This document shows positions 1 to 64,000 of a DNA stretch of 64,000 nucleotides, piece after piece. The notes under the pieces were generated by a model. That model had not been told where the DNA came from and made no database searches. It was given only the letters and a program-made list of their open reading frames with translations. Numbering within the stretch: the first letter of the stretch is position 1; the number at the start of each line of letters is the position of its first letter. This stretch comes from an uncultured Verrucomicrobiae bacterium (GTDB taxonomy: Bacteria; Verrucomicrobiota; Verrucomicrobiia; Limisphaerales; UBA11358), in contig CAWHCL010000002.1 in assembly GCA_963827815.1 (NCBI GenBank), positions 37,749 through 101,748 of the forward strand. The letters run 5' to 3'. The position numbers were made by a program, and so were the translations under genes.

Positions 1-57
1 GCCAGCGCTACAATTAAAAATATGAGTGTCCATCCTAACATATAATTCCTTTCTCGT

Positions 58-1077
58 TCAGGGGTTGTCGTGGCCGTGGTCCTGATCTTTATTCTTGTTC
101 TTGTCTTGAGCCTTGTTGTTTGGACCCGAATTTCCGGAAGGCGCGACTGGAGTTGACGGCTGCGGCGGCGGTTGAGATGGAGGAATAATCTCATTGGGAT
201 GCTGTTGCTCTTTGTCCAGAGGCAATTCTTTATTTGCCGGGGGCATGATTGTCCCAGGCGGAGCTTGGGGAATTGTCCTATCAGGCGGAAGGTTGTTCGG
301 CATTTCATGATTCCCGCCCGGATTTGGTTTCGGCTGCTCCTGTCCGGGTTCGTCAGTCCGGCGCCTCATTTGTTCCGGGATCGAAGCGGATGTGTGCCGG
401 TCGGCTTCGCGGACTGAAACAGCGGTGAATTTTTGGCCGGTCGCTTTTTGAACGACATCCACGCTCGGGCCTTCGTTGACAATGACGGTTTGTGATTTGC
501 CGTCGATTTGACGGCTCGCGCGCCGGACATTTTTGATTTCAGTGGTGTTTTGAATGATGGTCGCGTTGTTCACGATTATGGTATCGGGCCGCACCCGATC
601 GTGGAAATGGCGGCTTTCGACGAAAACATAAAATGATGGCTCAACCGTAAAACCAGGTGGCCCGCATGGCACCCATCCGATATAGTCGCCGCCAATGCGC
701 CAATAGACCCATGCCGGCGCCCATTCAACACCTGGAACCCAGACCCATCCATAGTTTGAATCACAGACCCATGTACCGTAATGGTAACACGCCCAAGCCC
801 ACGGTTCATCACTGACCCAATACCAACCACAATCGGTCCATTCCCAATAGCCATTGCAATATGGCCGCCATCCCACCGCGACGCCCGCCGGACGCCAGCA
901 ACGACCGTAAGAACCGACTTCGACCCATGTGCCTTGCGAGGCGAGCGGCTCATAAAACTCCCCTGCGGAACGGATGGACACTCCTGCGGTAACTTCCATG
1001 TCTGCTGAAGCGTGAAAAACGCCAAGACCCAGACTTCCCGTCAGGCCAACGGTCAGAATTATCGCGCGCATTTTCAT
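58..1077 (-). CDS. Secreted Trp/Tyr-rich repeat protein (YXWGXW / DUF6600-like) with Pro/Gln/Lys-rich C-terminal tail
   Basis: ORF 58..1263(-) trimmed to the ATG at 1077, where MKMKMRAIILTVGLTGSLGLGVFHASA looks like a signal peptide. Repeated aromatic motifs: YGRCWRP, GYWEWTDCGWYWV, YGWVWVPGVEW, WVYWRIGGDYIGW. Low-complexity tail. Family name is from memory. Confidence 0.7.
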   Translation of the reverse strand: MKMRAIILTVGLTGSLGLGVFHASADMEVTAGVSIRSAGEFYEPLASQGTWVEVGSYGRCWRPAGVAVGWRPYCNGYWEWTDCGWYWVSDEPWAWACYHYGTWVCDSNYGWVWVPGVEWAPAWVYWRIGGDYIGWVPCGPPGFTVEPSFYVFVESRHFHDRVRPDTIIVNNATIIQNTTEIKNVRRASRQIDGKSQTVIVNEGPSVDVVQKATGQKFTAVSVREADRHTSASIPEQMRRRTDEPGQEQPKPNPGGNHEMPNNLPPDRTIPQAPPGTIMPPANKELPLDKEQQHPNEIIPPSQPPPQPSTPVAPSGNSGPNNKAQDKNKNKDQDHGHDNP

Positions 1078-1123
1078 TTTAAGATTTAATCTGCACTTGT
1101 CTGCATTCGAGAAAAGCGCGTCT

Positions 1124-1447
1124 TCATCTCCAGCCACCTTGGATGAATATATGTCTTCCATCGCGATAGACATAACGATGAGGAACCCAAACGGCACCCG
1201 GGTATGGCGGGCGGTCCCAATGGCCTCCCTCCCATACCCAGCTACCGTGCCACGCCCAAGCACCTCCTATCCAAACAAAACCAATGTCGGGTTGAGGGGA
1301 AACTTCCTCCACTATCGGCGCAGGAGGGTCTCCAACGACTTCGACCTCTGTTCCAACACGCCCTACGGGATAGATAGCGCATCCACCGACAAAGACCGAG
1401 GCGATACAGATAAGCAACCCCACTTTGGCTAAAGCCGGGCATTTCAT
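1124..1447 (-). CDS. Small lipoprotein with Trp-rich (YXWGXW-like) core
   Basis: MKCPALAKVGLLICIASVFVGGC is a lipoprotein signal with a lipobox. Core is FVWIGGAWAWHGSWVWEGGHW. The start ATG overlaps the stop of the upstream DUF4142 gene (ATGA), suggesting an operon. Confidence 0.7.
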   Translation of the reverse strand: MKCPALAKVGLLICIASVFVGGCAIYPVGRVGTEVEVVGDPPAPIVEEVSPQPDIGFVWIGGAWAWHGSWVWEGGHWDRPPYPGAVWVPHRYVYRDGRHIFIQGGWR

Positions 1448-2160
1448 AAAGCAGGGACAGTTGGGTTGGGGCCAGGGTTGGTGTCGGCGCCATTGGTGTT
1501 CACCATGGTGCCCAACTTGTCTTCCATTTCTCTGGCCATTTCATAATGTCTCCGCAAGGTCGGTAGAGTCTTGTTGGCAAATTTAATTAGCTTTTTGTCC
1601 GTCAGACTTTGTGCGGCGGCGTAAAATTCATTTATGGCATTGGTGTGGTCGTTAACCATCAGGGCGGAATAGGACTGATCAAATTGATCGCCGGATAACG
1701 ACTGCAAACGCTGAATGGCCTGATAATCTTCGAGATAAGGCAAATTCGTCAACGTCAGCATTTGGCCGCCCTTGAGACCGTTGGGATTTGAGATCAGTGG
1801 ATAACTCCAGTTCGGATCATCCGCTGAAAAGGTATTGGTGGCCGGGGTGCTCAATCCCTCGTCAATGGCGATCTTCATGAGCTTTTCATTGGCTTTGGCA
1901 TGATCGCGCACCATGTGTTCGGCAAAGTTTTTAACGTCCGCATTTTGGGTTTTTTCAAGTGCGATCTCTCCTAGGCGCACTTCTTTCATTCCTCCCGTAA
2001 TAGCATCCAGAACAAATTGCTGCGTTTGATCCTGGGTGAATTGCGGCGGCGTAAACACCCCCGGCCCCTGGTTTGTGGGAGTCATTCCATTGTCCGCAAA
2101 TGCCCACAGAGCGGTGCCGGTAATAACTAGCGCCAGAATAGTTTTGATAATTGTTTTCAT
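1444..2160 (-). CDS. DUF4142 domain-containing periplasmic protein
   Basis: Signal peptide MKTIIKTILALVITGTALWA. Two DUF4142-like halves: FVLDAITGGMKEVRLGEIA..NFAEHMVRDHAKAN and DQSYSALMVNDHTNAINEF..FANKTLPTLRRH. Confidence 0.85.
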   Translation of the reverse strand: MKTIIKTILALVITGTALWAFADNGMTPTNQGPGVFTPPQFTQDQTQQFVLDAITGGMKEVRLGEIALEKTQNADVKNFAEHMVRDHAKANEKLMKIAIDEGLSTPATNTFSADDPNWSYPLISNPNGLKGGQMLTLTNLPYLEDYQAIQRLQSLSGDQFDQSYSALMVNDHTNAINEFYAAAQSLTDKKLIKFANKTLPTLRRHYEMAREMEDKLGTMVNTNGADTNPGPNPTVPAL

Positions 2161-2576
2161 AAACTCATGTTCATTTTTAAATGTTAATCAGCAAAACAGC
2201 TTTAAGCCGAAATTGTGCCATGTAAAAACCAGCATTTTACGCTTGGTAAATCGAAACATCATCCACCTCGCAATGCGAAATGCAATGGCGCGCGGTGAAA
2301 ACCATGCACTTCGCAGGCATCACGCTGCTTCCGTCATCATGTAGGAGACTTTTGATCAACTCGCTGATTGCATGACGAAGGCTGATGGAAAATCACGAGT
2401 TGGCGCAGTAAAATTGTAGTTCACATTGTGATCGGTGCCGAGTGGCCAGAATATTATCAATACAGCTCAATGATTGGCACGCATTGCGCTAAAGACGGAT
2501 TGCAAATTGAAATTCAAAAATGCATTTGCCCGGTGAACCAAATGACACGAACGAAATTGAATATAAAGAAAGAATT

Positions 2577-3080
2577 ATGAATGCCGTGCTCGAATCACCT
2601 TTGCCTGAGACCCCATCGAAGACGTCGCAAATGTTGAAGGAGAACATTTTGCTGGTGGATGAATCTGTCACTCGGCATACGCTCACCCGACTTCTGGCAA
2701 GCGAAGGTTACCATGTGTTGTCGGCGGCCAATGGAGCCGAGGCGCTCGAAATTGCCGCTCAAACGGACTTTGATCTGGTCTTGCTGGATTTAAATATGCA
2801 GGGCCTGGACGGTTGGAACACCTTTGAGCAACTCGCTGAAAAACATCCCTTCCTACCTGTGATTATCATCACAGCCCGTCCCAATCAGCGTTTTGCCGCC
2901 CTTGCTGCGGGCGCCGGGGCGCTGATTGAGAAGCCGCTTGATTTGCAAAAACTTGTTTCCACGATTCGAGACCTTTTGGATGAACCGGATGATGTCCGCA
3001 TCGCGCGCATGGCGGGGCGTCCCTCTGAATTCCATTACGTACCGCCGACGCTGCACGAATCCGGCAAAAACGCAAACTGA
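2577..3080 (+). CDS. Single-domain response regulator (receiver only)
   Basis: Receiver motifs LLVDES, DLVLLDLNMQGLDGW (acceptor Asp), PVIIITA and IEKPLD, with no output domain. The ORF opens at 2520; ATG 2577 was chosen, so the start is uncertain. Confidence 0.85.
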   Translation: MNAVLESPLPETPSKTSQMLKENILLVDESVTRHTLTRLLASEGYHVLSAANGAEALEIAAQTDFDLVLLDLNMQGLDGWNTFEQLAEKHPFLPVIIITARPNQRFAALAAGAGALIEKPLDLQKLVSTIRDLLDEPDDVRIARMAGRPSEFHYVPPTLHESGKNAN

Positions 3081-3101
3081 TAGAGAGTACCATAAAATAC
3101 C

Positions 3102-3626
3102 ATGAAAAAAATAAACATCATAACTGCATTGACCCTGTTCGCGGGTTTCTGTGCCTTGGCAGACGAAGATTCAAATACTAATACCGTAATGGCCGCGCAG
3201 AATTCAATGAGCCGATCCATGGATGACATGACGGGAAAAGTGGGTGTCGGCATTACGCTTGGCGAACCCATTGGGGCGTCGGTAAAATATTTCTTTAACG
3301 ACACGATGGCCATTGACGGGGCAGCGGGCTGGTCCGCTCACGATCACAGCGGCCTGTATCTGCACAGTGATATCCTCTGGCATAACTATGATTTGCTGCC
3401 GGTCTCCAATGGCCGGCTACCGGTTTATTTCGGCGTCGGTGGGCTGTTCCGCGCCCGCGACCATGGCGAGGACAACCAAGTTGGCATCCGCGCGCCGGTG
3501 GGCATTTCGTATATGTTCGACAATGTGCCGGTGGACATTTTTGCGGAAATCGGGCCTGCCATTGATGTCTCACCGTCCATCCGTGGTGAAATCACCGGCG
3601 GCATCGGCGTGCGGTTCTGGTTCTAA
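3102..3626 (+). CDS. Small outer-membrane beta-barrel protein
   Basis: Signal peptide MKKINIITALTLFAGFCALA, an alternating hydrophobic beta-strand pattern, and a C-terminal GVRFWF ending in Phe. Confidence 0.75.
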   Translation: MKKINIITALTLFAGFCALADEDSNTNTVMAAQNSMSRSMDDMTGKVGVGITLGEPIGASVKYFFNDTMAIDGAAGWSAHDHSGLYLHSDILWHNYDLLPVSNGRLPVYFGVGGLFRARDHGEDNQVGIRAPVGISYMFDNVPVDIFAEIGPAIDVSPSIRGEITGGIGVRFWF

Positions 3627-3646
3627 ACTATTTCCTTCCGATTCTT

Positions 3647-4324
3647 ATGAAAAGGGAAACGGTTTGTCATTTCATTGCCGCGACGCTTTTTCTAGGCGCA
3701 ATCACGTCGCATGGGCAGCAATATTATTATCTCGACGAGGAAGGGACTGGGCCTTACATCCGCGCCGGAGTCGGGCCTTCATTTTTCCAGGATGGCAGGC
3801 TCAAGCAATTCGGCGGACCGGCAGACAGTTCCGTGCGATATGACACAGGCGTAGCCGGGGATTTCGCATTGGGCTATGCCTTCAATCGGTTCTTCTCGCT
3901 CGATTTTGAAACGGGCTACATTGGTGCGCGAATCAACAACGTTCCAGGCTACACTTCGGAACGTTCAACCATCTCCAACGTGCCGCTGCTGGCCAACGCC
4001 ACGGTGTCATTTCCCATCCCGCATTCAAACATCGTTCCCTATGCAGGCGTTGGCGCAGGCGGCGCGGTGTCTGACTTCAACACCGATGGTTTCAGCGACG
4101 GCGTGACAACGGTGGTCGGCCACGAATCGGACACGGTATTTGCGTGGCAGGCATTTGCGGGCGTGCGTTTCATGCTGGGTCCGCGCGCATCACTGGGCTT
4201 CGGCTACAAGTATTTCGCCACCCGCGACCCGACGTTCAGCTATCCACCCGGCCCGAATTTCGACGTTGGTTTTCGCGGCGTCAATACGCATTCCGTTTTG
4301 CTAACATTTCAAGTGAATTTCTAG
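3647..4324 (+). CDS. Outer-membrane beta-barrel protein (OmpW/porin-family-like)
   Basis: Signal peptide ending TSHGQQ, Gly/aromatic-rich amphipathic strands (AGDFALGYAF, WQAFAGVRFML, LGFGYKYF), and a C-terminal LLTFQVNF. Confidence 0.8.
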   Translation: MKRETVCHFIAATLFLGAITSHGQQYYYLDEEGTGPYIRAGVGPSFFQDGRLKQFGGPADSSVRYDTGVAGDFALGYAFNRFFSLDFETGYIGARINNVPGYTSERSTISNVPLLANATVSFPIPHSNIVPYAGVGAGGAVSDFNTDGFSDGVTTVVGHESDTVFAWQAFAGVRFMLGPRASLGFGYKYFATRDPTFSYPPGPNFDVGFRGVNTHSVLLTFQVNF

Positions 4325-4329
4325 TGAAC

Positions 4330-4349
4330 AAAAAAAAAGGGGGGGGGGG
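4330..4349. repeat. Homopolymer tract A9 G11
   Basis: aaaaaaaaaggggggggggg read directly. It lies 6 nt after the stop of the 3647..4324 gene and 47 nt before ATG 4397. Confidence 0.95.
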
Positions 4350-4396
4350 TCTGTGACCTTTTCACGACGACAAAAAATATTAAACAAAAACCAATC

Positions 4397-4858
4397 ATGA
4401 GTTCCTCATTCAAACAAAAGCCATGGGTTAATGTCGCGATTTTTGAGAGTTTGAGCGATGGGCAGGTTCTCGAGAAGTTTCTAAAAGGTCACCGGTTCGA
4501 GGCGAAGACTTACAATGACAGGTCGCTCCAGCTCTTTTTATTTTTGTGTCCGCCACGCGCGACATTTCGCGTTCAGGTTCGAGCAAATGCATTCAGGGCT
4601 GTCACAGAACTTCTAGTCAACGCGCCGGAGGCAACAGCGATTTTGCAACGGGCGATTCACTGTCCATCCTGCGGGTCGTTGCACGTAAATTATCCGCAAA
4701 TGACTCGAAAGTTCCTCCTGCCGACGGTGGTGTTGCATTTGGGAATTATTTTTCGCGTTATTAATCATGAGGCTTATTGCGAAAATTGCCATTACATCTG
4801 GAATTTACCAGACCCGGGAAAACAGGGCCTTCCGCGGCTAAAAGCGTCCCGCCATTGA
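4397..4858 (+). CDS. Hypothetical protein with two CxxC pairs (zinc-ribbon-like)
   Basis: A 153-aa ORF carrying HCPSCGS and YCENCHY motifs and a hydrophobic segment LLPTVVLHLGIIF. No family recognised. Confidence 0.5.
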   Translation: MSSSFKQKPWVNVAIFESLSDGQVLEKFLKGHRFEAKTYNDRSLQLFLFLCPPRATFRVQVRANAFRAVTELLVNAPEATAILQRAIHCPSCGSLHVNYPQMTRKFLLPTVVLHLGIIFRVINHEAYCENCHYIWNLPDPGKQGLPRLKASRH

Positions 4859-4957
4859 TGTTGCACCGTCGGTATCGGCGTACGATCCTGATTTTAAACT
4901 ATTTTAACCTTAAAAAAACAGCAGCAAGGAGCTGGATGAACGCAATCATAAGACACC

Positions 4958-5863
4958 GTGAGTAAGCCCGTAAATATTTTGCTGATAGAAGACTCGCCGC
5001 ATGAGGCGGAGTTGATTAAATCTTCGATGGAACAGCACGGCTTTGCCGTGTCCATGCTGCGCGTGTGGGACGCCGCCACAATGACAGCCGCCCTTGCCGA
5101 CCGTGTTTGGGATGTGGTGATCAGCGATTATGTGCTGCCGGGTTTCAGCGGACCGAAGGCACTAGAGATTTATCGGCAACAGGGGCTGGACATTCCATTC
5201 ATTTGCATCTCCGGCAAGGTGGGTGAGGAAGAGGCGGTCGGCATGATCCGGGCCGGGGCGAATGATTTTGTGATGAAACTCCATCTGGAACGTCTTCCGG
5301 TGGTGGTTGAACTGGAGCTGGCACTCGCCGAGAAACGCCGGCAGCAAAAACAGGTGGCCAGGTCGGTCAGCGCCACCGGCCTGTGTCCGTTGTGGGCGAA
5401 GATTTTTGACGCGAATGACCCGGGCGAAATGAAACGCGTCCGGCGGGTAGTCGCTTTCGCCTGCGAAAAACTGGAACAGCCTGCCGGCCTGTCGGCGACC
5501 GCGAAAGAATCCGTCGAATCCGCGCGCCGGCACGATGCGCGGCAATGGGATTATCCCTACGGCTGGGCACCGCACCAGATGCTCGCATGGCGTGGATTGA
5601 AAAATTATGGTCTTGATGCCGACGCCGGGCGGCTCGCCTACCGCTGGCTTTACACGATTGTAAAAAATGCGCACGACTACAACGGCACCATTCCTGAAAA
5701 ATACAACGTTGTCACCGGCTCACACGAGGTGTTCGTGGAATACGGCAACGTCGGGACAAAATTCGCCTACATGGCCACCGAAGGTTTTGGCTGGATGAAC
5801 GCCTCGTTCGAAGTGGGGATGAATTATCTTTCACCGCACAACTGGCTGATTTGCACAAATTGA
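4958..5863 (+). CDS. Chimeric ORF: response-regulator receiver domain fused to a C-terminal fragment of GH37 trehalase
   Basis: GTG start. The N-terminus is a receiver (ILLIEDSPHEA, DVVISDYVLPGFSG, ICISGK, NDFVMK). The C-terminal ~170 aa match the trehalase C-terminus: QWDYPYGWAPHQ, EKYNVV, GFGWMNASF (compare E. coli TreA QWDAPNGWAPLQ, EKYDV, GFGWTNG). The N-terminal two-thirds of the trehalase are absent. Confidence 0.7.
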   Translation: MSKPVNILLIEDSPHEAELIKSSMEQHGFAVSMLRVWDAATMTAALADRVWDVVISDYVLPGFSGPKALEIYRQQGLDIPFICISGKVGEEEAVGMIRAGANDFVMKLHLERLPVVVELELALAEKRRQQKQVARSVSATGLCPLWAKIFDANDPGEMKRVRRVVAFACEKLEQPAGLSATAKESVESARRHDARQWDYPYGWAPHQMLAWRGLKNYGLDADAGRLAYRWLYTIVKNAHDYNGTIPEKYNVVTGSHEVFVEYGNVGTKFAYMATEGFGWMNASFEVGMNYLSPHNWLICTN

Positions 5864-6258
5864 AGCCACCTGCAGCAAAGTAAGCGGAAAATCAAAAGCA
5901 CGTCCCGAAACAAACCCGAAAGATGCAGGACGTGTCCGCGATGGCCGGTGGAGGATGTGCCGGCGAACATCCTGACCAATTGTGTTGTGCCGGAGTTGGT
6001 GTAGGTTTCAACGCGACGAACGGAATGGCGAAATGCAAAGTCCGGTTGCCAGCAGTTGCCGAAAATGACTTTTTACACCCTATTGAGACCAATTTTGGCG
6101 GATTGAGTTCGGGTGGGCCAAAAGTGCTAGAAACCCTTATTTATCAATGTATTTATAGGTTTTTGCAGTGGTTTTTCGTGGCGAGTCAGGCGTGGCGATG
6201 CTGTCCCTGCGGGACTCAATGGTGGCCGCCTGTAATGGCTGGCCGTGCGCAAGCACCG

Positions 6259-7371
6259 TCATGGATTGCCGTAATCTTGCGCCATCTTGGGATACAATGC
6301 CATGAACGCGTTCGCGTCGTACCGCCCGCCATGATCCGGCGGCGCATTCGTTCCCGCTGGCAGCGTTGGAACTTGATGATCGAAGATGGCTTCCTGCTCG
6401 CGCATGGGCGACCAGATGAAACTGCCCAGCCCCTTGTGGTTAGGCGTGTTGAAAACCAGATCGTTGAGGAAACGCTTATGCCCGCTGTATTCCACGGCGA
6501 TGATGCCGAGGTTGGGATAATGCGTGGCGATGTCGTCAAAGGTCGTCTTCCAATCATTCGTCGCGTGCTCGGTGTAGCAGGACAGGCCGACGATGTCGAA
6601 CTGCACGCCCTGTTCGAGCAGGTTGTAAATCCATTCGCGCACCAGCGCATCGTTGCGCGCGAGCGAATGGTGCAGCATGATTTTGATGTCCGGATCCACC
6701 TCCTTCGTGGCGCTGATGCCGGCCTTCAGGAGCAGGGCGAGATTGCCCCAACCGCCCGCGTTGGTGACACCGGCATTGTGGGCGTCAGTCTGGGGATTGC
6801 CCGTCGAGGTCTTGGAAGTCACGCGGCCATCCGGCCAATCCAGGCCGAAGGTGATTTCATTGCCAATCTGCACCATGTCGGGTGTCGTGCCTTGCTTCTT
6901 GAGCGCGGTCAACACCGTCTTCGTCTGGTCATGCAACGCCTTCACCATGTCGGGAAACGCCAGATTCTGCCATGCGGCGGGTTTCGGTTGATTTTCCGGC
7001 GAAGCCCAGTTGTCGGAATAAAAGAAATCCACCAGCAACCCCATGTGGGCGGCCTTGGCGCGTCTGGCGAGAATCTTGACGTGCTCCAGGTCTCCGCGCG
7101 AAAAGACGCGCGTCGGTTCCACCACAGATGGCACGCGCACATAATTGAATCCGTTATCCTTGAGGATTTGGAAAAAATCGCGCTTCACGCCGTGGTCATA
7201 ATACACCGCGCCCGCGGCTTCATCTTCGAGCAGGAACGTGATGTCCGCGCCGAGGATGAACGGTTGCGCGCGCCCCGATTGATGGGACGTGGCGGGAACA
7301 TGCGCGCACCCAGCCACGCTTAATGCGAGGCAAAAAATCGTTAGTACGACCACAAATCGAATCGTATTCAT
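6259..7371 (-). CDS. Arabinogalactan endo-beta-1,4-galactanase, GH53 (lipoprotein)
   Basis: ORF 6259..7422(-) trimmed to ATG 7371; MNTIRFVVVLTIFCLALSVAGC has a lipobox. GH53 pattern: LGADITFLLEDEAAG..FQILKDNGFNYVRV, QIGNEITFG, IMLHHSL, DIVGLSCY. Confidence 0.9.
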   Translation of the reverse strand: MNTIRFVVVLTIFCLALSVAGCAHVPATSHQSGRAQPFILGADITFLLEDEAAGAVYYDHGVKRDFFQILKDNGFNYVRVPSVVEPTRVFSRGDLEHVKILARRAKAAHMGLLVDFFYSDNWASPENQPKPAAWQNLAFPDMVKALHDQTKTVLTALKKQGTTPDMVQIGNEITFGLDWPDGRVTSKTSTGNPQTDAHNAGVTNAGGWGNLALLLKAGISATKEVDPDIKIMLHHSLARNDALVREWIYNLLEQGVQFDIVGLSCYTEHATNDWKTTFDDIATHYPNLGIIAVEYSGHKRFLNDLVFNTPNHKGLGSFIWSPMREQEAIFDHQVPTLPAGTNAPPDHGGRYDANAFMALYPKMAQDYGNP

Positions 7372-7635
7372 AATCTCAATGGAAGACGGCAGAAATTTGC
7401 CAAGCCAGTTACACGATTTCAACTTCGAACGCAGAATTGACGCTGTCAGTTTTCCGGCTCACACTCGCCGCATGGCAAATAAATCAGCCTCGAAAACGGA
7501 AGGTTCATCGCGCTGCGAGGAACGGACACTACAGCATGGCGTCGATACCACCAAACTGAAATTGTTTACCCCCCTCGACATCCACGTCGTTTATTGCAGA
7601 GAGAATCTACAAAAAACCGCCAGTATTTGAGTTAA

Positions 7636-9303
7636 ATGAAAGGTCCAGTCAAACATGTTGAGCTTCTAGATTACATCCGGGGCATTGCAATTATTGCAGT
7701 GTTGCTTTTCCATAGCCTCAACACTGTCTACGGATACGACGCGCTCCCATGGAAAGGGTGGTTCCGTGATTTTTCAGCTCCGCCAATTTCATACCTTTGC
7801 TTTCTTCCTTTTAGTATTGGCGATGCAGGCGTTGCTATTTTCTTTGTTGTCAGCGGGTTTTGTATACATTTGAGTTTTCAACAGCAGGGGCAGAGGTGGA
7901 GTGGCTTTTTTATAAGAAGGTTTTTTCGAATATACCCCGCTTACTTTGCAGCGCTGATCTTTTTTGTCTCCGTTGGTTTTTTTAATATGAGGATTTTCGG
8001 GATGAACTGGACCGACATATTTAACTGGAAGGCTGGTGTACAACCGTTTACACACTTAATTCTGATTCATAACATTCATCCTTATACGCTTGGTGGAATC
8101 AATGGTTCATTTTGGAGCCTGGCCATAGAAGCTCAGTTATATTTGCTATACCCAGCATTGCTCGTTTTGGTCGCTAAGTTCGAGTGGCGCCTTACCATGG
8201 TTCTCCTTGCGGGAATCGAACTGCTGATTCGCGGATTTGACGGTAGCCTTGTACTGTCTGGAACTGCCACAAGCACTGTTTGGGATTACGTTTCCTACCT
8301 ATTGGCCAACTCACCTTTGGATTACTGGTTCAGTTGGGCGCTTGGCGCCTTTGTCGCTGATGCTTTTCTAAAAAATCAACCATTGCCTTTCACAAAGGCC
8401 CCGACAATTTTGTGGTTCAGTTTGGCGATTATCAGTTATTTCATAAAACCATTGTTCCCATTTAGGTTTTTATTGTCCGCCGTGACGACAGCGGTTATTA
8501 CAAGTAAGCTATTAAGCGGCTCCCCGTCTCCTATTAAAGCAACAAGTCTCCCATTGAATTCACTCAAGCATATTGGTTTGTGGAGTTACAGTATTTATCT
8601 ATTACACCAACCACTTCTACAAATATATTGTAATGTATTTGCTGGGGTTGCTCCAAAGGAATACTGTTTAGATCCGATTATATTTTTGTTTCTTGTTGCT
8701 ATGTGGCTTGTCATAGTGCCACTTAGAATTTTGTGGTATAAAGTCATTGAGATTCCCGGCATTGCCTTGGGTAAGCATATTATTCGACAATTGGACATTC
8801 GTCACGGCACTACAATTGTTCCGGAGAGTTTGCATATGAATGAAACTGCATTGCTATCTCACCAAACCATAAACAATCACAAATGCATCACGATAAAAGG
8901 CCGTTATTTCTCGATGGCTGCTGCCTTGTTGACCATCATCGCCGGAACCTTCTTTATATGTGCGAACTATGTTACGCCAGCACCTGAGATAAAGAACAAT
9001 AAGGCATGGTCACTTGCCACCAATCCGGACGCAACCAAAAGAAACGGAGCACTCGCTGTGAAACTTGCCGAAGAAGCCTGCCAAAGGACTCATTATCAAA
9101 CAACCATCATGGTTGGAACTCTGGCAGCAGCCTACGCAGAAGCAGGGCGATTTGATGACGCAATTGCAGCCGCCCAAAGAGCTTGCGATTTAGCAACGCA
9201 GCACGGCGAAAAAGATTTATTACAGAAAAATCAGGAGCTACTAAAGATGTTCCGTTCTCATCGGGCATATCATGAACCCTTTAATACCGTTCAGCCGCAA
9301 TAA
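7636..9303 (+). CDS. Acyltransferase-3 family membrane protein with C-terminal TPR-like soluble domain
   Basis: IRGIAIIAVLLFHS and FFVVSGFCIHLSF motifs, about 10 TM segments, and a C-terminal helical-repeat region (AEEACQRT..AAAYAEAGRFDDAIAAAQRA). Markedly AT-richer than its neighbours. Confidence 0.85.
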   Translation: MKGPVKHVELLDYIRGIAIIAVLLFHSLNTVYGYDALPWKGWFRDFSAPPISYLCFLPFSIGDAGVAIFFVVSGFCIHLSFQQQGQRWSGFFIRRFFRIYPAYFAALIFFVSVGFFNMRIFGMNWTDIFNWKAGVQPFTHLILIHNIHPYTLGGINGSFWSLAIEAQLYLLYPALLVLVAKFEWRLTMVLLAGIELLIRGFDGSLVLSGTATSTVWDYVSYLLANSPLDYWFSWALGAFVADAFLKNQPLPFTKAPTILWFSLAIISYFIKPLFPFRFLLSAVTTAVITSKLLSGSPSPIKATSLPLNSLKHIGLWSYSIYLLHQPLLQIYCNVFAGVAPKEYCLDPIIFLFLVAMWLVIVPLRILWYKVIEIPGIALGKHIIRQLDIRHGTTIVPESLHMNETALLSHQTINNHKCITIKGRYFSMAAALLTIIAGTFFICANYVTPAPEIKNNKAWSLATNPDATKRNGALAVKLAEEACQRTHYQTTIMVGTLAAAYAEAGRFDDAIAAAQRACDLATQHGEKDLLQKNQELLKMFRSHRAYHEPFNTVQPQ

Positions 9304-9423
9304 TGCATTGCGCAAATTCAAAAACCAAACGTCTGACGCTCCGAAGGATTTTCCATATCTTATTTATAATCCGCGCCCTTCAATTCACCCCAAAACAGGA
9401 TCTCACCAGATTATGTGCAGCGT

Positions 9424-9687
9424 TTAATGACCGCCGTGTCCGCCGCCGCCGCCATCAAAGCCTCCGCCGTGATGTCCCCCGCCAAATCCCCCGCCATCGT
9501 GGTGTCCATGATGTCCATGATGATGACCGGAGCCAGAATCATCAGGATTGCCACTTGAACCGGAATCACCGCCACCCCAAAACACGCCACCATCGAGTAA
9601 CGAGCTCTTCTTCCGGCGGAGGTAGATAAACAAAATCATTGCCCCAACGCAAAATAGGACGGTCAGTATTGCAACGGTCAATTCCAT
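9424..9687 (-). CDS. Small single-TM protein with Gly/His/Asp-rich tail
   Basis: MELTVAILTVLFCVGAMILFIYLRRKK is followed by GGGDSGSSGNPDDSGSGHHHGHHGHHDGGGFGGGHHGGGFDGGGGGHGGH. The ORF opens at 9735, but that ATG lies inside a repeated non-coding motif, so ATG 9687 is preferred. Confidence 0.5.
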   Translation of the reverse strand: MELTVAILTVLFCVGAMILFIYLRRKKSSLLDGGVFWGGGDSGSSGNPDDSGSGHHHGHHGHHDGGGFGGGHHGGGFDGGGGGHGGH

Positions 9688-9699
9688 GTGCTTTCGCCC

Positions 9700-9735
9700 G
9701 GCAGAATCCGCCTGCTGCCAGATCATGTCCAGCAT
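9700..9735 (-). repeat. Upstream motif family 1, copy 1 (GGCAGAATCCGCC..GCCAGATCATGTCCAGCAT)
   Basis: 31/36 identical to 29319-29354 and similar to 12570-12602. All three copies share one orientation and lie 5' of minus-strand genes. Confidence 0.8.
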
Positions 9736-9743
9736 TTTTGGAC

Positions 9744-9807
9744 TCGAATTGCACGAATTGTCACGGATTCCAATTCAATCAGTGTAAATCAGTGAAATTC
9801 GTGTCAC
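9744..9807. repeat. AATTCGYG-type tandem/inverted repeat locus
   Basis: ctcgaattgcacgaattgtcacggattc (reverse-type units) faces cagtgaaattcgtgtcac (forward-type unit). cacgaatt and aattcgtg can pair. Confidence 0.75.
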
Positions 9808-9872
9808 AGGTCTCTGCCGACGGCCACCAAACGCCATCGTTTTTACCATGACATACGATGAGACATCGCATC

Positions 9873-10475
9873 CTAATAATGAGACATAACACCACTTGAG
9901 GGTATGTCCGTTGGTGCCTGTTGTGCTTGAGTCAAATTAGTGCCGGGCGTGTGGTATGAACCAACCTTATTCGTGTTGATCCAAGTCAGCATTTGTATGG
10001 CTGTTTCCGGATCTTTCAAAAGCGGTAATACATTACTACTCGAAGCTGGAGGCTTGTTTGTGTCACTTGCAGTCGTCGTAGTGACACCGGCAAAAAGGAT
10101 GTTCTTAAAGGTGATGGTAATTGTGTTGGCGGTTTGCGATGTCTGGCTGCTTGAATGGCTGCCACTCACATTCGCACCCATATTTAGGCCTGTTGCAATC
10201 GGCGCTGAAACGGTCAATCCACTAGATTCAGTGCTGTAATCCGAATGGCTCACGCCCACATTCAGCGTGACAGTAACTGTATCTGGCAACAAGCCGGTGC
10301 TGACTCCTTGTTCGTTTGTCTTCATTTGATAAAACCCCCTGCCGATGGAGGCCATGGCGTCTTCCAGAGTGATACTGCCGCGTGAATTATTCGATTGAGA
10401 GCCTGTCATGCAGCATCCAGGCAGCAATGTTGTGATGAGCAGGGAAACCCCACACAATTCAATTATTTTTTTCAT
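9873..10475 (-). CDS. Hypothetical lipoprotein
   Basis: MKKIIELCGVSLLITTLLPGC has a lipobox. Ser/Thr-rich 200-aa product, AT-richer than neighbours. No family recognised. Confidence 0.65.
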   Translation of the reverse strand: MKKIIELCGVSLLITTLLPGCCMTGSQSNNSRGSITLEDAMASIGRGFYQMKTNEQGVSTGLLPDTVTVTLNVGVSHSDYSTESSGLTVSAPIATGLNMGANVSGSHSSSQTSQTANTITITFKNILFAGVTTTTASDTNKPPASSSNVLPLLKDPETAIQMLTWINTNKVGSYHTPGTNLTQAQQAPTDIPSSGVMSHY

Positions 10476-10589
10476 ATTGTTGTCTTTTTGAATTTATTTT
10501 GAGCCTCATCTTCCAGAAACAGCATGGCACTTTGGATCCCGGATTTTCCAACTGATAAGCCGAATACGCCCGCCGCGAAATTTTGGCAA

Positions 10590-10708
10590 GCATTTAATTA
10601 TGGCGTTGACCACCGTGCCATGAAATTGGGAGATGGAAGATGGGAGATGGAAGATGGCAAAAAATGCTGAAAAGCTGAAATCCTGAAAGCAGAAATGGAG
10701 ATGGGAGG
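10590..10708 (+). repeat. Composite repeat A: GCATTTAAT..CCGTGCCATGAAATTGG followed by a GGGAGATGGAAGAT purine microsatellite
   Basis: Shares GCATTTAAT and the 17-mer CCGTGCCATGAAATTGG with 12599-12717 in direct orientation. It continues as gggagatggaagatgggagatggaagatgg and ctgaaa-type repeats. Confidence 0.85.
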
Positions 10709-10721
10709 AACTACGTCCGGT

Positions 10722-12512
10722 TCACCGGTCCATGAGCAGCCATTCCTGCGGCCGGTTGGTGGCAATCAGCTCCAACCCGACGGTTGCCAAAAACTGGTTG
10801 TTGAATTCCAAATCGGTGGAGCGTCCGGTGACCCAGCGCGAAGGGACATCCCCAATCGTTTTGTCGTAGCGGTTGGTCGCCCCGGTTTCGTCAATCACGG
10901 GCTGGCCGAAATAATTCTCCAGTTCGCCGGTGAATTCGGGAATGGACTTGCTGCGGGCAAAATCCCGGGTGGCCTTGGATTGCAACAACTGCGGGTCTAT
11001 TGCGCGGAGCACCAGCACGTTGGTGTCCCGGGTTTCCAAATGCCACGCCAGTCCATACTGCTGCCGGAGAAATTGTTTCGCCGCCGATTGCAGGGCTTCC
11101 TTGGGCTGGTTGGTGACGGTCACAATCACGTCATAGCAATTGGTCCATTGGCCCTGGGTCCACGCCTCGGGAAATTCGGTGTGCGTATAATCCCTGCCGT
11201 AGGCGTCCGCCACGAGTTCGGAAAAGCTGATGCGCAGGTTCGCCAGCCGGCCATCAATCCAGCCGTAATGCATGCCCATGCCGTTCCTGGGATTGAAGGC
11301 ATAATGACTTTCCCGCACCACGAGCACCGGCGGCGCGGCCTTGAGCTGCGCGCGATATTTGTCGGAACGGCGGCGGTCGAGATTGAGCCAGAACACGTCG
11401 TCAACCGGTGTGGAAACAAAGGGTTTCTCCGCCGGCGCAAAGCTTTTATCCGGTGCGGGGCTTTTATGAAGCACAAGGAAGATTGCCGTTATCGCCAGCA
11501 ATAAAACCAGACCCGCCAGCGGCATCACCTTCAATTTGTTTTGTGTCAAAGGCTGGCCGGGGATGCCACGCGGGCTTGTCTCTTCCGCCGGCCTTTTGAG
11601 CAGCCAATGGATCAGACCCGCCACAATCAGCAGGTCCACCAGGATGGTGAAGATGGCGAACGGTGTCCGCACACCCACTCCATGCGTCACGGAAAACGGC
11701 GTGCTCACGGTGCCGCTGCGTTCGCCCGGACCGAAGGACACCCAATGGAAAACCGCCAGCAAGGCCAGAAGCATCGGCGCCATCGCAATCTTGGAATACA
11801 CCTTGTTCTCCAGCCGCATCAGCAGAAGCATCACCCCGGCTGACGCGAACATTCCGCCCACGGCATACATCAGCCAGCCCGGCTTGCCGCTGTCCGGCGG
11901 CACGAAGCACAGGCCAATTCCCACAAGCAGGAATATCACGCCCATCAGCACCGGCGGCTTGTCCATGGTCACGCGTCCGCCCGGCTGCATGGTGACGGAT
12001 GACGATTGCGGCGCGCCGGGCATTTGCGCCCGGATGGCGGCCCTGATGATTTGAAGGAACATGATGCCGAACAACGTGAATGCCGTTCCCACGCCCAGGC
12101 AAATCCAGGTGCCGCCGTGGATGCCCGTTTCCAGCACGGCGTCCGACGGGTTGCCCGGCAGGTAATGCACGGAAACTGTTTTGCCGACGGGATAACGGTT
12201 GAGGATTGCCCGCGCATATTCCGATGACGATGACATCTGACCGATGGAGATTTTGTCGCCCGTGTAACTCGTGCCCGTCACCTGATATGTGTAGGTGACT
12301 TCCGCCGAGTAAGTCGTGCCGCCTTTGCTTCCCTGATGGGATTTCATCTCCGCCGACTGGATGATGCCATCGGTCACCGGCCAATGTTCCGAGCGGATGC
12401 TTTTTGCGAGGGTCCAAATCCCGATGCCGACGGCGACAAGACCGATGACAACGAACAAGGAGCAAAAAAACTGAGCGAAAAGCTGTGCGCCTCGGCTGGA
12501 CATCTGGGCCAT
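10722..12512 (-). CDS. Membrane protein: N-terminal DUF3592 domain, polytopic middle, C-terminal TIGR03435-like domain
   Basis: DUF3592-like start: TM helix, WPVTDGII, YSAEVTYTYQVTGTSYTGDKI, VSVHYLPGNPSDAVL. Several TM helices follow. C-terminus has PVIDETGATNRYDKTI and ATVGLELIATNRPQEWLLMDR, resembling the TIGR03435 family. Confidence 0.8.
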   Translation of the reverse strand: MAQMSSRGAQLFAQFFCSLFVVIGLVAVGIGIWTLAKSIRSEHWPVTDGIIQSAEMKSHQGSKGGTTYSAEVTYTYQVTGTSYTGDKISIGQMSSSSEYARAILNRYPVGKTVSVHYLPGNPSDAVLETGIHGGTWICLGVGTAFTLFGIMFLQIIRAAIRAQMPGAPQSSSVTMQPGGRVTMDKPPVLMGVIFLLVGIGLCFVPPDSGKPGWLMYAVGGMFASAGVMLLLMRLENKVYSKIAMAPMLLALLAVFHWVSFGPGERSGTVSTPFSVTHGVGVRTPFAIFTILVDLLIVAGLIHWLLKRPAEETSPRGIPGQPLTQNKLKVMPLAGLVLLLAITAIFLVLHKSPAPDKSFAPAEKPFVSTPVDDVFWLNLDRRRSDKYRAQLKAAPPVLVVRESHYAFNPRNGMGMHYGWIDGRLANLRISFSELVADAYGRDYTHTEFPEAWTQGQWTNCYDVIVTVTNQPKEALQSAAKQFLRQQYGLAWHLETRDTNVLVLRAIDPQLLQSKATRDFARSKSIPEFTGELENYFGQPVIDETGATNRYDKTIGDVPSRWVTGRSTDLEFNNQFLATVGLELIATNRPQEWLLMDR

Positions 12513-12569
12513 GAATCGAGTCTAGTCGCAGGGGCCGCATTCCGGCCATTACATTTTGCGGCAATTTTT

Positions 12570-12602
12570 GGAATCCGTTTGCCGCCAGATCATGTCCGGC
12601 AT
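12570..12602 (-). repeat. Upstream motif family 1, copy 2
   Basis: ggaatccgtttgccgccagatcatgtccggcat lies 58-90 nt 5' of the DUF3592 gene start (12512). Confidence 0.75.
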
Positions 12603-12717
12603 TTAATGACCGCCATTTCCGCCGTGCCATGAAATTGGAAGATGGGAGATGGAAGTTGGGAGATGGAAGATGGGAGTTGGGAGTTGGGAGTTGGGAGATG
12701 AGAGTTTGGAGTTGGGT
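12599..12717 (+). repeat. Composite repeat B: GCATTTAATGACCGCC..CCGTGCCATGAAATTGG plus GGAAGATGGGAGAT / TTGGGAG microsatellite
   Basis: Direct repeat of 10590-10708. Its first ~40 nt also resemble the 3' end of the Gly/His-rich gene (9415-9450). Contains (TTGGGAG)x4. Confidence 0.85.
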
Positions 12718-12840
12718 GAAGCCATCCGGTTCATTTTGTTGATCCTGTCCAATCTGTGTCAAAAATACTGTGCAGAATTTTTCTTCAATTCGCGTAACCT
12801 TGAAGGCAAAAATGCGTCTGAATCCGCACAACAAGACCCC

Positions 12841-13617
12841 ATGACCTCACGAATCCTGTTTCTGCTCGCCGCCGTCGCCGCCATGATCGTCAATCCATCC
12901 GGTGCCGTGGCGGCGGATGCCGAAAAACCGCAGTATTACGAGGTGCGGATCTACGCCACCCAAACAGCCGAGCAACAGCAGCGGGTCAACGACTATTGGC
13001 AGAAGGCGGCGGTTCCCGCCTACAACCGCATGGGCATCCAGCCGGTCGGGGTCTTCACCGAGTTGCAGGATTCCGCGACGAACCACATTTATGTGCTCAT
13101 CCCGTGCGACTCACCGGAAGACTTCGCCGCCATCCCGGCCAGGCTCGCCGCCGACGCCGATTACCAGAAAGCCGCCGCCGAATTTTTGAACGCACCGAAA
13201 TCAAATCCGGCCTATATCCGTTTTGAAAGTTCGCTGCTCGTCGCTTTCGACGGCATGAAGCGGATGGTCCTGCCGGCGGCGGACAAGAAGCCAGATGTCT
13301 TTGAGCTGCGCACCTATTTGAGTTCCAGCGAGGGCAAGGGCTTGAATAAAATCAAGATGTTCGAGAGCGGTGAAATCCCGTTGATGAAGGAAGTCGGGCT
13401 GGCCCCGATCTTTTACGGACGGACGATTGCCGGGCTGAACATGCCCTGCCTGGTTTACATGACCTGTGGTGAAAGCCTGGACGCACACAAGCAACACTGG
13501 AAGGCATTCTCCGCGTCCCCCGTCTGGAAACAGTTGACGGGCGATCCGCAATACAAGAACAACGTGTCCCGCGTCATCAGCATCATGCTCAAGCGCACCG
13601 CCGCCTCGCAAATCTGA
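12841..13617 (+). CDS. NIPSNAP family protein (two NIPSNAP-like halves), secreted
   Basis: ORF 12649..13617 trimmed to ATG 12841, since upstream codons are microsatellite. Signal peptide MTSRILFLLAAVAAMIVNPSGAVA. YYEVRIYAT and VFELRTYLS start two repeat halves, with KAFSASPVWKQL in the second. Confidence 0.85.
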   Translation: MTSRILFLLAAVAAMIVNPSGAVAADAEKPQYYEVRIYATQTAEQQQRVNDYWQKAAVPAYNRMGIQPVGVFTELQDSATNHIYVLIPCDSPEDFAAIPARLAADADYQKAAAEFLNAPKSNPAYIRFESSLLVAFDGMKRMVLPAADKKPDVFELRTYLSSSEGKGLNKIKMFESGEIPLMKEVGLAPIFYGRTIAGLNMPCLVYMTCGESLDAHKQHWKAFSASPVWKQLTGDPQYKNNVSRVISIMLKRTAASQI

Positions 13618-13993
13618 AGGCTGCCTGCGATTTCCACCGCACAACCATCACCCGGCCGGCGACACCTCATCCGGCCATTTTCAAGAATCGCCCTTACCTC
13701 ACCCTGCATTTCCCTCACCCGGCTTCGCCACCCTCTCCCGTTCCCACGGGCGAGGGAATGTTTTGTGGGACGTTTTCCCAGGGTATTCGCTTCGCTCAAA
13801 CCCCGGGCTAATATCTTTCGCCCTTTCAGGGCTTCGCTTTGCATACTTTGCGTTTTATTGCGGCAATTGAATCCGTGTTAATCAGTGTCCATCCACCCTC
13901 CGCAGTCTTGCTACGCCCGTCCTCCGCAGTAGCCCTGCTACGGAGGATGGAGATGACGGGTCCGTGGTTGACAGCCCCTGCCATCAGCGCCGA

Positions 13994-14500
13994 TTAGCGG
14001 GCGCTGGTCACAACGTTTGGCGGAGGCATCGGTGCGAGCGCCGTGGCCACGGTATTGTTGGTAAAGTGGTAGGCCGGGCTAAAAATCATTTTCTGGTCGC
14101 CCACCATGAACCACAGGCTGATGGTGCCATGATCGCAATCCTTTGGTGTCGCCATGATTTCTATGTGCCGGACGATGCCATTCTTGGTGGAGGTGGAAGT
14201 GCCGGTGACGGCCACGATCTGGCCCCGATTGACCGCGGCCAGCACCTTGTCCGGAACGTTGATGGCCAGCCGGCCCCTGTCGCTTTTTAAGAAATACGGG
14301 AAGACCCTGACCTTGAAATCGCCGGCATAAACGCCGTTCGTGCGCGTGAGCGGGCTGATGATGAGAGTGGCCCAAGCCGTCGTCAGCGGCATGGTGCTGT
14401 TCTCGACGATGAGCACCCGGCTTGCGGAGTTGGTCTCCGTCGGGGCCGCCTGGGCCGCACACCAACTGGACGCCAGAAGCAGCAGAATGGGTTTAAGCAT
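13994..14500 (-). CDS. Hypothetical secreted protein
   Basis: Signal peptide MLKPILLLLASSWCAAQA on a 168-aa beta-rich product. No family recognised. Confidence 0.6.
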   Translation of the reverse strand: MLKPILLLLASSWCAAQAAPTETNSASRVLIVENSTMPLTTAWATLIISPLTRTNGVYAGDFKVRVFPYFLKSDRGRLAINVPDKVLAAVNRGQIVAVTGTSTSTKNGIVRHIEIMATPKDCDHGTISLWFMVGDQKMIFSPAYHFTNNTVATALAPMPPPNVVTSAR

Positions 14501-14733
14501 TGGCGGGCCAAGATAGTGCCGGGGGGGATTTCATCAAAGTGACATTTTGGTGGCGGTGCTTGCACACGGCCAGTCCTTCCGGACGGGCACCACTTGCGCA
14601 GGGCCACTCCTTGCGGAGGGCCACCTTTACGGAAGGGCCACCAAGGACAGTGCGGCGCGATGTCCCCACCTGTTTTGCCGGCCATGATGACCGGAGCCGC
14701 AACCATCGCCCCTGCCACAAAACCAAAAAATCG

Positions 14734-15523
14734 CTACACCAATGCCAATCGTTCCAAAGTGTTTCGCCGGAATTCCAAATCGGGCACGGGAATTTGTGGT
14801 CGTTCCGGGAATTCATCATAGGTACGGTCGTCCAATTCCCGGCCGGTCTCCTTTTTGCGGACGCCACCCCATTGCTTGAAAAAGAAGGCAACTTTGGCGC
14901 GGTGACATTGCGCGCGGATGTCCCGCACCCAGTCGGCTGCCATTGGCCGCGCGCCCGGCCCGCTTTCGCCGCCGACAATCACCCAATTGATGCCGTTCAA
15001 GTTGATCGGACCGAGAGTGTTCCAGTAGCGGTTCGATGGAAAGGAAACGGACTTGCGCAGGCGAATCGCGCAATAAATCAATGCGCGGCAATCCGTGCTG
15101 GCGATTTTCCACGCTCACACCCCACCAAATATGCGGCTGCTCCGCCGCGAACTTCAATTTGCCTTTCAATAGTTTCTGCATCCGTCCCGCGCGCTTGGTG
15201 AGAATCTGATAGGTGTGCCAGTTGGCGGCTTTCATCACGCGCGCCACCTTGACGATGTATTCATCCGGCACGCCGGGATGAAACAGGTCGCTCATGGAAT
15301 TGACGAAAATCCGTTGCGGGTTTGACCAGCGCAGCGGGTCGCCAAGTTTTTCCGGCACGAGTCGCAGGTCAAATCCCTGTTCAAACGGATGGCCGGGCAC
15401 GCCGCGAAAGCGTTCGGCAAACGTCTCGGCATAGCAATGCAGGCAGCCGGGGCTGATCTTGGTGCAGCCACGCACCGGATTCCACGTTGCATCCGTCCAT
15501 TCGATTTTTGAATTGGCGCTCAT
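14734..15523 (-). pseudogene. Phage Gp37/Gp68 family (DUF5131, three-Cys motif) gene interrupted by one frameshift
   Basis: N-terminal part is in ORF 14816..15565: [42 protein letters not shown]. The C-terminal part is in another frame, ORF 14734..15081: [35 protein letters not shown]. The frames join near 15012-15025. Confidence 0.85.
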
Positions 15524-15577
15524 CGGAAACAGTTTCTCACAAACGATAGGACAAAAGCTGTCCAAGGCGAATTATTT

Positions 15578-16381
15578 TCACAGCAACTCCCGCTGGCCGG
15601 TTTCGCTGATTTTCAATATTTTGTTCCAGAAATCCTCCGCTCGTGGATGCCGGCTGAACAATGTGAAGCGATATAACGGATTTTGTTCTGGAACAGAAAC
15701 GTGTTGTGTGCCGATGAACCTTTCGTCCTTTTGGAATTTATTACAGAAATATTCAACTGCTCGGCGGCCAAATTCACCGAAATCGCCTGTCTTCCATTCG
15801 CGCCAGCTTTGGTCGCCCAGAAAATTGTCGAGCGCCGTCTGGTTGCTTTTGGCATTCAGGTACTGCGGCAGATTGCGAACGATTCCAAGGCGATATTGAA
15901 TGGTAACGAGTAAATCTATTCTGATATTGCTTGCCAACTTTTTCATCGCCGACATCGGCACCTCCGAGATTCCAATCGGATCAACAAAAACAACGGCCAG
16001 CGTTGAATTGTTGAAATTCAACCGCCGGTCCTCTACGACCTTGATCCAGTTTTCGGTGAAGATTGTGACTTTTCCCGCCTTGGGATGGTTGGCGATTCGC
16101 TTTTTCAGAGCGTCTGCCAGCTCTGGGTTCTCCTCAATAAAAATGTATTCCGCAAAATCATGATTCAGCGCAACCAAAGGCGAGCCAGGAAACTCTTCGT
16201 TTGTTTTCTCAATTTTGCATCGGCCCGGCCCGGCCATGACATCCACATAAACCACCTTGAATTTATTCCGCATGGAGACGGTAGTGATGCCGCAATAATT
16301 GTTCAGATAGTGGTGCTTGCGTTCTGCCCATTCATGGCTTTTACGAACAAGGAATCCGTCGCTTGTAGAGAGATTGCCCAT
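15578..16381 (-). CDS. tcmP: Three-Cys-motif partner protein TcmP (methyltransferase-fold-like)
   Basis: HEWAERKHHYLNNY, VYVDVMAGPGRC and GSPLVAL fit the TcmP (TIGR04474) pattern as I remember it. It sits immediately upstream of the DUF5131 gene. ATG 16381 is preferred over TTG 16447, because 16392-16428 is a repeated non-coding motif. About 42% GC in a hand-counted 60-nt sample. Confidence 0.8.
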   Translation of the reverse strand: MGNLSTSDGFLVRKSHEWAERKHHYLNNYCGITTVSMRNKFKVVYVDVMAGPGRCKIEKTNEEFPGSPLVALNHDFAEYIFIEENPELADALKKRIANHPKAGKVTIFTENWIKVVEDRRLNFNNSTLAVVFVDPIGISEVPMSAMKKLASNIRIDLLVTIQYRLGIVRNLPQYLNAKSNQTALDNFLGDQSWREWKTGDFGEFGRRAVEYFCNKFQKDERFIGTQHVSVPEQNPLYRFTLFSRHPRAEDFWNKILKISETGQRELL

Positions 16382-16391
16382 GTGAATTATA

Positions 16392-16428
16392 GCTGGATAC
16401 GCCCAATTCCGAACCGAGTCGAGAAATA
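16392..16428 (-). repeat. Upstream motif family 2, copy (TATTTCTCGACTCGGT..GGGCGTATCCAGC on the minus strand)
   Basis: 30/37 identical to 22831-22867 and 27/37 to 28084-28120. Same orientation, 5' of minus-strand genes. Confidence 0.75.
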
Positions 16429-16459
16429 ATCCGGAAATTTCAATCAACCTTCACCAATT

Positions 16460-16570
16460 GGTAGAGCGCGTCACTTTCGCCTCTATTTTTACTTCGGCGC
16501 GACAAGCTGTACGCGCCATTCGGATTGCCGTCTGCAAAGACCGGCGGGCAGAGGACTGCCCCGCCCTACC
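16460..16570. repeat. GGTAG..CCTACC palindromic element, intergenic copy (subfamily 2)
   Basis: Ends are ggtagagcgcgtcactttcgcctc and ggcagaggactgccccgccctacc. The arms match the arms of the 56293-56368 element in swapped orientation. Internal hairpin ggcgggcag-agga-ctgccccgcc. The terminal CTA (16566-16568) is the TAG stop of the 16566..17366 gene. Confidence 0.8.
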
Positions 16571-17366
16571 TTTTAATCCCCACCTTGCCTGCCATGCCCT
16601 GAATCCGTTCTAATTGAACCGGGCGGCTTTTCACTTCATCAGCCCGGACTTTCCGGCGGTCATGGCCAGGATGCAGGGGGGCGCTGTCGCTTTTGCAGGA
16701 AATCAAATCAATCGTCGCCACCTCGGTGTCCGGCAGCGGATTGTCAATGGCAGTCACGGTAAAGCGCAAGGGATCATTTTTCCCAGGCGCGAACGTCCCG
16801 CCCTGCCAACCCACCTTGGAGCGTGCGGCGGTTGGCCCCCTGGCCGTCCGGCTGCGCTTGACGTTCCAGTCGAGGACATCCGCGCCATAGAGCACTTGAT
16901 TGGTCGCAGACGAACCGTCGGCATAATTGAACACCAGGTCGTAAACCGGCGTATTATTCGATGACGCGAAAAAAACGGCATGATAGACGTAGAGCGTCTG
17001 AAACTTCTGGTTCACGGCAATGTCCGTGTCGGATTCGGGGAGGGGCAATCCCCCTTTCGCGCTGCGGCCTCCCCAAAGGCAGATCAGTCCGTCCACATTG
17101 AAAGGCACATTATCATAGACCTGAAACCAGCGGGGCACCGACCGCCAAGCCAGCGTTTGTAGTGAATCAAACTGGTCCGCCGACGCCATGTATTTGTCGG
17201 ATATATCCACCGGCGTGACAATTTGTCTGGCAATGGCGCGTTCGCCACCGGCGAGGAGGAAATGCCGGGCAATGCGGTGCCGGCAGATAAACAGCGTGAC
17301 GACGACCGAGGCCAACAGCACCACGGTTCCCCAGGCAATCATCTTTTGGGTCTTTGTCCACGGCAT
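16566..17366 (-). CDS. Hypothetical membrane-anchored protein
   Basis: N-terminal TM helix IAWGTVVLLASVVVTLFI followed by a ~220-aa extracytoplasmic domain. No family recognised. Confidence 0.6.
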   Translation of the reverse strand: MPWTKTQKMIAWGTVVLLASVVVTLFICRHRIARHFLLAGGERAIARQIVTPVDISDKYMASADQFDSLQTLAWRSVPRWFQVYDNVPFNVDGLICLWGGRSAKGGLPLPESDTDIAVNQKFQTLYVYHAVFFASSNNTPVYDLVFNYADGSSATNQVLYGADVLDWNVKRSRTARGPTAARSKVGWQGGTFAPGKNDPLRFTVTAIDNPLPDTEVATIDLISCKSDSAPLHPGHDRRKVRADEVKSRPVQLERIQGMAGKVGIKR

Positions 17367-17513
17367 AGGCTACAGCGTGATGTTACGGGCAGATTTCTTT
17401 CCTCTGCAAGCGAATTGCCGGATGCCGGAAGGAAGGTGAACACTAATTAAAACTGAAATGGAAAAGGCAGGTGTTCTTTAACCGCTAATGGACGCTAATA
17501 AACGCCAATAGAA

Positions 17514-17551
17514 AAACAGCAGAATTTGTGTTAATTGGTGAAATTCGTGTC
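17514..17551. repeat. AATTCGYG-type repeat locus (AAACAGCAGAATTTGTGTTAATTGGTGAAATTCGTGTC)
   Basis: 33/38 identical to 28150-28187. Lies 66 nt 3' of the stop of the 1727-aa gene. Confidence 0.8.
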
Positions 17552-17616
17552 AATACACCTTTGCGCTTTTTTGCGGCAACTGGATTTTGCGTTTAACCGC
17601 ATCCTGCCAGTCATGT

Positions 17617-20600
17617 TTACTGAACACCGACCCGGTAGAAATAGGGTCCGGCGTTGGTTGCGGTCGTGTCCGTGTAGCTGGTCGTGCCGGCCTGACCGAC
17701 TATGTTACTTTGAATGGTCGTGAATGGCGGTTGCGCGGACAAATCGCCGCTGCCCTGGATGAAATAATTCACACCTTCCACACTTTGCCAACTGACGGTC
17801 ATGCCCGGTGAATTAGTGGCGGCAACCGGAACCAGCATTGCCAAAACGGATGCGGGGTCGGTGGGATTCAAGCCGGCAATCCATTTCTGCAGGTTGTTCA
17901 TGCCAGTGCCGTCTGTGTCCGCATAATCCGCCGAACCGTCGGTCGGCAGGCCGTATTGCTGCAACCATGCATAGGAAATGATTGAGGCGGGGGTTTGATA
18001 TTCATAGGCACCGATGTCCACCGTGCCGCCGACGATGCGCGGGTTGCCGTCGAGGTCGGTGGCGGCGGTAACGCAGGTATTGTCGCCGGAGTTGATGCAG
18101 GGGGAGTTGGTTTGAAGGTGGAAATCCCCGCCGGCCGGATTCACCAATGCCGGGTCGTTCGTGATATTCCAAAGGCCCGGCGGCAATGGCGTCGTGCAAG
18201 AATTGTTGAAAGAATATCCGTAAATGCCGAGGTAGTCGCCATAATTGGCCAGCGCGCCGCCGCCGTCAAAATTATCCTGAACGACGCTATTGAAGACGGC
18301 ACAGGCGGCGATGCCGCAGGGGTCCGCCCCGGAATTTCCGACCACCGTGCAATTCACCAGAGTAGAAAGGAGCGCACCGCCGCCACCATAACCGAATTGA
18401 TAAGCCGAGTTACCCACCACGACGCAATTGACCAGCAGGTTTTCCTCCGCGCCGCCGCCGCCCCCGGGAGCGAAGTTGCCGGTGATGAGGCAGTTGGTCG
18501 CGTTGCCGTGTCCCAAACCGCCACCATAATATCCCGAATTGTTTGTCACGAGGCAATTATTCAGCGTGGAGTAAACTGCGCCACCGTAATCGCCCGCCGC
18601 GTTGCCGTTCAAAGTGCATCCGTCGAGAGTGCATCCCTGCGCCCCGCCGCCGTAGTAAGAGACCGAATTGCCGGCGAGCAGACAATTCGTGAGAGTGCAA
18701 TTGTCCGCGCCGCCGCCGGAACTGCCTACCGTGGCGGTGGAGGCATTTGCGGAAATCACACAATCATTCAGGCTGCTGGATTCGGCCCCGCCGCCTTCCC
18801 AATATGCGGAATTTCCAGAAATCGTTGTGCCGGTTATGGTGGAATTATTCGCACCGCCGCCATAGCTTGCCGAGTTGGAAAGCACCCCGCAATTGTTGAG
18901 AACGCATTGATCGGCCCCGCCGCCGTAGTTCGCCGCCGAATTGCTGATGAAAGCGCAGTTGAAAAACCAACCGCCTGACGCGCCACCGCCCGAATCACTG
19001 GCAGAATTGCCGGTCAGCAGACAGTTCGATACGACGATGCCCGCCGCTTCGCAGAAAACACCGCCGCCTTCGCCTGCCGAATAACCGTTCGTCAAGGTGA
19101 ATCCGGCCAGTTGTGTGCCGCGGGCCAGATACACGCAACGCAACGCGCCACCGCCGTCAATCGCCGTCAGCGCGGAACCGTTGACGCTGTGCAACGTCAA
19201 CGGCTTGATCACCGTGACGCGGTTCGTGGTCGAGCCATCCACCGATTCCATGCCGGTTTGATAAACGCCATTGCTGACCAGAACCGTGCTGCCGGCAAAA
19301 GCCGCGTCCACCGCGTCCTGAATGTTCGTCGCGGCCGTATCCCACGAAAGGTAAGGCGCGACAGGGTTTGTGCCGGCGAGCGAAACAAAGTAATTCCCCG
19401 CGACGACTTGAACGACGCAAGTCGAGTTGATGCCTTCCGGGAAATCGTCATTAAACGCCGTGAACACGACCGCGTAATGCCCCGGTGACGCCCATGCGTG
19501 CGACACGGCCAATTGATTGCTCGCGACGATCCCGTCACCGAAGTCCCAGACACTGTAACTGGCGTGACCGATGATTTGCCCGTAGAAATTCACCGTGAAA
19601 CCAACGGCGACGTTTGTATAGTCAGCCTGAATGACAACATCCAACGGGCCGGTGACTGCACCTGCGTAGAATTCATCACAGCCAATGGACGGCGGATTGA
19701 GCCACGCCTGGCCGTCAATGTCCATGCCGGTCGAATATTGCGCGCTGCCGGCGCCAATGCAGGGCGAGTTGGAACTGATGTGGGCGGAATCGGTGAGTTG
19801 CGGGTTGCCGGTGATATTGTCCGCGCCGCTGCCGGGAAGCGGCGTGGTGCAGCAGAAATTCAATGTGCCGCCCGAGTAATTGGCACCGCCCGGCGCGGAA
19901 TTAAAATAAACGATGCAATTGTCCAATGCGCTGCTGTCCGCGCCGCCGCCGGTCGCCGCCGAGTTACCTGACAAGGTGCAATTGTTGAGGGTGCAATTTT
20001 CCGCACCTCCACCGTTCTGCGAAGCCGAATTGCCAACCAGCGCGCAGTTGTCCAGGGTTGAGCTTCCCGCGCCGCCACCGTAGGACGCCGAATTGCCGGT
20101 CAACGTGCAGTTAACCAGCGTACTCGAATCAGCCCCACCGCTGTAAGGCGCTGAATTGTCCGCAAGCGAGCAATTCGTCAGCATGCAATAATAGGCTCCG
20201 CCGCCGGTGTCACCTGAACCGTTGGCAAAGTTGTTGACGAACAGGCAACCATTCGCCGTGCTGTTGTAGATGCCACCGCCATAACCGGCCGAATTACCGG
20301 CGAGCACGCAATTGTTGAGTGTGTCACCGCCTGCCCCGCCGCCAACGAAGCTTGAACAGTTGGTCAAAACACAATTGTTCAAAGTTCCGCCGACCGCCCC
20401 GCCGCCGGTGTCGGAGGCGGAACAACCGCTGATGACACAATTGGAGACAACTGCCGCGGCTGATTCACAATATACCCCGCCGCCGCTGTAAAAATGGTCA
20501 TCCAAATTTTCGTATTGATCAATGAGTGTTCCCCCGCCGGCCAATGTGAATCCCGCCAGAGTCACACTGCCAGCCAGATAAACACAACGCACGGCGGCAT

Positions 20601-22800
20601 TGCCGGCGGGCGTATTCGTATCTTGATAACCCTGAATCACCGTCACCGACGGGCCATTGACGCTTTGCACCGTGATGGGTTTTGTAACGACGACGAGATT
20701 GGTTGGCGATCCATAAACCACCCGGCCGCCGCTTTGATAGACACCATCGGTGACCAGAACCGTTCCTCCCGGAACCGCCTCATCCACCGCATCCTGAATG
20801 TTTGTCGCCGCCGTGCTCCAGGTGAGGAAGGGAGCAACCGGATTGGTGCAAGCGGCATCAACATAGTAAACCTGTTGAGTCGTCACAGACACCATCACGG
20901 TTGCGCTGATTCCACCAGGATTGCTGTCGTTATAGGCAGTCAGCACAACCGGATAGCTGCCCGCAGTTGTCCAACTGTGCGAAACAGACAACTGATTACT
21001 CACCATCGTTCCATCGCCAAAATCCCAATAACTGTCCGCGGTTTTGCCATAAACCAGCCCGCCGAAATTCGCCGCAATGCCCGGCGCCACATTCGTGTAG
21101 TCCACTTGAATTGCCACGCTCAACGACCCGCTGGCGACGCCGGCATGATATTCGTCGCAGCCGATGGACGGCGGGTTAAGCCACGGGTCGCCGTCAATGT
21201 CCACGCCGGTTGAATAATTCGTGCTGCCAGCGCCAATGCAGGGTGAAGCGGCGCTGACATGGGCTGTGTCGGCCAATTGAGGATCGCCGGTGATATTGTT
21301 CGTGCCGCCGCCGGGAAGCGGCGTGGTGCAGCAGAAATTCAATGTGCCGTCCGAGTAATTTGCCCCGCCCGACGCGGAATTAAAATAAACGATGCAATTG
21401 TTCATTACACTCGAATCAGCCCCGCCGCCGCTGACGGTGACTGAATTGAAAACGAGCGTGCAGTTGTTGAGCGTGCAATTTTCAGCGGCGCCGCCATGGT
21501 ATAAAGCCGCGTTGCCCGCCAGCGCGCAATTGTTCAACGCGCTGGAATCAGCGCCGCCGCCATTCAACGCCGTATTGCCGGTCAACGTGCAGTTGTTGAG
21601 CGTGCAGCCTTCCGCGCCGCCGCCATTCAATCCGGCCGGATTGTTTGACAGCACGCAGTTGTTCAAGGTTGAGCCTCCTCCCGCGCCGCCACCGTAGAAC
21701 CCCGAATTGCCGGTCAACGTGCAGTCAACCAGCGTACTCGAATCAGCGCCACCGCTGTAATACGCCGTATTGCCACCAAGCGAGCAATTGGTGAGCGTGC
21801 AACCCGCTGCGCCGCCGCCCTGAAAGCCCGAATTGCCGGTCAGCGTGCAGTTGTTCAACGTGCAATAATATGCACCAGTGCCGGAGTTACCCGACACGAG
21901 ACAATTGTCCAACGTGCTATAGCTCGCGCCGCTGCTTGAGTTACCCGAAATGGCGCAGTTAGTGGCCGAGCCACCGCTCAGGCCGCCGCCACCTTCCAAC
22001 GCGTTGTTTACCGAAATGACGCAGTCGTTCAACGTGCAATCCAACGCGCCTCCGCCCTGGCTGCCGGCCAAGTTGCCGGAAAGCGTGCAACGGTTCAGCA
22101 GGCTCGATGATGCGCCGCCGCCGCCGTAACCGTCGCCAGTATTATTTGTGAGGATGCAATCGTTGAGCGTGCAAGTGTCCACGCCACCGCCCATGCCGCC
22201 GCCATAACCGGCGTAGTTGCCGTCCAGCGTGCAATGGTTCAGGATGCAGCCTTCGGCGCCGCCGCCGGTGCCGGCCGAATTGGCGGACAAGATGCAATTG
22301 TTCAATGTCGCCTGAAATGCGCCGCCGCCATCCACGGCCGTGCCACCGGTGACGATGCAGTTCGTCAAAATTGAGTTTGTGGATTCGCTAAACACGCCAC
22401 CACCGCTGTCTGAAGCCGTTCCATTGGTCAAAGTGAAGCCATCCATCGAGACCGTATTCGACAGGTAGAGGCAACGCAACGCGCCGCCGCCGTCAATCAC
22501 TGTCGCCTCGGGGCCGTTGACGCTTCGCACCGTGACGGCTTTGTTGATGACCACGCGATTGGTCAGCGAACCATAAACGGCACGACCGCCAGTCTGATAA
22601 ACTCCATCCGTCACAAGAATCAAATCGCCGTCACTGGACGCATCAACGGCGTCCTGAATATTCGTCGCGGCGGTGCTCCAACTGGCGTACGGTTGTGTGG
22701 GATTGGCGCTGTTCAAATCCACATACAACACCGCAGCCGGGGAAGAACAGGCAGCAAATCCACACAACACAATAGCCGGGAATATGGACCTTGGGTTCAT
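17617..22800 (-). CDS. Giant secreted parallel beta-helix (Pmp-like GGGA repeat) / PKD-domain protein, internally triplicated
   Basis: Signal peptide [23 protein letters not shown]. Dozens of xNCxLxGNSAxxGGGA repeats. PKD-like WDFGDGT..SHSW..G.Y.V.LTA.N occurs twice. There are three module starts: [11 protein letters not shown].., [11 protein letters not shown].., [11 protein letters not shown].. The C-terminal domain ends FYRVGVQ. Confidence 0.9.
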
Positions 22801-22830
22801 GTTGCTTTTATTTGATTTTCAGATTCGTAT

Positions 22831-22867
22831 GTTGAATATGCCCATTTGCCGACCGAGTCGAGAAATA
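22831..22867 (-). repeat. Upstream motif family 2, copy
   Basis: gttgaatatgcccatttgccgaccgagtcgagaaata, 31 nt 5' of the ATG (22800) of the giant gene. Confidence 0.75.
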
Positions 22868-22981
22868 TTGGACACCCGCCTTCATTTCATTTCGGCGCGG
22901 CAGGCGAATTACACTAACAATCAACGCGCCACCCCACCCCAACCCCTCTCCCCTGCACGCATTGGCCTGTGCGGCCCGCAC

Positions 22982-23560
22982 CTAGACCCTTAGCCAGCCG
23001 CGGAACCCCCTGCCGCCGTAGTAAGACTCCGCGCAGTTGTGATAAAAAAAAACACGGCCGAAGCGGCGATCACCAAAGAGCGCACCGCCGAGTTTTCTCA
23101 TATCCGCAGGCGCTTTCACCCAGCTCGACGATTTCGTATCGAACTCTCCCAGTTTTTGCAGCTCCAGATATTGTTCTTCCGTCAAAAGCTCAACGCCCAT
23201 GGCTGCGGCCATGTCCATGGCATTGTTTTTCGGCTTGAATTCCTTCCGCGAATCCAGCGCTTCACGGTCGTAACAAAGGCTGGTGCGGCCCTTGGGACTT
23301 TGGGCGGAACAATCATAAAAAACGTATGCGCCCGTTTTTTTATCATGACACACCACATCCGGTTCACCGCCGGTGCGTTCCATTTCATTGAGCGACCACA
23401 GTTTTTCGGCACGGGCTTCCAGCCGTGCTTGCACGCTGGTCCATTCCAGACCTTTATGGCGGTTCAAGTTTTTCTCAAAACGGGATTTCAACGCCGCGAG
23501 AAGTTCTTCACGTTGTTTCGGTGACAACTGCTTGGTGATGTTTGGCATTGGTTGAATCAT
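22982..23560 (-). CDS. DUF4256 domain-containing protein
   Basis: MERTGGEPDVV, FYDCSAQSPKGRTSLCYD, FDTKSSSWVKAP and FYHNCAESYYGGRGFRGWLRV match the DUF4256 pattern. The start ATG overlaps the AKR stop (ATGA). Confidence 0.85.
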   Translation of the reverse strand: MIQPMPNITKQLSPKQREELLAALKSRFEKNLNRHKGLEWTSVQARLEARAEKLWSLNEMERTGGEPDVVCHDKKTGAYVFYDCSAQSPKGRTSLCYDREALDSRKEFKPKNNAMDMAAAMGVELLTEEQYLELQKLGEFDTKSSSWVKAPADMRKLGGALFGDRRFGRVFFYHNCAESYYGGRGFRGWLRV

Positions 23561-24579
23561 TGTTTGATGCGGTCGAACAGACCGCCGTGCAGAATGTCGC
23601 GCACGAACGGACGATGCAGAAAGTCCGTGGGGAAACCAATTTCAATCCGGCTGATCTCGTCCAACTGCGCGAGCTGCTTCGCGTTCAGCGACCATTTGAC
23701 GCAGTCCAGGTTGTCCTGCAACTGCGACAGCTTGCGCGCGCCGATGATGGGAATGCTGCTGCGCCGGGCGCGCAGCCAGTTGAGCGCGACCTGGGCGGGA
23801 GATTTACCGGCGGCTTTCGCGACTTTGACCACGGTTTTGGCGATGGCCACATTACGTTCGGTGCGCCGCGCGAATTGCGGCGTCTTGTCGAGGCGCTTTT
23901 CCTCCTTCGATTTGCCGGCGTATTTTCCCGTGAGCCAGCCGCCCGCCAGCGGCGACCACGGCGTGACGGTGAGTCCCAGCGCCTCGGCCATCGGCAACAG
24001 TTCACGTTCCGGCGTGCGCTCGATGAGATTGTATTCGATTTGCAGGCCGACGAATTGCGTCCAGCCGCGCAGTTCGGCGAGCGTGTTCGCACGCGCCACC
24101 CACCACGCGGGCGCGTCGGAAATGCCGATGTAAAGCACCTTGCCCGCGCGCACAAAATCGTCGAAGGCGCGCATGACTTCCCCGACCGGCGTCAATTCAT
24201 CCCACGCGTGCATCCAGTAGAGGTCAACGCGGTCGGTGCCGAGGCGCTTCAGGCTGCCTTCGAGCGCCTGCGCCATGTTTTTGCGATGGTTGCCGCCCGC
24301 ATTGGGATCGCCAGGCCGCTGATTAAAGGAGAACTTGGTGGCGACGACAAACTGGTCGCGCCGGCCGCGAATGAATTCGCCCACGTACTTTTCGCTCGTG
24401 CCAGCGGTGTAACCATCGGCGGTATCGAGGAAATTGCCACCCGCGCTGACATAGGCGTCAAAGACTGCCTTGGATTCGTCTTTGTTCGAGCCCCAGCCCC
24501 ATTCCTCGCCGAAAGTCATCGTGCCGAGGCACAGTTCAGAAACGCGCAGGCCGGATTTGCCGAGAAGTTGGTAGTTCAT
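23557..24579 (-). CDS. Aldo/keto reductase
   Basis: MNYQLLGKSGLRVSELCLGTMTFG, NFLDTADGYT, DLYWMHAWD and YIGISDAP are classic AKR motifs. Confidence 0.92.
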   Translation of the reverse strand: MNYQLLGKSGLRVSELCLGTMTFGEEWGWGSNKDESKAVFDAYVSAGGNFLDTADGYTAGTSEKYVGEFIRGRRDQFVVATKFSFNQRPGDPNAGGNHRKNMAQALEGSLKRLGTDRVDLYWMHAWDELTPVGEVMRAFDDFVRAGKVLYIGISDAPAWWVARANTLAELRGWTQFVGLQIEYNLIERTPERELLPMAEALGLTVTPWSPLAGGWLTGKYAGKSKEEKRLDKTPQFARRTERNVAIAKTVVKVAKAAGKSPAQVALNWLRARRSSIPIIGARKLSQLQDNLDCVKWSLNAKQLAQLDEISRIEIGFPTDFLHRPFVRDILHGGLFDRIKQ

Positions 24580-24640
24580 AAATGAGCCTTGTCTTATTTA
24601 CCACCACCTTCCCGCAATTCCAGAAAAATTCAAGCCTTCA

Positions 24641-24674
24641 GTCAAACCACCGCCATGCCGGGCGGTGGTTTGAC
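24641..24674 (-). terminator. Strong hairpin (14-bp perfect stem), candidate terminator after the SRPBCC locus
   Basis: gtcaaaccaccgcc - atgccg - ggcggtggtttgac, 27 nt 3' of the reconstructed SRPBCC stop (24701-24703). There is no immediate U-run, so terminator function is uncertain. Confidence 0.4.
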
Positions 24675-24700
24675 TTTCGGGCAGGCTTTGGAGCGGGTCA

Positions 24701-25144
24701 TCAACGGCCGGCGAAGATGTTGAGTCCCTTGCCGGTTTCCAGGAAGGATTTCATGCTGGAGAGCACGCGCGGCCAGCCCCAGGAAACCCCCGCAGCATCT
24801 TCGAACCCGCCTTCAATTTGTCGTGCGTCACCTTGAGGCAAGTCATGTCCTCAATCCGCTCGATCTCAAACGTGACGCGCGATTTGTCGGCGAGATTGTC
24901 CGGATCGGCCCAGCGAAATCACGAGGCGTTTGGGCGGAGTGCATTCCAGAACCTTGCCGGTGATCCAGACGGGGTCCGCCTCTTTTTCAAAGACGTGCTC
25001 CCATTTCGAACCTTTCTTCCAGTCCGAAACATTTTTGGCGCCGCCCCAATATTGGCGGGTGAATTCCGGTTTGGTGATCGCGTCCCACAATTTTTTCGGC
25101 GTGGTGCGAATGTAGGTTGAATAAACTAACTTTGGTTTTTCCAT
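24701..25144 (-). pseudogene. SRPBCC / AHSA1-like (Aha1 domain) gene with two frameshifts
   Basis: MEKPKLVYSTYIRTTPKKLWDAITKPEFTRQYWGG..VLECTPPKRLVIS runs in one frame. WADPDNLADKSRVTFEIERIEDMTCLKVTHDKLKAGSKML is in a second frame. SWGWPRVLSSMKSFLETGKGLNIFAGR returns to the first frame. Shifts are near 24905-24912 and 24786-24796 (a C5 run). Confidence 0.8.
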
Positions 25145-25476
25145 GATGTCATCCTTTCTTGTTGGTTTTGGTTTTGTTCGAGACCTTTTTTCAGATCGCT
25201 CAGCGCCTGAAGGCGATGGCGTTCGTATTTGCCAATCCAGCGCTCGGAGATCTCGTGGATCGGCACCGGATTGAGATAATGCAGCTTCTCGCGCCCGCGC
25301 CAGACCACGGCGACCAGGTTCGCCGCTTCCAGCAGCAGCAGATGCTTGGTGACCGCCTGCCGCGTCATGTCGAGGTGCGCGCACAATTCGCCGAGCGTCT
25401 GCCCGTTGCTCTTGTGCAACTGGTCCAGCAGCTTTCGCCGGCTCTCGTCCGCCAGGGCTTTGAATACTGCATCCAT
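25126..25476 (-). CDS. ArsR/SmtB-family HTH transcriptional regulator
   Basis: MDAVFKALADESRRKLLDQL..QTLGELCAHLDMTRQAVTKHLLLLEAANLV is a winged HTH. It overlaps the SRPBCC start by 19 nt, a typical ArsR-SRPBCC pair. Confidence 0.85.
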   Translation of the reverse strand: MDAVFKALADESRRKLLDQLHKSNGQTLGELCAHLDMTRQAVTKHLLLLEAANLVAVVWRGREKLHYLNPVPIHEISERWIGKYERHRLQALSDLKKGLEQNQNQQERMTSWKNQS

Positions 25477-25753
25477 CACGCCCGATAATATGCAACCTTT
25501 TGGTTGCATGTCAAGCGCCAAACCAAAAAAAGATTTTTTCTGATAACAACAAAGGAACAAAGACACGAAGATTTTAATGACGCAGCAGCCAGACGTAAGT
25601 CGGTTCCATCATCTCCCCCGCGCCGCAATCAGAATGAGCGGACTCACGTCCGCTGCCACGAAAACAATCGCAGGAGTCGAGGTCACCAGACCCTCCTGGC
25701 TCAATTCCGAATTCCGAATTTGAAATGAGACTCCTTACGTCGTCTCCCACCGG

Positions 25754-27893
25754 CTATTGGGCGGTCAGCGTCAGCCGCATGTAGAGTTGGGGGCTGGTCA
25801 TGGGCATGCTGAAAATGTGAGCTGGGCGGCGTGGCGGTGGGGTCGCCGGTGTCGGGGACGGCGTGCCAGTCGTTGGGCAGCATGGTCGCGCTCCACTGCG
25901 CGCCATAGGTGATGCCGCTCACCCCGCCAGGTTCGGTGAAGCTGTAGAAAAGATTGCCGCCGCCCATCTGCACCTGCGGGAGTTGGGCCGGAGCTGGCCG
26001 TGCTGGGATCCTGATACGGCCCGAGATAGGCGAAGCACCTGGATATTCTGGACACCGGTATGGTAAGGATCCGCATTCAAGGCGGCACTGGCGCTGGCCG
26101 GGTCGCCAAACCACGTCTGCTGCCAGCTTGAGGGATTCGCCAGCGTGACGAAAAAGCCGGTCACGCTGTAGCTGACCCCCTGGCTGTTGGTGGCATAGGC
26201 CGCAAAGGAGTAAACGGTGTCCGGCGTGAGGCCGCTGACATTGACCGTGAAGGCACCCGTCGTGCCGGTTCCGGTGGCGGTGGTGGCCACGCCGTCGCCG
26301 ATCTGCGGGTTGCTGTCAACGGACAGTGGGCGCATAGACCACACCGACGCCGGTGATGGCCGCGCCGCCATCGCTCTCCACAATGCCACCGAGCGTGGCC
26401 GTCGTGGCGGTGACATTTGTGGACGTGGGCGTATCCACCGTCGGGATGGTGGGCGCCTCCACAGTAATCTGCACCACGGCGTTGGTGCTGGTTCCGTTCG
26501 GACTTACCAGATGATAGGTGAAAGTGTCCGGAGGGGTGCCATTTTCGGAATCAATGGCGGCACTGATATAGCCCGGTTTGGGCGTATAGCTGAATGATCC
26601 GTCCGCGTTCAGCGCAAACGAGGATGCATAGTGCGGCCCGTTTGACGAGGGCTGCGGACACGCCCGTGTTGAAATCGGCATATTGAATGAGCGTTCCCGC
26701 CGGCTCGCTGAGCGTCTCCTGATAAGGCGTTGTGGAAGGTCAGCATGGCCGGCGGAACCGCCGCCGTTTTCAAGGGGACCGGCAGGGTGATCAGGATGGG
26801 GGTGACCGTGGGATAATGCTCCCCGATTATGGGATTCGGGATGACGGCCGTCATGGCCGAGCCATCCTGCGAGATGCTGACAGGCCCCGCGAAGCCGGTG
26901 GCACTGGGCGCGATGCCGTTGGCAGAAAGGAGATTGGCCACCGTGCCGCTGCCGGTTCCAGGCGACCAGATCGCCGCGTAATTCAAGAGGCCTTTGGTTC
27001 CCACCGCTTCACTTCCATCCGCCGTGCAGGCGGCTGGCGAAAAGTCTCCCAGGTCTTGGAACCCGGTCGTCGTGTTGTAGCGAAAGCCACCCCAGCCGTT
27101 GCCGATGGACAGAGTGCCAAACAAAGTCGTCCCGTCATCGCTGATGCAAGCGGGCTGTAGATAGATAAAACTCGCTCCCACGGCGCTGGCGGGAATGCCG
27201 ATGTCGGTCATTCCACTCGCCGCCTTCCAGAGAAACCCGTGCTTGTCTCCGTTATCAAGCGTGTAATAGCCGGCGACGATCGTGCCATCCTTGCTGATCG
27301 CGGTCGCGTAAGTTTGCTGGTTCGTCGTTCCCGGAAAAAATCCGAGGGAGGTGAACGTCCCGCTGGCGATGCTATAGACGTAGCTTTCCACTTCGCCGTA
27401 GATGACGGCATTGTTGTAGTCCTGCACCACGAGAGTGCTGCCATCTCCGGAGATGGCAGTCACGGTCATCGCGGTCGCGGTCGGGTCGTCCGGCGGAGCG
27501 GGCACGAGCGACTCCACGCCGTTCGTCCAGTAAGTCGCGTAAGATGGCTTGAAATCCGTTCGTGAGCGTGCCGGTCGTGCTGCCGGCCACGACCGAGCCG
27601 TCGTGGCTGATGGCGGTCGCGGCGCCCCAGTAGTTAAGGTGGATGCCGTAAAGGCTGGAAACGAAGCCCATTCCGACCGGAAGACCGGCCCAGCCGGTGG
27701 CGGGCTGGTAGATCACAGGCGCTGCGGATTGGAAGCCGGGGGATGCCGTTCCCGCGAAGATGCCGCCATTTGCCGCCGCGGTCGGGGAGATATTGTATCC
27801 GCCCAACATGTTCGTTTCCGAATATTGGGCCAGCAGCAGCGCCGGGGTGCCGGCAATGATAAACGCGAGGGTGCGAAGGAGGTTGCGCCGCAT
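25754..27893 (-). pseudogene. HAF-repeat extracellular protein gene, heavily frameshifted (at least 6 shifts)
   Basis: Signal peptide MRRNLLRTLAFIIAGTPALLLA. ISHDGSVVAG, ISGDGSTLVV, ISKDGTIVAGY and ISDDGTTLFG are HAF-type repeats. The reading frame must switch through ORFs 27372..27893, 26609..27517, 26316..26681, 25919..26416, 25798..26076 and 25701..26114, then to a final frame ending MPMTSPQLYMRLTLTAQ* (stop 25754-25756). Confidence 0.8.
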
Positions 27894-28083
27894 CCGGGCA
27901 AGCTGGCGAAAAGTAAAAGGAGCAGTTCGTTTTCATGGCTGGCACCTTTGGTTTGGCCGATGGTTATTTATTATTTGCCACCCGCCCATGTTGAACAAAG
28001 CACGGACTATGCCGGATTCTGAAATCTTTTCCATATTTAGCCACCTAATGTAGATTATAACTGAACTTGGGGCGCGGCGTCAA

Positions 28084-28120
28084 GTGGAATCCGCCCATTT
28101 CGGCACCAAGTCGAGACAGA
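28084..28120 (-). repeat. Upstream motif family 2, copy
   Basis: gtggaatccgcccatttcggcaccaagtcgagacaga, about 190 nt 5' of the HAF gene start (27893). Confidence 0.65.
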
Positions 28121-28149
28121 TTGAACACGAATTTATTCCTTAGTGCGGC

Positions 28150-28187
28150 AAACAGAAGTATTTGCGTTAATTCGTGAAATTCGTGTG
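28150..28187. repeat. AATTCGYG-type repeat locus (AAACAGAAGTATTTGCGTTAATTCGTGAAATTCGTGTG)
   Basis: 33/38 identical to 17514-17551. Contains tandem aattcgtg aaattcgtg. Lies 50 nt 3' of the M48 gene stop. Confidence 0.8.
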
Positions 28188-28236
28188 CAGGGTCTTTTCA
28201 TACGGCCAACTGGACACCATCGGGGTGTCCAGTTGC

Positions 28237-29208
28237 TCACTTCGTCATACCGAACTCTTGCGCCGCGCTGCCGAGTTGATCCAACCTGGCCAGCAAATGG
28301 GGATGGGTGCTGTAGAGCGTGCGGTATTTCACGAAGAATTCGCCCCGATGCAGTTGCCATTGGTTCATTGCATCGTCAATGTTGACGCGACCGGCCAGTT
28401 GTGAACCCACAGTTGCGTTGATGACGGCAAGCTGGCTCGATTTCAAACTTCCAGAACAATACAAGCCAACGCGGTCGCAGGTGAATTCCGCCCGGCGTGA
28501 ATGCCAGAGGTTGACCCAGATCAACCATCCTCCCATGTTGGCGAGTTTCTGGGTGAAGTTCAGGTGTCCTGCCCAAAGATGTCCGAGTTCATGGCCGACC
28601 AGCCACGATAACTGCTTCATGTCGCCCTTTAGGAGAATCGAATCCACCGCCCCTGACAAGAGCACGACCATCCCCCGGCCAAAGATTTTTGTCGCAAAAG
28701 AATTCCACACGTTCTGTTGCATCACATAGACTTCCGGAATTTCCATTCCCAGGTTCTGGCAGCTCGCCTGCACGATGCGATAGACCTCCGGCAATTGCGT
28801 TTCCGAAATGCGCACGGCATTCGTCTTGAGATGGGCTGCGAACCATAGCCTGCCCATCAGATGCAACAGTTCAAGGATGCCGATGACGACCAACAGGATG
28901 CCAAACGTGCTGACAGTCCAAAGCAGCAGCAGTATCCACACCGGCACCGAAGCGATATAAAGCCACATCAGCGCCGTCTTCTCCTTGTGGTCGCGCAACT
29001 GCTCCAAGCTCACGGATACGGGCGGGAGTTCCATGACGGGTGGCACCGCGTTTTCGTTCATAAGGGATTCCAGCGGCACCCAATCCTCCGTGCCTTCAAT
29101 GCGCGCCGAAACAGTCCGCGACACATCGCCGCTGTATATTTTTTCCTGCAATTCATCCCTGGAGAAAGGCCCCGAAACCTGGCCGTCGTTATTGATCTGG
29201 ATTTTCAT
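28237..29208 (-). CDS. M48-family zinc metallopeptidase with N-terminal GYF_2 domain
   Basis: N-terminus NNDGQVSGPFSRDELQEKIYSGDVSRTVSARIEGTEDWVPLESL is GYF_2-like. TM helices follow. HELGHLWAGH is the HExxH site. Confidence 0.85.
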   Translation of the reverse strand: MKIQINNDGQVSGPFSRDELQEKIYSGDVSRTVSARIEGTEDWVPLESLMNENAVPPVMELPPVSVSLEQLRDHKEKTALMWLYIASVPVWILLLLWTVSTFGILLVVIGILELLHLMGRLWFAAHLKTNAVRISETQLPEVYRIVQASCQNLGMEIPEVYVMQQNVWNSFATKIFGRGMVVLLSGAVDSILLKGDMKQLSWLVGHELGHLWAGHLNFTQKLANMGGWLIWVNLWHSRRAEFTCDRVGLYCSGSLKSSQLAVINATVGSQLAGRVNIDDAMNQWQLHRGEFFVKYRTLYSTHPHLLARLDQLGSAAQEFGMTK

Positions 29209-29318
29209 GGTTGAGTAATTGTTGTTTGATCTGCCAGAAACTTCCCGTCCCGAACGCGCTTGAGGTAACTACCATCCGGTGCCCGCGCAATTTGGATTGC
29301 CAATTTTATCTACCAATC

Positions 29319-29354
29319 GGCAGAATCCGCCCGCCGCCAAATCTTGTCCAGTAT
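29319..29354 (-). repeat. Upstream motif family 1, copy 3
   Basis: ggcagaatccgcccgccgccaaatcttgtccagtat, 31/36 identical to 9700-9735. About 110 nt 5' of the M48 gene start (29208). Confidence 0.8.
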
Positions 29355-29362
29355 TTTTTTAT

Positions 29363-29392
29363 CCGCGAATTGCGCGAATTTGCGCGAATTTA
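29363..29392. repeat. AATTCGYG-type tandem repeat locus
   Basis: ccgcgaattgcgcgaatttgcgcgaattta, three units, directly adjacent to the family 1 motif, as at 9700-9807. Confidence 0.8.
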
Positions 29393-29512
29393 TTCCATGG
29401 TCCGGCAAACAGCAGATTTTGGAAAATTTTAATCAGCCCTCACGCTCCGTGTCCGATTGCATAGTTTGGGACAGTCATATAGCATTTCGTGGGTGGCTGA
29501 AACTCGAAATCC

Positions 29513-30745
29513 ATGACCCAATCCCACAACCGCAATTTGATCATCCTCATTTTGGGAGCGCTCTCCACCATCAGCCCGTTCGCCATTGACATGTATCTGC
29601 CGGCGTTTCCCCAAATCGCCACCGCGCTGCACACTTCCACCGCCCGGATTTCCCTCACCATTGCCAGTTACTTCGCAGGCATGGCTGCCGGCCAGCTCTT
29701 TTACGGTCCCCTGCTTGACCGTTTCGGACGCAAACTGCCGCTCTATTCTGGAATGATATTATTCATCGTCGCGTCAATGCTTTGCCTCTGCTCGCGCACC
29801 GTGGAATGGCTCGTGGCCATACGCTTTGTCCAGGCGCTCGGCGGATGCGCCGCTCAAGTCGCCGCCATGGCCATGGTGCGGGATTTTTTTCCCGCACGCG
29901 AAACCGCCAAAATAATCTCGCTGCTGATTTTGATCTTGAGCGTCTCGCCGCTGCTCGCACCCAGCGCCGGCGTTTTTGTGGCCGTGCACCTCGGCTGGCA
30001 ATGGGTGTTCATCGTGCTCTCCGCGTTCGTCCTCCTGATGCTGGCCGTTTGCTGGTGGCGGCTGCCGCAGGGACACCAGCCCGACCGCACCGTCTCGCTG
30101 CGGCTCCTGCCCACCCTGCGCAACTACGCCACCGTCCTGAAAGAACCGCAGTTCATCACCTACGCGCTCTCCGGTGCGTTCGCCTTTTCCGGCCTGCTCG
30201 TCTATGTAGCCAGCTCGCCCATCATTTTCATGGAAGTGTTTCACGTCAGCGCCCAAAAATTCGGGGCCATCTTTGCCGGACTTGCCACCGGCTTTGTCGG
30301 CAGCAACCAGATCAACATCTTTCTCCTCCGCAAATTTTCCAGCGAGCAGATTTTCCGCGCCACGCTGCTCGTGGAATGTCCCGTGGCGCTGCTCCTTTTG
30401 GCGGGGACGATTTTTGGCTGGTTCGGACTGGACGCCACCCTCGCGCTGCTCTTCATTTCGCTGTCGAGCCTTGGACTGGCCTACCCCAACGCGGCGGCAC
30501 TGGCGCTGGTGCCCTTTGAGCGCAACATCGGCAGCGCCTCCGCCATGCTGGGCTTCCTGCAAATCGGCGTCTCCGGCCTCGCCTCCGCGAGCGTCGGCAT
30601 ATTTGATTCACACACGATGATGCCCGTGGCGCTCATTCTGGCCGCAACCTCCTGGATCGGCTTTGCGATTTTGATGGTTGGCAAACGCAGCATCCCACGC
30701 TTGCGCTATATTGAGGAAAAGGACGCCAACCTGCTGCCCCATTGA
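29513..30745 (+). CDS. MFS drug-efflux transporter, Bcr/CflA subfamily
   Basis: 12 TM segments. LGALSTISPFAIDMYLPAFPQIA and GPLLDRFGRK are Bcr/CflA signatures. Confidence 0.9.
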   Translation: MTQSHNRNLIILILGALSTISPFAIDMYLPAFPQIATALHTSTARISLTIASYFAGMAAGQLFYGPLLDRFGRKLPLYSGMILFIVASMLCLCSRTVEWLVAIRFVQALGGCAAQVAAMAMVRDFFPARETAKIISLLILILSVSPLLAPSAGVFVAVHLGWQWVFIVLSAFVLLMLAVCWWRLPQGHQPDRTVSLRLLPTLRNYATVLKEPQFITYALSGAFAFSGLLVYVASSPIIFMEVFHVSAQKFGAIFAGLATGFVGSNQINIFLLRKFSSEQIFRATLLVECPVALLLLAGTIFGWFGLDATLALLFISLSSLGLAYPNAAALALVPFERNIGSASAMLGFLQIGVSGLASASVGIFDSHTMMPVALILAATSWIGFAILMVGKRSIPRLRYIEEKDANLLPH

Positions 30746-30783
30746 ATAAACGGGGAAAGGTCTCTGTTTTGCCCGGTGCACCC

Positions 30784-32169
30784 TTATTCGTAGTGCAACG
30801 CCTCGATGGGGTCGAGGCGTGACGCTTTCCAAGCGGGATAGTAGCCGAAGGTGATTCCTACGGTCACCGACACGGCGACGGCGGCGATGATTGCGGGCAC
30901 GGACAGCAACGTCGGCCAGTGCAGCAAAATCCTGACGGCGATGGATACGCCGCGCCCCAGCAAAATTCCGACGATGCCGCCCGCCAGGCAAAGCAGCACC
31001 GCCTCCACGAGAAATTGCCGCAGAATATCCCGCGCCCGCGCCCCCACCGCCATCCGCAATCCGATTTCCCGCGTCCGCTCGGTAACCGACACGAGCATGA
31101 TATTCATGATGCCGACTCCGCCGACGACCAGCGAAATCAACGCGACAATCAGCAGCAGGTTTGTCATCACGTGACTCGTTGATGCGAGCGCCTGCGACAG
31201 TTCGGTGAGGTTGTGAACCCGGAAATCGTCCATGATGCCGGGTTGATTTTCCAGCGGGCTGGGTGGGATATGATGCCGTTCGCGCATCAGGACGGTAACC
31301 TGGCGGACGGCCACCGGGATGTCCTGCGGCGTGTCGGCGGACATCCAGATATCGTCCATGTCGGCGAACCGCGTGATTTGGGGCGTATCCACTGCCTGGA
31401 TCGCTGATTGCTGCGGATAGAGCTGCACAGATTGGTTCGGATAAAGCTGGTTGATGCTATTGACGCCACTGGCCGCGGCGGCACCCGCGGACTGGGAGGA
31501 TTGCCGGACGCCGTTCACGCGAAACTTGATGGTGGTCCAGGGAGCAACAATGAAGTCATCCTGATCGCGCCCCATCATGTTTGGACCTTTCGCACTCAAG
31601 ACACCGATGACTTTCATCCCGACGTTTTTGACGCGGATTTCCTTGCCGACGGGGGATTCGGCGCCAAACAACTGCTTGACGATGGTCTGCCCGATAACGC
31701 AGACGGCGGCGGAACTGCGAACATCCTCGTCTGTGAACTGTTCGCCCTCGACCAGCGGCCACTGGCGGATGACCAAATATTCCGGCGTTGTCCCGAGGAC
31801 ATTGTTCGGGCTCCAGTTTTTGTTCTGGTAAATGATCTGGGCGCGGCAGTCCACACTGGGGGCGACCCATTTGATGGCGCTGCAATTTTCGCGGATGGCA
31901 TCCGCGTCCGCCGGCGTAACGGTTGATCCTCCGCCGGCGCCGGAATTGACGCCGCCAATGGTGATGTTTGCGGGATCTATCTGGATGACATTGGCGCCCA
32001 GGCTGGAAATGGTCTGCTCGATCGAATGGGAAGAGCCTTGCCCGATTTCCATCATGGCGATGACAGCGGCGATGCCGATGATGATGCCCAGACAGGTCAG
32101 CAGCGAGCGCATGACGTTCCGGCGCAAGGCGCGCAATGCCATCCGCAATGTCAGGTGAATGGAATGCAT
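30784..32169 (-). CDS. MacB-like ABC transporter permease (MacB periplasmic core + FtsX domain), no ATPase domain
   Basis: ORF trimmed to ATG 32169, 4 nt after the adaptor-gene stop. [27 protein letters not shown], a large periplasmic loop, and C-terminal [13 protein letters not shown]. Confidence 0.9.
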
Positions 32170-32173
32170 GGTG

Positions 32174-33493
32174 TCAACGCCTGATGACTGACGGCAGGAA
32201 TGGATTCTTGGTTGCATCCTGGGATTTGGCGGACGCCTCGCCAATGACCACTTCCCGCCCTTCCTGCAAACCGTCAGCCATCACGGCTGTGTCCGCGCCG
32301 TCCGAAGTGCCGGCCTTCACCACCAATGGCCGGACAAAATCGCCCTCCTTCAACCAGATGACGCTTTGGCTTCCGTGTGCGCCGCCAGCATCGGAGGGAT
32401 TGTTGCCGTCTGGCGGAGCAACCGTATCAGGAAAATGTGCGCCAGCCACGATTTCCCTGGGCGACGATGGCGACCAGCGCAACGCGGAGTTGGGAACCAG
32501 AAGCGCATTGGATTCCTTTTGCACGATGAAATGAACGTTGGCGGTCATGTAGGGCAGCAATACATTGTCCGGATTTTCCGTGTTCACCTCCACCGTGTAC
32601 ATCACCACGTTTTGCGACATTGTGGCGTTCAACCGCACCTTGCCGACCGACCCGCTGAATTCCCTGCCTGGAAATGCGTCGCAGGTAAAGGTCACCGGCG
32701 CACCCGGCTTGATCCGCGCGACGTCCGCCTCATTCACCGAAACCCAGATTTGCATCCTAGTCAAATCTGCGGCTATGAGGAACAGGCTCGGCGCGTTGAG
32801 GCTGGAAACGACGGTCTGGCCGATGTTCACGCGCCGGTCAATGATGACGCCCTTGACCGGCGAAGTGATGATGCAGAAATCCAGGTTTCGTTGCGCTCCA
32901 TCGAGCGAAGCCTGAGCCTGCACCGTGTTCGCCCTAGCCTCTGCGAGCGCCGCATCCGCCACGGAAACACCGGCCTTGGCCACCGCGTAATTGGCCCTGG
33001 CAGTGTCGGAATCGGAGATCGCCATCAATTTGGAATCCGTCAATGATTGCGCGCGATTCCAGTCGGCTTCCGCTTGCACGAACTTGGCTTTGGCCTCTTC
33101 GACATTGGCGGCGGCGCTCAGTTCACCGGCCTTGACTTGTGCCACTTGCGCATTGGCCACGGCAAGGGCGGCGGCATAGACCGAATCGTCAATCTTTGCC
33201 AGCACGGCCCCCTTCTCCACCACCGAATCGTAGTCAATCGTCCTGCCGGTTATGTCCGTGCCGAAAGAAATGATGCGCCCGGCCACTTGTGCGCCCACAT
33301 CCACAACCTCGACCGGTTCGAGGGTTCCCGATGAGTTGATGGTGGCGGCCACATCACCACGCCTCACGACCGCCGTGCGAAACGACAATTGATTGCCATC
33401 CCTTTTGTGCCACCACCACAGGCCAAAGCCGGCCGCGAACACCGCGATGACAATCCAGATGGCGGGTTTATTTAATGCGAACCATTTATTCAT
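32174..33493 (-). CDS. Efflux periplasmic adaptor subunit (HlyD/MacA family)
   Basis: N-terminal TM helix, an Ala-rich coiled-coil hairpin ([39 protein letters not shown]), [18 protein letters not shown], and a beta-barrel C-terminus. Confidence 0.9.
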
Positions 33494-33894
33494 CAGTCAA
33501 ATTCCCGGGGAAGTACTGCGAGTTGATTATTTGCCTTGCATGTCGGGCTGGCCGAACATGGCGGCGATGTCAGCAAAGTAATGAAAATACGACTGTTTTC
33601 ACGGCTTGAAAGCTACATATTAGCGGGCGGTTGACCAATGAATTTTTTGTCATAATGGATTGAACATACTCATTCCACCGAGAAGAAGAATCGTCCGCCT
33701 TCCCCTTGAAACGGGACACATCATCTGGCTTATATTTCCGAACCGTGTGGGAATCCTTGGGAGAAATTTCAATCTGCCTTCATCAGATTTCGATACGACA
33801 AGCCCATTTTATTGGACGGGTCTTTGCAGACAGCCACCAATGCCATCCTTTCAAGCGCTTTAGCCGCCAAGTCGCCAAAGGCGCAAAGCAGACA

Positions 33895-34137
33895 TCAGGG
33901 ACGCTTAAGAGCCGCAATATACAAGACGCCAAGGAAGGTGCCGGCAAGGTTCCCCAGCTTGTTGTTTTCTGCCAGCGTCTGTTCCGGTGTATTGGGGCCG
34001 GCTGGAACCGGGGTCGGGGCCGGGGCGGCAGCCGCTGTAATTGGGGCGGCAGCCGCTGTTTTGTTGGCCTGCTTGGACGTCTGGCATCCCACGAGCAATG
34101 TCGCGGCGACGAATATGACTGGAATGATGTTGCGCAT
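33895..34137 (-). CDS. Small lipoprotein, Ala/Pro-rich
   Basis: MRNIIPVIFVAATLLVGC has a lipobox. 80 aa with a hydrophobic C-terminus. Confidence 0.55.
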   Translation of the reverse strand: MRNIIPVIFVAATLLVGCQTSKQANKTAAAAPITAAAAPAPTPVPAGPNTPEQTLAENNKLGNLAGTFLGVLYIAALKRP

Positions 34138-34395
34138 AATAGAGTGATTTGACCTTTAATACTGCTTTTCCGACTCTCCCTTTCGAGGTTCAGAAAATCA
34201 GATTTGCGAATCTAGTCAACTATTTTTCATCACATAATCGGGGATAATGCATTTGACGGAAGCCTGCTGAAGGCCGGACCGGAGGGCTGCCGGAAATCGG
34301 ATTGTGGAATGGAAAGCACCTGGCGGTTAAAAATCCGATTTTCCACCAAAATTTACCAGGTTGCGCGCTCCGTTCAGGATTCCGCCGCACGTCTG

Positions 34396-35566
34396 TCATT
34401 GAGGCTGCACTGGTGGCGCGGCCGGTGCCGGCTCGTTGGCGAGCTTTTGCATGTCGGCATCGAAGGCGACACCATCGAACGGAATCACGACGACCTTGCT
34501 GCCATGAGGCATGTTTCCGGCATCCTCCTCCTTGGGAATATCAATGCTGGCCAGGGTGACCGCCGCCACGTGGCCGTTCTCAATATACACGCCCGGGCGC
34601 TCCATCTTGTTCCAATGGTTGACGGTTCCGTCCGTATAGCGCACAAAGTCAGCCGTAGGATCGTAAGCCAGTCCCCGCAACGTCCAGTTGTGGATGCCAT
34701 CAGTTGAAGTCAGGTGGTAGGCCTTGCGGGCGCTCCAGCTGTTGACCACGATGTGATAAAGGCCGCCGCTGAACCATACCACCGGGTCTTCCAGGTTGCG
34801 AACCGGCTTGCCGTCAATCGTCCTCGGATAAACACTCGGGCCTTGAACCGCGTAAGGCCCCATCACTCCGTTGGTGCTGATCAAAACCAGACCTGACCGC
34901 TGCACGATCTCGAAGTTGCCATCAGGCCGGACCATGATGCTCATGTTGGAACCCAGCCGCCGGCTGTTGCCGCTGAACTGGTTGGTGGTGAATGTCATCG
35001 GCCCTTGAAACTCCCAGGGACCATCCAGCGACTTGGAAATGTAGATGCTGCCCGGCCGGGTCTCGCTGATGAGCACGGCATAACGTCCATCCGGCAAAAC
35101 CAGCGCCGTCACGTTATGTCCCCTGCCCGCCACACCATTGATCACGTCAGGCCAGACAAAGCCCTTGTCAATGTAAGGCCCAAATAGATTATCGCTGACC
35201 GCATAAACGGCTGACGAGCCGCCCCATCCGCCGTGGCCCTTGGACTGATCCCATCGGCTGGCGAACATGTAATATTTGCCGGCGGGCGACTTGATGATCT
35301 GCCCATCCCAATAATACCATTTTTTAGCGGCATCAGCCGGGGCGTTGTTGGTGTCCAAGCGGGAGATCCTTCAAGCTGGGGTCTTCCAGGCCGTTCTGCG
35401 GATCGCGCGGGAGGATGCCGGGGGCACCCCATGTGTTTGTGGTCAACGCGCCGATAATCGGAGTCGGCTGGAAATAATCAATGAACGTCTTGTCGGCGGC
35501 GAGCGATGAGACACCAACGCCAATGGCCAATGACATTACCGCAAGCAATTTGATTAAAACTTTCAT
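34396..35566 (-). pseudogene. GH43-like five-bladed beta-propeller glycoside hydrolase gene with one N-terminal frameshift
   Basis: The signal-peptide exon-like part, MKVLIKLLAVMSLAIGVGVSSLAA..APGILPRDPQNGLEDPSLKD (ORF 35333..35590), is out of frame with the body, DTNNAPADAAKKWYYWDGQIIKSPAGKYYMFASRW..LEDPVVWFSGGLYHIVVN (ORF 34396..35358). The shift is near 35351-35366. Family assignment is tentative. Confidence 0.7.
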
Positions 35567-35651
35567 GGAACTCATTCGGATACGCATCAATTAACAGTCT
35601 TCTTAGCCGTGCCATCTGCTTTGCAGACAACCCGGCGACAGGCGTGCGGTT

Positions 35652-37403
35652 TTACGCGGACAGAACACCATGGATTTTCAGCGCGACCGCGCTCGCGCAC
35701 GGCGGCCTGGCGGGCAACTGGACGTTCAGCCCATTCCCGTCCTGCGTCCATTTGAGCCTACCCCAGTGGCCGAGCAACGAGACGTGGGCGACCTTGCGTC
35801 CGTCTATGAGCGGTGAATTCGTCGCGAGGCTTTTGATCACCGCGCTGCGTGATTCGGGCCAGACCATGATGAATGCGTAAAGCGTGTCGCCCTTCATCGT
35901 GAAGCGGATATCGTCGGAAGTGTAAGCCCGGAAATCGCTCGCGCCGCCGAACCGGCTGCGCGGGCCGGGCTTGGAGACAGACGGGCCTTCGCCATAAGTC
36001 TTCCACGGACGCGTGGCATGAATGCCATCGCTATTGACATCCATCCAGGCGGTGAGTTCGGCAATAAATTTGAGTTCGTCCGCGTCGGGCACCCCGTTGC
36101 CTGGCAGCGGAATGCTCAACTGGAGATTTCCGTTCTTGCTGACGATGTCCACGAGCATCTGGGTGACCTGTTTGGACGTCTTGTATTTGTGCTGGTCGAA
36201 AAGGCTGCGCTGGTAATGCCAGTTTCCGATGCAGGTATCCGTCTGCCAGGGCAGTTCCTCGATACCTTCCTGGACGCCGCGCTCGCGGTCCAGAACCAGG
36301 GCGCGGCGTTGATCGGCGTTCAACCCCTTGGTGGTCATGACCGCCTCCAGCCTGCCGTGGCGCGCGATGCTGTTGTTGTAGAGATAGGCGGCGATGCGCA
36401 GGCCGATGTCGGTTGAAGGATAGATGGGCAGAATCGAGTCGTCGAAATACAGAAGGTCGGGATTGTATTTATTGATCAGGTCAATCACCCGGTTGAAATA
36501 TTTTTCAACGAATGGCTTTGCCAGCGGCGGATTCTCGCTCTGCGCCCAGGTATATTTGCCAATCGGATGATACTGCGCGTAGAGGTCCTGCGGATCGAGT
36601 CCCTCCCACCAAAGCCCCTTGCCGTCTTCCTTGGTCATCAGCCCGTCGTAAGGCACGCCAGCCAGCGGGCCGGTGGGGTCGGAACCTTGCGCGGCCTGAT
36701 ACCAGCTCCAGGCGCGGTCGCCGTGGGAAGTCACCGCCAGCCGCAAACCGGCGGCGCGAACAGCCTTTGCCCAGCCGCCAACCATGTCCTTCTTCGGCCC
36801 GATGGCGACGCTGTTCCACGGCTGATATGTCGAGTCGAAGTTATCGAAGTTGTCATGGTGATGGGCCATGGCCGCGAAATATTTCGCGCCAGCGCGCTTG
36901 TAAAGCTTGATGAGATGATGCGGATCCCAATCCTCGGCCTTCCATTGATGGATCACATCCTTGAAACCCATCTTGGAGGGATGCCCATAATGCTCGCATT
37001 GAAATTTATAGTCGGCGCTGTTGAACTGATACATTTTCTGCGCATACCAGTCGCCCATCTCCGGCTGGCATTGCGGACCCCAGTGCGCCCAGATGCCGAA
37101 CTTCGCATCGCGGAACCAGTCTGGCACCTGATAACCTGAGCCAAGCGATTCCCAGGTCGGCTGAAACGGCCCGGCGGCGACGCCAAAACCGGACGGCGCA
37201 AGAATCGGCTCCGGCGCGGGCGGGAGGACAACCGTCTGGGCGGGGGAAAGCGCGGGGGCTGTCGAAGCGCCAGCCGCCAGGGCATTCGGGTCGGGCGCGT
37301 TGGTATCGGCGGCGAACGACGGCAACATCGGCAGCGTCGCGGCGGCACCGGTGAACAATGCGGTTTGCTTGATGAAGTGACGGCGGGAGAGATGGTTTTT
37401 CAT
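35652..37403 (-). CDS. Alpha-L-fucosidase, GH29, Tat-exported
   Basis: Tat motif SRRHFIKQTALFTGAAA. WFRDAKFGIWAHWGPQ and YKRAGAKYFAAMAHHHDNFDNFDS fit GH29. Confidence 0.9.
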   Translation of the reverse strand: MKNHLSRRHFIKQTALFTGAAATLPMLPSFAADTNAPDPNALAAGASTAPALSPAQTVVLPPAPEPILAPSGFGVAAGPFQPTWESLGSGYQVPDWFRDAKFGIWAHWGPQCQPEMGDWYAQKMYQFNSADYKFQCEHYGHPSKMGFKDVIHQWKAEDWDPHHLIKLYKRAGAKYFAAMAHHHDNFDNFDSTYQPWNSVAIGPKKDMVGGWAKAVRAAGLRLAVTSHGDRAWSWYQAAQGSDPTGPLAGVPYDGLMTKEDGKGLWWEGLDPQDLYAQYHPIGKYTWAQSENPPLAKPFVEKYFNRVIDLINKYNPDLLYFDDSILPIYPSTDIGLRIAAYLYNNSIARHGRLEAVMTTKGLNADQRRALVLDRERGVQEGIEELPWQTDTCIGNWHYQRSLFDQHKYKTSKQVTQMLVDIVSKNGNLQLSIPLPGNGVPDADELKFIAELTAWMDVNSDGIHATRPWKTYGEGPSVSKPGPRSRFGGASDFRAYTSDDIRFTMKGDTLYAFIMVWPESRSAVIKSLATNSPLIDGRKVAHVSLLGHWGRLKWTQDGNGLNVQLPARPPCASAVALKIHGVLSA

Positions 37404-37598
37404 AGGATGGATTTTAGGCTAAATATTTTCCGGCAGATTTCTAGGTTTATTTTACCGGCAACATAGTCAGGCCCAAGGTGCGGAAACAGGGCCGGCCCTG
37501 ACCGGAGCCGGTTCGGGCAGGGAATATTTCATCGCTCCATTTTGGTAAATAATCCACGCAGCGCAACGACTATCTGTACGCGTGCCTGCAGCGGCAGG

Positions 37599-40500
37599 TC
37601 ACGGAACCTGGAGCAAATAGAAATCTTGCGGAGCGTTGGTGTCGAAGCCGTTGGTGAAGTTGAAATTACCATTATTATCGAACTGGTTCGTCAGCAGCCG
37701 CGTCCAGTTGGTCAGCGGCGTGACAAGGTTGGTGGATGTCAGCAGGTAGAAATTTGCGTTGCCCACGCCACCGGTGCCGGTGAACACCGACCCGTTGGCC
37801 GAAATTGAAATGGGTCCTATCGCCGGTTTTGTGATGGCGACCACCGACAGCACACCGGCGGTGTTCAGGTTGTTCGTGTTCCAAGCCAGACCGAATGGCA
37901 ACGGCGGCAAGATCACATTCGCAAACGCGCCGCTGTAACCCGTTGCATTGAACAGTTTAAAGCTGTCGCCATTGCCGAATGCCGTGCCGCCGATGTTGGT
38001 GACATAGAGCGTGCCGCCGTTCGTCAAAGCGCCGATCACATTGACGGAATCGTTCGTCAGCGGTGAATGCTGGACCTGAACGTAGGTCGTGCTGCCGGCG
38101 GACAGCGTGAGACTGTTACTGACGGTCAAGGCTCCCAGCGGATTGCCCGGTGCAAGCGCAGCACCGGAGTTCACGGCCACTGCGCCGGAGATGATACCAG
38201 TACCGCCCAGCGTACCGCCAGCCACGGTGACTGAACCGGAACCCGTGCCGCTGCCATTGGTGTTGTTGACCAACAAAACGCCACCGTTGATTGTCGTGCC
38301 TGCGCTGTAATTGTTGGTTCCGGTCAGGGTCAACACGCCCGAACCTGTCTTGACGAGTGCGACCGTCCCGACCGTCCCATCCTTGATGACACCGTCAAAT
38401 TCCGTGTTCGCATTGGACCCGCCAATTGTGTAGGTCAGGTTTTTCCCGCCGCTGCTGTTGTCACCCTGCATCTGCGTACCGGGACCGCCAATCAAGCCGC
38501 CCAAAGCAATCGCCGTTGTTCCCGTGCTGCGGACATTGGCCAGGGCCGTTCCATTACCAAAATTGAAAACGGCATTACCGTCCCCCGTCGTGCCGTTGAA
38601 CCGCAGCGTCATCGGCGAACTGCCCAGGATGAGATTTCCGGAACCGGTCATCGTACCGGTCAGATCGAACACAAGGCTGCCGGTGCTGACGAAGAGGATC
38701 AGCGTTCCCGGGTTGTTCAACGTGGCGATGCCGGTGCCACTGTTGCCGTTGCCGGTGATGCTGTTCGTGCCGTTCACCTGGACGTTCGGCAGCGAATTAG
38801 CGCTGATGACCGCCACGGTTCCGGTGTTGTTGAGCGCCAAAGTTCCGGTGGCAGGAATGGCCGCACCGTTTGAAAATACAATGCCGCCGCCATTCACAAA
38901 GGTGCCGCCGGTGTAGGTGTTCGTATTGGCCAATATCACGCTGCCGGCGTTGGTCTTGACCAGACTAATTGCGCCGGAAATGGCCGCGCCGCTCACGGCG
39001 TAATTAACGGTAGAATTGGCAAATGTGACGGAACCGGGAGCCACGATGGCCGCGATGACGACATTGGTGCTGACAGGAGAATCATTGAAGGAAACGTTGT
39101 TTCCACTGGTATAAGCCACAGGAGTGGCCCCATTGAGCCAGTTGGCGGTCGAGGTGTCCCACGCCGAACTGGCCGCACCGGTCCACACCAGTCCGGGCGC
39201 GGCATTTACGCTCGGGGTTGCGCTGACTTCGGAGGAATTTAGGCTGGTGCCGCTTGGACCCGTGGCAGCGACAACGTAATAATAAGTTGTGCCGTTGTTC
39301 AAGCCGATGTCGTTGTAGGTCAGGTTGGTCGTGGTGACCACGGTCGTGTTTTCATTTCCGCTGCTGGTGCCGCGTTTGAGGATATAGCTTGTGGCTCCAG
39401 ACGAGGCGGACCAAGTCAGCGTGATTTGTGAATTGGTTGGAATCGCATTCAAGCTTGCGGGGGCCGGCGGCGCTGTGCTGACGACGGCGGAATTGCCCGA
39501 GACACCGCCCGCATTCATCGCAACCACGGTGTAAGCATAGAGCGAGTTCAAGGCGAGGCCGCTGTCGGTGTAGGTGGTGGTGGTCATGCTCATGACATAA
39601 TTGCCGGGGAAATTGAACGGGCCGTTGGTGCTGTTGGCGCGATAGAGGATGTAACCGACGGCCCCGCTCACCGGCGACCAACTGATTGTCGGCGATTGGT
39701 TGGAACTGGTGATGGTGTTGCTGATCTGGACGTTGGTCGGCGGAGCCGCTGGTGGCGTAGGCACCGGCTTGGCTGTGACCGTTGCAGAGGCGGCACTGGT
39801 GCCGCCCGCACTCGTAGCGGTGACAAAATAGCTGTAAGTGCAGCCCAGTGTTCCCGACGCATCGGTATATGCGGTGCCAGTGTTGGTGTTGTTTAAGATG
39901 ATGTAAAAGGGAACATAACCCGTCGGCAAGTTGACCACCGTGCCGCGCTGGATGGTGTAATAATTTGCGCCTGCCGAGCCGTTCCAAGCAAGCGTCACGA
40001 CGTTGTTGGTGCTTGTGACCGTGAGGCCATTGGGGGTGGCAGGTACCGATGCGGAAAAACCGGAAGAAGGTGTCACACCGGAGCTTTGCGGGGAGTTGCC
40101 GCTCGCATTCACTGGATTCACCGATTGCACCACATAGTAATAAGTTGTTCCGTTGACGGCACTGTTATCCACATACGTCGCATTGGCCGGTCCGCTGCCG
40201 CAGACGGGGCCGATGACGCCGTTGGTCAGCGGCGTGTAGCCGCTGCCGGAAGTCGTCGAGCGGAGGATGTTGTAACTGGTGGCTCCGGGTGTTGCCGACC
40301 AACCCAATAGCACCGCGTTGTTGCCTGCATAAGCCGTCACGCTGGATGGCGCGGGCGGCGCATAACCTGTCAGCTCCAGCCGGAGGTAATCATACACCGC
40401 GCAATTGGCAAAATAACCGCCCTTGCGCATATTCAGGTTGATGGTGTTCTGCCCCGCTTTCAACAGGCTGGCTGGAAACGTGATTCGCTCGTCCGAAAAC

Positions 40501-42443
40501 GCCCCGTGATTCCCTTCCCGCACGCTCACATCGCTCTGCGTGCCCGCCGGTTGGAACCCGTTTGCAGTCAACGAAGTCACCGGTGTGGCCGTCACCCCGG
40601 TGGCATTGCCGTTTCCGCTGCCAAGATTGCTGCCGTTCACCGACACGATGATCGGGCCGGAATAATCCGCCGCTAAACCAAGATAAAACGACGCCGTCGC
40701 CCCATTGGCCGGTGCCGCAGCCAGATTGAACGTAATCGTCGAGGAAGATGAATTTTCATTTCCCGCGTAATCCACCACGATGGGCTGGATGAAATTCCAG
40801 TCCGTGCCCCAGCGACTTTGCCCCACGACGTAGTTCAGTCCGTTCGGATAGTCGAAGGGATAATCCAAAAACTTGGTCCAGATGGGACTGGGCGCGGTCG
40901 GGCTGGGGCCAATGTCACCCACAAACCAGTCGTCCCCATGCCGGAACTTTCCGCCGGTCCGGTCGGGATAGCCGATTTCAAAAACTGTCGGGCCGACGCG
41001 CGCCGGCGTCCAGATGATGCTTCCCAGATTATTCGTGGCACCAGCGGTGATGGTGACGCTGAACGGTGACGCGGGAAGATCAAACAACCAGGGCGGATTG
41101 CCGGCGGTTTGATTTTGCGACATGAATGTTCCCGCCGCACCGGGGCCGAAGGCATACAGCGTATAATTGTTGCCGGGAATGACATTGGTGATGGTGAAGT
41201 TGCCATTGGCATCGCACCTGGTCCAGAACTCGTAGGCTTTGCACCATTCCTGAAAGTCATAGACCCCATCGCTCACCGCAGGCTGCTGCACGACGCCGAC
41301 CCACAGGTTGGAAGCCGACGCGTTCGGATTGAACGTGTCATTGATGACAAACTGACCGGTTATCGCCCCGCGGCCCGACGCGGGAACATAATTCGCATTG
41401 TTGAACCAAGTGTAAGGCCACGCGGTTTGCTCGGCGACGGCCTGCGCCTGTGCGTCGGCAAACAGCGCGCGCGAAGCCTGCACGGCATCTGTCAGCGTGT
41501 TGGTGACATTATTGAAATAGACAAAATAAGGGCCGTAAGTTTTCGACCAGACTTCATTGTTGGCCATGACAAAGGCCTGGCCGAGGCCGTAATGGCTGCC
41601 GTTGATCATGTTGAGTGTGTAGGCTGACTCGCCTTCCATCAGCTCGGTTTTCATCGGGCCACCGTTATACATCTCCACGCTGGCCAGCACGTGCCAGATG
41701 CCGACGTTTTTTCCGGCAAAGCCGATGGAGGGGTCGTTCACGCTGCTCCAGCCCCAGACCCTCTCCCCGGAATTTTGCCCGCCAAAGTCCATGCCATACT
41801 TGTATTTGTCGAAGTAGGTTCCTTGCATGGGGCCGCCAGTCACCAATTCATTTTCCTGCGGGGAGATGAACGCCGGAACGAGCGGCTGATTGACGCCGGT
41901 CTCGAAGTCATGCTGGGCGCTCACACTCATCCAGTTAAAGATGGAACCGACGTAAATGTTATCCCGCCCCTCATTGTCGGGCATCAAGCTGTCCTGCGCC
42001 CGGTGGCTCCAGATGGGGGTCACATAAAAGCCCGGGGAACCGCGCAGCATGGAGAAATGCACGTCCATGACGCCGTTGCTGGCTGACGGGGCCAATAAAT
42101 CCACCTCGCAATAATCGCCGGTGCTGGCCACGACCGAATAAGTGAAGGTCGAGGAACCGAAACCGGCATTCTCCCAATAAAATTTCCCGCCACTGTAACC
42201 ACCGGCGAGCAACTGCTGTGTCTGAGTGCCGCCGCCGTTGTTGTAGGTGTAATTGATCTGTGTGATATTTGCGTTGGCCTTGGTGATGAGAATGGAAACA
42301 ATGCCGTTAGCCATGGTCACGGTGCTGCCATTGTCTGTAAGCGTCACATCGGATCCGGTGCCAGTGCCGCCGCCGGGGATGTTGGCAAAAACCGGTTGCG
42401 CCAACAAAATAATCAAACCGACGACTATGCATGGTTTCTTCAT
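37599..42443 (-). CDS. Giant rhamnogalacturonan lyase (PL4-like N-terminus) with Fn3 domains and autotransporter-associated beta-strand (PATR) repeats
   Basis: ATG 42443 (MKKPCIVVGLIILLAQPVFA) preferred over TTG 42455. The N-terminus VTLTDNGSTVTMANGIVSILITKANANITQINY..VHFSMLRGSPGFYV parallels plant/bacterial PL4 lyases. At least 5 Fn3-like units (YYYVV motifs). PATR-like G.L.L.G.NTYTGGT repeats. Conserved C-terminus ..TNWTRLLTNQFDNNGNFNFTN..FYLLQVP. Confidence 0.85.
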   Translation of the reverse strand: MKKPCIVVGLIILLAQPVFANIPGGGTGTGSDVTLTDNGSTVTMANGIVSILITKANANITQINYTYNNGGGTQTQQLLAGGYSGGKFYWENAGFGSSTFTYSVVASTGDYCEVDLLAPSASNGVMDVHFSMLRGSPGFYVTPIWSHRAQDSLMPDNEGRDNIYVGSIFNWMSVSAQHDFETGVNQPLVPAFISPQENELVTGGPMQGTYFDKYKYGMDFGGQNSGERVWGWSSVNDPSIGFAGKNVGIWHVLASVEMYNGGPMKTELMEGESAYTLNMINGSHYGLGQAFVMANNEVWSKTYGPYFVYFNNVTNTLTDAVQASRALFADAQAQAVAEQTAWPYTWFNNANYVPASGRGAITGQFVINDTFNPNASASNLWVGVVQQPAVSDGVYDFQEWCKAYEFWTRCDANGNFTITNVIPGNNYTLYAFGPGAAGTFMSQNQTAGNPPWLFDLPASPFSVTITAGATNNLGSIIWTPARVGPTVFEIGYPDRTGGKFRHGDDWFVGDIGPSPTAPSPIWTKFLDYPFDYPNGLNYVVGQSRWGTDWNFIQPIVVDYAGNENSSSSTITFNLAAAPANGATASFYLGLAADYSGPIIVSVNGSNLGSGNGNATGVTATPVTSLTANGFQPAGTQSDVSVREGNHGAFSDERITFPASLLKAGQNTINLNMRKGGYFANCAVYDYLRLELTGYAPPAPSSVTAYAGNNAVLLGWSATPGATSYNILRSTTSGSGYTPLTNGVIGPVCGSGPANATYVDNSAVNGTTYYYVVQSVNPVNASGNSPQSSGVTPSSGFSASVPATPNGLTVTSTNNVVTLAWNGSAGANYYTIQRGTVVNLPTGYVPFYIILNNTNTGTAYTDASGTLGCTYSYFVTATSAGGTSAASATVTAKPVPTPPAAPPTNVQISNTITSSNQSPTISWSPVSGAVGYILYRANSTNGPFNFPGNYVMSMTTTTYTDSGLALNSLYAYTVVAMNAGGVSGNSAVVSTAPPAPASLNAIPTNSQITLTWSASSGATSYILKRGTSSGNENTTVVTTTNLTYNDIGLNNGTTYYYVVAATGPSGTSLNSSEVSATPSVNAAPGLVWTGAASSAWDTSTANWLNGATPVAYTSGNNVSFNDSPVSTNVVIAAIVAPGSVTFANSTVNYAVSGAAISGAISLVKTNAGSVILANTNTYTGGTFVNGGGIVFSNGAAIPATGTLALNNTGTVAVISANSLPNVQVNGTNSITGNGNSGTGIATLNNPGTLILFVSTGSLVFDLTGTMTGSGNLILGSSPMTLRFNGTTGDGNAVFNFGNGTALANVRSTGTTAIALGGLIGGPGTQMQGDNSSGGKNLTYTIGGSNANTEFDGVIKDGTVGTVALVKTGSGVLTLTGTNNYSAGTTINGGVLLVNNTNGSGTGSGSVTVAGGTLGGTGIISGAVAVNSGAALAPGNPLGALTVSNSLTLSAGSTTYVQVQHSPLTNDSVNVIGALTNGGTLYVTNIGGTAFGNGDSFKLFNATGYSGAFANVILPPLPFGLAWNTNNLNTAGVLSVVAITKPAIGPISISANGSVFTGTGGVGNANFYLLTSTNLVTPLTNWTRLLTNQFDNNGNFNFTNGFDTNAPQDFYLLQVP

Positions 42444-42451
42444 GTTGATTT

Positions 42452-45400
42452 TCAAGGCAGTTGCAGCATATAGAAACTTTGCGGCGAATTCGTGTTCATG
42501 GCGTTGGTAAAGTTGAAATTACCGCCGCCATCAAACTGGTTCGTCAGCAACCGCGTCCAATTGGTCAACGGCGCCGCAAGATTTGTTGAAATCAAAACGT
42601 AGTAAGACCCGTTGGTGACGCCGCCGGTGCCGCTCAAAACCAGTTGTCCACCCGCCAGTCCGACGCTGCCGATGGATGGCGACGTTTCCACGACCACGCG
42701 CACCAAGCCGGCGGTGTTGAGCACGCTGGTGTCCCAATACAAACCGGGCGCCAGCGCGGGCAGCGCAACACTGCTGAAAACTCCATTGTAACCAGCCGCG
42801 CTGATAAGCTGGAACGCATCGCCCGCCTGCTCCGGGTCGTCGGCGTTGCTGACAATGAGTAAACCGCCGTTATTGGTGAACGCGCCGGCCACGCTGACGA
42901 CATTGTTTGCCTGTAGATCGTGGCTGACGCTCAAAATGGTCTTGCTGCCTGAATTCAACGTCAGCGAATTACTGAAGCTCAACGCGCCAAAATCGTTATT
43001 TCCAGGCGAGAGCGTGGCACCGTAGCCGATGGTGAAATTTCCATTCACGAGACCCTCGCCAGAAATCATTTTGCCGTTGTTGAGTATCAACGAACCGCCT
43101 GCCGTGCCGCTCACATCGAAGAGCGCGCCATTGGCGAGGTTGATGTTGGTGGAACCACCAACGGAGCCGGAATTGGTCAGTGCAAGCGTTCCAGCAGTGA
43201 TGAATGTCGTCCCGGAATAAGTGTCCGCCGCACTCAACGTCAGCACGCCGGCTCCCTCCTGGGTCAGGCTGCCGCTGCCGCTGATGTTGTTGGAACAAAC
43301 GACATTGTCATAAAGATTGAAAATGAGCGAGGCGTTGTCGGTGACATTACCCGCACCAAGGGTTCCTGTGTTTCCGCCCGCCCCGATTTGCAGCGCGCCA
43401 CCGTTGATGGTCGTCGTGCCGGTGTATAGGTTGTTGCCGCTCAAAGTCCATGTGCCAGTGCCAACCTTGGTTATGGAATTCCCAGAAATGATTCCGGCGA
43501 AGATTGCGTCCGTGTTACGGCCGCCGACCGTCCAAGCCGTGCTGTTCATATACGAACTGCTCGAACCGGAAATTTCGCCGACAGTCATTGATCCGTTCAA
43601 AGAATAGCCGGTGTTTCCGTTCAGATTCAGCGCCGCCATTGGCAGGCCGTTGGCGTTGTTGAACCGGAAATCGGAACCGCTGGCATTGATGCGACCCGTG
43701 AAAGCCGACCAGTTCCCGTCCAATTCCATGCGCACATACGGCGCGTAATAATTCAGCGTGCCACCGCCGGTCAACGTGCCGTTCAGGTAACATCGTCCGT
43801 CGCCATTCAGGGTGCCCGTGGAATTGGCCGGCACCACCAGATTCCAGTAAAATATATTGCTGTAGGGGGCGGGCGGCGTGTTGTTATCGGTATTCAAGTT
43901 TAACGTGCCCTGATTCAGCGTGACATTGCCGGAGCCAAACGCGGAAACATTGGCAGTAAAATTGGCCAGTGTGACCGCGGCACCGCTGATGAAAGTGTTG
44001 CCGGTGTAAGTATTGTTGGTGGCTAGAGTGATCGAGCCGGGGCCGACATACGTTACATTGTTCGTGCCGGAAATCGTACCTGTCAGGGTGAGCGTGTGTG
44101 CGGTGGAATTGTTCACCACGGTCAGGTTGTTGCTGATGGTGATCGGCGAGGCAATTGTGTCGCCCGCGCTGGTGGACATTTGAACCAGGCCCGCGATGTT
44201 GTTCGTGCCGTTGTTAAACGTCAGGGTCCCGCCGTTCGGCGCAATCAAATAGGATGAGGACGCATTTGCGTCCCCGATATTCAGCCAGCCAAGGGTGATG
44301 TTTTGATCCACGTTGTTGGTCTGGTTGGCGGCGATGTCCGCCGTCACGTTGACGACGACGCCCGTGGCATTGGGATAGGCGGCGACATTCGTCCAATTCG
44401 CATTTGAGTCCCAGCTTTGCGGCGCGCTGGTGATGCGATTCGTCCAATACGCGGTGACAAATGCCAGCGGCGTGGCGTTGACTTCGCTTGAGTTGCCGCC
44501 TTCGCCACCCCCGTTCACCGCCGAGACGACGTAATAATAAGTCGTGCCGTTGGCCAGTCCGCTGTCCACAAAATTTGAAGTTGTCAGGCTGGCGATGGCC
44601 GTCTCATTCCCGCTGGTAATGCTGCGTTTCAAATTGTAACTGTTCGCATTGGCAGAAGCGATCCAGCTCAAATTGATTTTGCCGTTGCCTGGCACGGCGA
44701 CCAACCCAACCGGCGTAACGGGCGCGGGCGGCGCGAAAGTCACCGTACTCACCGGGCCGACGTAGGCGGAATTGCCCCAGCACGAACGAAACGCCTGGAC
44801 TTGATAGTAATAGGTGCGTTCCGGCGAGCCAGGCCGGTGTCGGAATAATTGGTGATGCCCGCCGCGACTATTGCGAGGGAACTGTAATTGCCGCCATCGG
44901 TGGAGCGTTCGAGATTGAATCCGTCCTCGTTGGTGGAGTTGTCAATCCATGTCAGGTTGATCTGATTCGTGCTGATGGCGATGGCGGTCAGGCCGCCGGG
45001 CGCGGCGGGAGGTTGCGCCGCTTGCGTTGAAGCGTGGGCAGTGTTTGAAACAGGAGAATTGCCGTCGGCATTGTTCGCGACGACTTGATAATAATAAGTC
45101 GTGCCGGTCGGCAAACTGGTGTCCGCATAATTAGTCCCGGTCCGCGTCACGGCCCCGATTTGGGAGAAGTTGACGCCGTCGGTGGAGCGTTGGATGACAA
45201 TGCTGGTCGCGTTCGTCGCGTTGTTGGTCCAAGCCAGATCAATCTCGCAGCCGGAAACGGTTGTGGCCGTCAGCCCACTCGGCGCGAGCGGCGGATTGGC
45301 GATGATGATTTGCGAGCCGGTTTCCATCTGTAAAAAGTCATACATGATCCCGCCAGACAGCAAATCGGGATAGCCGTTGGTGATATTGCCAATGTTCCAG

Positions 45401-47445
45401 GTGGTCGCAGCGCCGCCTTGCCGGATGGTGATGGAAAGCGTGTTCGTGCCGACGATGGAACAGACTGGGCGCAAACGAAATCTGATAATACTGATAGCGT
45501 CCCACAGCGACGACATCGCGGTAAATGTTCGCACCGTCCGTCGTATAATAGCCGGTGCTTTGATAAGGCGACGGCGTGGCGTTCACGCCGTTGATGTAGG
45601 TGTAAAATGCCGTACCGCGTCCGCCGGCAAGGGCCAGAGTAAAGAGCACGTTGGATGTCGGCAGATTGGTCAGGTTAAAGATGACGTTCCAGCGCGGCCC
45701 CCAATAAATGCCGTTTGTCTGGGTGTGGTCGGTCAGATTATTCGCGCCGGATTGTGGAGTAATGGCCATGATGCATTGCGCATAATACCAATTGTTCGAT
45801 TCCGCGCTCTGGCCGATGGTGAAATTCAAATCGTTCGTCCCCATTTCATTCAAGTAACGCCACCACAGGCCGAATTGTTTTTGCAGACTACCGAAACGGA
45901 ATTTTCTCGAAGTATGATCCGGCGTGACCCAATGCGCCAGAGCCGTTGCTGCAAATGCGGCGGATTCCAACTGATGATGCCGAGGTTGTTGGTCTGGTCG
46001 GCGGTGACAACGATGTTGGAGATTTGCAACTCGCCCCAGATTCCCGGCACGTAGGAAAACAGCACATAATTGCCCGGTCGCACCTTGGGAATGGAAAAAT
46101 TTCCATTCGCGTCGCCCGTCGTCCAAAAAAGATAGTTCGATGCGCCCTGATATATCCAGTCCCCGTCTGCAGCGTCGGCGTTACCGAGGATGACGACGGG
46201 ATTGGCGGTGGACTCGCCGGTCTTTGCCGTGATGGTGCCGGTGACCGTACCGCGATGACGCGGATAATCCTGTTCGCTTTCATCCATCCAGGCGTATGGC
46301 CAGTTGGACGCCATCAGCGCGCCCATGTTTTGCGCGTCCTGCCAGAGTTGCAGGTGGTTGGTGCCCGTGTTGGCATACATGAAATACGGGCCGATCACCT
46401 TGGTGTAACTCGCTCCGGCAGGGGCGCTCGGGGCGGGAGAAGACCCCAGGCCGTGGCCTTCAAAGTCATCGTTATACATGTAGTTGCCGGACACCGCGCC
46501 CTTCAGCTTGGTCGGGCCGCCATTGATGAACTCGGCGCTGCCCAAAAGGCTCCACACTCCGACTTGATCCGTGGCCGCGCCCCAAGCGTTGCGAAATGAA
46601 GTGGACGGCCCTTGATAACTGCTCCAGTCATATTTGGTCCACGTTGGATGCAGGTCAGAGGTCAGGCCGCACGGTTGGGTATAGGCCGGCCAGCCCGGCT
46701 CGTAATTTGTCCCCGTCGGTTGCGTGAAATAATTTGTGTAAGGCAGGATGACCACTTCCTGCGGCACCCCGGCGGAAGTGGAGCCGGGCGGATTTCCACC
46801 GATGCTCAAGCCAATCGGGACATCCGAATTGCAGAAATCCCAGGCGGAGTAGGTGCTGCCGTCGGGATTTTGGGCGGAACTGAAAATCGAACTCAACCGC
46901 CCCTGCCAACTATCCGCGTCGTAATAGGCAGCCGGCTGGTTGGGCCAGTGCCGCCAGACGGTGTAGGTGTAGAAGCCCGCCTCGCCCGCGCGCATCACAT
47001 GATGCTCCGCCCAGTCCCAGATGCCGTTCGGAAACAACGTCGTGTCGCCGGTCGCGCGTGGATTCCGAATCATCACATCCACGATTTGGCCTGTGTTGGT
47101 CACGACGCTGTAAGTCGCGCCGTAGGAATCCGAAACCGAAGTCCAGTAATCATTGGTGCCGCTGCCGATGTGCGTCAGGCTCAAGGCATAATCCTGGCTG
47201 GAATCAATCAGGTTGGTCGTCGGCAGACCCGCGACATAAAACGACGAGACCGAACCATCGGACTTGCTGAAGGTCATCGAGACCTCATTATTGGCCATCG
47301 TGACCGTGCCGTTGCCATTGTCCGTCAAAGTCACGGTGTCAGCCTTCAGGCAGATGGGTAATAAAAGCGCCACCATTAAGGAAGACTTCAGAATCAAAAA
47401 CTTTATGAAAGCGGCCACTCGAGCCTGGCCTAATTTCGTGTTCAT
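42452..47445 (-). pseudogene. Second PL4-like rhamnogalacturonan lyase / Fn3 / PATR paralogue, split by three frameshifts
   Basis: Four ORFs (45850..47541, 45338..46126, 44749..45534, 42452..44752) read collinearly against the intact paralogue. The joins are near 45921-45927 (LWRIGS|PDHTSRKFRFG), 45452-45460 (APSLFH|VGTNTLSITI) and 44822-44835 (DTGLA|YYYQVQAF). Probable start ATG 47445 (MNTKLGQARVAAFIKF..). Confidence 0.8.
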
Positions 47446-47626
47446 GCTGCTTGCTTTCTCGTGGGAACAACGCGGAAAGGCGATGTTGTGTGCCGAAAAT
47501 AGAATGTGGCTGAATTTAGCTCGATATGGACAATCCTGCAACCACGGAAATAAGTGGGTAGTAGGCGACGAGGTGACGAGTCGTTTGGGTCAGCACTCCT
47601 TACGTCGTGCCCTACAATCAAATAAC

Positions 47627-48757
47627 TCAAACCAGCTTCTTTAATTTCGCATCCTCACCCAGTCTCCTGACCAGCTCCTTGACCTTCTGCGCCTGGCTCT
47701 TGTGAGCGAGCAACACCGCATCGTCCGTCTGCACCAGAATGGAATCGCGCAGGCCGACCACGGCAATCGGCGTCCGGTTTTTTGTCCGCGCGTCGTAGAT
47801 GATGTTTCGCGCGGCGTCCACGTGGATGAAATCCGCCACGGCGGCGTTGCCTTCGGCGTCCTGCTTGATGTGCCGCGCCAGCGCCGGCCACGCGCCGAGA
47901 TCGTCCCATTCAAACGCGCCATCGGCCACGATAACGTTCTGCGCCTTTTCCATCAGCGCAAAATCAATCGAGATTTTTTTTATGTCCGGATATTCCTTCG
48001 CCAGCACCTTTGCGAGCTTGGCGGGATTGTTGGCCACCTTGAACCAGCGCTGGCACGCGGCAAACATTTCCGGCTGATGTTTTTCCAGCCCATTCGTGAT
48101 GGTGATGAAACTCCAGACAAACATCCCCGCGTTCCAGCGATATTGCCCGCTGTTGACATATCCCAGCGCCGTTTCAAAATTCGGCTTTTCCACAAACCGC
48201 TCCGCCTTGAAAAAGATCGTCTTCGTTTTTTTCGCGCCGGGCGGCGTCGGCAGTTCCGTGCCAGTGTGGATGTAGCCGTAGCCGGTAGCCGGCTCGGTCG
48301 GCTTGATGCCAATCGTCACAATCGCCTGGCCCTGCGCAGCAATATCGAACGCGTCGGTCAAAATCTGCTGGAACTTTTTTTCGTCGGGGATGACATGGTC
48401 GGCAGGCAGCACCGCCATGACGCCGGTTGTGGAACGCGCGCCAACCAGCGCCGCGCCGAGCGTGACAGCGGCGCAGGTATCACGGCCCATCGGTTCGGCG
48501 ATGAGATTTTGTTTGGGGATTTTCGGAAGCTGTTTGCGGACTTCCGGCAACTGCGCCTCATTGGTGATGACAAAAATGTTCTTGGCCGGCACGAGCGGCA
48601 GCACGCGCTCGACGGCCTCCTGCAAAAAGGATTTCTTGCCGAGCAGCATGAGCAGTTGCTTGGGCATCTTCTCGCGGCTCAATGGCCAGAAACGCTCGCC
48701 GCGTCCGCCGGCCATGATGATGACGTATCGGTCTTTGATGTCAGTTTTTGCTTTCAT
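47627..48757 (-). CDS. Mannose-1-phosphate guanylyltransferase (GDP-mannose pyrophosphorylase)
   Basis: IIMAGGRGERFWPLSREKMPKQLL nucleotidyltransferase motif and GYGYI. ORF trimmed to ATG 48757. Confidence 0.9.
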   Translation of the reverse strand: MKAKTDIKDRYVIIMAGGRGERFWPLSREKMPKQLLMLLGKKSFLQEAVERVLPLVPAKNIFVITNEAQLPEVRKQLPKIPKQNLIAEPMGRDTCAAVTLGAALVGARSTTGVMAVLPADHVIPDEKKFQQILTDAFDIAAQGQAIVTIGIKPTEPATGYGYIHTGTELPTPPGAKKTKTIFFKAERFVEKPNFETALGYVNSGQYRWNAGMFVWSFITITNGLEKHQPEMFAACQRWFKVANNPAKLAKVLAKEYPDIKKISIDFALMEKAQNVIVADGAFEWDDLGAWPALARHIKQDAEGNAAVADFIHVDAARNIIYDARTKNRTPIAVVGLRDSILVQTDDAVLLAHKSQAQKVKELVRRLGEDAKLKKLV

Positions 48758-48764
48758 AATTTTT

Positions 48765-48842
48765 AATCCGCGAACTTCGCCAATTATCACGAATTACTTT
48801 TTATTTTTTTGATTGGCGCAAATTCGCGTAATTCGCGGATTC
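48765..48842. repeat. AATTCGCG-type long imperfect palindrome filling the trpA-manC-like intergenic gap
   Basis: aatccgcgaa (48765-48774) is the exact reverse complement of ttcgcggatt (48832-48841). Inner units are cgccaatt, cacgaatt / aaattcgcg, taattcgcg, around a T-rich centre. Confidence 0.8.
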
Positions 48843-49641
48843 AAATAGTCTTTACCGCGTCACCAAGCGATTTCACAAACGCGCCGACTTTGGTGACGAG
48901 TTCCGGCGATTTGCCATGTTCGGCAATCTGGTTCACCACCGCGCTGCCGACAACGCAACCGTCCGCTTCCGATACGACGGTCCTGGCCTGTGCCGGATTC
49001 GAGATGCCGAAGCCGACGGCGATGGGCAGATTCGTGTGCGCGCGGATTTTGGCGACCTGTGTGGCAAGGTTCGATGCGACGTTTTCCTGCATTCCCGTCA
49101 CGCCTTCGCGCGAAATGTAATAAATGAATCCGCTACCGCGCTTAACGATGAGTTCCATGCGGCTTTCCGGTGTTGTCGGCGCGACAAGGTAGATGTGGCA
49201 AAGCCCGGCTTTCTTCATCAACGCCTCGTAATTGTCGGATTCTTCCGGTGGCAAATCCAATACGAGCAAGCCGTCCACACCGGCCTTCGCGGCGTCGGCG
49301 ATGAATTGTTCCATTCCGGCGCGATGGATGAGATTGAAATATATGTAGAGTACGATGGGAATCTGTGATTGCTTGCGGACGACAGCAACCGTGTCCAAAA
49401 GCTTCGGCGGTGTGGTGCCGGATTCCAAACCGCGCTGCGCCGCAAGCTGATTGACCAAGCCATCTGCGAGCGGGTCGCTGAATGGCACGCCTAACTCCAG
49501 AATATCCACTCCGGCCTTGTCGAAAGCCAAAGCGAGGTCGTGTGTGGCGTCCAGATTCGGATCACCCGCGCCGATATAGACGATGAAACCTTTCTTGCGG
49601 TCGCGTTTCAGCACGGCGAACTTTTCAACAATGCGGTTCAT
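48841..49641 (-). CDS. trpA: Tryptophan synthase alpha chain
   Basis: GFIVYIGAGDP, LELGVPFSDPLADG, YISREGVTG and GFGIS are canonical TrpA motifs. Confidence 0.95.
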   Translation of the reverse strand: MNRIVEKFAVLKRDRKKGFIVYIGAGDPNLDATHDLALAFDKAGVDILELGVPFSDPLADGLVNQLAAQRGLESGTTPPKLLDTVAVVRKQSQIPIVLYIYFNLIHRAGMEQFIADAAKAGVDGLLVLDLPPEESDNYEALMKKAGLCHIYLVAPTTPESRMELIVKRGSGFIYYISREGVTGMQENVASNLATQVAKIRAHTNLPIAVGFGISNPAQARTVVSEADGCVVGSAVVNQIAEHGKSPELVTKVGAFVKSLGDAVKTI

Positions 49642-49775
49642 GCTCTCAAAATTCTATCCCGAAGGCACGAGTTATACGAGTCCCAAACTTCAACAAATGG
49701 GAACGTGTGTAACTCGTCTTTTCGAAAATAACAACCGCATTTGACCGCGCACGGCTTTTTTCGCATCATCCCAGC

Positions 49776-50855
49776 ATGGCAAGCAGCTTCGGGCAATTAT
49801 TCCGCATCACGACGTGGGGCGAATCTCACGGCGGCGGTGTCGGTGTGGTCGTGGATGGCTGCCCGCCGCGCCTGAAACTTTCCGAGGCGGACATCCAGCC
49901 GGATTTGGACCGCCGCCGTCCGGGTCAGTCTAAAATCGTCACGCCCCGCAAGGAATCTGACGCGGTGCAAATCCTTTCGGGCATTTCTAGTGGCAGAACG
50001 CTCGGCACGCCGATTTGTCTCTGGGTCAAAAACGAGGACGCGCGTTCCGAAGCCTATTTGGAAATGAAGACGAAGTTCCGCCCGTCGCACGCTGACTTCA
50101 CCTACTTCGCCAAGTACGGCATCCGCGCATGGCAGGGCGGCGGCCGCGCCAGCGCGCGCGAAACCGTCGGTCGCGTAGCTGCCGGCGCGATTGCCAAAAA
50201 GTTACTGCGGGAGAAATTCGGAGTCGAAACCCTGGCTTACGTCAAACAAGTCCAGCGGCTTGTCGCAGACGTGAACCCGGACAAAGTCAAATTGAATGAC
50301 GTTGAGTCCAACATCGTCCGCTGTCCCGACCCGAAGGCGGCGGAGAAGATGATCCGCCTCATCGAAAAGATGAGGCGTGAAGGCAACACTGTCGGCGGTA
50401 TTGTCGAGGGCATCGCGCGCGGCGTTCCGGCGGGCTGGGGCGAACCGGTGTTCGACAAACTCGAAGCAGACCTCGCCAAGGCGATGTTGAGCCTGCCCGC
50501 ATCGAAGGCGTTTGAAATCGGCTCCGGCTTTGGCGGCATTTTGCTGACGGGTCTTGAGCACAACGACCCATTTCGGTCGCGTGGAGGCAAGGTTTTCACC
50601 ACCACGAACCGTTCCGGCGGCATCCAGGGCGGTATCTCGAACGGCCAGACGATTTTCTTTCGCGTGGCGTTTAAGCCAGTCGCCACGGTCATGCACGAGC
50701 AGGACACGGTGGACGAAACATTTCACAATACGAGGCTCAAGGGTCGTGGCCGCCACGACCCCTGCGTGCTGCCACGCGCCGTGCCGATGGTGGAGGCGAT
50801 GACCGCGCTGGTTCTGGTTGACCACGCCCTGCGACACAAGGCGCAGTGCTGTTGA
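49776..50855 (+). CDS. aroC: Chorismate synthase
   Basis: [33 protein letters not shown]-like [19 protein letters not shown] and GRHDPCV are canonical AroC motifs. Confidence 0.97.
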
Positions 50856-50887
50856 TTTTTTAACCTTTTGGATGATACTTTCGATTT

Positions 50888-52285
50888 ATGGCTGAAAAAA
50901 ATCTGAATGAAATTTCGCGGGACGCGCGCGCCCTGTTCACCCGCGGTACGGAGGCCCTGGTGCGGGACAACTTTGATTACGCCATCGCATTGCTGAACCA
51001 GGCGCTGGAGACGGAACCGGGTTTTTACGACTGCCGCAAGGCCCTGCGCGACGCCCAGTTTCGCAAGGCCGGCACCGGAGGCTCGGGCTTCTTCAAGAAG
51101 ATGTTGAGCGGCGCCGGCAACTCGCCGCAGGTCGCCAAGGCCAAGATGGCGTTGAATAAAAATCCCGCCGAGGCCATGGCGATTGCCGAGCAGATTTTGA
51201 ACGGCGACCCGAACAGCTCCGCCGCACACCGCATTATCGTGGATGCCGGCACCGCGCTGGAACTGCCGCGCACCGTGGCGATGTCCTACGAAACGCTCGC
51301 CAAAAATTCGCCCAAGGACAAGGCGGTGGCCATCGAGTTCGCCCGCGCCGTGTCCGCCATCGGCGAAGGCACCCGCGCGGAAAAGATTCTGGTGGACCTG
51401 TTGCGCGAGATGCCCGGCGACGGCGAATTGCGGGATGCGCTAAAGGATTTGTCCGCGCGCAAGACGATGGACGAGGGCGGCTATGGCGCGCTCGAAGGCG
51501 GCGGCGGCTCCTTCCGCGACATCCTGAAAGACAAGAAGGAGGCTGTCTCGCTCGAACAGGAAAAGCGCGTCCAGAAATCCGAGGACGTCACCGAGCGACT
51601 CATCGGCGAATACGAGACGCGCCTTCAGACCGAGCCAAACAATTTCAAGGTCGTCCGCTCCCTCGCCGAGCTTTACACCCAGAAAAAGCAGTTCGACCGC
51701 GCCCTCGAACTCTACGAGCGCGTCAAGCAATCCGACATGGGCAACGACCCGTCGCTCGATCAATCCATCGCCAGCACCATCGTCAAGCGGTTTGACGCCC
51801 AGCTCGAACAGCTCAATCCTTTCGACCCGGAGCACGCCGCACAGGTGGAGAAAATCAAAGCCGAAAAGCTCGCCTTCCAGGTGGACGAATGCCAGAAGCG
51901 CGTGGAAAAATACCCCACCGACCTCGCCATCCGCTACGAGATGGGAGTGCTCTATTTTCAACTCGGCAAAATCGGCGAAGCCATCCAGGAATTCCAGAAG
52001 TCGCAGGGCAACCCGTACAAGCGCCTCGCCTCGATGAGCTACCTCGCCCAGTGCTTCGCCAAGCGCAAGATGTTCGACCTGGCCGCGCGCACACTCCAGA
52101 ACGCCATCAAGGAAAAACCCTCGTTCGATGACGAGAAAAAAGACCTCATCTACAACCTCGGCATCGTGCTCGAAAGCATGGGCAAAAAGGAAGAGGCCAT
52201 CGAGCAGTTCAAACAGATTTACGAGATGGACGCCGGCTACAAGGACGTCTCCGCCAAAGTGGAAGCGTTTTATTCAGGACAGTAA
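50888..52285 (+). CDS. TPR-repeat protein
   Basis: 465 aa, helical repeats with the TPR consensus (A..L..AL...P....), e.g. FDYAIALLNQALETEPGF, FDRALELYERV, IGEAIQEFQKS. Confidence 0.8.
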   Translation: MAEKNLNEISRDARALFTRGTEALVRDNFDYAIALLNQALETEPGFYDCRKALRDAQFRKAGTGGSGFFKKMLSGAGNSPQVAKAKMALNKNPAEAMAIAEQILNGDPNSSAAHRIIVDAGTALELPRTVAMSYETLAKNSPKDKAVAIEFARAVSAIGEGTRAEKILVDLLREMPGDGELRDALKDLSARKTMDEGGYGALEGGGGSFRDILKDKKEAVSLEQEKRVQKSEDVTERLIGEYETRLQTEPNNFKVVRSLAELYTQKKQFDRALELYERVKQSDMGNDPSLDQSIASTIVKRFDAQLEQLNPFDPEHAAQVEKIKAEKLAFQVDECQKRVEKYPTDLAIRYEMGVLYFQLGKIGEAIQEFQKSQGNPYKRLASMSYLAQCFAKRKMFDLAARTLQNAIKEKPSFDDEKKDLIYNLGIVLESMGKKEEAIEQFKQIYEMDAGYKDVSAKVEAFYSGQ

Positions 52286-52431
52286 AGCTCCACCGCAGCT
52301 AGCCCAAGCCGGCACTAATCTTGATAGGAGTCGAGGTCATTAGACTCGTACCACCGTCTTGTAAAACGCCATTTTTCGCTGGCAAAAAGGGGCAGGGCCA
52401 GGTTTACTGGGCAAAAGTTGGCGATTCCTGA

Positions 52432-53061
<630 letters not shown>

Positions 53062-53064
53062 AAT

Positions 53065-53144
53065 GGATTGTTGGATGAATGGATTGTTGGATAAATGAAG
53101 GGCGTTTTGGCCAACAATCCAACAATCCGGCAATCCAGCAATCC
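53065..53144. repeat. GGATTGTTGG / CCAACAATCC inverted repeat (hairpin)
   Basis: ggattgttggatgaatggattgttgg faces ccaacaatccaacaatccggcaatccagcaatcc. The perfect 10-bp stem pairs 53081-53090 with 53111-53120. ATG 53095 of the DUF167 ORF lies in the loop. Confidence 0.85.
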
Positions 53145-53448
53145 GGGCCTTCCAACGCCGCTGCCAAATTTCCTCCGCGCGCACACCGACGGCACGCTTC
53201 TTTCCGTGAAACTCCAGCCGCGCGCTTCAAAGAATGAAATTGGCGGACCGATTGGCGATGAGCTGAAAATCAAAGTCACCGCGCCGCCCGTGGACGCGGC
53301 AGCGAACCAGGCATTGATTGAATTGCTCGCGGAAAAACTGGATTGCCCACACGGCCGGGTTGAATTGATTCGCGGCCAGACCTCGCGGCACAAGACCATC
53401 AAGCTACACGGCTTCACGCCGGAGGAAGTAATTCAAAAGATTTCGTAG
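53095..53448 (+). CDS. DUF167 (YggU-like) family protein
   Basis: LSVKLQPRASKNEIGG..LKIKVTAPPVDAAANQALIELLAEKL..VELIRGQTSRHKTIKL matches DUF167. The first ~16 codons are encoded by the hairpin repeat, so the start is uncertain. Confidence 0.8.
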   Translation: MKGVLANNPTIRQSSNPGLPTPLPNFLRAHTDGTLLSVKLQPRASKNEIGGPIGDELKIKVTAPPVDAAANQALIELLAEKLDCPHGRVELIRGQTSRHKTIKLHGFTPEEVIQKIS

Positions 53449-53564
53449 GGCAGGCGTCGCGCCTGTCTCCATTTTTAACCCGTCACCATGCCTCTGAGGC
53501 ATTTGGAAACCACGGTTTCCAGACGGAATCGAAAGTCAGAGACAGGCGCGACGCCTGTCCTACG
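53444..53564. repeat. GTAGG..CCTAC palindromic element, intergenic copy (subfamily 1)
   Basis: The 26-nt arms cgtagggcaggcgtcgcgcctgtctc (53444-53469) and gagacaggcgcgacgcctgtcctacg (53539-53564) match 25/26 as an inverted repeat. Each arm is itself a hairpin (gacaggcg-cga-cgcctgtc). The TAG at 53446-53448 is the DUF167 stop. Confidence 0.9.
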
Positions 53565-53613
53565 CAAAATACTTTGTCACCTCTTCGCGCTTTCCAGCCA
53601 CATAAGCGACGAT

Positions 53614-55233
53614 ATGATGACATCCAAACTTATGCCGGTCGCAACAAACAACGACGCTGAACTGGTCGTGGGAACCCTGGCGGGCAACCGCGATGCCTTC
53701 AGCCAGATTGTTTCGCGCTATCAATCGCTCATCTGTTCGCTCACTTACAGCGCCACGGGTAATCTTGGGCAGAGCGAGGACCTCGCGCAGGAGACCTTCA
53801 TCACCGCGTGGAAACATCTTGTCCATCTGCGCGAACGCGACAAGCTGCGCTCGTGGCTGTGCGGCATCGCGCGCAACCGGATCAACAATTATCTTCGCCG
53901 TGAAGGCCGCGAGCCGCTTCACAAGGCCGAGTTGCTGGACGAAGCAGCCGAAGCACATTCACCGGAGCCGCTGCCAGTCGAATACACCATCAGCAACGAG
54001 GAACAGGCCATCCTCTGGCGCTCGCTCGAACGAATCCCAGAAATCTATCGCGAGCCACTCGTTTTGTTCTACCGCGAGCATCAATCCATCGAAGCCGTCG
54101 CCCAAAATCTGGAATTGACTGAGGACGCCGTGAAACAGCGGCTTTCACGCGGAAGAAAACTGTTGCACGAGCAGGTGCTGGCGTTTGTCGAGGGTGCGCT
54201 GGAACGGACAAATCCCGGAAAAGTTTTCACCCTCGGAGTTCTCGCCGCGCTGCCCGCGCTCACGATTTCCGCCAAGGCCGCAACGCTCGGCGCAGCAGCC
54301 GCCAAAGGCAGCGCGACGGCCAAGGCGGCGGGCGCGATGGGGCTATTCGGCGCAATTTTAAGTCCGCTGGTCGTCATTTTCAGCAATTACTTCAGCTATC
54401 GCATGAGCATGGACGAAGCCCGATCGGATGAAGAGCGCGTCCACATCAAGGCTCTTTTCCGGAATTCACTGTTGGTCGCGCTGGTGCTTTCCGCCGTGCT
54501 GGTGGTGCCGTTATTTTTGGCGTGCGGTAGCCAAGACAGCGCTTCGTTTTTTTGGGGTTTATGGTTTAGCCTGACCATCGTCATTTATTTTCTGACGATC
54601 GCTGTCTTTGGCTTTGGCTCACTTGCAGGGCGGCGCCGGTATCTCGCCAAAATTTTAGCGCGCGAATATGCCGGCAATTTTCCACCCGCCGCATACGAAT
54701 ATCGCAGTCCGGCAAGTTTGTTCGGACTGCCGCTCGTCCATGTCCGTTTGGGCGACCGTTTTGACGTGCTGCGCGGACCGGTGAAAGCCTGGATCGCCGT
54801 CGGCAGCAGCCACGCGGTCGGCGTGATTTTCGCTTCCGGCGGAATTGCCATCGCACCCGTGAGTTTCGGCGGCATTGCCATTGGCCTGCTGCCATTTGGC
54901 GCAATTGGAATCGGTCTGGTTTCACTGGGTGCAATCAGCCTCGGTGTCTGGTCCTTTGGCGCAGTGGCCATCGGCTGGCAGGTGTTTTGCGGAGCCGGCT
55001 TCGCTTGGAATGCGGCGATGGGCGGCATGGCGTTCGCGCATGATTTTGCGGACGGTGGCATCGCACACGCCGCGCAGGCCAACACGGAAATCGCCATACA
55101 GTTCTTCCGGCAAAGCTGGTTTTTCCGCTGCTCACAATTCATTTCCAATCACGGTCTGTGGATGATTTTTGTGGTTCCAGTGTTCTTGCAGGCACGGATT
55201 GCGGCGCGGGCACGTCGCCAGCGGGAAAACTGA
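53614..55233 (+). CDS. ECF-type sigma-70 factor fused to a C-terminal polytopic membrane domain
   Basis: Region 2 is DLAQETFITAWKHL..WLCGIARNRINNYLRR and region 4 is EAVAQNLELTEDAVKQRLSRGRKLL. About 350 aa follow with multiple TM helices and GGIAIG/FGAIGIG-type Gly-rich repeats. ATG 53614 chosen, because upstream codons lie in the palindromic element. Confidence 0.85.
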   Translation: MMTSKLMPVATNNDAELVVGTLAGNRDAFSQIVSRYQSLICSLTYSATGNLGQSEDLAQETFITAWKHLVHLRERDKLRSWLCGIARNRINNYLRREGREPLHKAELLDEAAEAHSPEPLPVEYTISNEEQAILWRSLERIPEIYREPLVLFYREHQSIEAVAQNLELTEDAVKQRLSRGRKLLHEQVLAFVEGALERTNPGKVFTLGVLAALPALTISAKAATLGAAAAKGSATAKAAGAMGLFGAILSPLVVIFSNYFSYRMSMDEARSDEERVHIKALFRNSLLVALVLSAVLVVPLFLACGSQDSASFFWGLWFSLTIVIYFLTIAVFGFGSLAGRRRYLAKILAREYAGNFPPAAYEYRSPASLFGLPLVHVRLGDRFDVLRGPVKAWIAVGSSHAVGVIFASGGIAIAPVSFGGIAIGLLPFGAIGIGLVSLGAISLGVWSFGAVAIGWQVFCGAGFAWNAAMGGMAFAHDFADGGIAHAAQANTEIAIQFFRQSWFFRCSQFISNHGLWMIFVVPVFLQARIAARARRQREN

Positions 55234-55234
55234 A

Positions 55235-56749
55235 TCAACGAATTTTCTCGGTAAGCTCCTCCGCCGGGTAAGTCCAGATTTCCGCCAACGTCGGATGATA
55301 ATGCGGCGTGGCAGCAAGCTCACGGACGGTCATCCGCTTCGCCATTGCGGTGACGATTTCGTGGATGAGATCACCGCCGACCGGGCCGACGCATGCGCCG
55401 CCGAGGATTTCGCCGGATTTCGGATTAGCCAGCAGTTTCACGAAGCCGTCCTTCGCCTCCATGATGAGCGATTTGCCGTGGTCGTTGAATGGATAACTTG
55501 CCGCGAGAAATGGAATTTTGCGTGCTGTCGCCACCTTCTCGGTCAAACCGACGAACGCGACCTGTGGGTCGGTGAACACTACGGAAATCAACAGGCGATA
55601 ATCCATCGGGCGCGGTGATTTCGGTTTCACGATGTTATGAATTGCCGTTTCGCCCTGCTGGATCGCAATATGGACAATTTCATGAGGTCCGGTGCAGTCG
55701 CCCGCCGCGTAAATGTGTGGCGAGGTCGTCCGCATGAACTCGTTGGCGACAATCCTCCCCTGCTCCGTTTTCACGCCGGCGCTTTCCAAGGCCAATGACG
55801 CGGTGTTCGGCACGCGGCCCAGCGCGAACAGAATTTCCTCGGCGGAAACGGAAACGGTTTTGCCATTCTGCTCAAAGGAAATTGCCTTCATCGTAGGACA
55901 GGCTTCCAGCCTGTTCATTTTCCGCTTAAGCGGTTGTTTGGACAGTCTGGAAGCCTGTCCTACGATTCGCGCGTCCAAAAGTTTTGTGCCGGTGAAAACC
56001 TTGATACCTTCGCGCCGGAAAACCTTCTCGATTTCGGTTCCGGCATCGGAATCGAACTCCTTCAAAATATGCTCGCTGCGCTGGATGAGTGTGACTTTGA
56101 CGCCAAATCGGGTGAAGAATTGTGCAAACTCGCAGGCAATCGCGCCACCACCAAGGATGATGAGTGATTTTGGCAATCGCTTCAGCGCCAGTGCGTCGTC
56201 GCTGGTCATATAACCGACATCTCGGAGCTGCGGCAGCGGAGCTTGCGCAACGCTTGAACCGGTGGCAATGATAAAGTGTTTAGCCGTAAGCTGGTAGGAC
56301 GCGTCAGTCCTCTGCGCGCCGTCTTTTATCATTTTCCCTGCGGCGCGCACGGAGTGACGCGCCCTACCTGTTAATTCCACCGTGTGCGCGTCCAAAAATG
56401 TTGCATTGGCGCGGATGAACTTGAACTTCCCGGCGTTGAGCTGCTGGACGCGATAATCCGCAAAATCATTGATGAGCGCATTTTTCCGCGCCATGACCTT
56501 CTTGAAATCGAACCCAACTTTCCTTACATGGATGCCCCACGGTTCCGGATGGCCGGCCAGGTGCATCACTTCGGCGGCATAGAGCAACGCCTTCGTCGGC
56601 ATGCAGCCGCGAAGAATGCAGAGTCCACCGACTTCCTCACCGCCCTCGATGATAATGGTTTTCAATCCCGCGCCGGCCGCCGTTCGCGCCGCCGCATAAC
56701 CGCCGCTGCCGCCGCCGATGACGGCCACATCGAAATCAAATTTTTGCAT
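55235..56749 (-). CDS. FAD-dependent pyridine nucleotide-disulfide oxidoreductase (dihydrolipoyl dehydrogenase / mercuric-reductase-like, class I) carrying two in-frame palindromic insertions
   Basis: VIGGGSGGYAAA (FAD), redox CILRGCMPTK, ILGGGAIACEFA (NAD), YAAGDC, and a C-terminal HYHPTLAE dimerisation motif. The product is 504 aa, versus the ~450-460 aa usual for this family. Confidence 0.9.
   Translation of the reverse strand: MQKFDFDVAVIGGGSGGYAAARTAAGAGLKTIIIEGGEEVGGLCILRGCMPTKALLYAAEVMHLAGHPEPWGIHVRKVGFDFKKVMARKNALINDFADYRVQQLNAGKFKFIRANATFLDAHTVELTGRARHSVRAAGKMIKDGAQRTDASYQLTAKHFIIATGSSVAQAPLPQLRDVGYMTSDDALALKRLPKSLIILGGGAIACEFAQFFTRFGVKVTLIQRSEHILKEFDSDAGTEIEKVFRREGIKVFTGTKLLDARIVGQASRLSKQPLKRKMNRLEACPTMKAISFEQNGKTVSVSAEEILFALGRVPNTASLALESAGVKTEQGRIVANEFMRTTSPHIYAAGDCTGPHEIVHIAIQQGETAIHNIVKPKSPRPMDYRLLISVVFTDPQVAFVGLTEKVATARKIPFLAASYPFNDHGKSLIMEAKDGFVKLLANPKSGEILGGACVGPVGGDLIHEIVTAMAKRMTVRELAATPHYHPTLAEIWTYPAEELTEKIR
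55891..55965. repeat. GTAGG..CCTAC palindromic element inside a CDS (subfamily 1), exactly 75 nt
   Basis: The arms tcgtaggacaggcttccagcctgt (55891-55914) and acagtctggaagcctgtcctacga (55942-55965) match 23/24 as an inverted repeat. Inner palindrome ccgcttaagcgg. Translated in-frame as IVGQASRLSKQPLKRKMNRLEACPT. Confidence 0.9.
56293..56368. repeat. GGTAGG..CCTACC palindromic element inside a CDS (subfamily 2)
   Basis: The arms ggtaggacgcgtcagtcctctgcgcgccg (56293-56321) and cggcgcgcacggagtgacgcgccctacc (56341-56368) form an imperfect inverted repeat. Translated in-frame as GRARHSVRAAGKMIKDGAQRTDASY. Confidence 0.9.
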
Positions 56750-56791
56750 GGGGTGAAAATGCGCTTTCAGTGGAAATTTTCAAATCACAAT

Positions 56792-58084
56792 TTAGAGTTT
56801 CAGCCGGAAGCCAGTCCGGTTCAATCCGGCCGTGACCAGCAAAATCACGACCGCGCAGCCAGCCGAGCGCATGATGGCGGCGGCGAGGTTTGCCTCGGCC
56901 AGGCTGTCATACCAGTCACCGAGGCGAAGCAAATCGAGAACCGATTCGAGCATTTCAGAAATGAGGTAGGCCAGCAGGACATTCTGGCCGGCAATGGCGA
57001 GCGGTTTTACGGCCAGGTTCACCGGCTTCACGTCACAGAAAAAATAAAACCCCAACCACAGCGCGGCGGTGATGGCGGACGCCCACAGACACCAAGACGG
57101 CGTTGCGTCGTCTTTGCTGATGCCGTAAAGCCCGTTCAGCAACAGGGCGGCGGCGGCAAATCCGGCGATGAAGAGCAAAGTGAATTTTGTGCGGGATTTC
57201 AATGCCGTCATGTCCGGCGCAACCAGAATCGAAGCCAGCAAAAGCCCGGCGACGGTGATAGCCGCCTGTGAGCCGAGTGTTCCGCCGAAATCCACGAACC
57301 GCGCCGGCCAGAAATGGTCGAAGAAATGATTTTTGTCGGCGGCAAAAAAACAGGTCATCAAGGCAATGCAGCCAAGCAGCGCTGCGCGATTGGCGCGGAA
57401 AATCAGAAAAAGAATCGCGGTCGCAAAGTAAGCCCAGCCGATAAGACCGAGAATTCCATACCAGCTGGTGTTCAGGTGAAACGGCGAAAACGCAAGCATG
57501 TGTCCGCCCCGGCGGTTTTGAAATACGAGCGCGCAATAGATCATTCCGGCGAGGCCGGCGGCGCGCAGGCAAAGATTGAAAATTTTCCAGAAATTCGCCA
57601 TGTCCGGTGTGGCTCCGCGCGGCGAGATGACGCAAAAGGCAAAAATGACCGAGAGAAACATCGTCGCCGCCCAGAGCGGGGTTCCGCCGCTCTCACCGTT
57701 GACCATGAGAATGCCTATGGCCAGCAGCGCCAACGTGCGCGTGACGACGTGCAGAATAATTTTCCAGAGCGCCTCGCCTTTCTGCAGGCGCGAGCCGAGC
57801 GCTAAGGGAATGGACATGCCGACGATGAACAGGAACGCCGGAAAAACCAGGTCCACGAACGTCATGCCACTGCCGCCTTTGTGACGGTCGCTGAAATGAA
57901 CCATCCAGTTGGGGACAATTTGTTGTGGCGCGCCGGCAAGGTCGTTCACGAAAATCATCATGAACATCACGAACCCGCGCAGCGCGTCAATGGAGGTGCT
58001 GCGTACCATCCTGGGGGCGACCGCGCCGGCGGTGGAATCCGTGACCATTGCGCGGATTTTGCCAAAAGCGCCGCCTGCTGCCAC
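56792..58084 (-). CDS. DUF5009 / heparan-alpha-glucosaminide N-acetyltransferase-like membrane acyltransferase
   Basis: RSTSIDALRGFVMFMMIFVNDLAG motif and about 11 TM helices. The start may instead be the internal ATG at 58048. Confidence 0.8.
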   Translation of the reverse strand: MAAGGAFGKIRAMVTDSTAGAVAPRMVRSTSIDALRGFVMFMMIFVNDLAGAPQQIVPNWMVHFSDRHKGGSGMTFVDLVFPAFLFIVGMSIPLALGSRLQKGEALWKIILHVVTRTLALLAIGILMVNGESGGTPLWAATMFLSVIFAFCVISPRGATPDMANFWKIFNLCLRAAGLAGMIYCALVFQNRRGGHMLAFSPFHLNTSWYGILGLIGWAYFATAILFLIFRANRAALLGCIALMTCFFAADKNHFFDHFWPARFVDFGGTLGSQAAITVAGLLLASILVAPDMTALKSRTKFTLLFIAGFAAAALLLNGLYGISKDDATPSWCLWASAITAALWLGFYFFCDVKPVNLAVKPLAIAGQNVLLAYLISEMLESVLDLLRLGDWYDSLAEANLAAAIMRSAGCAVVILLVTAGLNRTGFRLKL

Positions 58085-58141
58085 TGTCCAAATGTTCTAT
58101 TTTTTGTTGCGGCGCGCGCGGACGGGCTTCATCTTTTTCAC

Positions 58142-58567
58142 ATGAACGAAATCATTTATCCGCGCAGCCCACGCGAAACGATGGACGGCTGGAGCTACCT
58201 GCCGCGTTACATTGACAAAATCCGCCTGCACCTCGCTGGCAAACTGCATTCCGATTATCAGGAAAATTTCGGCAGGGGCTTTGATGGCTTCTGGCTCAAG
58301 GCCGCCGGCGTCACGCACGAACAGATGATTGGCGTCGTGAAAAATTCCATCACCGACGGCGAGGTGTGCGACTGGGTGCGCCAGAATGTGAAGAAATCCC
58401 CGGCGGAAAAGGCAGCGCATTGGCAGGATGTCTTGAGCCGTCCGCTGGCCAACGACGCCGGGGCCGTCGCCCGGCTCAAGATGCGCAAGGAACAAGCAGG
58501 CATCTCCAACCGCGACGACATTCAATGTTTCGTGGACATGCTCGACGCCGACGAAAAGCGGATTTAG
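58142..58567 (+). CDS. DUF5069 domain-containing protein
   Basis: ORF 57881..58567 trimmed to ATG 58142, since upstream codons are antisense to the neighbouring gene. YPRSPRETMDGWSYLPRYIDKIRLHLAGKL fits DUF5069 as I remember it. Confidence 0.7.
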   Translation: MNEIIYPRSPRETMDGWSYLPRYIDKIRLHLAGKLHSDYQENFGRGFDGFWLKAAGVTHEQMIGVVKNSITDGEVCDWVRQNVKKSPAEKAAHWQDVLSRPLANDAGAVARLKMRKEQAGISNRDDIQCFVDMLDADEKRI

Positions 58568-58612
58568 TTCTCGGAGCCGTCCTTCGGATGTTCCGCTTCC
58601 TGGCCCGTTATT

Positions 58613-61600
58613 TCAGGAATTCTCCCGGAGAACGTCATGCAGCATTTTCAGCACGGCTTCGGCAGTGTAGGGCTTGGCGATGAAATGCGGGATGTTGGCA
58701 CCCGCCTTGTTACCGGTATCAAAACCACTGGAGCCGATGATTTTGACATCGGGGTTGATGCCTTTAAGGGCGGTGATGGCGGCCGGCCCGTCCATCACCG
58801 GCATGGCCATATCGGTGATGACAACGGCAATTTCGTTCCGGAGGGAAGCATAAAGCCTGACGGCTTCGGCGCCATCAGCAGCGAGCAGGACACGATAGCC
58901 GAAACGCTCCAGGATTTGTTTCACAATATTGCGGATGGGCTCCTCGTCGTCCACGACCAGCACCAATTCATTGTGACCGCGCAGCGGCCCGGGTTTCTCC
59001 CCCGTGACAATTTCAACGTCGGGCGAGTCACCAACGGGAAGATAAACCTTAAAGGTGCTGCCCTTGCCGGGTTCGCTGTAACAATGGATGAAACCGCCGT
59101 GGCTTTTGACAATGGCCAAGGTGGTGGACAAACCCAAACCGGTCCCCTTGCCATGCTCCTTGGTTGTGAAAAAAGGCTCGAATATCCGGTCCTGGACTTC
59201 CCGAGCCATCCCCACGCCGGTGTCTGTAACATTGATGACCACATAGCGTCCGGGCCTGGCTTCCAAATTCGCAGCGGCATAGGTTTCGTCGAGCACCGTG
59301 TTTTCCAGTCGGATGGACAAATTGCCGCCGCCGGGCATGGCATCGCGCGCGTTGACGCAGAGATTTAGCATGACTTGTTCGATTTGCGTCGCATCGCCGG
59401 AAATTTTCCAAAGGTCGGGGGCAACTTCCAGTTGCAACCGGATGGACTTCGGAAAAGTTTCCTGGACAATCCCCTTGATTTCCCGGGCGATGTGCTTGAT
59501 CTGGATCATGACGCGTTCACCCTTGATTCCACGTCCAAAAGTCAGCACCTGTTTGACCAGGTCCGCGCCTCGATTGATGTTGGCTTCAAGGGTGGCGATC
59601 AATCTCCGCCCGTCGGCGTCGGAGACTTTATCCCTCAACAACTGGACTGAGATGAGGAGCGGCGCCAGCACGTTGTTGAGGTCGTGCGCGATGCCACCGG
59701 CCAGTGTGCCGATGCTTTCCATCCGCTGTGCGCGCAGGAACTGGGCTTCCAGCTTTTTCTTTTCGGTGACGTCGTTGAAAACGAGCAGCAGGTGGGGTTC
59801 GCCATTCTGGACGAAAGGGCTGAAGTGGCACACCAGGGAGACTTCCTTGCCAAACGTGCTGATGAAGTTTGCCTCGCAGTACCGCGTCTCTTTCGTGGCC
59901 AGGGCCTCTTCCGCGAGTCGCAGCATGCCGGAGGCGCGCCACGGCACGATCTGCCGGAAATCCTGCTCTAAAATCTGGGGCACTGTGGCGTTGAGCGTCC
60001 GCGCGGCGATTTCGTTCGCCAACACGCAACGACCGGATGCCTTGAAAACAACAATTCCCACCGGGGCGTCCGATATGATTTTCTGGTTAAAATGAAGCGC
60101 CTCTGCCAATTTCTGCTCCGCGTGCTTGTAATCGGTGATGTCCTCCGAGATGCCGAGCAGGTAGGTCAACGACCCGGAGTTGTCGAAGACCGGGATTTTT
60201 TTGGTGTGCAGGATGCGCTCCCCCTTTTCACGGGTTTTCACGGGTTCTTCCGGGATGTCCACAACCACCCGCCCGTGCAGCACGACCCGATCCTTCTCTG
60301 TAAAGTAATCAGCCTGCTCTTTTGGAAATAAGTCGTAATCGTTCTTCCCGGCCAACTCTTCCAGTGAATAACCGAGCAGCTTCTGTCCCGCCTCGTTGAA
60401 TTTGACGAATCGAAGCTCCTTCGCGTCCTTGACGAAAATCATGTGAGGAATCTTTTCAATGACTGTGTTCAGGAACGCTTCACTGTCCCGCAGCGCCGTC
60501 TCCGCCTGCTTGCGCCCAGTGATGTCGAACAGGATGCCCTGTGATCCCACAATTTTTCCGGCCGAATCGAATGTTGGCGATTTCACGACGTATAAATGCT
60601 GCTCCCTGCCACCCGCATCCACGCCATGTTCCTCCACTTCGATTGGCCGGCCGGTCTGCATGATCTGTTGATGGTGGTCCGTGCCTTGAGCCGCCAACTG
60701 GCTGATGATGGATGGATTGGCGCCACCCGCAACCAATTCAACCGTGGCCACTTCCTGCGGTATTTTGCCGAGGAACAGTTCAGCCTTCACACCTTTGAGC
60801 CGACAAAACCAGGGATTGACGAAAACATATCGGCCTTCGGCATTTTTGCGGAAGACACCGGCGGGCAATTGCTCGACCAGTGAATGATAGAGCGCCTGCG
60901 ATTCGCGCAACGATTCCTCCGCCTGCTTGCGCGCAGTGATGTCTGTAATGGTGCCGACGTATCCGACGACATGCCCGGCCTCGTCCTTTTCGGGAATAGC
61001 CTGGCCCATGACCCAGGAGATGGTCCCATCGGAATGTACAAAGCGGTAATCCGCTTTGGAGGCGCTCTGCGCCCTGGCGGCGGCCTGCCAGCTTTGGGCA
61101 AGCTTTTCCCGATCATCCGGATGCACCGCGCGCAACCAGCCAACCCCCAACGCATCCGTCGCCAGCAGCCCGGAAATCTCGCACCACGTCGGATTGACGT
61201 AAGTGGTCTGCCCCTGCGCATCCGTCCGGAAAATCCCCACCGGCGAGATAACCGCAAGCGTTTGAAACCGGCGCTCGCTCTCACGTACCGCCTCCTCAGC
61301 TTGCTTGCGCCCGGTAATGTCGCGCGAAATGCCCATGATGCCGATGATTTTCCCTGCGCCATCGAGCCACGGCACCTTCGTGCTGGACACCCATGTGACA
61401 CGCCCATCCTTCCATTCTTCCCGCTCTTCCTTGTCAATCATCGGGCGGCCATTGCGGATGATTTCCTGTTCATCCTCAAATGCAGGGCGTGCGTGCGCCT
61501 CATCAAAGAAGTCAAAATCCGTCTTGCCCGCTAATTCATCAGGGGATTCCACCCCAAATTGGACGGCCAGGGCTTTGCTGCATTTGACAAAGCGGGATTG

Positions 61601-62821
61601 GGTGTCCTTGAAATATATTTTGTCCGGGGAATTATCCAGCATTGTTCGCCACAAATCCCGTTCGCGATTCAGATCGGCTTCCACCTGCTTGCGCTTGGTG
61701 ATGACGTTAAAGACAGCCACGAAGAATTCCTTTTCCGGGCTGTAGACAGAAATGGCAAACCACTGCTGCATTGCCTGAATATACATCTCAAACTGCTCGG
61801 GCTTGCCGGTCAGGGACACCCGGGCGTAAATCTTGAACAATTCAGGGTCTTTTTGAGCGATGCCCGGAATGACCTCGGAGACCCGCTTCCCGGAAACATC
61901 CTTCAAGCCCGTCAGCTTCTCAAACATCTGGTTGACGGAAATGTAAATCCAATCCGTCGGTTCACCGTTCTCGAAAATCATCCGGCAATGGGCAAATCCC
62001 TCGACCATGTGCTCGAACAGGCTGCGGTAGCGTTCTTCGCTTACCCGCAGCGCCTCCTCCGCCTGCTTGCGCGCGGAGGCGTCCGAAAAGATCCCCAGCA
62101 CACCGGTGACCTTTCCACTGTCATTCCGCACCGGTGTCTTGAAAGTGTGAACCCAGACTTCCCGGCCGTCCTGAATGTATTTTTCGTCAAACTCCTCCGT
62201 CTGGCCCTTCCGCATGATGCGCCGGTCATCCGCCCGGTATTTATCGGCCAGTTCCTTGGGATAAAAATCGTAGTCCGTCTTGCCGGCCACTTCTTCGGGC
62301 TTGATGCGGAGATCGCGCGCGTAATTCTCGTTGACCGAAAGATAGTGATAGTCCCCGCCCTTGATGAAAATCTTTTGCGGCAGAGTTTCCACGAGCGTCC
62401 GGAATTTAATCTCGCTTTGCCGCAGCGTTTCCTCCGCCTTCTGGCGCGCCAGGGCATACCGCACCGCACGGATCAGAGGCCTCACGCTGACCTGGCCCTT
62501 GACGAGATAATCCTGCGCGCCATGCTTCACGGCGGCGATGGCCAGTTCGTGGTCATCATTCCCGGCCAGCACAATCACCGGAACTTCCGGCGCCGCTTTC
62601 TGCAATGCGTGGAAGGTTTGCAATCCCTCGCTGTCGGGGAGGGTGAGGTTCAGCAGGACGATATCAATGCCCTTTTGTTCCAGACGGGTGAGCGCCTCGG
62701 AAAGTTTCCGCACCGACTCGATCTGAAAGTGCAACGGTCCGGCTTGCGGCAACATCTCATGAATGAAACCGGCGTCAGCCGGATTACCTTCAACGATGAG
62801 GATGCGCAGCCCTTCGCTCAT
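58613..62821 (-). CDS. Hybrid sensor histidine kinase / response regulator: REC - about 8 PAS/PAC - HisKA - HATPase_c - REC
   Basis: N-terminal receiver ILIVEGNPADA..DIVLLNLTLPDSEG. Repeated PAS/PAC units each end ..DITxRKQAEEAL. H-box GGIAHDLNNVLAPL, N-box LNLCVNARDAM, G-boxes DTGVGM and GTGLGLS. C-terminal receiver LVVDDEEP..VITDMAMPVMDG. ATG 62821 chosen. Confidence 0.92.
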   Translation of the reverse strand: MSEGLRILIVEGNPADAGFIHEMLPQAGPLHFQIESVRKLSEALTRLEQKGIDIVLLNLTLPDSEGLQTFHALQKAAPEVPVIVLAGNDDHELAIAAVKHGAQDYLVKGQVSVRPLIRAVRYALARQKAEETLRQSEIKFRTLVETLPQKIFIKGGDYHYLSVNENYARDLRIKPEEVAGKTDYDFYPKELADKYRADDRRIMRKGQTEEFDEKYIQDGREVWVHTFKTPVRNDSGKVTGVLGIFSDASARKQAEEALRVSEERYRSLFEHMVEGFAHCRMIFENGEPTDWIYISVNQMFEKLTGLKDVSGKRVSEVIPGIAQKDPELFKIYARVSLTGKPEQFEMYIQAMQQWFAISVYSPEKEFFVAVFNVITKRKQVEADLNRERDLWRTMLDNSPDKIYFKDTQSRFVKCSKALAVQFGVESPDELAGKTDFDFFDEAHARPAFEDEQEIIRNGRPMIDKEEREEWKDGRVTWVSSTKVPWLDGAGKIIGIMGISRDITGRKQAEEAVRESERRFQTLAVISPVGIFRTDAQGQTTYVNPTWCEISGLLATDALGVGWLRAVHPDDREKLAQSWQAAARAQSASKADYRFVHSDGTISWVMGQAIPEKDEAGHVVGYVGTITDITARKQAEESLRESQALYHSLVEQLPAGVFRKNAEGRYVFVNPWFCRLKGVKAELFLGKIPQEVATVELVAGGANPSIISQLAAQGTDHHQQIMQTGRPIEVEEHGVDAGGREQHLYVVKSPTFDSAGKIVGSQGILFDITGRKQAETALRDSEAFLNTVIEKIPHMIFVKDAKELRFVKFNEAGQKLLGYSLEELAGKNDYDLFPKEQADYFTEKDRVVLHGRVVVDIPEEPVKTREKGERILHTKKIPVFDNSGSLTYLLGISEDITDYKHAEQKLAEALHFNQKIISDAPVGIVVFKASGRCVLANEIAARTLNATVPQILEQDFRQIVPWRASGMLRLAEEALATKETRYCEANFISTFGKEVSLVCHFSPFVQNGEPHLLLVFNDVTEKKKLEAQFLRAQRMESIGTLAGGIAHDLNNVLAPLLISVQLLRDKVSDADGRRLIATLEANINRGADLVKQVLTFGRGIKGERVMIQIKHIAREIKGIVQETFPKSIRLQLEVAPDLWKISGDATQIEQVMLNLCVNARDAMPGGGNLSIRLENTVLDETYAAANLEARPGRYVVINVTDTGVGMAREVQDRIFEPFFTTKEHGKGTGLGLSTTLAIVKSHGGFIHCYSEPGKGSTFKVYLPVGDSPDVEIVTGEKPGPLRGHNELVLVVDDEEPIRNIVKQILERFGYRVLLAADGAEAVRLYASLRNEIAVVITDMAMPVMDGPAAITALKGINPDVKIIGSSGFDTGNKAGANIPHFIAKPYTAEAVLKMLHDVLRENS

Positions 62822-63142
62822 CTTTTCACTCTCTTTGGCCGCTGCGTCAGGCCGTAACGCAGATCGCCGACATAGTTGCCACCGCGTCGGGGGGAGACCA
62901 TGGACCCGCTGTTGCCGCAATTGTCCTCACCGGTGGGGGGGATTTTAGCAAACTTCATAAAAGACGGTAACAGTCGTCATACCAAGGGCTTGTTCTTGCG
63001 TTCAGGATAGTTGATGACTTTTGAATTGTAAAGAAGAACATCGTCTCGTTTGCCGTCCCGGACTCGAAGGCGGATTTGTCAAAAAACGAATCCCCCCAGC
63101 GGAGGAAAAACAGCCCGTCACAGAAATGCCGTGCCCTTCCAG

Positions 63143-63985
63143 CTATTGCCCTGCGGTCGTTCCCGGGGAAATGTGTTCCAATATTTTCACGCCGAACGCA
63201 CCACTTTGCAGCGGTTCGCTGCCAACGAGATAGACCGGTTTGTAATTCCGCCTCACCCATTGCATCACGTCGAAGCCATAGCCCTTTTGCAGGCCGAAAT
63301 ATGGAACGCCATACTCGGAACTGTCCCGCTGGATCAGGACGATGTAGTCCGGCGGATTTTTCTCGTAGGCGGCCAGCATAGTTTGCTCGCCAAAGGCCCA
63401 AACCTCGAACGCGAACACCGCGTAAGGCGTAGGGTTATCGCGACGCGTGAGATAATTGAGCATCACACCTTCGGGCAGGACGGCGACCGTGTTGGCCGGC
63501 GCGGTATTTGTTTCAATCCACGCGGCAGCCGACGCCATCCCCGCGCCGGTCGGGTCAATCTTCGGGTCATAGACGACAATCCGGTCGCCGCCCGCACCCA
63601 GCGTGAAATCCTTGTCCTTGTAAAAAAGGGCGGATTGGATGGTCAAACGTGCCAAGCCCACTAGCAGGAAAATCAAAATGGCGACGCGGAACGTTTTTAT
63701 TCGGGTCTGAGTTCCGGGTTCTGGGTTCTCGGGAAAGACGCCAGACGCCAGCGCACGCGGCAGCAGATGGAGGAGCAAGTAAATGGTGGACAGAAAAGCG
63801 GGCATAGCCAAAAAAACGCCGTAGTGCGAAATGCGCGGATTGAAGCCGAGCTTGGCCAGCATCGTGAAACTGAATGCCAGCCACAAGGCGGGAAAAAACA
63901 GCGACGAGGATGGAGACTTGAAGGTGGAGGATAGAGCGGAAACTTTTGTCATCTTCCATTTTCCACCTTCCATCTTCGCTTCCAA
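63143..63985 (-). CDS. Membrane protein resembling the C-terminal part of a PMT/ArnT-type glycosyltransferase (possibly 5'-truncated)
   Basis: 3-4 TM helices, then a soluble domain (VYDPKIDPTGAGMASAAAWIETNT..PDYIVLIQRD..YGFDVMQWVRRNYKPVY). The first ~12 codons (MEAKMEGGKWKM) are encoded by the purine-rich repeat, so start and completeness are uncertain. Confidence 0.55.
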   Translation of the reverse strand: MEAKMEGGKWKMTKVSALSSTFKSPSSSLFFPALWLAFSFTMLAKLGFNPRISHYGVFLAMPAFLSTIYLLLHLLPRALASGVFPENPEPGTQTRIKTFRVAILIFLLVGLARLTIQSALFYKDKDFTLGAGGDRIVVYDPKIDPTGAGMASAAAWIETNTAPANTVAVLPEGVMLNYLTRRDNPTPYAVFAFEVWAFGEQTMLAAYEKNPPDYIVLIQRDSSEYGVPYFGLQKGYGFDVMQWVRRNYKPVYLVGSEPLQSGAFGVKILEHISPGTTAGQ

Positions 63986-63991
63986 ACGCCA
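63908..63991. repeat. GGAAGATGG-type purine/pyrimidine-rich repeat, third locus (inverted orientation)
   Basis: ggatggagacttgaaggtggagg faces catcttccattttccaccttccatcttcgcttcc. The latter is the reverse complement of the GGAAGATGG microsatellite seen at 10628-10708 and 12637-12717. Confidence 0.8.
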
Positions 63992-64000
63992 TTCGCGCCA

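Follow-up and report, generated by a model that had tools for sequence, protein, structure and literature searches.

As the original prediction had it, two neighbouring genes of the same strand lie between positions 14734 and 16447 of the DNA analysed here (64,000 nucleotides, hereafter the window). They are on the minus strand and consist of tcmP and, after a gap of 54 nt, a gene of the DUF5131 family. In reading order the features of the locus are:

16392-16428, minus strand: conserved leader, promoter-like motif (TTCTCGACTCGGTTCGGAATTGGGCGTA...), an exact match to the consensus, with none in shuffled sequences
15578-16381, minus strand: tcmP, intact, 267 aa, three-Cys-motif partner protein; the mechanical ORF reaches the TTG at 16447
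15524-15577, minus strand: tcmP-DUF5131 spacer with the palindrome GGACA-GCTTT-TGTCC (15549-15563), apparent recombination breakpoint of the family
15017-15523, minus strand: 5' part of the DUF5131 gene, codons 1-169, with C20-x6-C27-x2-C30; PF07505, 218.9 bits
15017, minus strand: extra C that shifts the DUF5131 frame by +1, from the alignment with the related loci L001 and L004
14734-15015, minus strand: 3' part of the DUF5131 gene in the +1 frame, codons 170-262 and stop; PF07505, 97.8 bits

Profile searches assign both genes to the families that had been proposed for them. The upstream product matches NCBIfam TIGR04474 with 139.3 bits (cutoff 53; E = 2.2e-40) over profile positions 1-260 of 263 and contains the two predicted stretches, VYVDVMAGPGRC and GSPLVAL; its likely start is the ATG at 16381 and not the TTG at 16447, and its relatives are 267-270 aa long. 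The downstream product matches Pfam PF07505 (gathering threshold 28.9 bits) in two fragments that cover profile positions 1-169 in the ORF at 14816-15565 and 167-243 in the ORF at 14734-15081, together 1-243, and the three-Cys motif expected of it, GCTKISPGCLHC, is present near the N-terminus, with cysteines (C20, C27, C30) that are invariant in an alignment of 27 sequences. The arrangement in which TcmP adjoins a three-Cys-motif DUF5131 gene is repeated in 44 related loci. A search for TcmP homologues returned 290 proteins, most of which are 267-270 aa long; those that are named come from Verrucomicrobiia or Limisphaerales; the TcmP of the window itself is absent from the protein collection searched. 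The scan of genome contigs with a single protein query gave 3 loci.

The pair is also known to PADLOC. TcmP matches PDC-M41A (E = 6e-21) and, weakly, M30A (5e-5), the DUF5131 fragments match PDC-M41B (1.5e-64 and 9e-33) and M30B (8e-65), and in this way the HMMs of both PDC-M41 components hit neighbouring genes of the window. PADLOC recovered the TcmP/DUF5131 pair through guilt-by-embedding and lists PDC-M41 and PDC-M30 as putative defence candidates that are not experimentally validated (PMC10855318). The TIGR04474 and PF07505 pair of these systems has the same order, adjacency and mobility as the window cassette. In contrast to it, cassettes of the verrucomicrobial clade are usually isolated between ordinary genes instead of being part of a defence island, they carry a conserved leader and a spacer palindrome of their own, and the DUF5131 gene of the window is frame-broken.

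The cassette had been thought to be bracketed by a palindromic element at 16460-16570 and by repeat-rich DNA at 13620-13990. The former folds no better than its shuffles (z = -1.5), and the latter does not form a repeat array and is separated from the cassette by a 168-aa ORF (13994-14500). Neither stretch is a cassette border; DNA homology to other cassettes ends at approximately 16430 and 14735. Inside these limits, the leader precedes the ATG of tcmP by 10-47 nt, and TATAAT lies 4 nt before this ATG. In nhmmer searches the leader motif was found upstream of tcmP in approximately 25 related loci; in L001, L011, L034 and L038 another copy follows DUF5131, and weaker copies lie elsewhere in the window (22832-22869 and 28086-28117). 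We infer that the leader functions as a promoter. The copies that flank some cassettes were also considered as att-like direct repeats, and this reading was rejected because the motif precedes unrelated genes of the window, for which a promoter-type element is the simpler explanation. The spacer palindrome, as GGAC-N7-GTCC, is present in 31 of 46 distinct tcmP-DUF5131 spacers. As an RNA hairpin it is weakly supported: one change is two-sided and compensatory, and six are one-sided and disruptive.

The GC contents of the two genes had been estimated at approximately 42% and 65%, a contrast that seemed odd for a co-inherited pair. The step is real but amounts to approximately 10 points and not 23, tcmP having 47.1-47.6% (47.6% in the direct comparison) and DUF5131 57.1% in a window of 56.1%. 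The 10-point difference in GC and GC3, with tcmP below the host range and DUF5131 within it, could be taken to record that this genome acquired the two genes separately. However, tcmP has the lower GC content in 44 of 44 related cassettes, by a mean of 7.8 points and in hosts of 47-67% GC, and the contrast recurs in cassettes that carry very distant tcmP alleles. The GC step is an inherited trait of the whole cassette family, and because it recurs in this way it is uninformative about this genome. Moreover, the leader, both genes and the spacer are co-linear with those of relatives at 87% nucleotide identity, which in the case of L001 extends across both genes and is limited to 16348-14738, and the particular tcmP/DUF5131 combination of the window is common to at least eight other loci. 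Separate acquisition is thus contradicted for the window, where we give it hardly any probability, and survives only as an exchange of modules at the level of the family.

At that level the proposal of separate histories does stand, as a nearly constant DUF5131 accompanies divergent tcmP genes; for the window, which is co-linear with L001, it does not. DUF5131 genes with 93-96% identical DNA adjoin tcmP genes whose identity is no more than 60-75% or which cannot be aligned, and the tcmP alleles beside nearly constant DUF5131 genes are only 32-90% identical. At the spacer, DNA identity to L038, L032 and L034 rises from approximately 70% to approximately 95%, and homology to L093 starts there. 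These alignments indicate that the family is a mosaic with a sharp breakpoint at the conserved intergenic palindrome. In every case tcmP is the module that is richer in AT, diverges faster and is swapped by recombination.

That the pair is a recognised and horizontally moving one, as originally suggested, is borne out by a census of 46 cassette loci with 38 distinct flank contexts and by a copy carried as cargo on a Burkholderia plasmid, where it adjoins TniB/TniQ and a Mu-type transposase. The genes next to the cassettes vary widely, with 113 Pfam families represented in 120 neighbouring ORFs. Some relatives have neighbours of a defence kind: in L001, L010, L011/12 and L020/21, genes just downstream of the cassette encode a NACHT-LRR protein, an ATPase of the AriA/PtuA-like type and an N6_N4-MTase::NA-iREase1 fusion; the MTase::iREase fusion of some relatives is absent from the window, and in the window and at most loci the neighbours are ordinary and not defence genes. 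One copy is situated between a gene of the CTP_transf_3 (cytidylyltransferase) family and a CTP synthase gene. No match to a nuclease or DNA-MTase family was found for tcmP, DUF5131 or the window neighbours tested. In a search that started from DUF5131, copies at 80% identity were found in which an adjacent TcmP was not detectable (L095/L096). The scan of viral contigs gave no TcmP relatives, a distant TcmP-like ORF was seen in two cyanophages only, and in PHROGs DUF5131 is widespread as a phage family, with no family of the TcmP type.

The DUF5131 gene of the window does not form a single uninterrupted ORF of approximately 240-270 aa. A single break near 15012-15025 had been reported, and it consists of one extra C at 15017: the window reads GAACA[C]TCTCGG where the relatives L001 and L004 have GAACATCTCGG. 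DUF5131 is in a single frame in 41 of 44 related cassettes. Compared with the intact L001 protein, the window product is 98% identical over residues 1-169 and 92% over residues 170-262; no stops or indels occur in it apart from the extra C, and its pairwise dN/dS of 0.05-0.08 is similar to that of intact copies. The private changes of the window copy, 13 synonymous and 2-3 non-synonymous, argue against any spell of relaxed constraint, and judged by these substitutions the copy still shows purifying selection. Two further frame breaks lie in the PL4 lyase gene of the window (47541-44749), the product of which is 72% identical to a homologue in the shifted frame. Two of the three frame breaks of the window share TGTTCCA, which by a rough estimate is within chance for a post-hoc search.

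Given the intact frames of 41 of 44 relatives, the purifying selection and the two breaks in the lyase gene, we suggest that the break at 15017 arose either as an error of assembly or sequencing or by very recent mutation, both of which are more likely than old decay; of the two, we favour the error over very recent inactivation. Alternatively, the frameshift is genuine and the cassette is decaying in this lineage, with tcmP intact and DUF5131 a freshly dead pseudogene. Real frameshift variants exist, in that L015 has a 1-nt deletion in DUF5131 compared with the near-identical L014 from a sister sample, and the window break could therefore be genuine as well. The extra base is outside any homopolymer, the DUF5131 gene of L004 is broken twice, and in the L005-L007/L009 lineage the partner is missing and the remaining tcmP has had its 3' end replaced. 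On the other hand, neighbouring genes in the L004 assembly are also split, the two breaks in the well-conserved lyase suggest indel errors of assembly within the same 64-kb window, and neither the pattern of substitutions nor the lack of further stops and indels in the window copy fits with decay; we consider a genuine frameshift a plausible but less probable outcome. The perfect conservation of both halves, joined by a shift of one base, would also be expected if DUF5131 expression were regulated by a programmed +1 ribosomal frameshift. This idea is effectively refuted: the shift is present in none of the approximately 40 relatives at the loci and in none of the best 120 of at least 8000 database homologues, all of approximately 262-264 aa, the sequence at 15017 has neither a slippery run nor a stop or pause codon in frame, and the zero frame continues for approximately 65 codons.

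Turning to the proteins, the AlphaFold2 model of TcmP (pLDDT 78) has its best Foldseek matches in Trm1 and RlmJ (E approximately 1e-7, TM approximately 0.55), and the residues that are invariant among TcmP proteins (D47, G51, G53, E83, D134, P135 and G137) are present in the window copy. According to this model TcmP has the class I SAM-methyltransferase fold seen in RlmJ and Trm1, and its SAM-binding motifs are intact. In common with RlmJ (23S rRNA m6A2030) and Trm1 (tRNA m2,2G), TcmP has the GxG of motif I, an acidic residue that follows strand 2 and a DP motif behind strand 4. It differs from them in that (i) sequence identity is only 10-12%, (ii) motif IV is DP[I/T]G and not (D/N)PP(Y/F), without the aromatic residue of amino-methyltransferases, and (iii) it is obligately paired with a gene of the radical SAM type. 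Sequence-profile searches of the PDB gave nothing usable for TcmP or DUF5131.

The DUF5131 family is very large, with at least 8000 scored candidates in our search, all of them significant. SFLD and RadicalSAM.org list it as a radical SAM subgroup, Megacluster-5-2, in the same megacluster as spore photoproduct lyase (SPL), which is in 5-3 (PMC9477430). The intact DUF5131 protein matches TIGR04471 (rSAM_mob_pairA) at E = 1.4e-18, but with 67 bits against a cutoff of 355, and has no match to PF04055 even at E <= 10. Its motif is Cx6Cx2C and not the canonical CxxxCxxC; PF04055 together with CxxxCxxC is found only in alternative TcmP partners at other loci. The AlphaFold2 model of DUF5131 is poor (pLDDT 63, less than 50 in the Cys region), probably because the alignment is shallow, all sequences being at least 78% identical, and from this model Foldseek retrieved the radical SAM enzymes SuiB and PqqE at E values of approximately 0.01-0.04, which are not significant.

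These alternative partners occur in a sister clade of TcmP (55-62% identity), in which the gene after tcmP encodes a Radical_SAM protein (PF04055) of 370-414 aa with the motif CSHACRFC and weak matches to the PA0069, Rv2578c and rSAM_mob_pairB families. The PA0069 and Rv2578c families we take to be SplB-like. In this clade exactly the position of DUF5131 is occupied by a SplB-like radical SAM enzyme with the canonical CxxxCxxC motif. When the two partners were compared by hhalign, the Cys motif alone was aligned (E = 0.019, probability 2.5%), and DUF5131 differs from SPL and SplB-like enzymes in being approximately 100 residues shorter and in having Cx6Cx2C instead of Cx3Cx2C and no PF04055 match. 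SPL-like radical SAM enzymes, namely SPL itself and gp53 of phage M6, a SplB-like enzyme of DNA thymidine hypermodification, act on DNA bases (PMC8989533). The SplB-like enzyme in the DUF5131 position is the best available clue to a radical chemistry of DUF5131 on nucleic acid. The radical SAM mobile pair proteins A and B (TIGR04471/TIGR04470) are likewise products of small, mobile genes of the radical SAM type, the intact DUF5131 being similar to A (E = 1.4e-18) and the alternative TcmP partner to B (E approximately 1e-9 to 1e-12), in both cases with scores far below the equivalog cutoffs (67 bits against 355 and 47 against 410); here, by contrast, the partner of the radical-SAM-type protein has a methyltransferase fold and is not itself a radical SAM protein. 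Ophion, a defence system with radical SAM chemistry, is not related to the pair.

Combining these data, we suggest that the window locus is one copy of a known mobile two-gene cassette, a self-contained unit of leader, tcmP, palindromic spacer and DUF5131 that is frequent in soil and peat Verrucomicrobia. The most likely function would be SAM/radical-SAM chemistry on nucleic acid, possibly in defence. In the mechanism that we propose, TcmP and DUF5131 would act jointly on a base of nucleic acid, most probably of DNA. As the subunit that binds SAM, TcmP would serve in recognition or methyl transfer, the [4Fe-4S]/SAM radical chemistry would come from DUF5131, and the cassette would constitute an accessory module of the modification or defence type. 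A role of this kind was offered in the original prediction as an inference only, and this remains its status: in the literature searched, DUF5131, TcmP, the TIGR accessions and the PDC names led to no functional, biochemical or genetic study. Taken as a whole, with the mechanism and the reading of the frame break included, we regard this explanation as reasonably probable.

Two other functions have to be weighed against it. The pair could be a system for the modification of tRNA or rRNA, by analogy with Trm5 and the radical SAM enzyme TYW1 or with RlmJ and RlmN. The best structural matches of TcmP methylate RNA, an observation that speaks against a DNA target, and the cassette neighbours are mostly housekeeping genes, with the copy between the CTP_transf_3 and CTP synthase genes as an example. 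An RNA modification system would nevertheless be hard to reconcile with a patchy, mobile distribution among unrelated flanks, with the swapping of tcmP alleles beside a constant DUF5131, and with relatives that adjoin NACHT, AriA-like, MTase::iREase or Tn7-type genes; the recovery of the pair by guilt-by-embedding (PMC10855318) and an alternative partner from a SplB-like clade, the characterised members of which act on DNA (PMC8989533), point in the same direction, and we consider the RNA reading unlikely. Still less probable in our view is an addiction module resembling restriction-modification, in which TcmP would methylate self DNA and DUF5131 would damage unmodified DNA through radical chemistry. 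For such a module it can be said that tcmP diversifies like a specificity component and that an intact tcmP with a broken or missing DUF5131 was seen several times, an asymmetry that is biased because the loci were retrieved through TcmP. Against it stand the DUF5131 copies without TcmP in the search that started from DUF5131 (L095/L096), the wide occurrence of DUF5131 in phages without a TcmP-type family in PHROGs, and the absence of a nuclease-like domain.

By itself the window copy adds little, because the pair is already catalogued and this further example of it may be mis-assembled. The comparison with its relatives, on the other hand, defines the minimal unit, consisting of leader, tcmP, palindromic spacer and DUF5131, and shows that tcmP is the variable, recombining partner. 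As a speculation to which we attach a low probability, TcmP proteins may be exchangeable targeting subunits that bring radical-SAM chemistry, by DUF5131 or by a SplB-like enzyme, to DNA, with specificity changed through swaps of tcmP at the spacer palindrome and with repeated loss of the radical partner; such systems would constitute a new class of base modification or immunity. Knowledge of the function of DUF5131 would annotate many phage and bacterial genes, and DUF5131 could become the second example, after phage M6 gp53, of a DNA modification installed by a radical SAM enzyme.

The cassette is a member of a known, uncharacterised, mobile gene pair, and the window copy is in itself ordinary. 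The two genes share the minus strand, with tcmP (15578-16381) separated by a 54-nt spacer from the DUF5131 gene (15523-14734). Their original identification as TcmP (three-Cys-motif partner protein) and Gp37/Gp68 was right: the quoted motifs were all found in the two products, the upstream product matched NCBIfam TIGR04474 (TcmP; 139.3 bits, cutoff 53), the downstream gene matched PF07505 (DUF5131, formerly phage Gp37/Gp68) in a Pfam profile search, and in PADLOC-DB the two proteins correspond to the A and B components of candidate defence system PDC-M41, with candidate PDC-M30 matched as well, component A more weakly. A Pfam search with the TcmP product matched no family, and the PHROGs entry for the DUF5131 protein (phrog_2045) lists its function as unknown. 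Because TcmP relatives in the homologue search are 267-270 aa long, translation of tcmP almost certainly begins with the ATG at 16381. The PF07505 match fell into two pieces:

14816-15565, minus strand: ORF with the 5' piece of the DUF5131 gene, PF07505 profile positions 1-169
14734-15081, minus strand: ORF with the 3' piece, PF07505 profile positions 167-243

The frame break claimed between these pieces is present and consists of one extra C at 15017, which reads GAACA[C]TCTCGG versus GAACATCTCGG in an alignment with two related cassettes. Taking it out restores ...IEPLLEHLGPINL... and a 262-aa protein that is 97% identical to the nearest intact relatives. DUF5131 occupies a single frame in 41 of the 44 loci in which it follows a TcmP relative, the broken copies being those of the window, L015 and L004. 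A programmed frameshift was excluded: none of the relatives is shifted, the site lacks a slippery or pause sequence, and the zero frame continues for ~65 codons. The private changes of the window gene comprise 13 synonymous and 2-3 non-synonymous ones, two of the latter in the junction codon; pairwise dN/dS (0.05-0.08) is like that between intact copies, and the window copy has not drifted. A second gene in the window is broken as well:

47541-44749, minus strand: PL4 rhamnogalacturonan-lyase-like gene whose frame is broken near 45925 and again near 45470

The middle segment of this gene is 72% identical to its homologue P0241 only in a shifted frame. The 64 kb thus hold three clean single-site breaks, at 15017 and in the PL4 gene, in genes that otherwise look selected, and assembly indel errors are therefore the simplest explanation; in our judgement the break at 15017 is somewhat more probably an artefact of assembly than not. 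That it is real and recent is a less probable reading, in favour of which L015 has a 1-nt deletion inside DUF5131 relative to the near-identical L014, indicating that such breaks arise naturally or in other assemblies, and the lineage of L005-7 and L009 retains tcmP alone with its 3' end replaced. The L014/L015 difference (TTGTTACGTG at about 3350 versus TTGTT-CGTG at about 1520, in near-identical contigs from sister samples) is itself an assembly error or else a loss-of-function variant of natural origin. Either way, the seemingly odd frameshift is accounted for as recent or artefactual.

The GC step between the two genes is a real contrast but less than half the size originally counted by hand: tcmP has 47.1% GC as an ORF and 47.6% from the ATG, versus 57.1% for the DUF5131 gene and 56.1% for the window, and GC3 is 0.56 for tcmP, 0.67 for DUF5131 and 0.66-0.79 in most other window genes checked. 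It is not a peculiarity of this genome but a trait of the cassette family. DUF5131 is GC-richer than tcmP in 44/44 related cassettes, by 7.8 points on average (range 2.8-12.6), and follows the GC of the flanks, with tcmP ~8 points below them; the contrast persists with tcmP alleles that are 32-34% identical (40% vs 51%, 45% vs 57%). Elsewhere in the window, an Acyl_transf_3 gene (7636-9303, plus strand; GC 43.5%, GC3 0.43, vs a window GC of 56%) is clearly atypical and a better candidate than the cassette for recent foreign origin. GC is also low in patches at 1321-2181 and 9500-10011.

In a set of 40 cassettes, TcmP identity correlates with DUF5131 identity (Spearman 0.74), with striking exceptions. 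Compared with L038, L032 and L034, the window DUF5131 gene shows 93-96% DNA identity (dS about 0.33) and tcmP 60-75% (dS 1.2-2.2), the switch in identity lying at ~15543-15573 inside the spacer. Look-ups starting from DUF5131 yielded copies that are 86-90% protein-identical with a TcmP that is only 32-34% identical, still clearly homologous (hhalign probability 99.9%); in these copies DNA homology to the window starts at the spacer palindrome, GGAC-N7-GTCC, which is present in 31 of 46 distinct spacers. At L095/L096:5001-5798 a DUF5131 gene 80% identical to the window clade has no adjoining TcmP-like gene, and the ORF upstream (323 aa) is unrelated (hhalign probability 1.4%). A conserved DUF5131 beside a divergent tcmP, with the switch in the spacer, points to a family made up of a slow-changing DUF5131 module and exchangeable, AT-richer tcmP alleles. 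The separate histories originally proposed for the two genes thus hold for the family, through tcmP exchange, but not for this genome in particular.

DNA homology to the best relative, L001 (87%), is confined to 16348-14738. The 46 loci with usable flanks represent 38 unrelated contexts, and the 120 nearest neighbouring ORFs fall into 113 different Pfam families, mostly housekeeping, with no recurrent third gene among them. One copy lies between genes for a CTP_transf_3-family protein (cytidylyltransferase) and for CTP synthase, and on a plasmid of Burkholderia pseudomallei a distant copy adjoins genes for TniB/TniQ and a Mu-type transposase. Directly downstream of the cassette in several relatives (L011:2191-4959, L020:7684-9732, L010:2225-3823, L001:10514-12130) are defence-type genes for an NNH1-NACHT-LRR protein, an AAA_21 AriA/PtuA/GajA-like ATPase or a fusion between an N6_N4 methyltransferase and an Mrr-like 'NACHT-associated inactive REase' domain; none of the three is found in the window.

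Neither element thought to bracket the cassette is its border: the 16460-16570 'palindrome' has no more structure than shuffled sequence (z = -1.5), its first hairpin simply coming after the upstream gene's stop codon, and another ORF separates the 13620-13990 stretch from the cassette. Within that stretch, 13752-13841 (plus strand, core 13802-13833) gives a sub-threshold Rfam match to the Acido-Lenti-1 sRNA motif (33.6 bits vs a cutoff of 37, E = 3.8e-5); L035:208-301, likewise close to a tcmP cassette, shares 86% identity with the 90 nt around the match and gives the same match. A 17-nt tandem repeat (CTTGCGCAGGGCCACTC-like, ~5 copies) lies at 14559-14643, after the DUF5131 stop codon and ahead of the neighbouring gene, with a similar array in L001 (7198-7269) ~730 nt upstream of tcmP, and the heptamer TTGGGAG is repeated 11.7 times at 12635-12716, either just ahead of a NIPSNAP-domain ORF (12649-13617) or at its start.

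Upstream of tcmP, the window (16392-16428) and ~25 relatives share a ~40-nt motif, TTCTCGACTCGGTTCGGAA(A/T)TGGGCGTA. In L001, L011, L034 and L038 it has a second copy between DUF5131 and the gene that follows. The window has weaker copies (TCTCGAC-N16-CGTA) ahead of two further transcription units:

22832-22869, minus strand: weaker leader-motif copy
28086-28117, minus strand: weaker leader-motif copy

The former lies just upstream of a 1727-aa PKD/beta-helix ORF (17617-22800). These copies suggest a promoter type shared within this organism, and the leader motif may be a lineage-typical, promoter-like element that travels with the cassette. TATAAT 4 nt before the tcmP ATG hints at a leaderless tcmP mRNA.

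A literature search on TcmP and DUF5131 found no experimental work on either family. The TcmP model (pLDDT 78) is that of a predicted class I SAM methyltransferase, with Trm1 and RlmJ as best full-length matches (Foldseek E about 1e-7), and its putative SAM-holding residues are invariant among aligned relatives. SFLD and RadicalSAM.org count DUF5131 among the radical SAM subgroups, alongside spore photoproduct lyase (PMC9477430). Direct tests of this membership (PF04055, fold, profile comparison) were negative or gave no significant match; the intact protein has a sub-threshold match to TIGR04471, 'radical SAM mobile pair protein A' (E = 1.4e-18). Next to TcmP relatives that are 55-62% identical, the DUF5131 position is held by a 370-414 aa Radical_SAM protein (PF04055, CSHACRFC); such a canonical CxxxCxxC partner lies directly downstream of tcmP in the sister-clade loci L055, L060, L064, L067, L071, L076, L078 and L079. 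It matches PA0069, Rv2578c and rSAM_mob_pairB ('mobile pair protein B') weakly, and PADLOC has no model for it. We take the PA0069 and Rv2578c families to be SplB-like. Characterised members of the SplB-like clade act on DNA, SPL repairing it and phage M6 gp53 modifying it (PMC8989533).

That one partner replaces the other in the same position argues that DUF5131 may do a radical job equivalent to that of the SplB-like enzyme. We favour a reaction in which the two enzymes would act together on a base of a nucleic acid, probably DNA, with TcmP as the putative subunit for recognition or methyl transfer; an RNA target is conceivable. Some by-products are modestly new and render the family more tractable: an SplB-like radical SAM enzyme can stand in for DUF5131, tcmP alleles are swapped at the conserved spacer, the cassette has a leader motif, and now and then it is linked to genes of the NACHT, ATPase and MTase-iREase kinds.

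Follow-up and report, generated by a model that had tools for sequence, protein, structure and literature searches.

Rickettsia palindromic elements (RPEs) reportedly lie in-frame within functional genes, as Ogata and co-workers (in 2000) and Claverie and Ogata (in 2003) are said to have described. The initial annotation of the DNA analyzed here, a 64-kb stretch that we call the window, invoked this parallel for a palindrome embedded in a reductase gene, and as far as behavior goes the parallel is apt: like the RPEs, the window's element (family T1) is palindromic, in-frame and tolerated in a loop, and it has been proposed that RPEs supply the raw material from which new protein segments arise. 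Kinship, however, does not follow, as T1 is a doublet of GTAG-tagged REPs and therefore unrelated to the RPEs; the two have no sequence kinship, and the RPE hosts are obligate intracellular alphaproteobacteria whereas those of T1 are free-living soil/peat Verrucomicrobiota. Being GTAG-tagged, with its named matches in Verrucomicrobiota, T1 was not found to belong to RPE-1 to RPE-8; of these, RPE-4 and RPE-6 are CGTC-tagged according to Di Nocera et al. (2013, PMC3733652).

In-frame insertion of REPs is itself previously described. The report by Di Nocera, De Gregorio and Rocco (2013, BMC Genomics 14:522, PMC3733652) gives about 70 intragenic GTAG REPs in Opitutus terrae, with dimers that encode 20–30 aa. 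These resemble T1 in phylum, in consisting of a tag and a hairpin, usually as inverted dimers, and in lying in-frame in known genes, sometimes two per gene; the HrpA helicase is a REP host both there and in one of the stretches recovered in this study (L023). Since in-frame GTAG REP dimers were published in 2013, the window case belongs to a known kind, to which it adds T1 as a new member: the T1 sequence and the peptides GRARHSVRA and GAHGVTRPT are absent from the families listed there. The equivalent in this lineage that the initial annotation thought worth describing thus exists, but had already been published for O. terrae. The phrases "hot spot" and "same position" are absent from the paper, and neither recurrent colonization of one loop nor hyper-conservation of orthologous inserts is reported in its accessible part.

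REP doublets are also known from REPIN-RAYT systems (Nunvar, 2010, PMC2817692; Bertels and Rainey, 2011, PMC3116915; Messing, 2012, PDB 4er8, PMC3479197; Ton-Hoang, 2012), which share with T1 the two inverted REPs with a spacer, the lack of target duplication, a single gene, here for a putative RAYT, with REPs on either side (in the related genomes L080 and L012, below) and a REP that is near-constant over long evolution. The REPINs of the described systems, which are from proteobacteria, lie essentially outside genes, whereas about one-fifth of the T1 matches listed lie inside a long ORF. In-frame MITEs (e.g., those of Coxiella burnetii, PMC5896051, and the cyanobacterial Nezha) are likewise small non-autonomous palindromes that can extend or interrupt ORFs in-frame; unlike T1 they derive from ISs and have terminal inverted repeats as well as target duplications, the latter absent in 42 T1 elements. 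The host gene and its first insert comprise the following features.

55235..56749, minus strand: host gene for a 504-aa, Lpd-like class I pyridine-nucleotide disulfide oxidoreductase
56293..56368: T1-family doublet (REPIN-like), 76 nt, made up of two GTAG-tagged REP units in inverted orientation
56341..56368, minus strand: REP unit T1a, minus-strand sequence GGTAGGGCGCGTCACTCCGTGCGCGCCG
56322..56340: spacer between the REP units, 19 nt, encoding part of ..AGKMIKD..
56293..56321, plus strand: REP unit variant T1a', sequence GGTAGGACGCGTCAGTCCTCTGCGCGCCG

The palindrome at 56293–56368 is an inverted, REPIN-like doublet of GTAG-tagged REPs, with arms of 29 and 28 nt and the ends GGTAGG...CCTACC. 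Its sequence proved to be as quoted in the initial annotation, and it reads through in-frame within the 504-aa ORF 55235..56749(-), as TGRARHSVRAAGKMIKDGAQRTDASYQ, the minus-strand peptide of the doublet itself being GRARHSVRAAGKMIKDGAQRTDASY(Q). Both arms start G-GTAG-G, the tag being invariant among the 143 arm matches listed in our family search, and each REP unit contains a GC-rich imperfect palindrome. As read from the sequence, the GTAG tag of T1a is followed by G and by the unit's own hairpin, GGCGCG(T)CAC-TCC-GTGCGCGCC, while the corresponding palindrome of the partner type, T1b, is GGCGGGCAG-AGGA-CTGCCCGCC. T1a is the same 28-mer as a near-unchanged repeat of Verrucomicrobiota MAGs; the pairing of T1a' with T1a recurs in L050 and L072, and L023 and L090 have close relatives of T1a' (..CAGGGGACTGACGCGCCC..). 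The 64-kb window contains a single instance of the pattern GGTAGG-N40-70-CCTACC (0.01 expected from shuffles), and the minus-strand RNA folds at -51.4 kcal/mol against a shuffle mean of -27.1 (sd 2.9; z = -8.45), a stability reached by 0/200 shuffles. Rfam returned only sub-threshold matches to plant miRNA precursors, i.e., generic long hairpins. A repeat search of the window recovered 55890–55966 and 53441–53567 and missed this palindrome because its arms are bulged; the generic unit detector also overlooked the bulged T1a stem, and its census of single "GTAG plus hairpin" units in the window was uninformative, as the 6 matches fall within the 0–7 seen in shuffles.

The host protein has full-length Pfam Pyr_redox_2 (E = 2.7e-60) and Pyr_redox_dim (3e-29) domains. 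Its redox-active CILRGC and C-terminal HYHPTLAE motifs are intact, and the CxxxxC disulfide and C-terminal His-Glu dyad are present, C44, C49 and H485...E490 being invariant among 120 orthologues. With all catalytic motifs kept, the insert-bearing gene looks, from its sequence, like a working one. It scores 381.5 bits against TIGR01350 (the dihydrolipoyl dehydrogenase equivalog; cut-off 408.8) and has no 2-oxoacid dehydrogenase operon around it, and we therefore refer to it as Lpd-like. In Verrucomicrobiota MAGs such inserts lengthen proteins and depress HMM scores, the sub-cut-off Lpd score of this host being an example, and they may mislead annotation and alignment.

Relative to insert-free orthologues (460–463 aa) the host protein is indeed longer than usual, by ~43 aa rather than the ~50 first estimated: 22 residues at the T1 insert (site A) and 21 at a second insert (site B). 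The gap from HTVEL to LTAKHF, originally given as 34 residues, is in fact 27, against 5 (SNGKK or DNGKK) in insert-free orthologues. In the alignment to PDB 1ebd, the two inserts coincide exactly with gaps. Two AF2 models were of low confidence (mean pLDDT 45 and 59) and were used for strand and loop order only; in one of them the lowest-confidence segments are residues 130–149 and 265–284, flanked by strands 123–127/152–161 and 256–263/287–294, respectively. On the basis of the 1ebd alignment and this model, the T1 insert maps to a predicted hairpin turn between two beta strands of the FAD-domain beta-meander, consistent with a surface loop.

Comparison of orthologues bore out the proposal that the segment is a lineage-specific insertion. 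The 5-residue turn, with no insert, was found in orthologues at 60–74% identity and in some at ~80%, and among the 42 metagenome orthologues furthest from the window gene (L159–L200, 60–70% identity; the frameshifted L160 was excluded from the count) 36 have this turn rather than a non-palindromic segment of the same length as the insert. Both inserts are absent from P0106 and P0109, and the site-A insert from P0006 and P0022. Overall, site A is filled in 135 of 197 orthologues, by palindromes of nine or more unrelated families, and the site-B hairpin in another 22, with three families there; almost no inserts lie outside these two hairpins. The filled or empty state varies between orthologues that are 91–95% identical, and the turn-coding motif AAYGGNAAAA is common to both empty sites. 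Visibly decaying inserts occur in L142/L143, L146, L186 and L187, which fits the raw-material idea for palindromic repeats. The repeated colonization of one loop by different palindromes appears to be new.

The second insert of the host gene is as follows.

55890..55966: in-frame REP doublet of the host gene (site B), family B, CGTAGGACAGGCTTCCAGNCTGT..., encoding IVGQASRLSKQPLKRKMNRLEACPT

Site B corresponds to the hairpin turn of the beta-meander in the NAD domain. A HMMER search with the insert-B peptide against 1.84 billion cluster representatives gave 0 matches, offering no sign that family B is a frequent in-frame insert in this reading frame, and sister copies of family B were recovered within two other ORFs by looser DNA matching. 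An alternative site-B insert of the orthologues (LVARASRPSESRGQDARAT) contains VARASRP, a peptide given for O. terrae GTAG-19 in PMC3733652.

To define the T1 family we searched with an 18-nt arm pattern. At least 120 stretches from Verrucomicrobiota MAGs contain the arm GGTAGGRCGCGTCASTCC, for the most part not within long ORFs, in agreement with the initial view of an interspersed repeat rather than ancestral coding sequence. Among the matches listed, the 10 nt after the pattern are near-invariant, an arm is paired with an inverted copy of itself or with a REP of a second type, single arms also occur, and several MAGs contribute 3–4 loci each. A count of copies inside and outside ORFs, as had been recommended, placed 27 of the 143 arm matches listed deep within ORFs of at least 350 aa and the other 116 not, and genuine Pfam domains were identified in 18 of 20 host ORFs tested (among them GlnRS/GluRS, PrpD, HrpA, MetH and Ser/Thr kinases). 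Complete elements are 57–122 nt long; 42 of them revealed neither a target-site duplication, flank matches of 2–5 nt being at chance level, nor a target consensus.

A candidate RAYT homolog, a protein of 155 aa, is encoded at L080:1318-1782, with T1 doublets on both sides of its gene, and L012, from a second related genome, has a copy 75% identical to it that is likewise bordered by such doublets. The L080 protein matched the NCBIfam model NF047646 "REP-associated tyrosine transposase" with E = 1.3e-18 over positions 7–142 of 146, at 67.3 bits, under the curated cut-off of 80; it had no match in Pfam and aligned to E. coli TnpA-REP (PDB 4er8) with E = 8e-6, including the HUH and Tyr motifs. 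Because there is no RAYT gene within the 64-kb window, we infer mobilization by a RAYT in the source genome from these relatives.

We consider it highly probable that the palindrome is a non-autonomous REP/REPIN element, copied in trans by a RAYT and tolerated in-frame in a hairpin turn of the reductase. The RAYT, a single-strand Y1/HUH transposase, would most likely copy T1-family elements in trans without target duplication, and one copy would have inserted into the beta-hairpin turn of the FAD-domain beta-meander. The insert would have preserved the frame, with no stop in the frame used, since the TAG of GTAG sits in another; as the loop is directed away from the conserved core, the gene could remain open, and the protein may merely bear 22 additional residues, probably disordered. 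An element of a different REP family would have done likewise in the NAD domain, at the corresponding hairpin. We infer, from sequence, that the insert is translated and is neutral for enzyme function. A point against a neutral passenger is that drift would be expected, yet the insert and its ortholog in L121 share 95% identity.

This conservation bears on whether the hairpin has been exapted and is under its own selection (candidate roles being protein binding, an effect on mRNA stability or on RNase III processing, or a translational pause that would let the two Rossmann-type domains fold co-translationally), or whether gene conversion from other copies, or homing, actively maintains its uniformity. 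The T1 element is identical to that of L121 at 72 of 76 positions, spacer included (17 of 19), against 61% identity at the gene's third codon positions. Insert B is identical to that of L122 at 78 of 81 positions, all three differences being non-synonymous, in genes with 78% of nucleotides and 59% of third positions identical, and the identity peak is restricted to the insert itself. Furthermore, B+ alleles have a common flanking signature, and the insert is a local mismatch peak in an ortholog pair otherwise 94% identical, which together suggest transfer by recombination; the P0002/P0037 pair has a mosaic pattern. That inserts are 95–96% identical where third positions of the orthologs are at ~60% seems to be new, although few pairs were compared and the metagenome assemblies might be chimeric. 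Against exaptation or conversion, numerous orthologs fare well without either insert, the inserts noted above (L142/L143, L146, L186 and L187) are decaying, and at least nine unrelated families at site A imply that no particular sequence is needed. On balance we regard exaptation or conversion as unlikely.

Other origins fare considerably worse. A conventional MITE, i.e., a deletion derivative of a DDE-transposase IS with terminal inverted repeats that moves by cut-and-paste, would share the long inverted termini and, at 57–122 nt, a size like that of many MITEs; however, the absence of target-site duplications in 42 elements largely rules it out, each arm has REP anatomy (a GTAG tag and its own hairpin), arms also occur singly or joined to a different REP type, and the gene between doublets encodes a probable RAYT homolog and no DDE transposase, making such an origin very improbable. 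An ordinary protein loop, ancestral or adaptive and only incidentally palindromic, might be expected to be in-frame, without stops and kept in several orthologs, as is observed, but it is scarcely credible for a 28-mer present at at least 120 unrelated and mostly non-coding places: other orthologs hold unrelated palindromes in the same loop, differences between orthologous inserts are non-synonymous and not synonymous, and the segment is missing from the outgroups, whose empty sites rule this reading out. It is equally far-fetched that a repeat-induced misassembly or binning error put the repeat into the gene. The window and all its relatives are metagenome-derived and the P0002/P0037 mosaic could be assembly chimerism; however, the same insert is found at the same codon and in the same frame in independent assemblies and samples (L121, L125, P0003, P0010, P0014, P0048 and others), and the frame and both flanks would not survive misassembly. 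An intein or intron was rejected as such domains are absent and the frame is kept, and a CRISPR or terminator because anatomy and context are wrong.

It is possible, if doubtful, that both hairpin turns are genuine insertion hot spots beyond being tolerant loops. This suggestion is based on the at least nine site-A and three site-B families, the turnover of states, and the 95–96% identity of inserts near synonymous saturation. If true, insertion may be targeted (e.g., to the AAYGGNAAAA motif or a resident palindrome), filled alleles may spread by recombination in a homing-like manner, or there may be selection for a nucleic-acid hairpin within the coding region; none of these three is described for REPs or REPINs. 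The locus is a clean and well-controlled case of selfish palindromic DNA joining a conserved enzyme, with empty, filled and decaying alleles that can be compared, and it supports the old proposal that palindromic repeats supply new loops to proteins. The ortholog series, with its many families in one loop, fast turnover and conserved inserts, is in effect a natural experiment on how REPs and REPINs choose targets, and also bears on whether they are kept up by conversion or selection.

Two further REP doublets in the window are intergenic.

53441..53567: intergenic REP doublet, sister family (CGTAGGRCAGGCGTCGCGCCTGTCTC), 69-nt spacer
16460..16570: intergenic, partly decayed T1a/T1b heterodimer, adjoining the stop codon of ORF 16566..17366(-)

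The element at 16460–16570 had been taken for an intergenic relative of the palindrome in the reductase gene. It is intergenic, but its kinship is partial: the left arm matches the T1 REP over its first 16 nt and is decayed beyond them, and the right arm is an intact REP of the partner type (CGGCGGGCAGAGGACTGCC(C)CGCCCTACC). The window has only two T1-type elements, one doublet and one decayed copy. At 53441–53567, the GTAG of the doublet provides the TAG that ends a plus-strand open frame (..EEVIQKIS*), upstream of an ECF-sigma-like gene.

The palindrome that the initial annotation described as embedded in-frame in a disulfide reductase gene is present in the sequence at 56293-56368, and the embedding is real, as it lies inside ORF 55235..56749(-) (504 aa) and reads there as TGRARHSVRAAGKMIKDGAQRTDASYQ. 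The pattern GGTAGG-N40-70-CCTACC has one match in the 64 kb against 0.01 expected, and on the transcript strand the palindrome folds into a single long hairpin of -51.4 kcal/mol, compared with a mean of -27.1 ± 2.9 for shuffled sequences (z = -8.45). The annotation's interpretation was also correct in kind, the element being a REP/REPIN-type insertion (a REPIN is two inverted REP units plus a spacer). The elements below, including those from a repeat search, all start (C/G)GTAGG and finish CCTAC(G/C):

56293-56368, in 55235..56749(-): site A insert, of the REP family termed T1
55890-55966, in 55235..56749(-): in-frame palindromic REP doublet of family B, at site B, encoding IVGQASRLSKQPLKRKMNRLEACPT; exact arms found in the reductase gene only
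53441-53567, intergenic: sister REP doublet

The GTAG of the intergenic doublet provides the TAG that terminates a plus-strand open frame (end ..EEVIQKIS / ..HGFTPEEVIQKIS), and its 69-nt spacer holds two more small palindromes, ATGCCTCTGAGGCAT and GGAAACCACGGTTTCC. The related copy proposed at 16460-16570 holds up in part: its right arm, of the partner type, is intact, and only 16 nt of the left arm are kept, the remainder of that arm having decayed.

In the host protein, Pfam identifies both Pyr_redox_2 and Pyr_redox_dim at full length; the closest solved structure (E = 1.8e-68) is that of a dihydrolipoamide dehydrogenase, 1ebd, and the catalytic residues are invariant across orthologues. 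We refer to the protein as Lpd-like because its TIGR01350 score of 381.5 is under the 408.8 cut-off. Gaps in the 1ebd alignment fall exactly at the site A segment and at site B. The AF2 model from a deeper alignment was weak (mean pLDDT 58.8); its least confident segments, residues 130-149 and 265-284, are flanked by predicted strand pairs (123-127/152-161 and 256-263/287-294), a modeled placement that agrees with the alignment gaps. Given what we know of the glutathione-reductase fold, we take sites A and B to be hairpin turns of beta-meanders in the FAD and NAD domains, respectively.

The closest 120 proteins (73-82% identity, 463-537 aa) are from Verrucomicrobiota wherever named, and two of 463 aa (P0106 and P0109) are without both inserts, reading ...HTVEWSNGKKLTARHF... 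and ...DAKRSGKLKTVAF... at the sites; the window's protein has a net gain of 22 aa from the site A insert and 21 aa from the site B insert. Among 80 metagenomic orthologue loci retrieved, the 42 with the lowest identity (60-70%; L159-L200, leaving out frameshifted L160) include 36 with short turns. From these comparisons, the insert is the derived state. The frameshift in L160 (2285-3741), near codon 79 and distant from the insert sites, means that this orthologue is a pseudogene, unless a sequencing error caused it.

When inserts of at least 8 aa were counted in 197 non-identical orthologues, 135 had one at site A, 22 at site B, six in a third loop after residues ~373-379, and one at any other position (N-terminal, 8 aa). 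At least nine unrelated families are represented among the site A inserts, and each is palindromic at the DNA level:

Insert families at site A (sequence or locus; folding energy)
T1: window element 56293-56368
T2: TGTAGCGTTCGGCC...GCTACA; -38 to -50 kcal/mol
T3: CCCTCTCCCC...GGGGAGAGGG
T4: GGTAGGGCCGACC...GCGTCCCTACC
T5: CGTAGCAGCCGACG...; -57 kcal/mol
T6: L201; -63 kcal/mol, z = -9.6
T7: L203; -33.7 kcal/mol, z = -4.4
T8: L165; -67.5 kcal/mol
T9: L202; -57.9 kcal/mol, z = -2.9, the weakest of these families

Site B holds three GTAG-tagged families, one of which, in orthologue P0080, folds at -76.6 kcal/mol. Insert state differs even between very close orthologues, as in P0017 (T5) and P0033 (T7) at 94.6% aa identity, P0086 (T5) and P0087 (T2) at 94.1%, and P0041 (T4) and P0106 (empty) at 91.3%. 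Insert types are scattered on a neighbour-joining tree, and decaying inserts occur in L142/143, L146, L186, and L187. Empty sites A and B both have an N-G-K turn (motif AAYGGNAAAA, a possible insertion target), the ancestral turn codons being largely lost in filled alleles. This recurrent colonisation of one loop, a hot spot, seems to be new.

A REP unit of this type consists of a GTAG tag, a G, and its own hairpin, and two inverted GTAG units form a REPIN-like doublet with a spacer of a few to ~70 nt. The arm pattern GGTAGGRCGCGTCASTCC had matches in at least 120 stretches from species-representative genomes. Among the matches listed, nearly all carry a Verrucomicrobiota name (Limisphaerales, subdivision 3, Udaeobacter, Terrimicrobiaceae) and the 28-mer GGTAGGGCGCGTCACTCCGTGCGCGCCG, to which the window's minus-strand arm is identical, is almost invariant; its partner arm is a second unit, CGGCGGGCAGAGGACTGCCCGCCCTACC, or the 28-mer unit itself inverted. 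This 28-nt REP (T1a) is virtually identical in over 100 species-level MAGs that span several orders of Verrucomicrobiota (L001-L120), a conservation that is unusually broad for a REP sequence; a few of these records bear implausible organism names (Bifidobacterium, Klebsiella) and are probably mislabelled bins. Neither a target-site duplication nor a target consensus was found around T1-type elements.

One stretch, L080, has a 155-aa ORF flanked on both sides by T1-type doublets, which matches the NCBIfam model "REP-associated tyrosine transposase" (RAYT) nearly full length (E = 1.3e-18; 67 bits, below the cut-off of 80) and also E. coli TnpA-REP (4er8), in an alignment that matches up the HUH and Tyr motifs; a homologue at 75% identity occurs in L012. 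No RAYT gene occurs within the 64-kb window. The element entered the gene by REP/REPIN insertion at permissive hairpin turns of the reductase, and, judging from the relatives' genomes, a RAYT would mobilise it.

The reductase is one of several genes with such inserts: 27 of the 143 arm matches listed fall inside open frames of 350 aa or longer, at a depth of 80 codons or more, and bona fide Pfam domains were found in 18 of 20 tested ORFs holding arms. T1-bearing ORFs include GlnRS/GluRS, PrpD, HrpA helicase, MoaE-MoeA, MetH, DNA methylases, peptidase U32, a radical-SAM enzyme, and GH77. In each of two paralogous Ser/Thr kinases, a T1 doublet falls within the activation segment, after DFG and before APE; the two ORFs are adjacent (L108:1-2355(-) and L108:3201-7568(-); ..DFGLAK..EGRARHSVRAEHAQNEDGVTRPTSE..GTPQYMAPE). 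A further reductase orthologue, L017, has the site A T1 unit in the opposite orientation (peptide GAHGVTRPT). A T1 unit plus a family-B-like doublet occur in a peptidase U32 ORF (L105:7088-7160) and in a DUF5107/TPR ORF (L115:~3400-3481), from which it is clear that several palindromic inserts in one gene recur. Di Nocera et al. (2013; PMC3733652) described GTAG REPs inside genes, most numerous in Opitutus terrae, with intragenic dimers encoding 20-30 aa, at times two in one gene. In-frame REP insertion is thus already published, and the window element is not categorically new because in-gene GTAG REP dimers had been reported. HrpA is a host gene in that study as well as for T1, and the alternative site B insert of some orthologues (LVARASRP...DARAT) includes VARASRP, a GTAG-19 peptide there; the T1 peptides, however, are missing from its tables.

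The inserts are conserved beyond the genes that carry them. Between the window and L121, the T1 element is identical at 72/76 positions (95%), spacer included, against 80% for gene nucleotides and 61% for third positions; for insert B, the values for the window and L122 are 78/81 (96%), 78%, and 59%, and the three differences are all non-synonymous. For insert B, the identity peak is limited to the insert itself. L125, by contrast, shares the arms of the window T1 with an unrelated spacer. P0002, with insert B, and P0037, without it (L206 and L207), show no difference in their first 675 nt, T6 insert included, then diverge by ~10%, with mismatches peaking beside insert B, until the last ~100 nt, which are identical again; the mosaic stems from natural recombination or else from chimeric metagenome assembly. 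Alleles with insert B share the flank signature M/I-K-x-I-S, vs. L-K-T-V-S, and site flanks among empty alleles vary at only 1.2-1.4 times the gene mean. The pattern points to a spread of filled haplotypes by recombination, or to assembly chimerism, and to palindromes additionally kept uniform by conversion or selection. Insert conservation beyond expectation seems to be new, and it is in this hyper-conservation and in the hot-spot turnover that the value of follow-up lies.

Other repeats were observed in the window. Its plus strand has 36 copies of GTAGG vs. 20 of the complement, CCTAC. Imperfect palindromes lie in short intergenic gaps at 47561-47615 and 48761-48845; the former has GTAGG...CCTAC ends and arm complementarity of just 17/27, and is possibly a decayed REP. 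At 53061-53146, two arrays, one of the 16-nt unit AAATGGATTGTTGGAT and one of its complement, face each other head to head as an imperfect inverted repeat that lies close to the 5' end of ORF 52315..53184(-) and could be a regulator binding site. A tandem array of the heptamer TTGGGAG (x 11.7) lies at 12635-12716, with a related 14-mer, TGGGAGATGGAAGA (x 2.2), at 10627-10657. Finally, a degenerate tandem repeat at 21457-21864 (63-nt unit, x 6.3), within the 1727-aa ORF 17617..22800(-), probably encodes a repetitive protein domain.

Follow-up and report, generated by a model that had tools for sequence, protein, structure and literature searches.

Insertion of GTAG-headed REP dimers into genes was described by Di Nocera, De Gregorio and Rocco (2013, BMC Genomics 14:522, PMC3733652), who recorded REPs of this class from the PVC superphylum, from cyanobacteria and from Chloroflexi and found the intragenic dimers to be most numerous in Opitutus terrae (Verrucomicrobia). 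These dimers encode 20-30 amino acids, sometimes with two in one ORF, O. terrae included; the TAG of the head was already noted as a stop codon, and a degenerate GTGG head is known from O. terrae GTAG-20 (Di Nocera et al., PMC3733652). Comparable palindromes have been studied as REPIN-RAYT systems (Bertels and Rainey, 2011, PMC3116915; Nunvar et al., 2010, PMC2817692; Ton-Hoang/Corneloup et al., PMC8266576) and as Rickettsia palindromic elements (RPEs; Ogata et al., 2000, 2002; Claverie and Ogata, 2003, as cited in PMC3733652), of which the intragenic R. conorii RPE-4 and RPE-6 were classed as CGTC-tagged (PMC3733652).

Here we analyze a palindromic element, copy B, in a 64-kb stretch of verrucomicrobial DNA (the window), and conclude that it is in all likelihood a non-autonomous GTAG-class REP doublet with its heads facing outward, REPIN-like in form, that has become fixed in the gene of an E3-like flavoprotein. 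The features of the locus are as follows.

55235-56749, minus strand: host gene, an intact ORF of 504 amino acids
55890-55966, minus strand: copy B, an inverted REP doublet forming a REPIN-like palindrome (ATCG...CGAT)
55892-55916, plus strand: left REP unit of copy B, read from the sequence
55922-55933, no strand: central mini-palindrome CCGCTTAAGCGG in the copy B spacer
55940-55964, minus strand: right REP unit of copy B, inverted, with GTAGGACAGGC at 55953-55963 on the minus strand
Residues 262-286 of the host protein: region spanned by example predicted peptides LLDARIVGQASR and MNRLEACPTMK
56293-56368, minus strand: copy A, a second in-frame GTAGG-headed doublet of the host gene, arms GGTAGGACGCGTCAGTCC / GGAGTGACGCGCCCTACC
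53441-53567, no strand: intergenic doublet of the copy B REP family, 2.3 kb from copy B, arms of 29 nt that are 93% complementary, spacer 69 nt

Like the GTAG REPs of PMC3733652, which combine a GTAG head, a 6-9-bp stem and a short loop in a stem-loop of 20-40 nt, copy B is built of headed stem-loops, and its family shares with them the head-out inverted dimers with spacers of 20-100 nt and the heterodimers with different loops. Their dimers also lie in ORFs, sometimes two per ORF, as in the host gene here, and their head TAG may end an upstream ORF, as at our intergenic doublet, where the left head, through its TAG at 53446-53448, supplies the stop codon for the DUF167 gene (53095-53448). The O. 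terrae families of that study have sequences other than those of the copy B family, and the ACAGGC/GCCTGT stem and the peptides VGQAS.LS ... DRQDACPT and ETGATPVLR are absent from the intragenic peptides listed in its supplement. Insertion of GTAG REPs into genes is already published, and the copy B family adds a further case.

REPINs resemble copy B in joining two inverted REPs in one long hairpin and in lacking a target duplication, but they are multi-copy master sequences, whereas the copy B unit occupies a single locus, and they are described as overwhelmingly extragenic, whereas 11 of the 19 assessable doublets in the verrucomicrobial loci sampled here lie in long open frames. The likeness to RPEs, which are in-frame palindromes adding tens of surface residues to conserved or housekeeping proteins that apparently still function, is one of behavior only: judged by its GTAG tag and its host, copy B belongs to no RPE family and has no relationship to RPEs in sequence. 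RPE-1 is a longer palindromic insert, and the RPE host is an obligate intracellular alpha-proteobacterium, whereas that of copy B is a free-living soil or peat verrucomicrobium; the nearest named orthologues of the host protein come from Verrucomicrobiae/Verrucomicrobiota. Bacterial MITEs (Correia/NEMIS, ERIC, Nezha) are likewise small, non-autonomous and hairpin-forming and are occasionally co-transcribed or found in ORFs, but they have TIRs matching a parent IS and target-site duplications, neither of which is seen for copy B.

Results

The palindrome is real and reads as the original prediction described it. An inverted-repeat search delimited arms of 28 nt at 55890-55917 and 55939-55966, 93% complementary and 21 nt apart; within them are the predicted 24-nt arms, matching at 23 of 24 positions with a single C/A difference, and between them the predicted inner palindrome, CCGCTTAAGCGG, at 55922-55933. 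The coordinates first given, 55891-55965, mark the identical palindrome but fall one base off the codon boundaries, since codons I262-T286, exactly 25 of them, occupy 55892-55966 (peptide IVGQASRLSKQPLKRKMNRLEACPT). Read as a stem-loop, an arm has the form GTAGG-ACAGGCT-TCC-AGCCTGT, with a GTAG head, a 7-bp stem and a 3-nt loop. In the left unit the CGTAG head (GTAG at 55893-55896) is followed by the stem half ACAGGCT (55898-55904), the loop TCC and the second half AGCCTGT (55908-55914), with an exact match to GTAGGACAGGC at 55893-55903; the stem of the right unit has one mismatch, AGACTGT in place of AGCCTGT, at a position where seven of eight carriers have the consensus C. Longer intergenic doublets of the family (L008, L096) contain in their spacers motifs of the form CCGCTCAAGCGG, which resemble CCGCTTAAGCGG.

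The predicted RNA fold of copy B has an energy of -51.4 kcal/mol, compared with -18.9 +/- 3.0 for shuffled sequences (z = -10.9; none of 200 shuffles equaled it), and the DNA fold gives z = -10.3. The REP core GACAGGC-N5-GCCTGTC, with up to two mismatches allowed, occurs five times in the window where 0.2 occurrences are expected, and the arms of copy B and of the intergenic element at 53441-53567 account for four of these. The fold statistic and this excess of cores together indicate that the palindrome is not a chance feature. Kinship with the intergenic element, also predicted, is borne out by an identical GTAGG head and ACAGGC/GCCTGT stem, with a different loop. The proposal that copies A and B belong to one element family did not survive: copy A, which is read as ..GRARHSVRAAGKMIKDGAQRTDASYQ.. 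and takes the place of a turn DNGKK, has arms (GGTAGGRCGCGTCAGTCC) of another REP family, and the two have nothing in common beyond a GTAGG head and the architecture of a doublet.

Other identities for the hairpin were considered. Its resemblance to a tRNA cloverleaf (75 nt, 7-bp closing stem, three hairpins) was set aside, as ARAGORN found no tRNA or tmRNA in the window, and an Rfam search returned only a sub-threshold match to a plant miRNA precursor, reflecting a long hairpin. A role as intrinsic terminator or promoter was also rejected: no terminator-like site was found at the element, and the antisense strand has one weak promoter-like match, not meaningfully above expectation.

The host gene encodes a class-I pyridine-nucleotide disulfide oxidoreductase resembling dihydrolipoamide dehydrogenase (E3), with Pfam domains Pyr_redox_2 / Pyr_redox / Pyr_redox_dim and 1ebd as its top PDB match (E = 1.8e-68). 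The protein keeps the redox-active CxxxxC (C44, C49), the C-terminal HPTLAE motif and the invariant columns. Its score against the NCBIfam model TIGR01350, 381.5 bits, falls below the cutoff of 408.8, and we therefore leave the exact substrate unassigned. The nearest database orthologue is 82% identical, and the gene order DUF5069 - host gene - sigma70 - DUF167 - MIP is common to the window and the orthologues, which identifies the 120 sequences compared below as true orthologues.

Alignment of these 120 close orthologues confirmed that copy B is an insertion and not conserved family sequence, as 99 of them have only the turn RKGK at this position, site B (..DAK-RKGK-LKTVSF..). Copy B itself is present in 8, a different palindrome at the same codons in 12, and a third palindrome, two codons upstream, in 1. 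The insert recurs at the identical codon in seven other orthologue protein clusters, and one presence/absence pair from other lineages (P0002 and P0037) has 96.4% amino-acid identity outside three insert regions. The second type of insert at site B (LVARAS...) had been assumed to have a GTAG head, an assumption ruled out by locus L004, where the head reads TAGTGG, i.e. GTGG.

The element encodes exactly 25 codons, as predicted, but the net gain is 21 codons: 75 nt stand in place of 12 nt (RKGK), adding 63 nt, and four ancestral codons are missing. At the copy B junctions no target-site duplication was found; 12 nt of the target are missing instead. This is not a clean insertion, it is unpredicted by the known chemistry of Y1 transposases, and it counts against the REP/RAYT reading.

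It is scarcely credible that these 25 residues form a variable loop native to the enzyme and specific to its lineage, or an artefact of assembly or annotation, with the palindrome incidental. In the wider family this surface turn is indeed variable, and 1ebd has a few extra residues nearby, but the residues are missing from the 99 empty orthologues, their DNA is a 93%-complementary palindrome whose fold is far from random (z = -10.9), and its arms match both the intergenic repeat 2.3 kb off and repeats in many genomes and genes. Eight further contigs, read as DNA from JGI, ENA and NCBI assemblies, carry the insert at the same codon; with its presence in seven other protein clusters, this shows that it is not an assembly artefact.

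An AlphaFold model built from the 120 close orthologues, whose mean pLDDT is low (58.8) and which we used for the local strand-loop-strand pattern only, assigns pLDDT < 50 to residues 265-284, between confident strands at 256-263 and 287-294, and alignment to 1ebd puts copy B in the beta-meander of the NAD domain. The model thus places the insert, as a prediction, at the tip of a beta-hairpin of the NAD-binding domain and gives weak support to a loop there.

Beyond the window, matches to CGTAGGRCAGGC-N5-GCCTGTC turned up in at least 120 genome stretches, where by our own calculation roughly 9 would be expected by chance in 596 Gb. Among the matches listed are several copies per MAG in Verrucomicrobiota, Planctomycetota, Oscillatoria and other cyanobacteria, Caldilinea (Chloroflexi) and Acidobacteriota, and related MAGs have the REP unit on several contigs each, SPRUCE 324 (L057, L088, L120) being one example. 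The listed copies are typically head-out inverted doublets with spacers of 20-90 nt. In genes of related MAGs, doublets of the family lie in frame within Pfam-confirmed domains of PurM, GlnRS, IspG, KsgA, a class-III aminotransferase and an ABC ATPase. A U32 peptidase, an N6-methylase and an ECF sigma factor also have in-frame doublets, either in a domain or next to one. Only two entry frames of the head were seen in genes, VGQAS..LS and RRTGV.PVS, in agreement with the prediction that two of three frames avoid the terminal TAG: the head GTAG closes the third.

These copies also bear on whether copy B might instead be an ordinary MITE, derived by deletion from a DDE-type insertion sequence and keeping TIRs that the transposase of that sequence recognizes, rather than a REP/RAYT product. 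Its long inverted termini (24-28 nt), its small size and the multiple copies with variable interiors would suit such an origin, but no target-site duplication was found at copy B or at the other copies read, and each arm is itself a GTAG-headed stem-loop. Among the copies read, moreover, the arms of one doublet often have different loops, which makes the individual REP, rather than a pair of TIRs, the conserved unit; single REPs and same-orientation arrays of the core also exist (L017, L035, L038, L080). The same core, finally, flanks a transposase of the REP-associated kind, and we judge a MITE origin highly improbable.

That transposase is encoded in Cylindrospermum NIES-4074 (L011), where an ORF passes the NF047646 model for REP-associated tyrosine transposases (RAYTs) with 94.5 bits against a cutoff of 80 and is flanked on both sides by same-core REPs (3614-3637 and 4204-4227) with heads facing the gene, the arrangement of the REP-flanked, single-copy Y1/HUH transposase gene of REPIN-RAYT systems. 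Neither the 64-kb window nor the verrucomicrobial loci examined yielded a RAYT gene; a tblastn match of an approximate E. coli RAYT query at 30017-30292 of the window lies inside an MFS-transporter ORF and was discarded as spurious. When an HMM from 120 cyanobacterial RAYTs was run against the loci examined, the only match beyond L011 was a weak IS200-like ORF in L054 (E = 0.018), not flanked by REPs of the copy B family, and a homology search with the L011 RAYT returned only cyanobacterial names among the named entries of the best 120.

The insert is far more conserved than the gene around it. Among the 8 carriers identity over its 75 nt ranges from 92 to 100% (mean 96.7%, with 96% at third codon positions), compared with 84% and 79% for the adjacent 150 nt on either side (third positions 69% and 64%); identity falls within ~15 nt of the copy B ends, and the divergence of the element, roughly tenfold lower than that of the flanks, is star-like. 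This is unlike a passive, vertically inherited relic and counts against our preferred explanation. The carriers are interspersed in a neighbor-joining tree built with the inserts masked and have six different states at site A, the position of copy A ~360 nt away; the tree, itself star-like with long terminal branches, shows interspersion and cannot count gains or losses. The 30-nt spacer core occurs in the host gene only, in 241 M metagenome records, and the carriers have a short flank haplotype in common (R|insert|M-K-E-I), from which we infer that the 75-nt unit arose once and is now present in several non-sister lineages. One carrier, L005, matches the empty L128 at ~100% identity for the initial 720 nt and at 83-92% thereafter, a recombination-like mosaic that could also be an assembly chimera of short metagenome contigs.

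Such conservation raises the question of whether copy B is actively maintained or propagated at its site, which we think unlikely but worth weighing. The element might act as an mRNA hairpin, affecting stability or pausing translation between folding units, or as a DNA site for a REP-binding protein, with selection at the nucleotide level; or the allele might be moved between lineages by RAYT-driven replacement of REP by REP or by short-tract gene conversion. The contrast between insert and flanks, the scattered carriers with their six states at site A, the L005/L128 mosaic and the different REP families found on the same codons and at one intergenic position all speak for it. Against it, the 10 substitutions in the insert are each private to one sequence, 7 of them nonsynonymous and 3 synonymous, and the opposite arm never carries a compensating change, a pattern that looks like the neutral decay of a young allele and unlike selection on either hairpin or peptide; 99 of 120 orthologues function without the element, neither a terminator-like nor an Rfam-family signal was found, no transposase was found in the window or the verrucomicrobial loci, and the contigs behind the mosaic are short enough that it could be chimeric.

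Discussion

We favor the reading of copy B as a fixed, non-autonomous REP doublet, for which the following course of events can be proposed. By analogy with other GTAG REPs, a REP-associated tyrosine (HUH/Y1) transposase may have mobilized the doublet in single-stranded form, which would leave no target-site duplication; since a RAYT was seen only beside the cyanobacterial REP core, such an origin in the verrucomicrobial host is conjectural. Insertion swapped four codons (RKGK) for 25 at the tip of the hairpin, and the element probably survived because the net change in length is a multiple of three and because its entry frame, ATC GTA GGA ..., dodges the TAG of the head and is free of stops in the spacer, so that the gene can still be read through. 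The 25 residues are presumably translated into the protein, most likely as a disordered surface loop that is tolerated as such. The reading frame is kept, as predicted, and the 504-residue host ORF is intact. Frame preservation had further been taken as a sign of selection for frame-compatible insertions, a step we do not follow: purifying selection on an intact gene suffices, and the data show nothing more.

Copy B offers a natural case in which selfish palindromic DNA adds a segment to a conserved enzyme without destroying it, and in a group of soil and peat Verrucomicrobiota most of the short REP doublets sampled lie inside genes and not between them. Gene calling in MAGs, orthologue alignments and structure prediction are affected by such elements, which show up at beta-turns as spurious "insertions" of 13-45 residues. 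The orthologue series described here, in which a given codon site may be empty, filled or differently filled, constitutes a data set for studying how REPs choose or reuse sites and whether their alleles spread by recombination.

Two features of the series are unreported in PMC3733652: the low divergence of the insert relative to its flanks and, beyond a remark on Xanthomonas recB, the occurrence of many families at one codon. They invite the tentative idea, which we think unlikely, that REP doublets in this verrucomicrobial lineage are more than tolerated debris and that particular positions are reusable "docking sites" at which family is exchanged for family and alleles move between diverged lineages. 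Such sites would be three beta-turn or loop codon positions of the enzyme and the intergenic position that follows the DUF167 stop codon. A RAYT replacing a resident REP, or else short-tract conversion, might drive the exchange, and either would explain the variety of families at sites A, B and C, the non-monophyletic carriers and the low divergence of copy B. The same codons and one intergenic position are filled by different REP families in different lineages: at least 10 families have been seen at site A, 3 at site B and 3 at site C.

Copy B is a palindromic doublet within an oxidoreductase gene

The palindrome first noticed in the sequence at window positions 55890-55966, and termed copy B here, is confirmed, and it lies within a gene for a class-I pyridine-nucleotide disulfide oxidoreductase that also holds a second doublet, copy A.

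Features of the host gene and its surroundings (window coordinates)
55235-56749, minus strand: host gene, 504 aa
55890-55966: copy B, sequence ATCGTAGGACAGGCTTCCAGCCTGTTCATTTTCCGCTTAAGCGGTTGTTTGGACAGTCTGGAAGCCTGTCCTACGAT
55890-55917 and 55939-55966: arms of copy B, 28 nt each, 93% complementary, 21 nt apart (repeat search)
55922-55933: central CCGCTTAAGCGG of copy B (read from the sequence)
55892-55966, minus strand: codons 262-286 of the host gene, reading IVGQASRLSKQPLKRKMNRLEACPT
56293-56368: copy A
53441-53567: intergenic doublet, 3' of the DUF167 gene (53095-53448)

The original prediction had given the arms as 24 nt with 23 matches, which is correct, since arms of that length mismatch at one base. 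The gene-sense RNA of copy B folds at -51.4 kcal/mol, whereas dinucleotide shuffles give -18.9 +/- 3.0 (z = -10.9); for the DNA fold, z = -10.3. A single arm consists of GTAG followed by its own small hairpin (CGTAG-G-ACAGGCT-TCC-AGCCTGT), an anatomy identical to that of GTAG-tagged REPs, and the two GTAG units stand in inverted orientation, as in a REP dimer or REPIN.

The closest solved structure to the host protein is dihydrolipoamide dehydrogenase 1ebd (E = 1.8e-68), and its Pfam domains are Pyr_redox_2, Pyr_redox and Pyr_redox_dim; because it scores under the NCBIfam cutoffs for both lipoamide dehydrogenase and MerA, we call it only "E3-like", without a substrate. Among the columns that do not vary across 120 orthologues are those of the redox cysteines and of the C-terminal HPTLAE motif, which the query keeps as well. 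Its closest named relatives come from Verrucomicrobiae/Verrucomicrobiota MAGs, and the gene order DUF5069 - host gene - sigma70-type factor - DUF167 - MIP channel is kept in orthologous contigs, so the comparison set represents true orthologues.

Site B is empty in most orthologues

Aligning the 120 best matches (73-82% full-length identity) revealed one empty and three filled states at the position of copy B, designated site B. The 25 residues are missing from 99 of the 120 and thus are not conserved family sequence, which supports the proposal that a palindromic repeat was inserted in frame.

States of site B among 120 orthologues
Empty: 99; ..TKLLDAK-RKGK-LKTVSFEQNGK..
B1: 8, query included; ..DAR-IVGQASSLSKQPLKRKMNRLEACPT-MKEISFEH..
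B2: 12; LVARASRPSESRGQDARAT, distinct from B1 but in the same codons
B3: 1; a further insert, VGTSRCDVP...RAVPT, lying two codons upstream

In DNA, the empty allele is GCG AAA CGC AAG GGG AAA TTG AAA ACC and the filled allele GCG CGA ATC GTA GGA ... CCT ACG ATG AAG, so the 75-nt palindrome substitutes for 12 nt, a net addition of 63 nt; "exactly 25 codons" therefore describes the length of the palindrome but not the gain, which is 21 codons. Comparison of empty and filled DNA at the copy B junctions showed no target-site duplication. B2 in the L004 orthologous contig is a 60-nt palindrome with the head TAGTGG, and B3 in contig L007 is a palindrome headed by GGTAGGGAC.

Alignment to 1ebd places copy B in the beta-meander of the NAD domain, between strands ..TKLLDA and ..KAISFEQNGK. 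An AlphaFold model of low overall confidence (mean pLDDT 58.8) puts residues 265-284, at below 50, between strands 256-263 (block mean 91) and 287-294 (block mean 95), and copy A is modeled similarly, with residues 130-149 low between strands 123-127 and 152-161; from this local strand-loop-strand pattern, each copy replaces a beta-hairpin turn. Both may be tolerated as disordered surface loops.

The REP family of copy B and its transposase link

The intergenic doublet shares the head and stem of copy B and carries another loop (ACAGGCG-TCG-CGCCTGT), bearing out the resemblance that had been claimed between them; copy A, which had been assigned to the same family as copy B, belongs to a different one. 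The REP core occurs five times in the window (0.2 expected), four of these being the arms of copy B and of the intergenic doublet. A scan of 596 Gb, at one genome per species, for CGTAGGRCAGGC-N5-GCCTGTC returned at least 120 matching stretches, where the information content of the pattern predicts about 9 by chance. The matches listed come from Verrucomicrobiota, Planctomycetota, Oscillatoria and other cyanobacteria, a Caldilinea MAG, Acidobacteriota and others, often from multiple contigs of one genome. The usual verrucomicrobial doublet has the form CGTAGGACAGGC-loop-GCCTGTCTC, a spacer of 20-90 nt and GAGACAGGC-loop-GCCTGTCCTACG, and its two arms frequently bear unlike 5-nt loops (GTCGC, ATCCT, TTCCA, GTCCC, ATCTT), so the conserved unit is the single hairpin and not a terminal-repeat pair. 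In a Pirellulales MAG (STL-PLA34; L080 5992-7007), seven REP units of this family lie in one orientation about 154-168 nt apart, a tandem array with one REP per repeat, unlike the inverted doublets of Verrucomicrobiota.

In Cylindrospermum sp. NIES-4074 (L011), the ORF at 3662-4192 matches both Pfam Y1_Tnp and NF047646, the NCBIfam equivalog model for the REP-associated tyrosine transposase (RAYT), at 94.5 bits (cutoff 80). REPs with the copy-B core lie on both sides of this gene (3614-3637 and 4204-4227), their heads facing it, and a third lies in frame within it (3934-3957, read as ..VNRRDACSTE..), between the HUH motif and the catalytic-tyrosine region. The gene with its flanking REPs matches the published REPtron arrangement, and the copy-B core therefore belongs to a RAYT-associated family. 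We found no RAYT in the 64-kb window or in the verrucomicrobial loci examined; that the association extends to the verrucomicrobial host is an inference by analogy. The likeliest mechanism, which we regard as well favored, is that a RAYT-type REP doublet would have become fixed in a beta-turn of the host gene and been read through as a surface loop.

GTAG-tagged REPs are known in Proteobacteria, cyanobacteria, Chloroflexi and the PVC superphylum, and their dimers have spacers of 20-100 nt (Di Nocera, De Gregorio and Rocco 2013, PMC3733652). More than half of the intragenic inserts are made up of dimers or groups, which encode 20-30 aa, some ORFs hold two, and the authors related such inserts to Rickettsia palindromic elements (PMC3733652). 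The TAG of the GTAG head may also act as a stop codon (PMC3733652), a feature present in the window, where the TAG at 53446-53448 of the intergenic doublet ends the DUF167 ORF. Peptides of the copy-B family (VGQA.., ..ACPT, ..PVLR) are missing from the supplementary peptide list of PMC3733652, and our literature search found no paper quoting the REP core sequence; copy B therefore adds another REP family, in another host lineage, to an already described phenomenon.

Doublets within other genes

In-frame doublets are general in these genomes, and many of the copy-B family in the loci examined sit in long open frames. With GTA as a codon they read VGQAS(R/S/C)LS...DRQDACPT or ...ETGATPVLR, and the other open frame gives RRTGVxPVS; the third is shut by the TAG of the head, in agreement with the original prediction that only two frames avoid it. 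Pfam identifies the host ORFs as real genes, and in most of them one domain match spans the insert, as in PurM (AIRS_C 174-365, insert 242-266). Other hosts recognized by Pfam are the genes for IspG, KsgA, GlnRS (catalytic domain), an ABC ATPase and a class-III aminotransferase, and also those for a U32 peptidase, an N6-methylase and an ECF sigma factor. Of 19 assessable doublets in verrucomicrobial loci, 11 lie in a frame that stays open for 100 codons or more past both ends. All 11 are among the 14 short doublets (67-82 nt), and the five long ones (100-226 nt) contribute none, a split paralleled in the window by the genic 75-nt copy and the intergenic 121-nt copy. The U32 peptidase of verrucomicrobial MAG MFD01689 (L100, ORF through 7088-7154) carries a VGQASRLS...ETGKMPVLR doublet together with ..PPSGGSPVKPPEGGTPNT.. 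and ..GRAGNSLPADGAHGVTRPT.., two palindrome-like peptides from other families, so that this one gene would hold three in-frame repeat insertions.

Low divergence of copy B

At the DNA level, eight carriers of copy B whose DNA was compared are far more alike within the insert than beside it.

Divergence among eight carriers
Insert, 75 nt: identity 92-100% (mean 96.7%); third codon positions 96%
Left 150 nt: identity 84%; third codon positions 69%
Right 150 nt: identity 79%; third codon positions 64%

Raised flank identity is limited to the first 15 nt on either side, and a short flank haplotype is common to carriers. On a tree with the insert regions masked, carriers are scattered among non-carriers, which are their nearest neighbors, and carriers show six different states at the site of copy A (site A). 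Within a metagenome collection, the 30-nt spacer core occurs in this gene only, with two matches, both in orthologues. The simplest interpretation would be that copy B arose once, comparatively recently, and then reached diverged backgrounds by recombination. The alternative is strong nucleotide-level constraint; in a translated palindrome of length 3n, the third position of every codon is paired with a first codon position of the opposite arm. However, the ten insert substitutions, each private to one sequence, are mostly nonsynonymous (7, with 3 synonymous) and none is compensated, which argues against selection on hairpin or peptide. Short metagenomic contigs can be chimeric, a caveat for this interpretation. 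L005 171-1706 (site B filled) and L128 927-2399 (empty) share about 100% identity in their first 720 nt, after which identity falls to 83-92% until close to the 3' end; this break, just upstream of site B, reflects either a recombination mosaic or a chimeric assembly.

Reuse of sites by different REP families

Together with this low divergence, the reuse of sites by several families is worth pursuing. At site A, the plain turn DNGKK is found in just 5 of 120 orthologues; the remaining sequences have palindrome-derived peptides of 13-42 aa and of at least ten different kinds, among them GRADLPVGQDARQRVPTK, NCSVRPVAEPDRAAGSTLQ, NPFRGSGRESAPSNQSRLTSAAT, SWERRLPAG...PAGSRRSRK, TSPLPASGHPLPALRGEGRGEGRPR and VWSSGFSRPEPPEGGTPS. 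Their DNA consists of GTAG-headed doublets of different families, heads outward, with a left boundary that shifts by 1-13 nt. Three families occur at site B, and three at a third hot spot, site C (near residue 375, ~374-380, about 55610-55630), where 5 of 120 orthologues have 18-23 extra residues, one family being that of copy A (..ADGAHGVTRPT; ..GRAGSPLPADGAHGVTRPT..); site C is empty in the window's gene.

The intergenic site 3' of the DUF167 stop holds a GTAGGGCAGGC doublet in the window (53441-53567), a GTAGCAGCCGAC doublet in L004 (6130-6300) and L007 (4520-4660) and a GTAGTGTCGAGC doublet in L003 (6050-6220), and is empty in contig L001 (6100-6190); in L004 and L007, too, the TAG of the REP head is apparently the DUF167 stop. 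Selection for permissive turns can account for the coding sites but not for the intergenic one, and the reuse may stem from a target preference that the families share or from replacement where a REP already resides. The empty sites read GAC AAC GGA AAA AAA (site A, orthologue L129), CGC AAG GGG AAA TTG AAA (site B, L001/L128) and GAGAAATAGTAAATG (intergenic, L001); all three are rich in purines and in A and share a GGRAAA-like core, which is at most a hint, from three sites, of a target preference.

Between the MIP channel gene and the DUF167 start, window 53064-53144 holds an inverted repeat of GGATTGTTGGAT-type units (arms 28-32 nt, 78-82% complementary) of a different repeat family. The mechanically called sigma-factor ORF (53488-55233, 581 aa) begins within the intergenic REP doublet and would read ..SETGATPVLR..; since orthologues have 503-552 aa and their conserved part starts near GATATGATGAC, the start is probably further in, most plausibly at the ATG around 53614-53617 (MMTSKL...).
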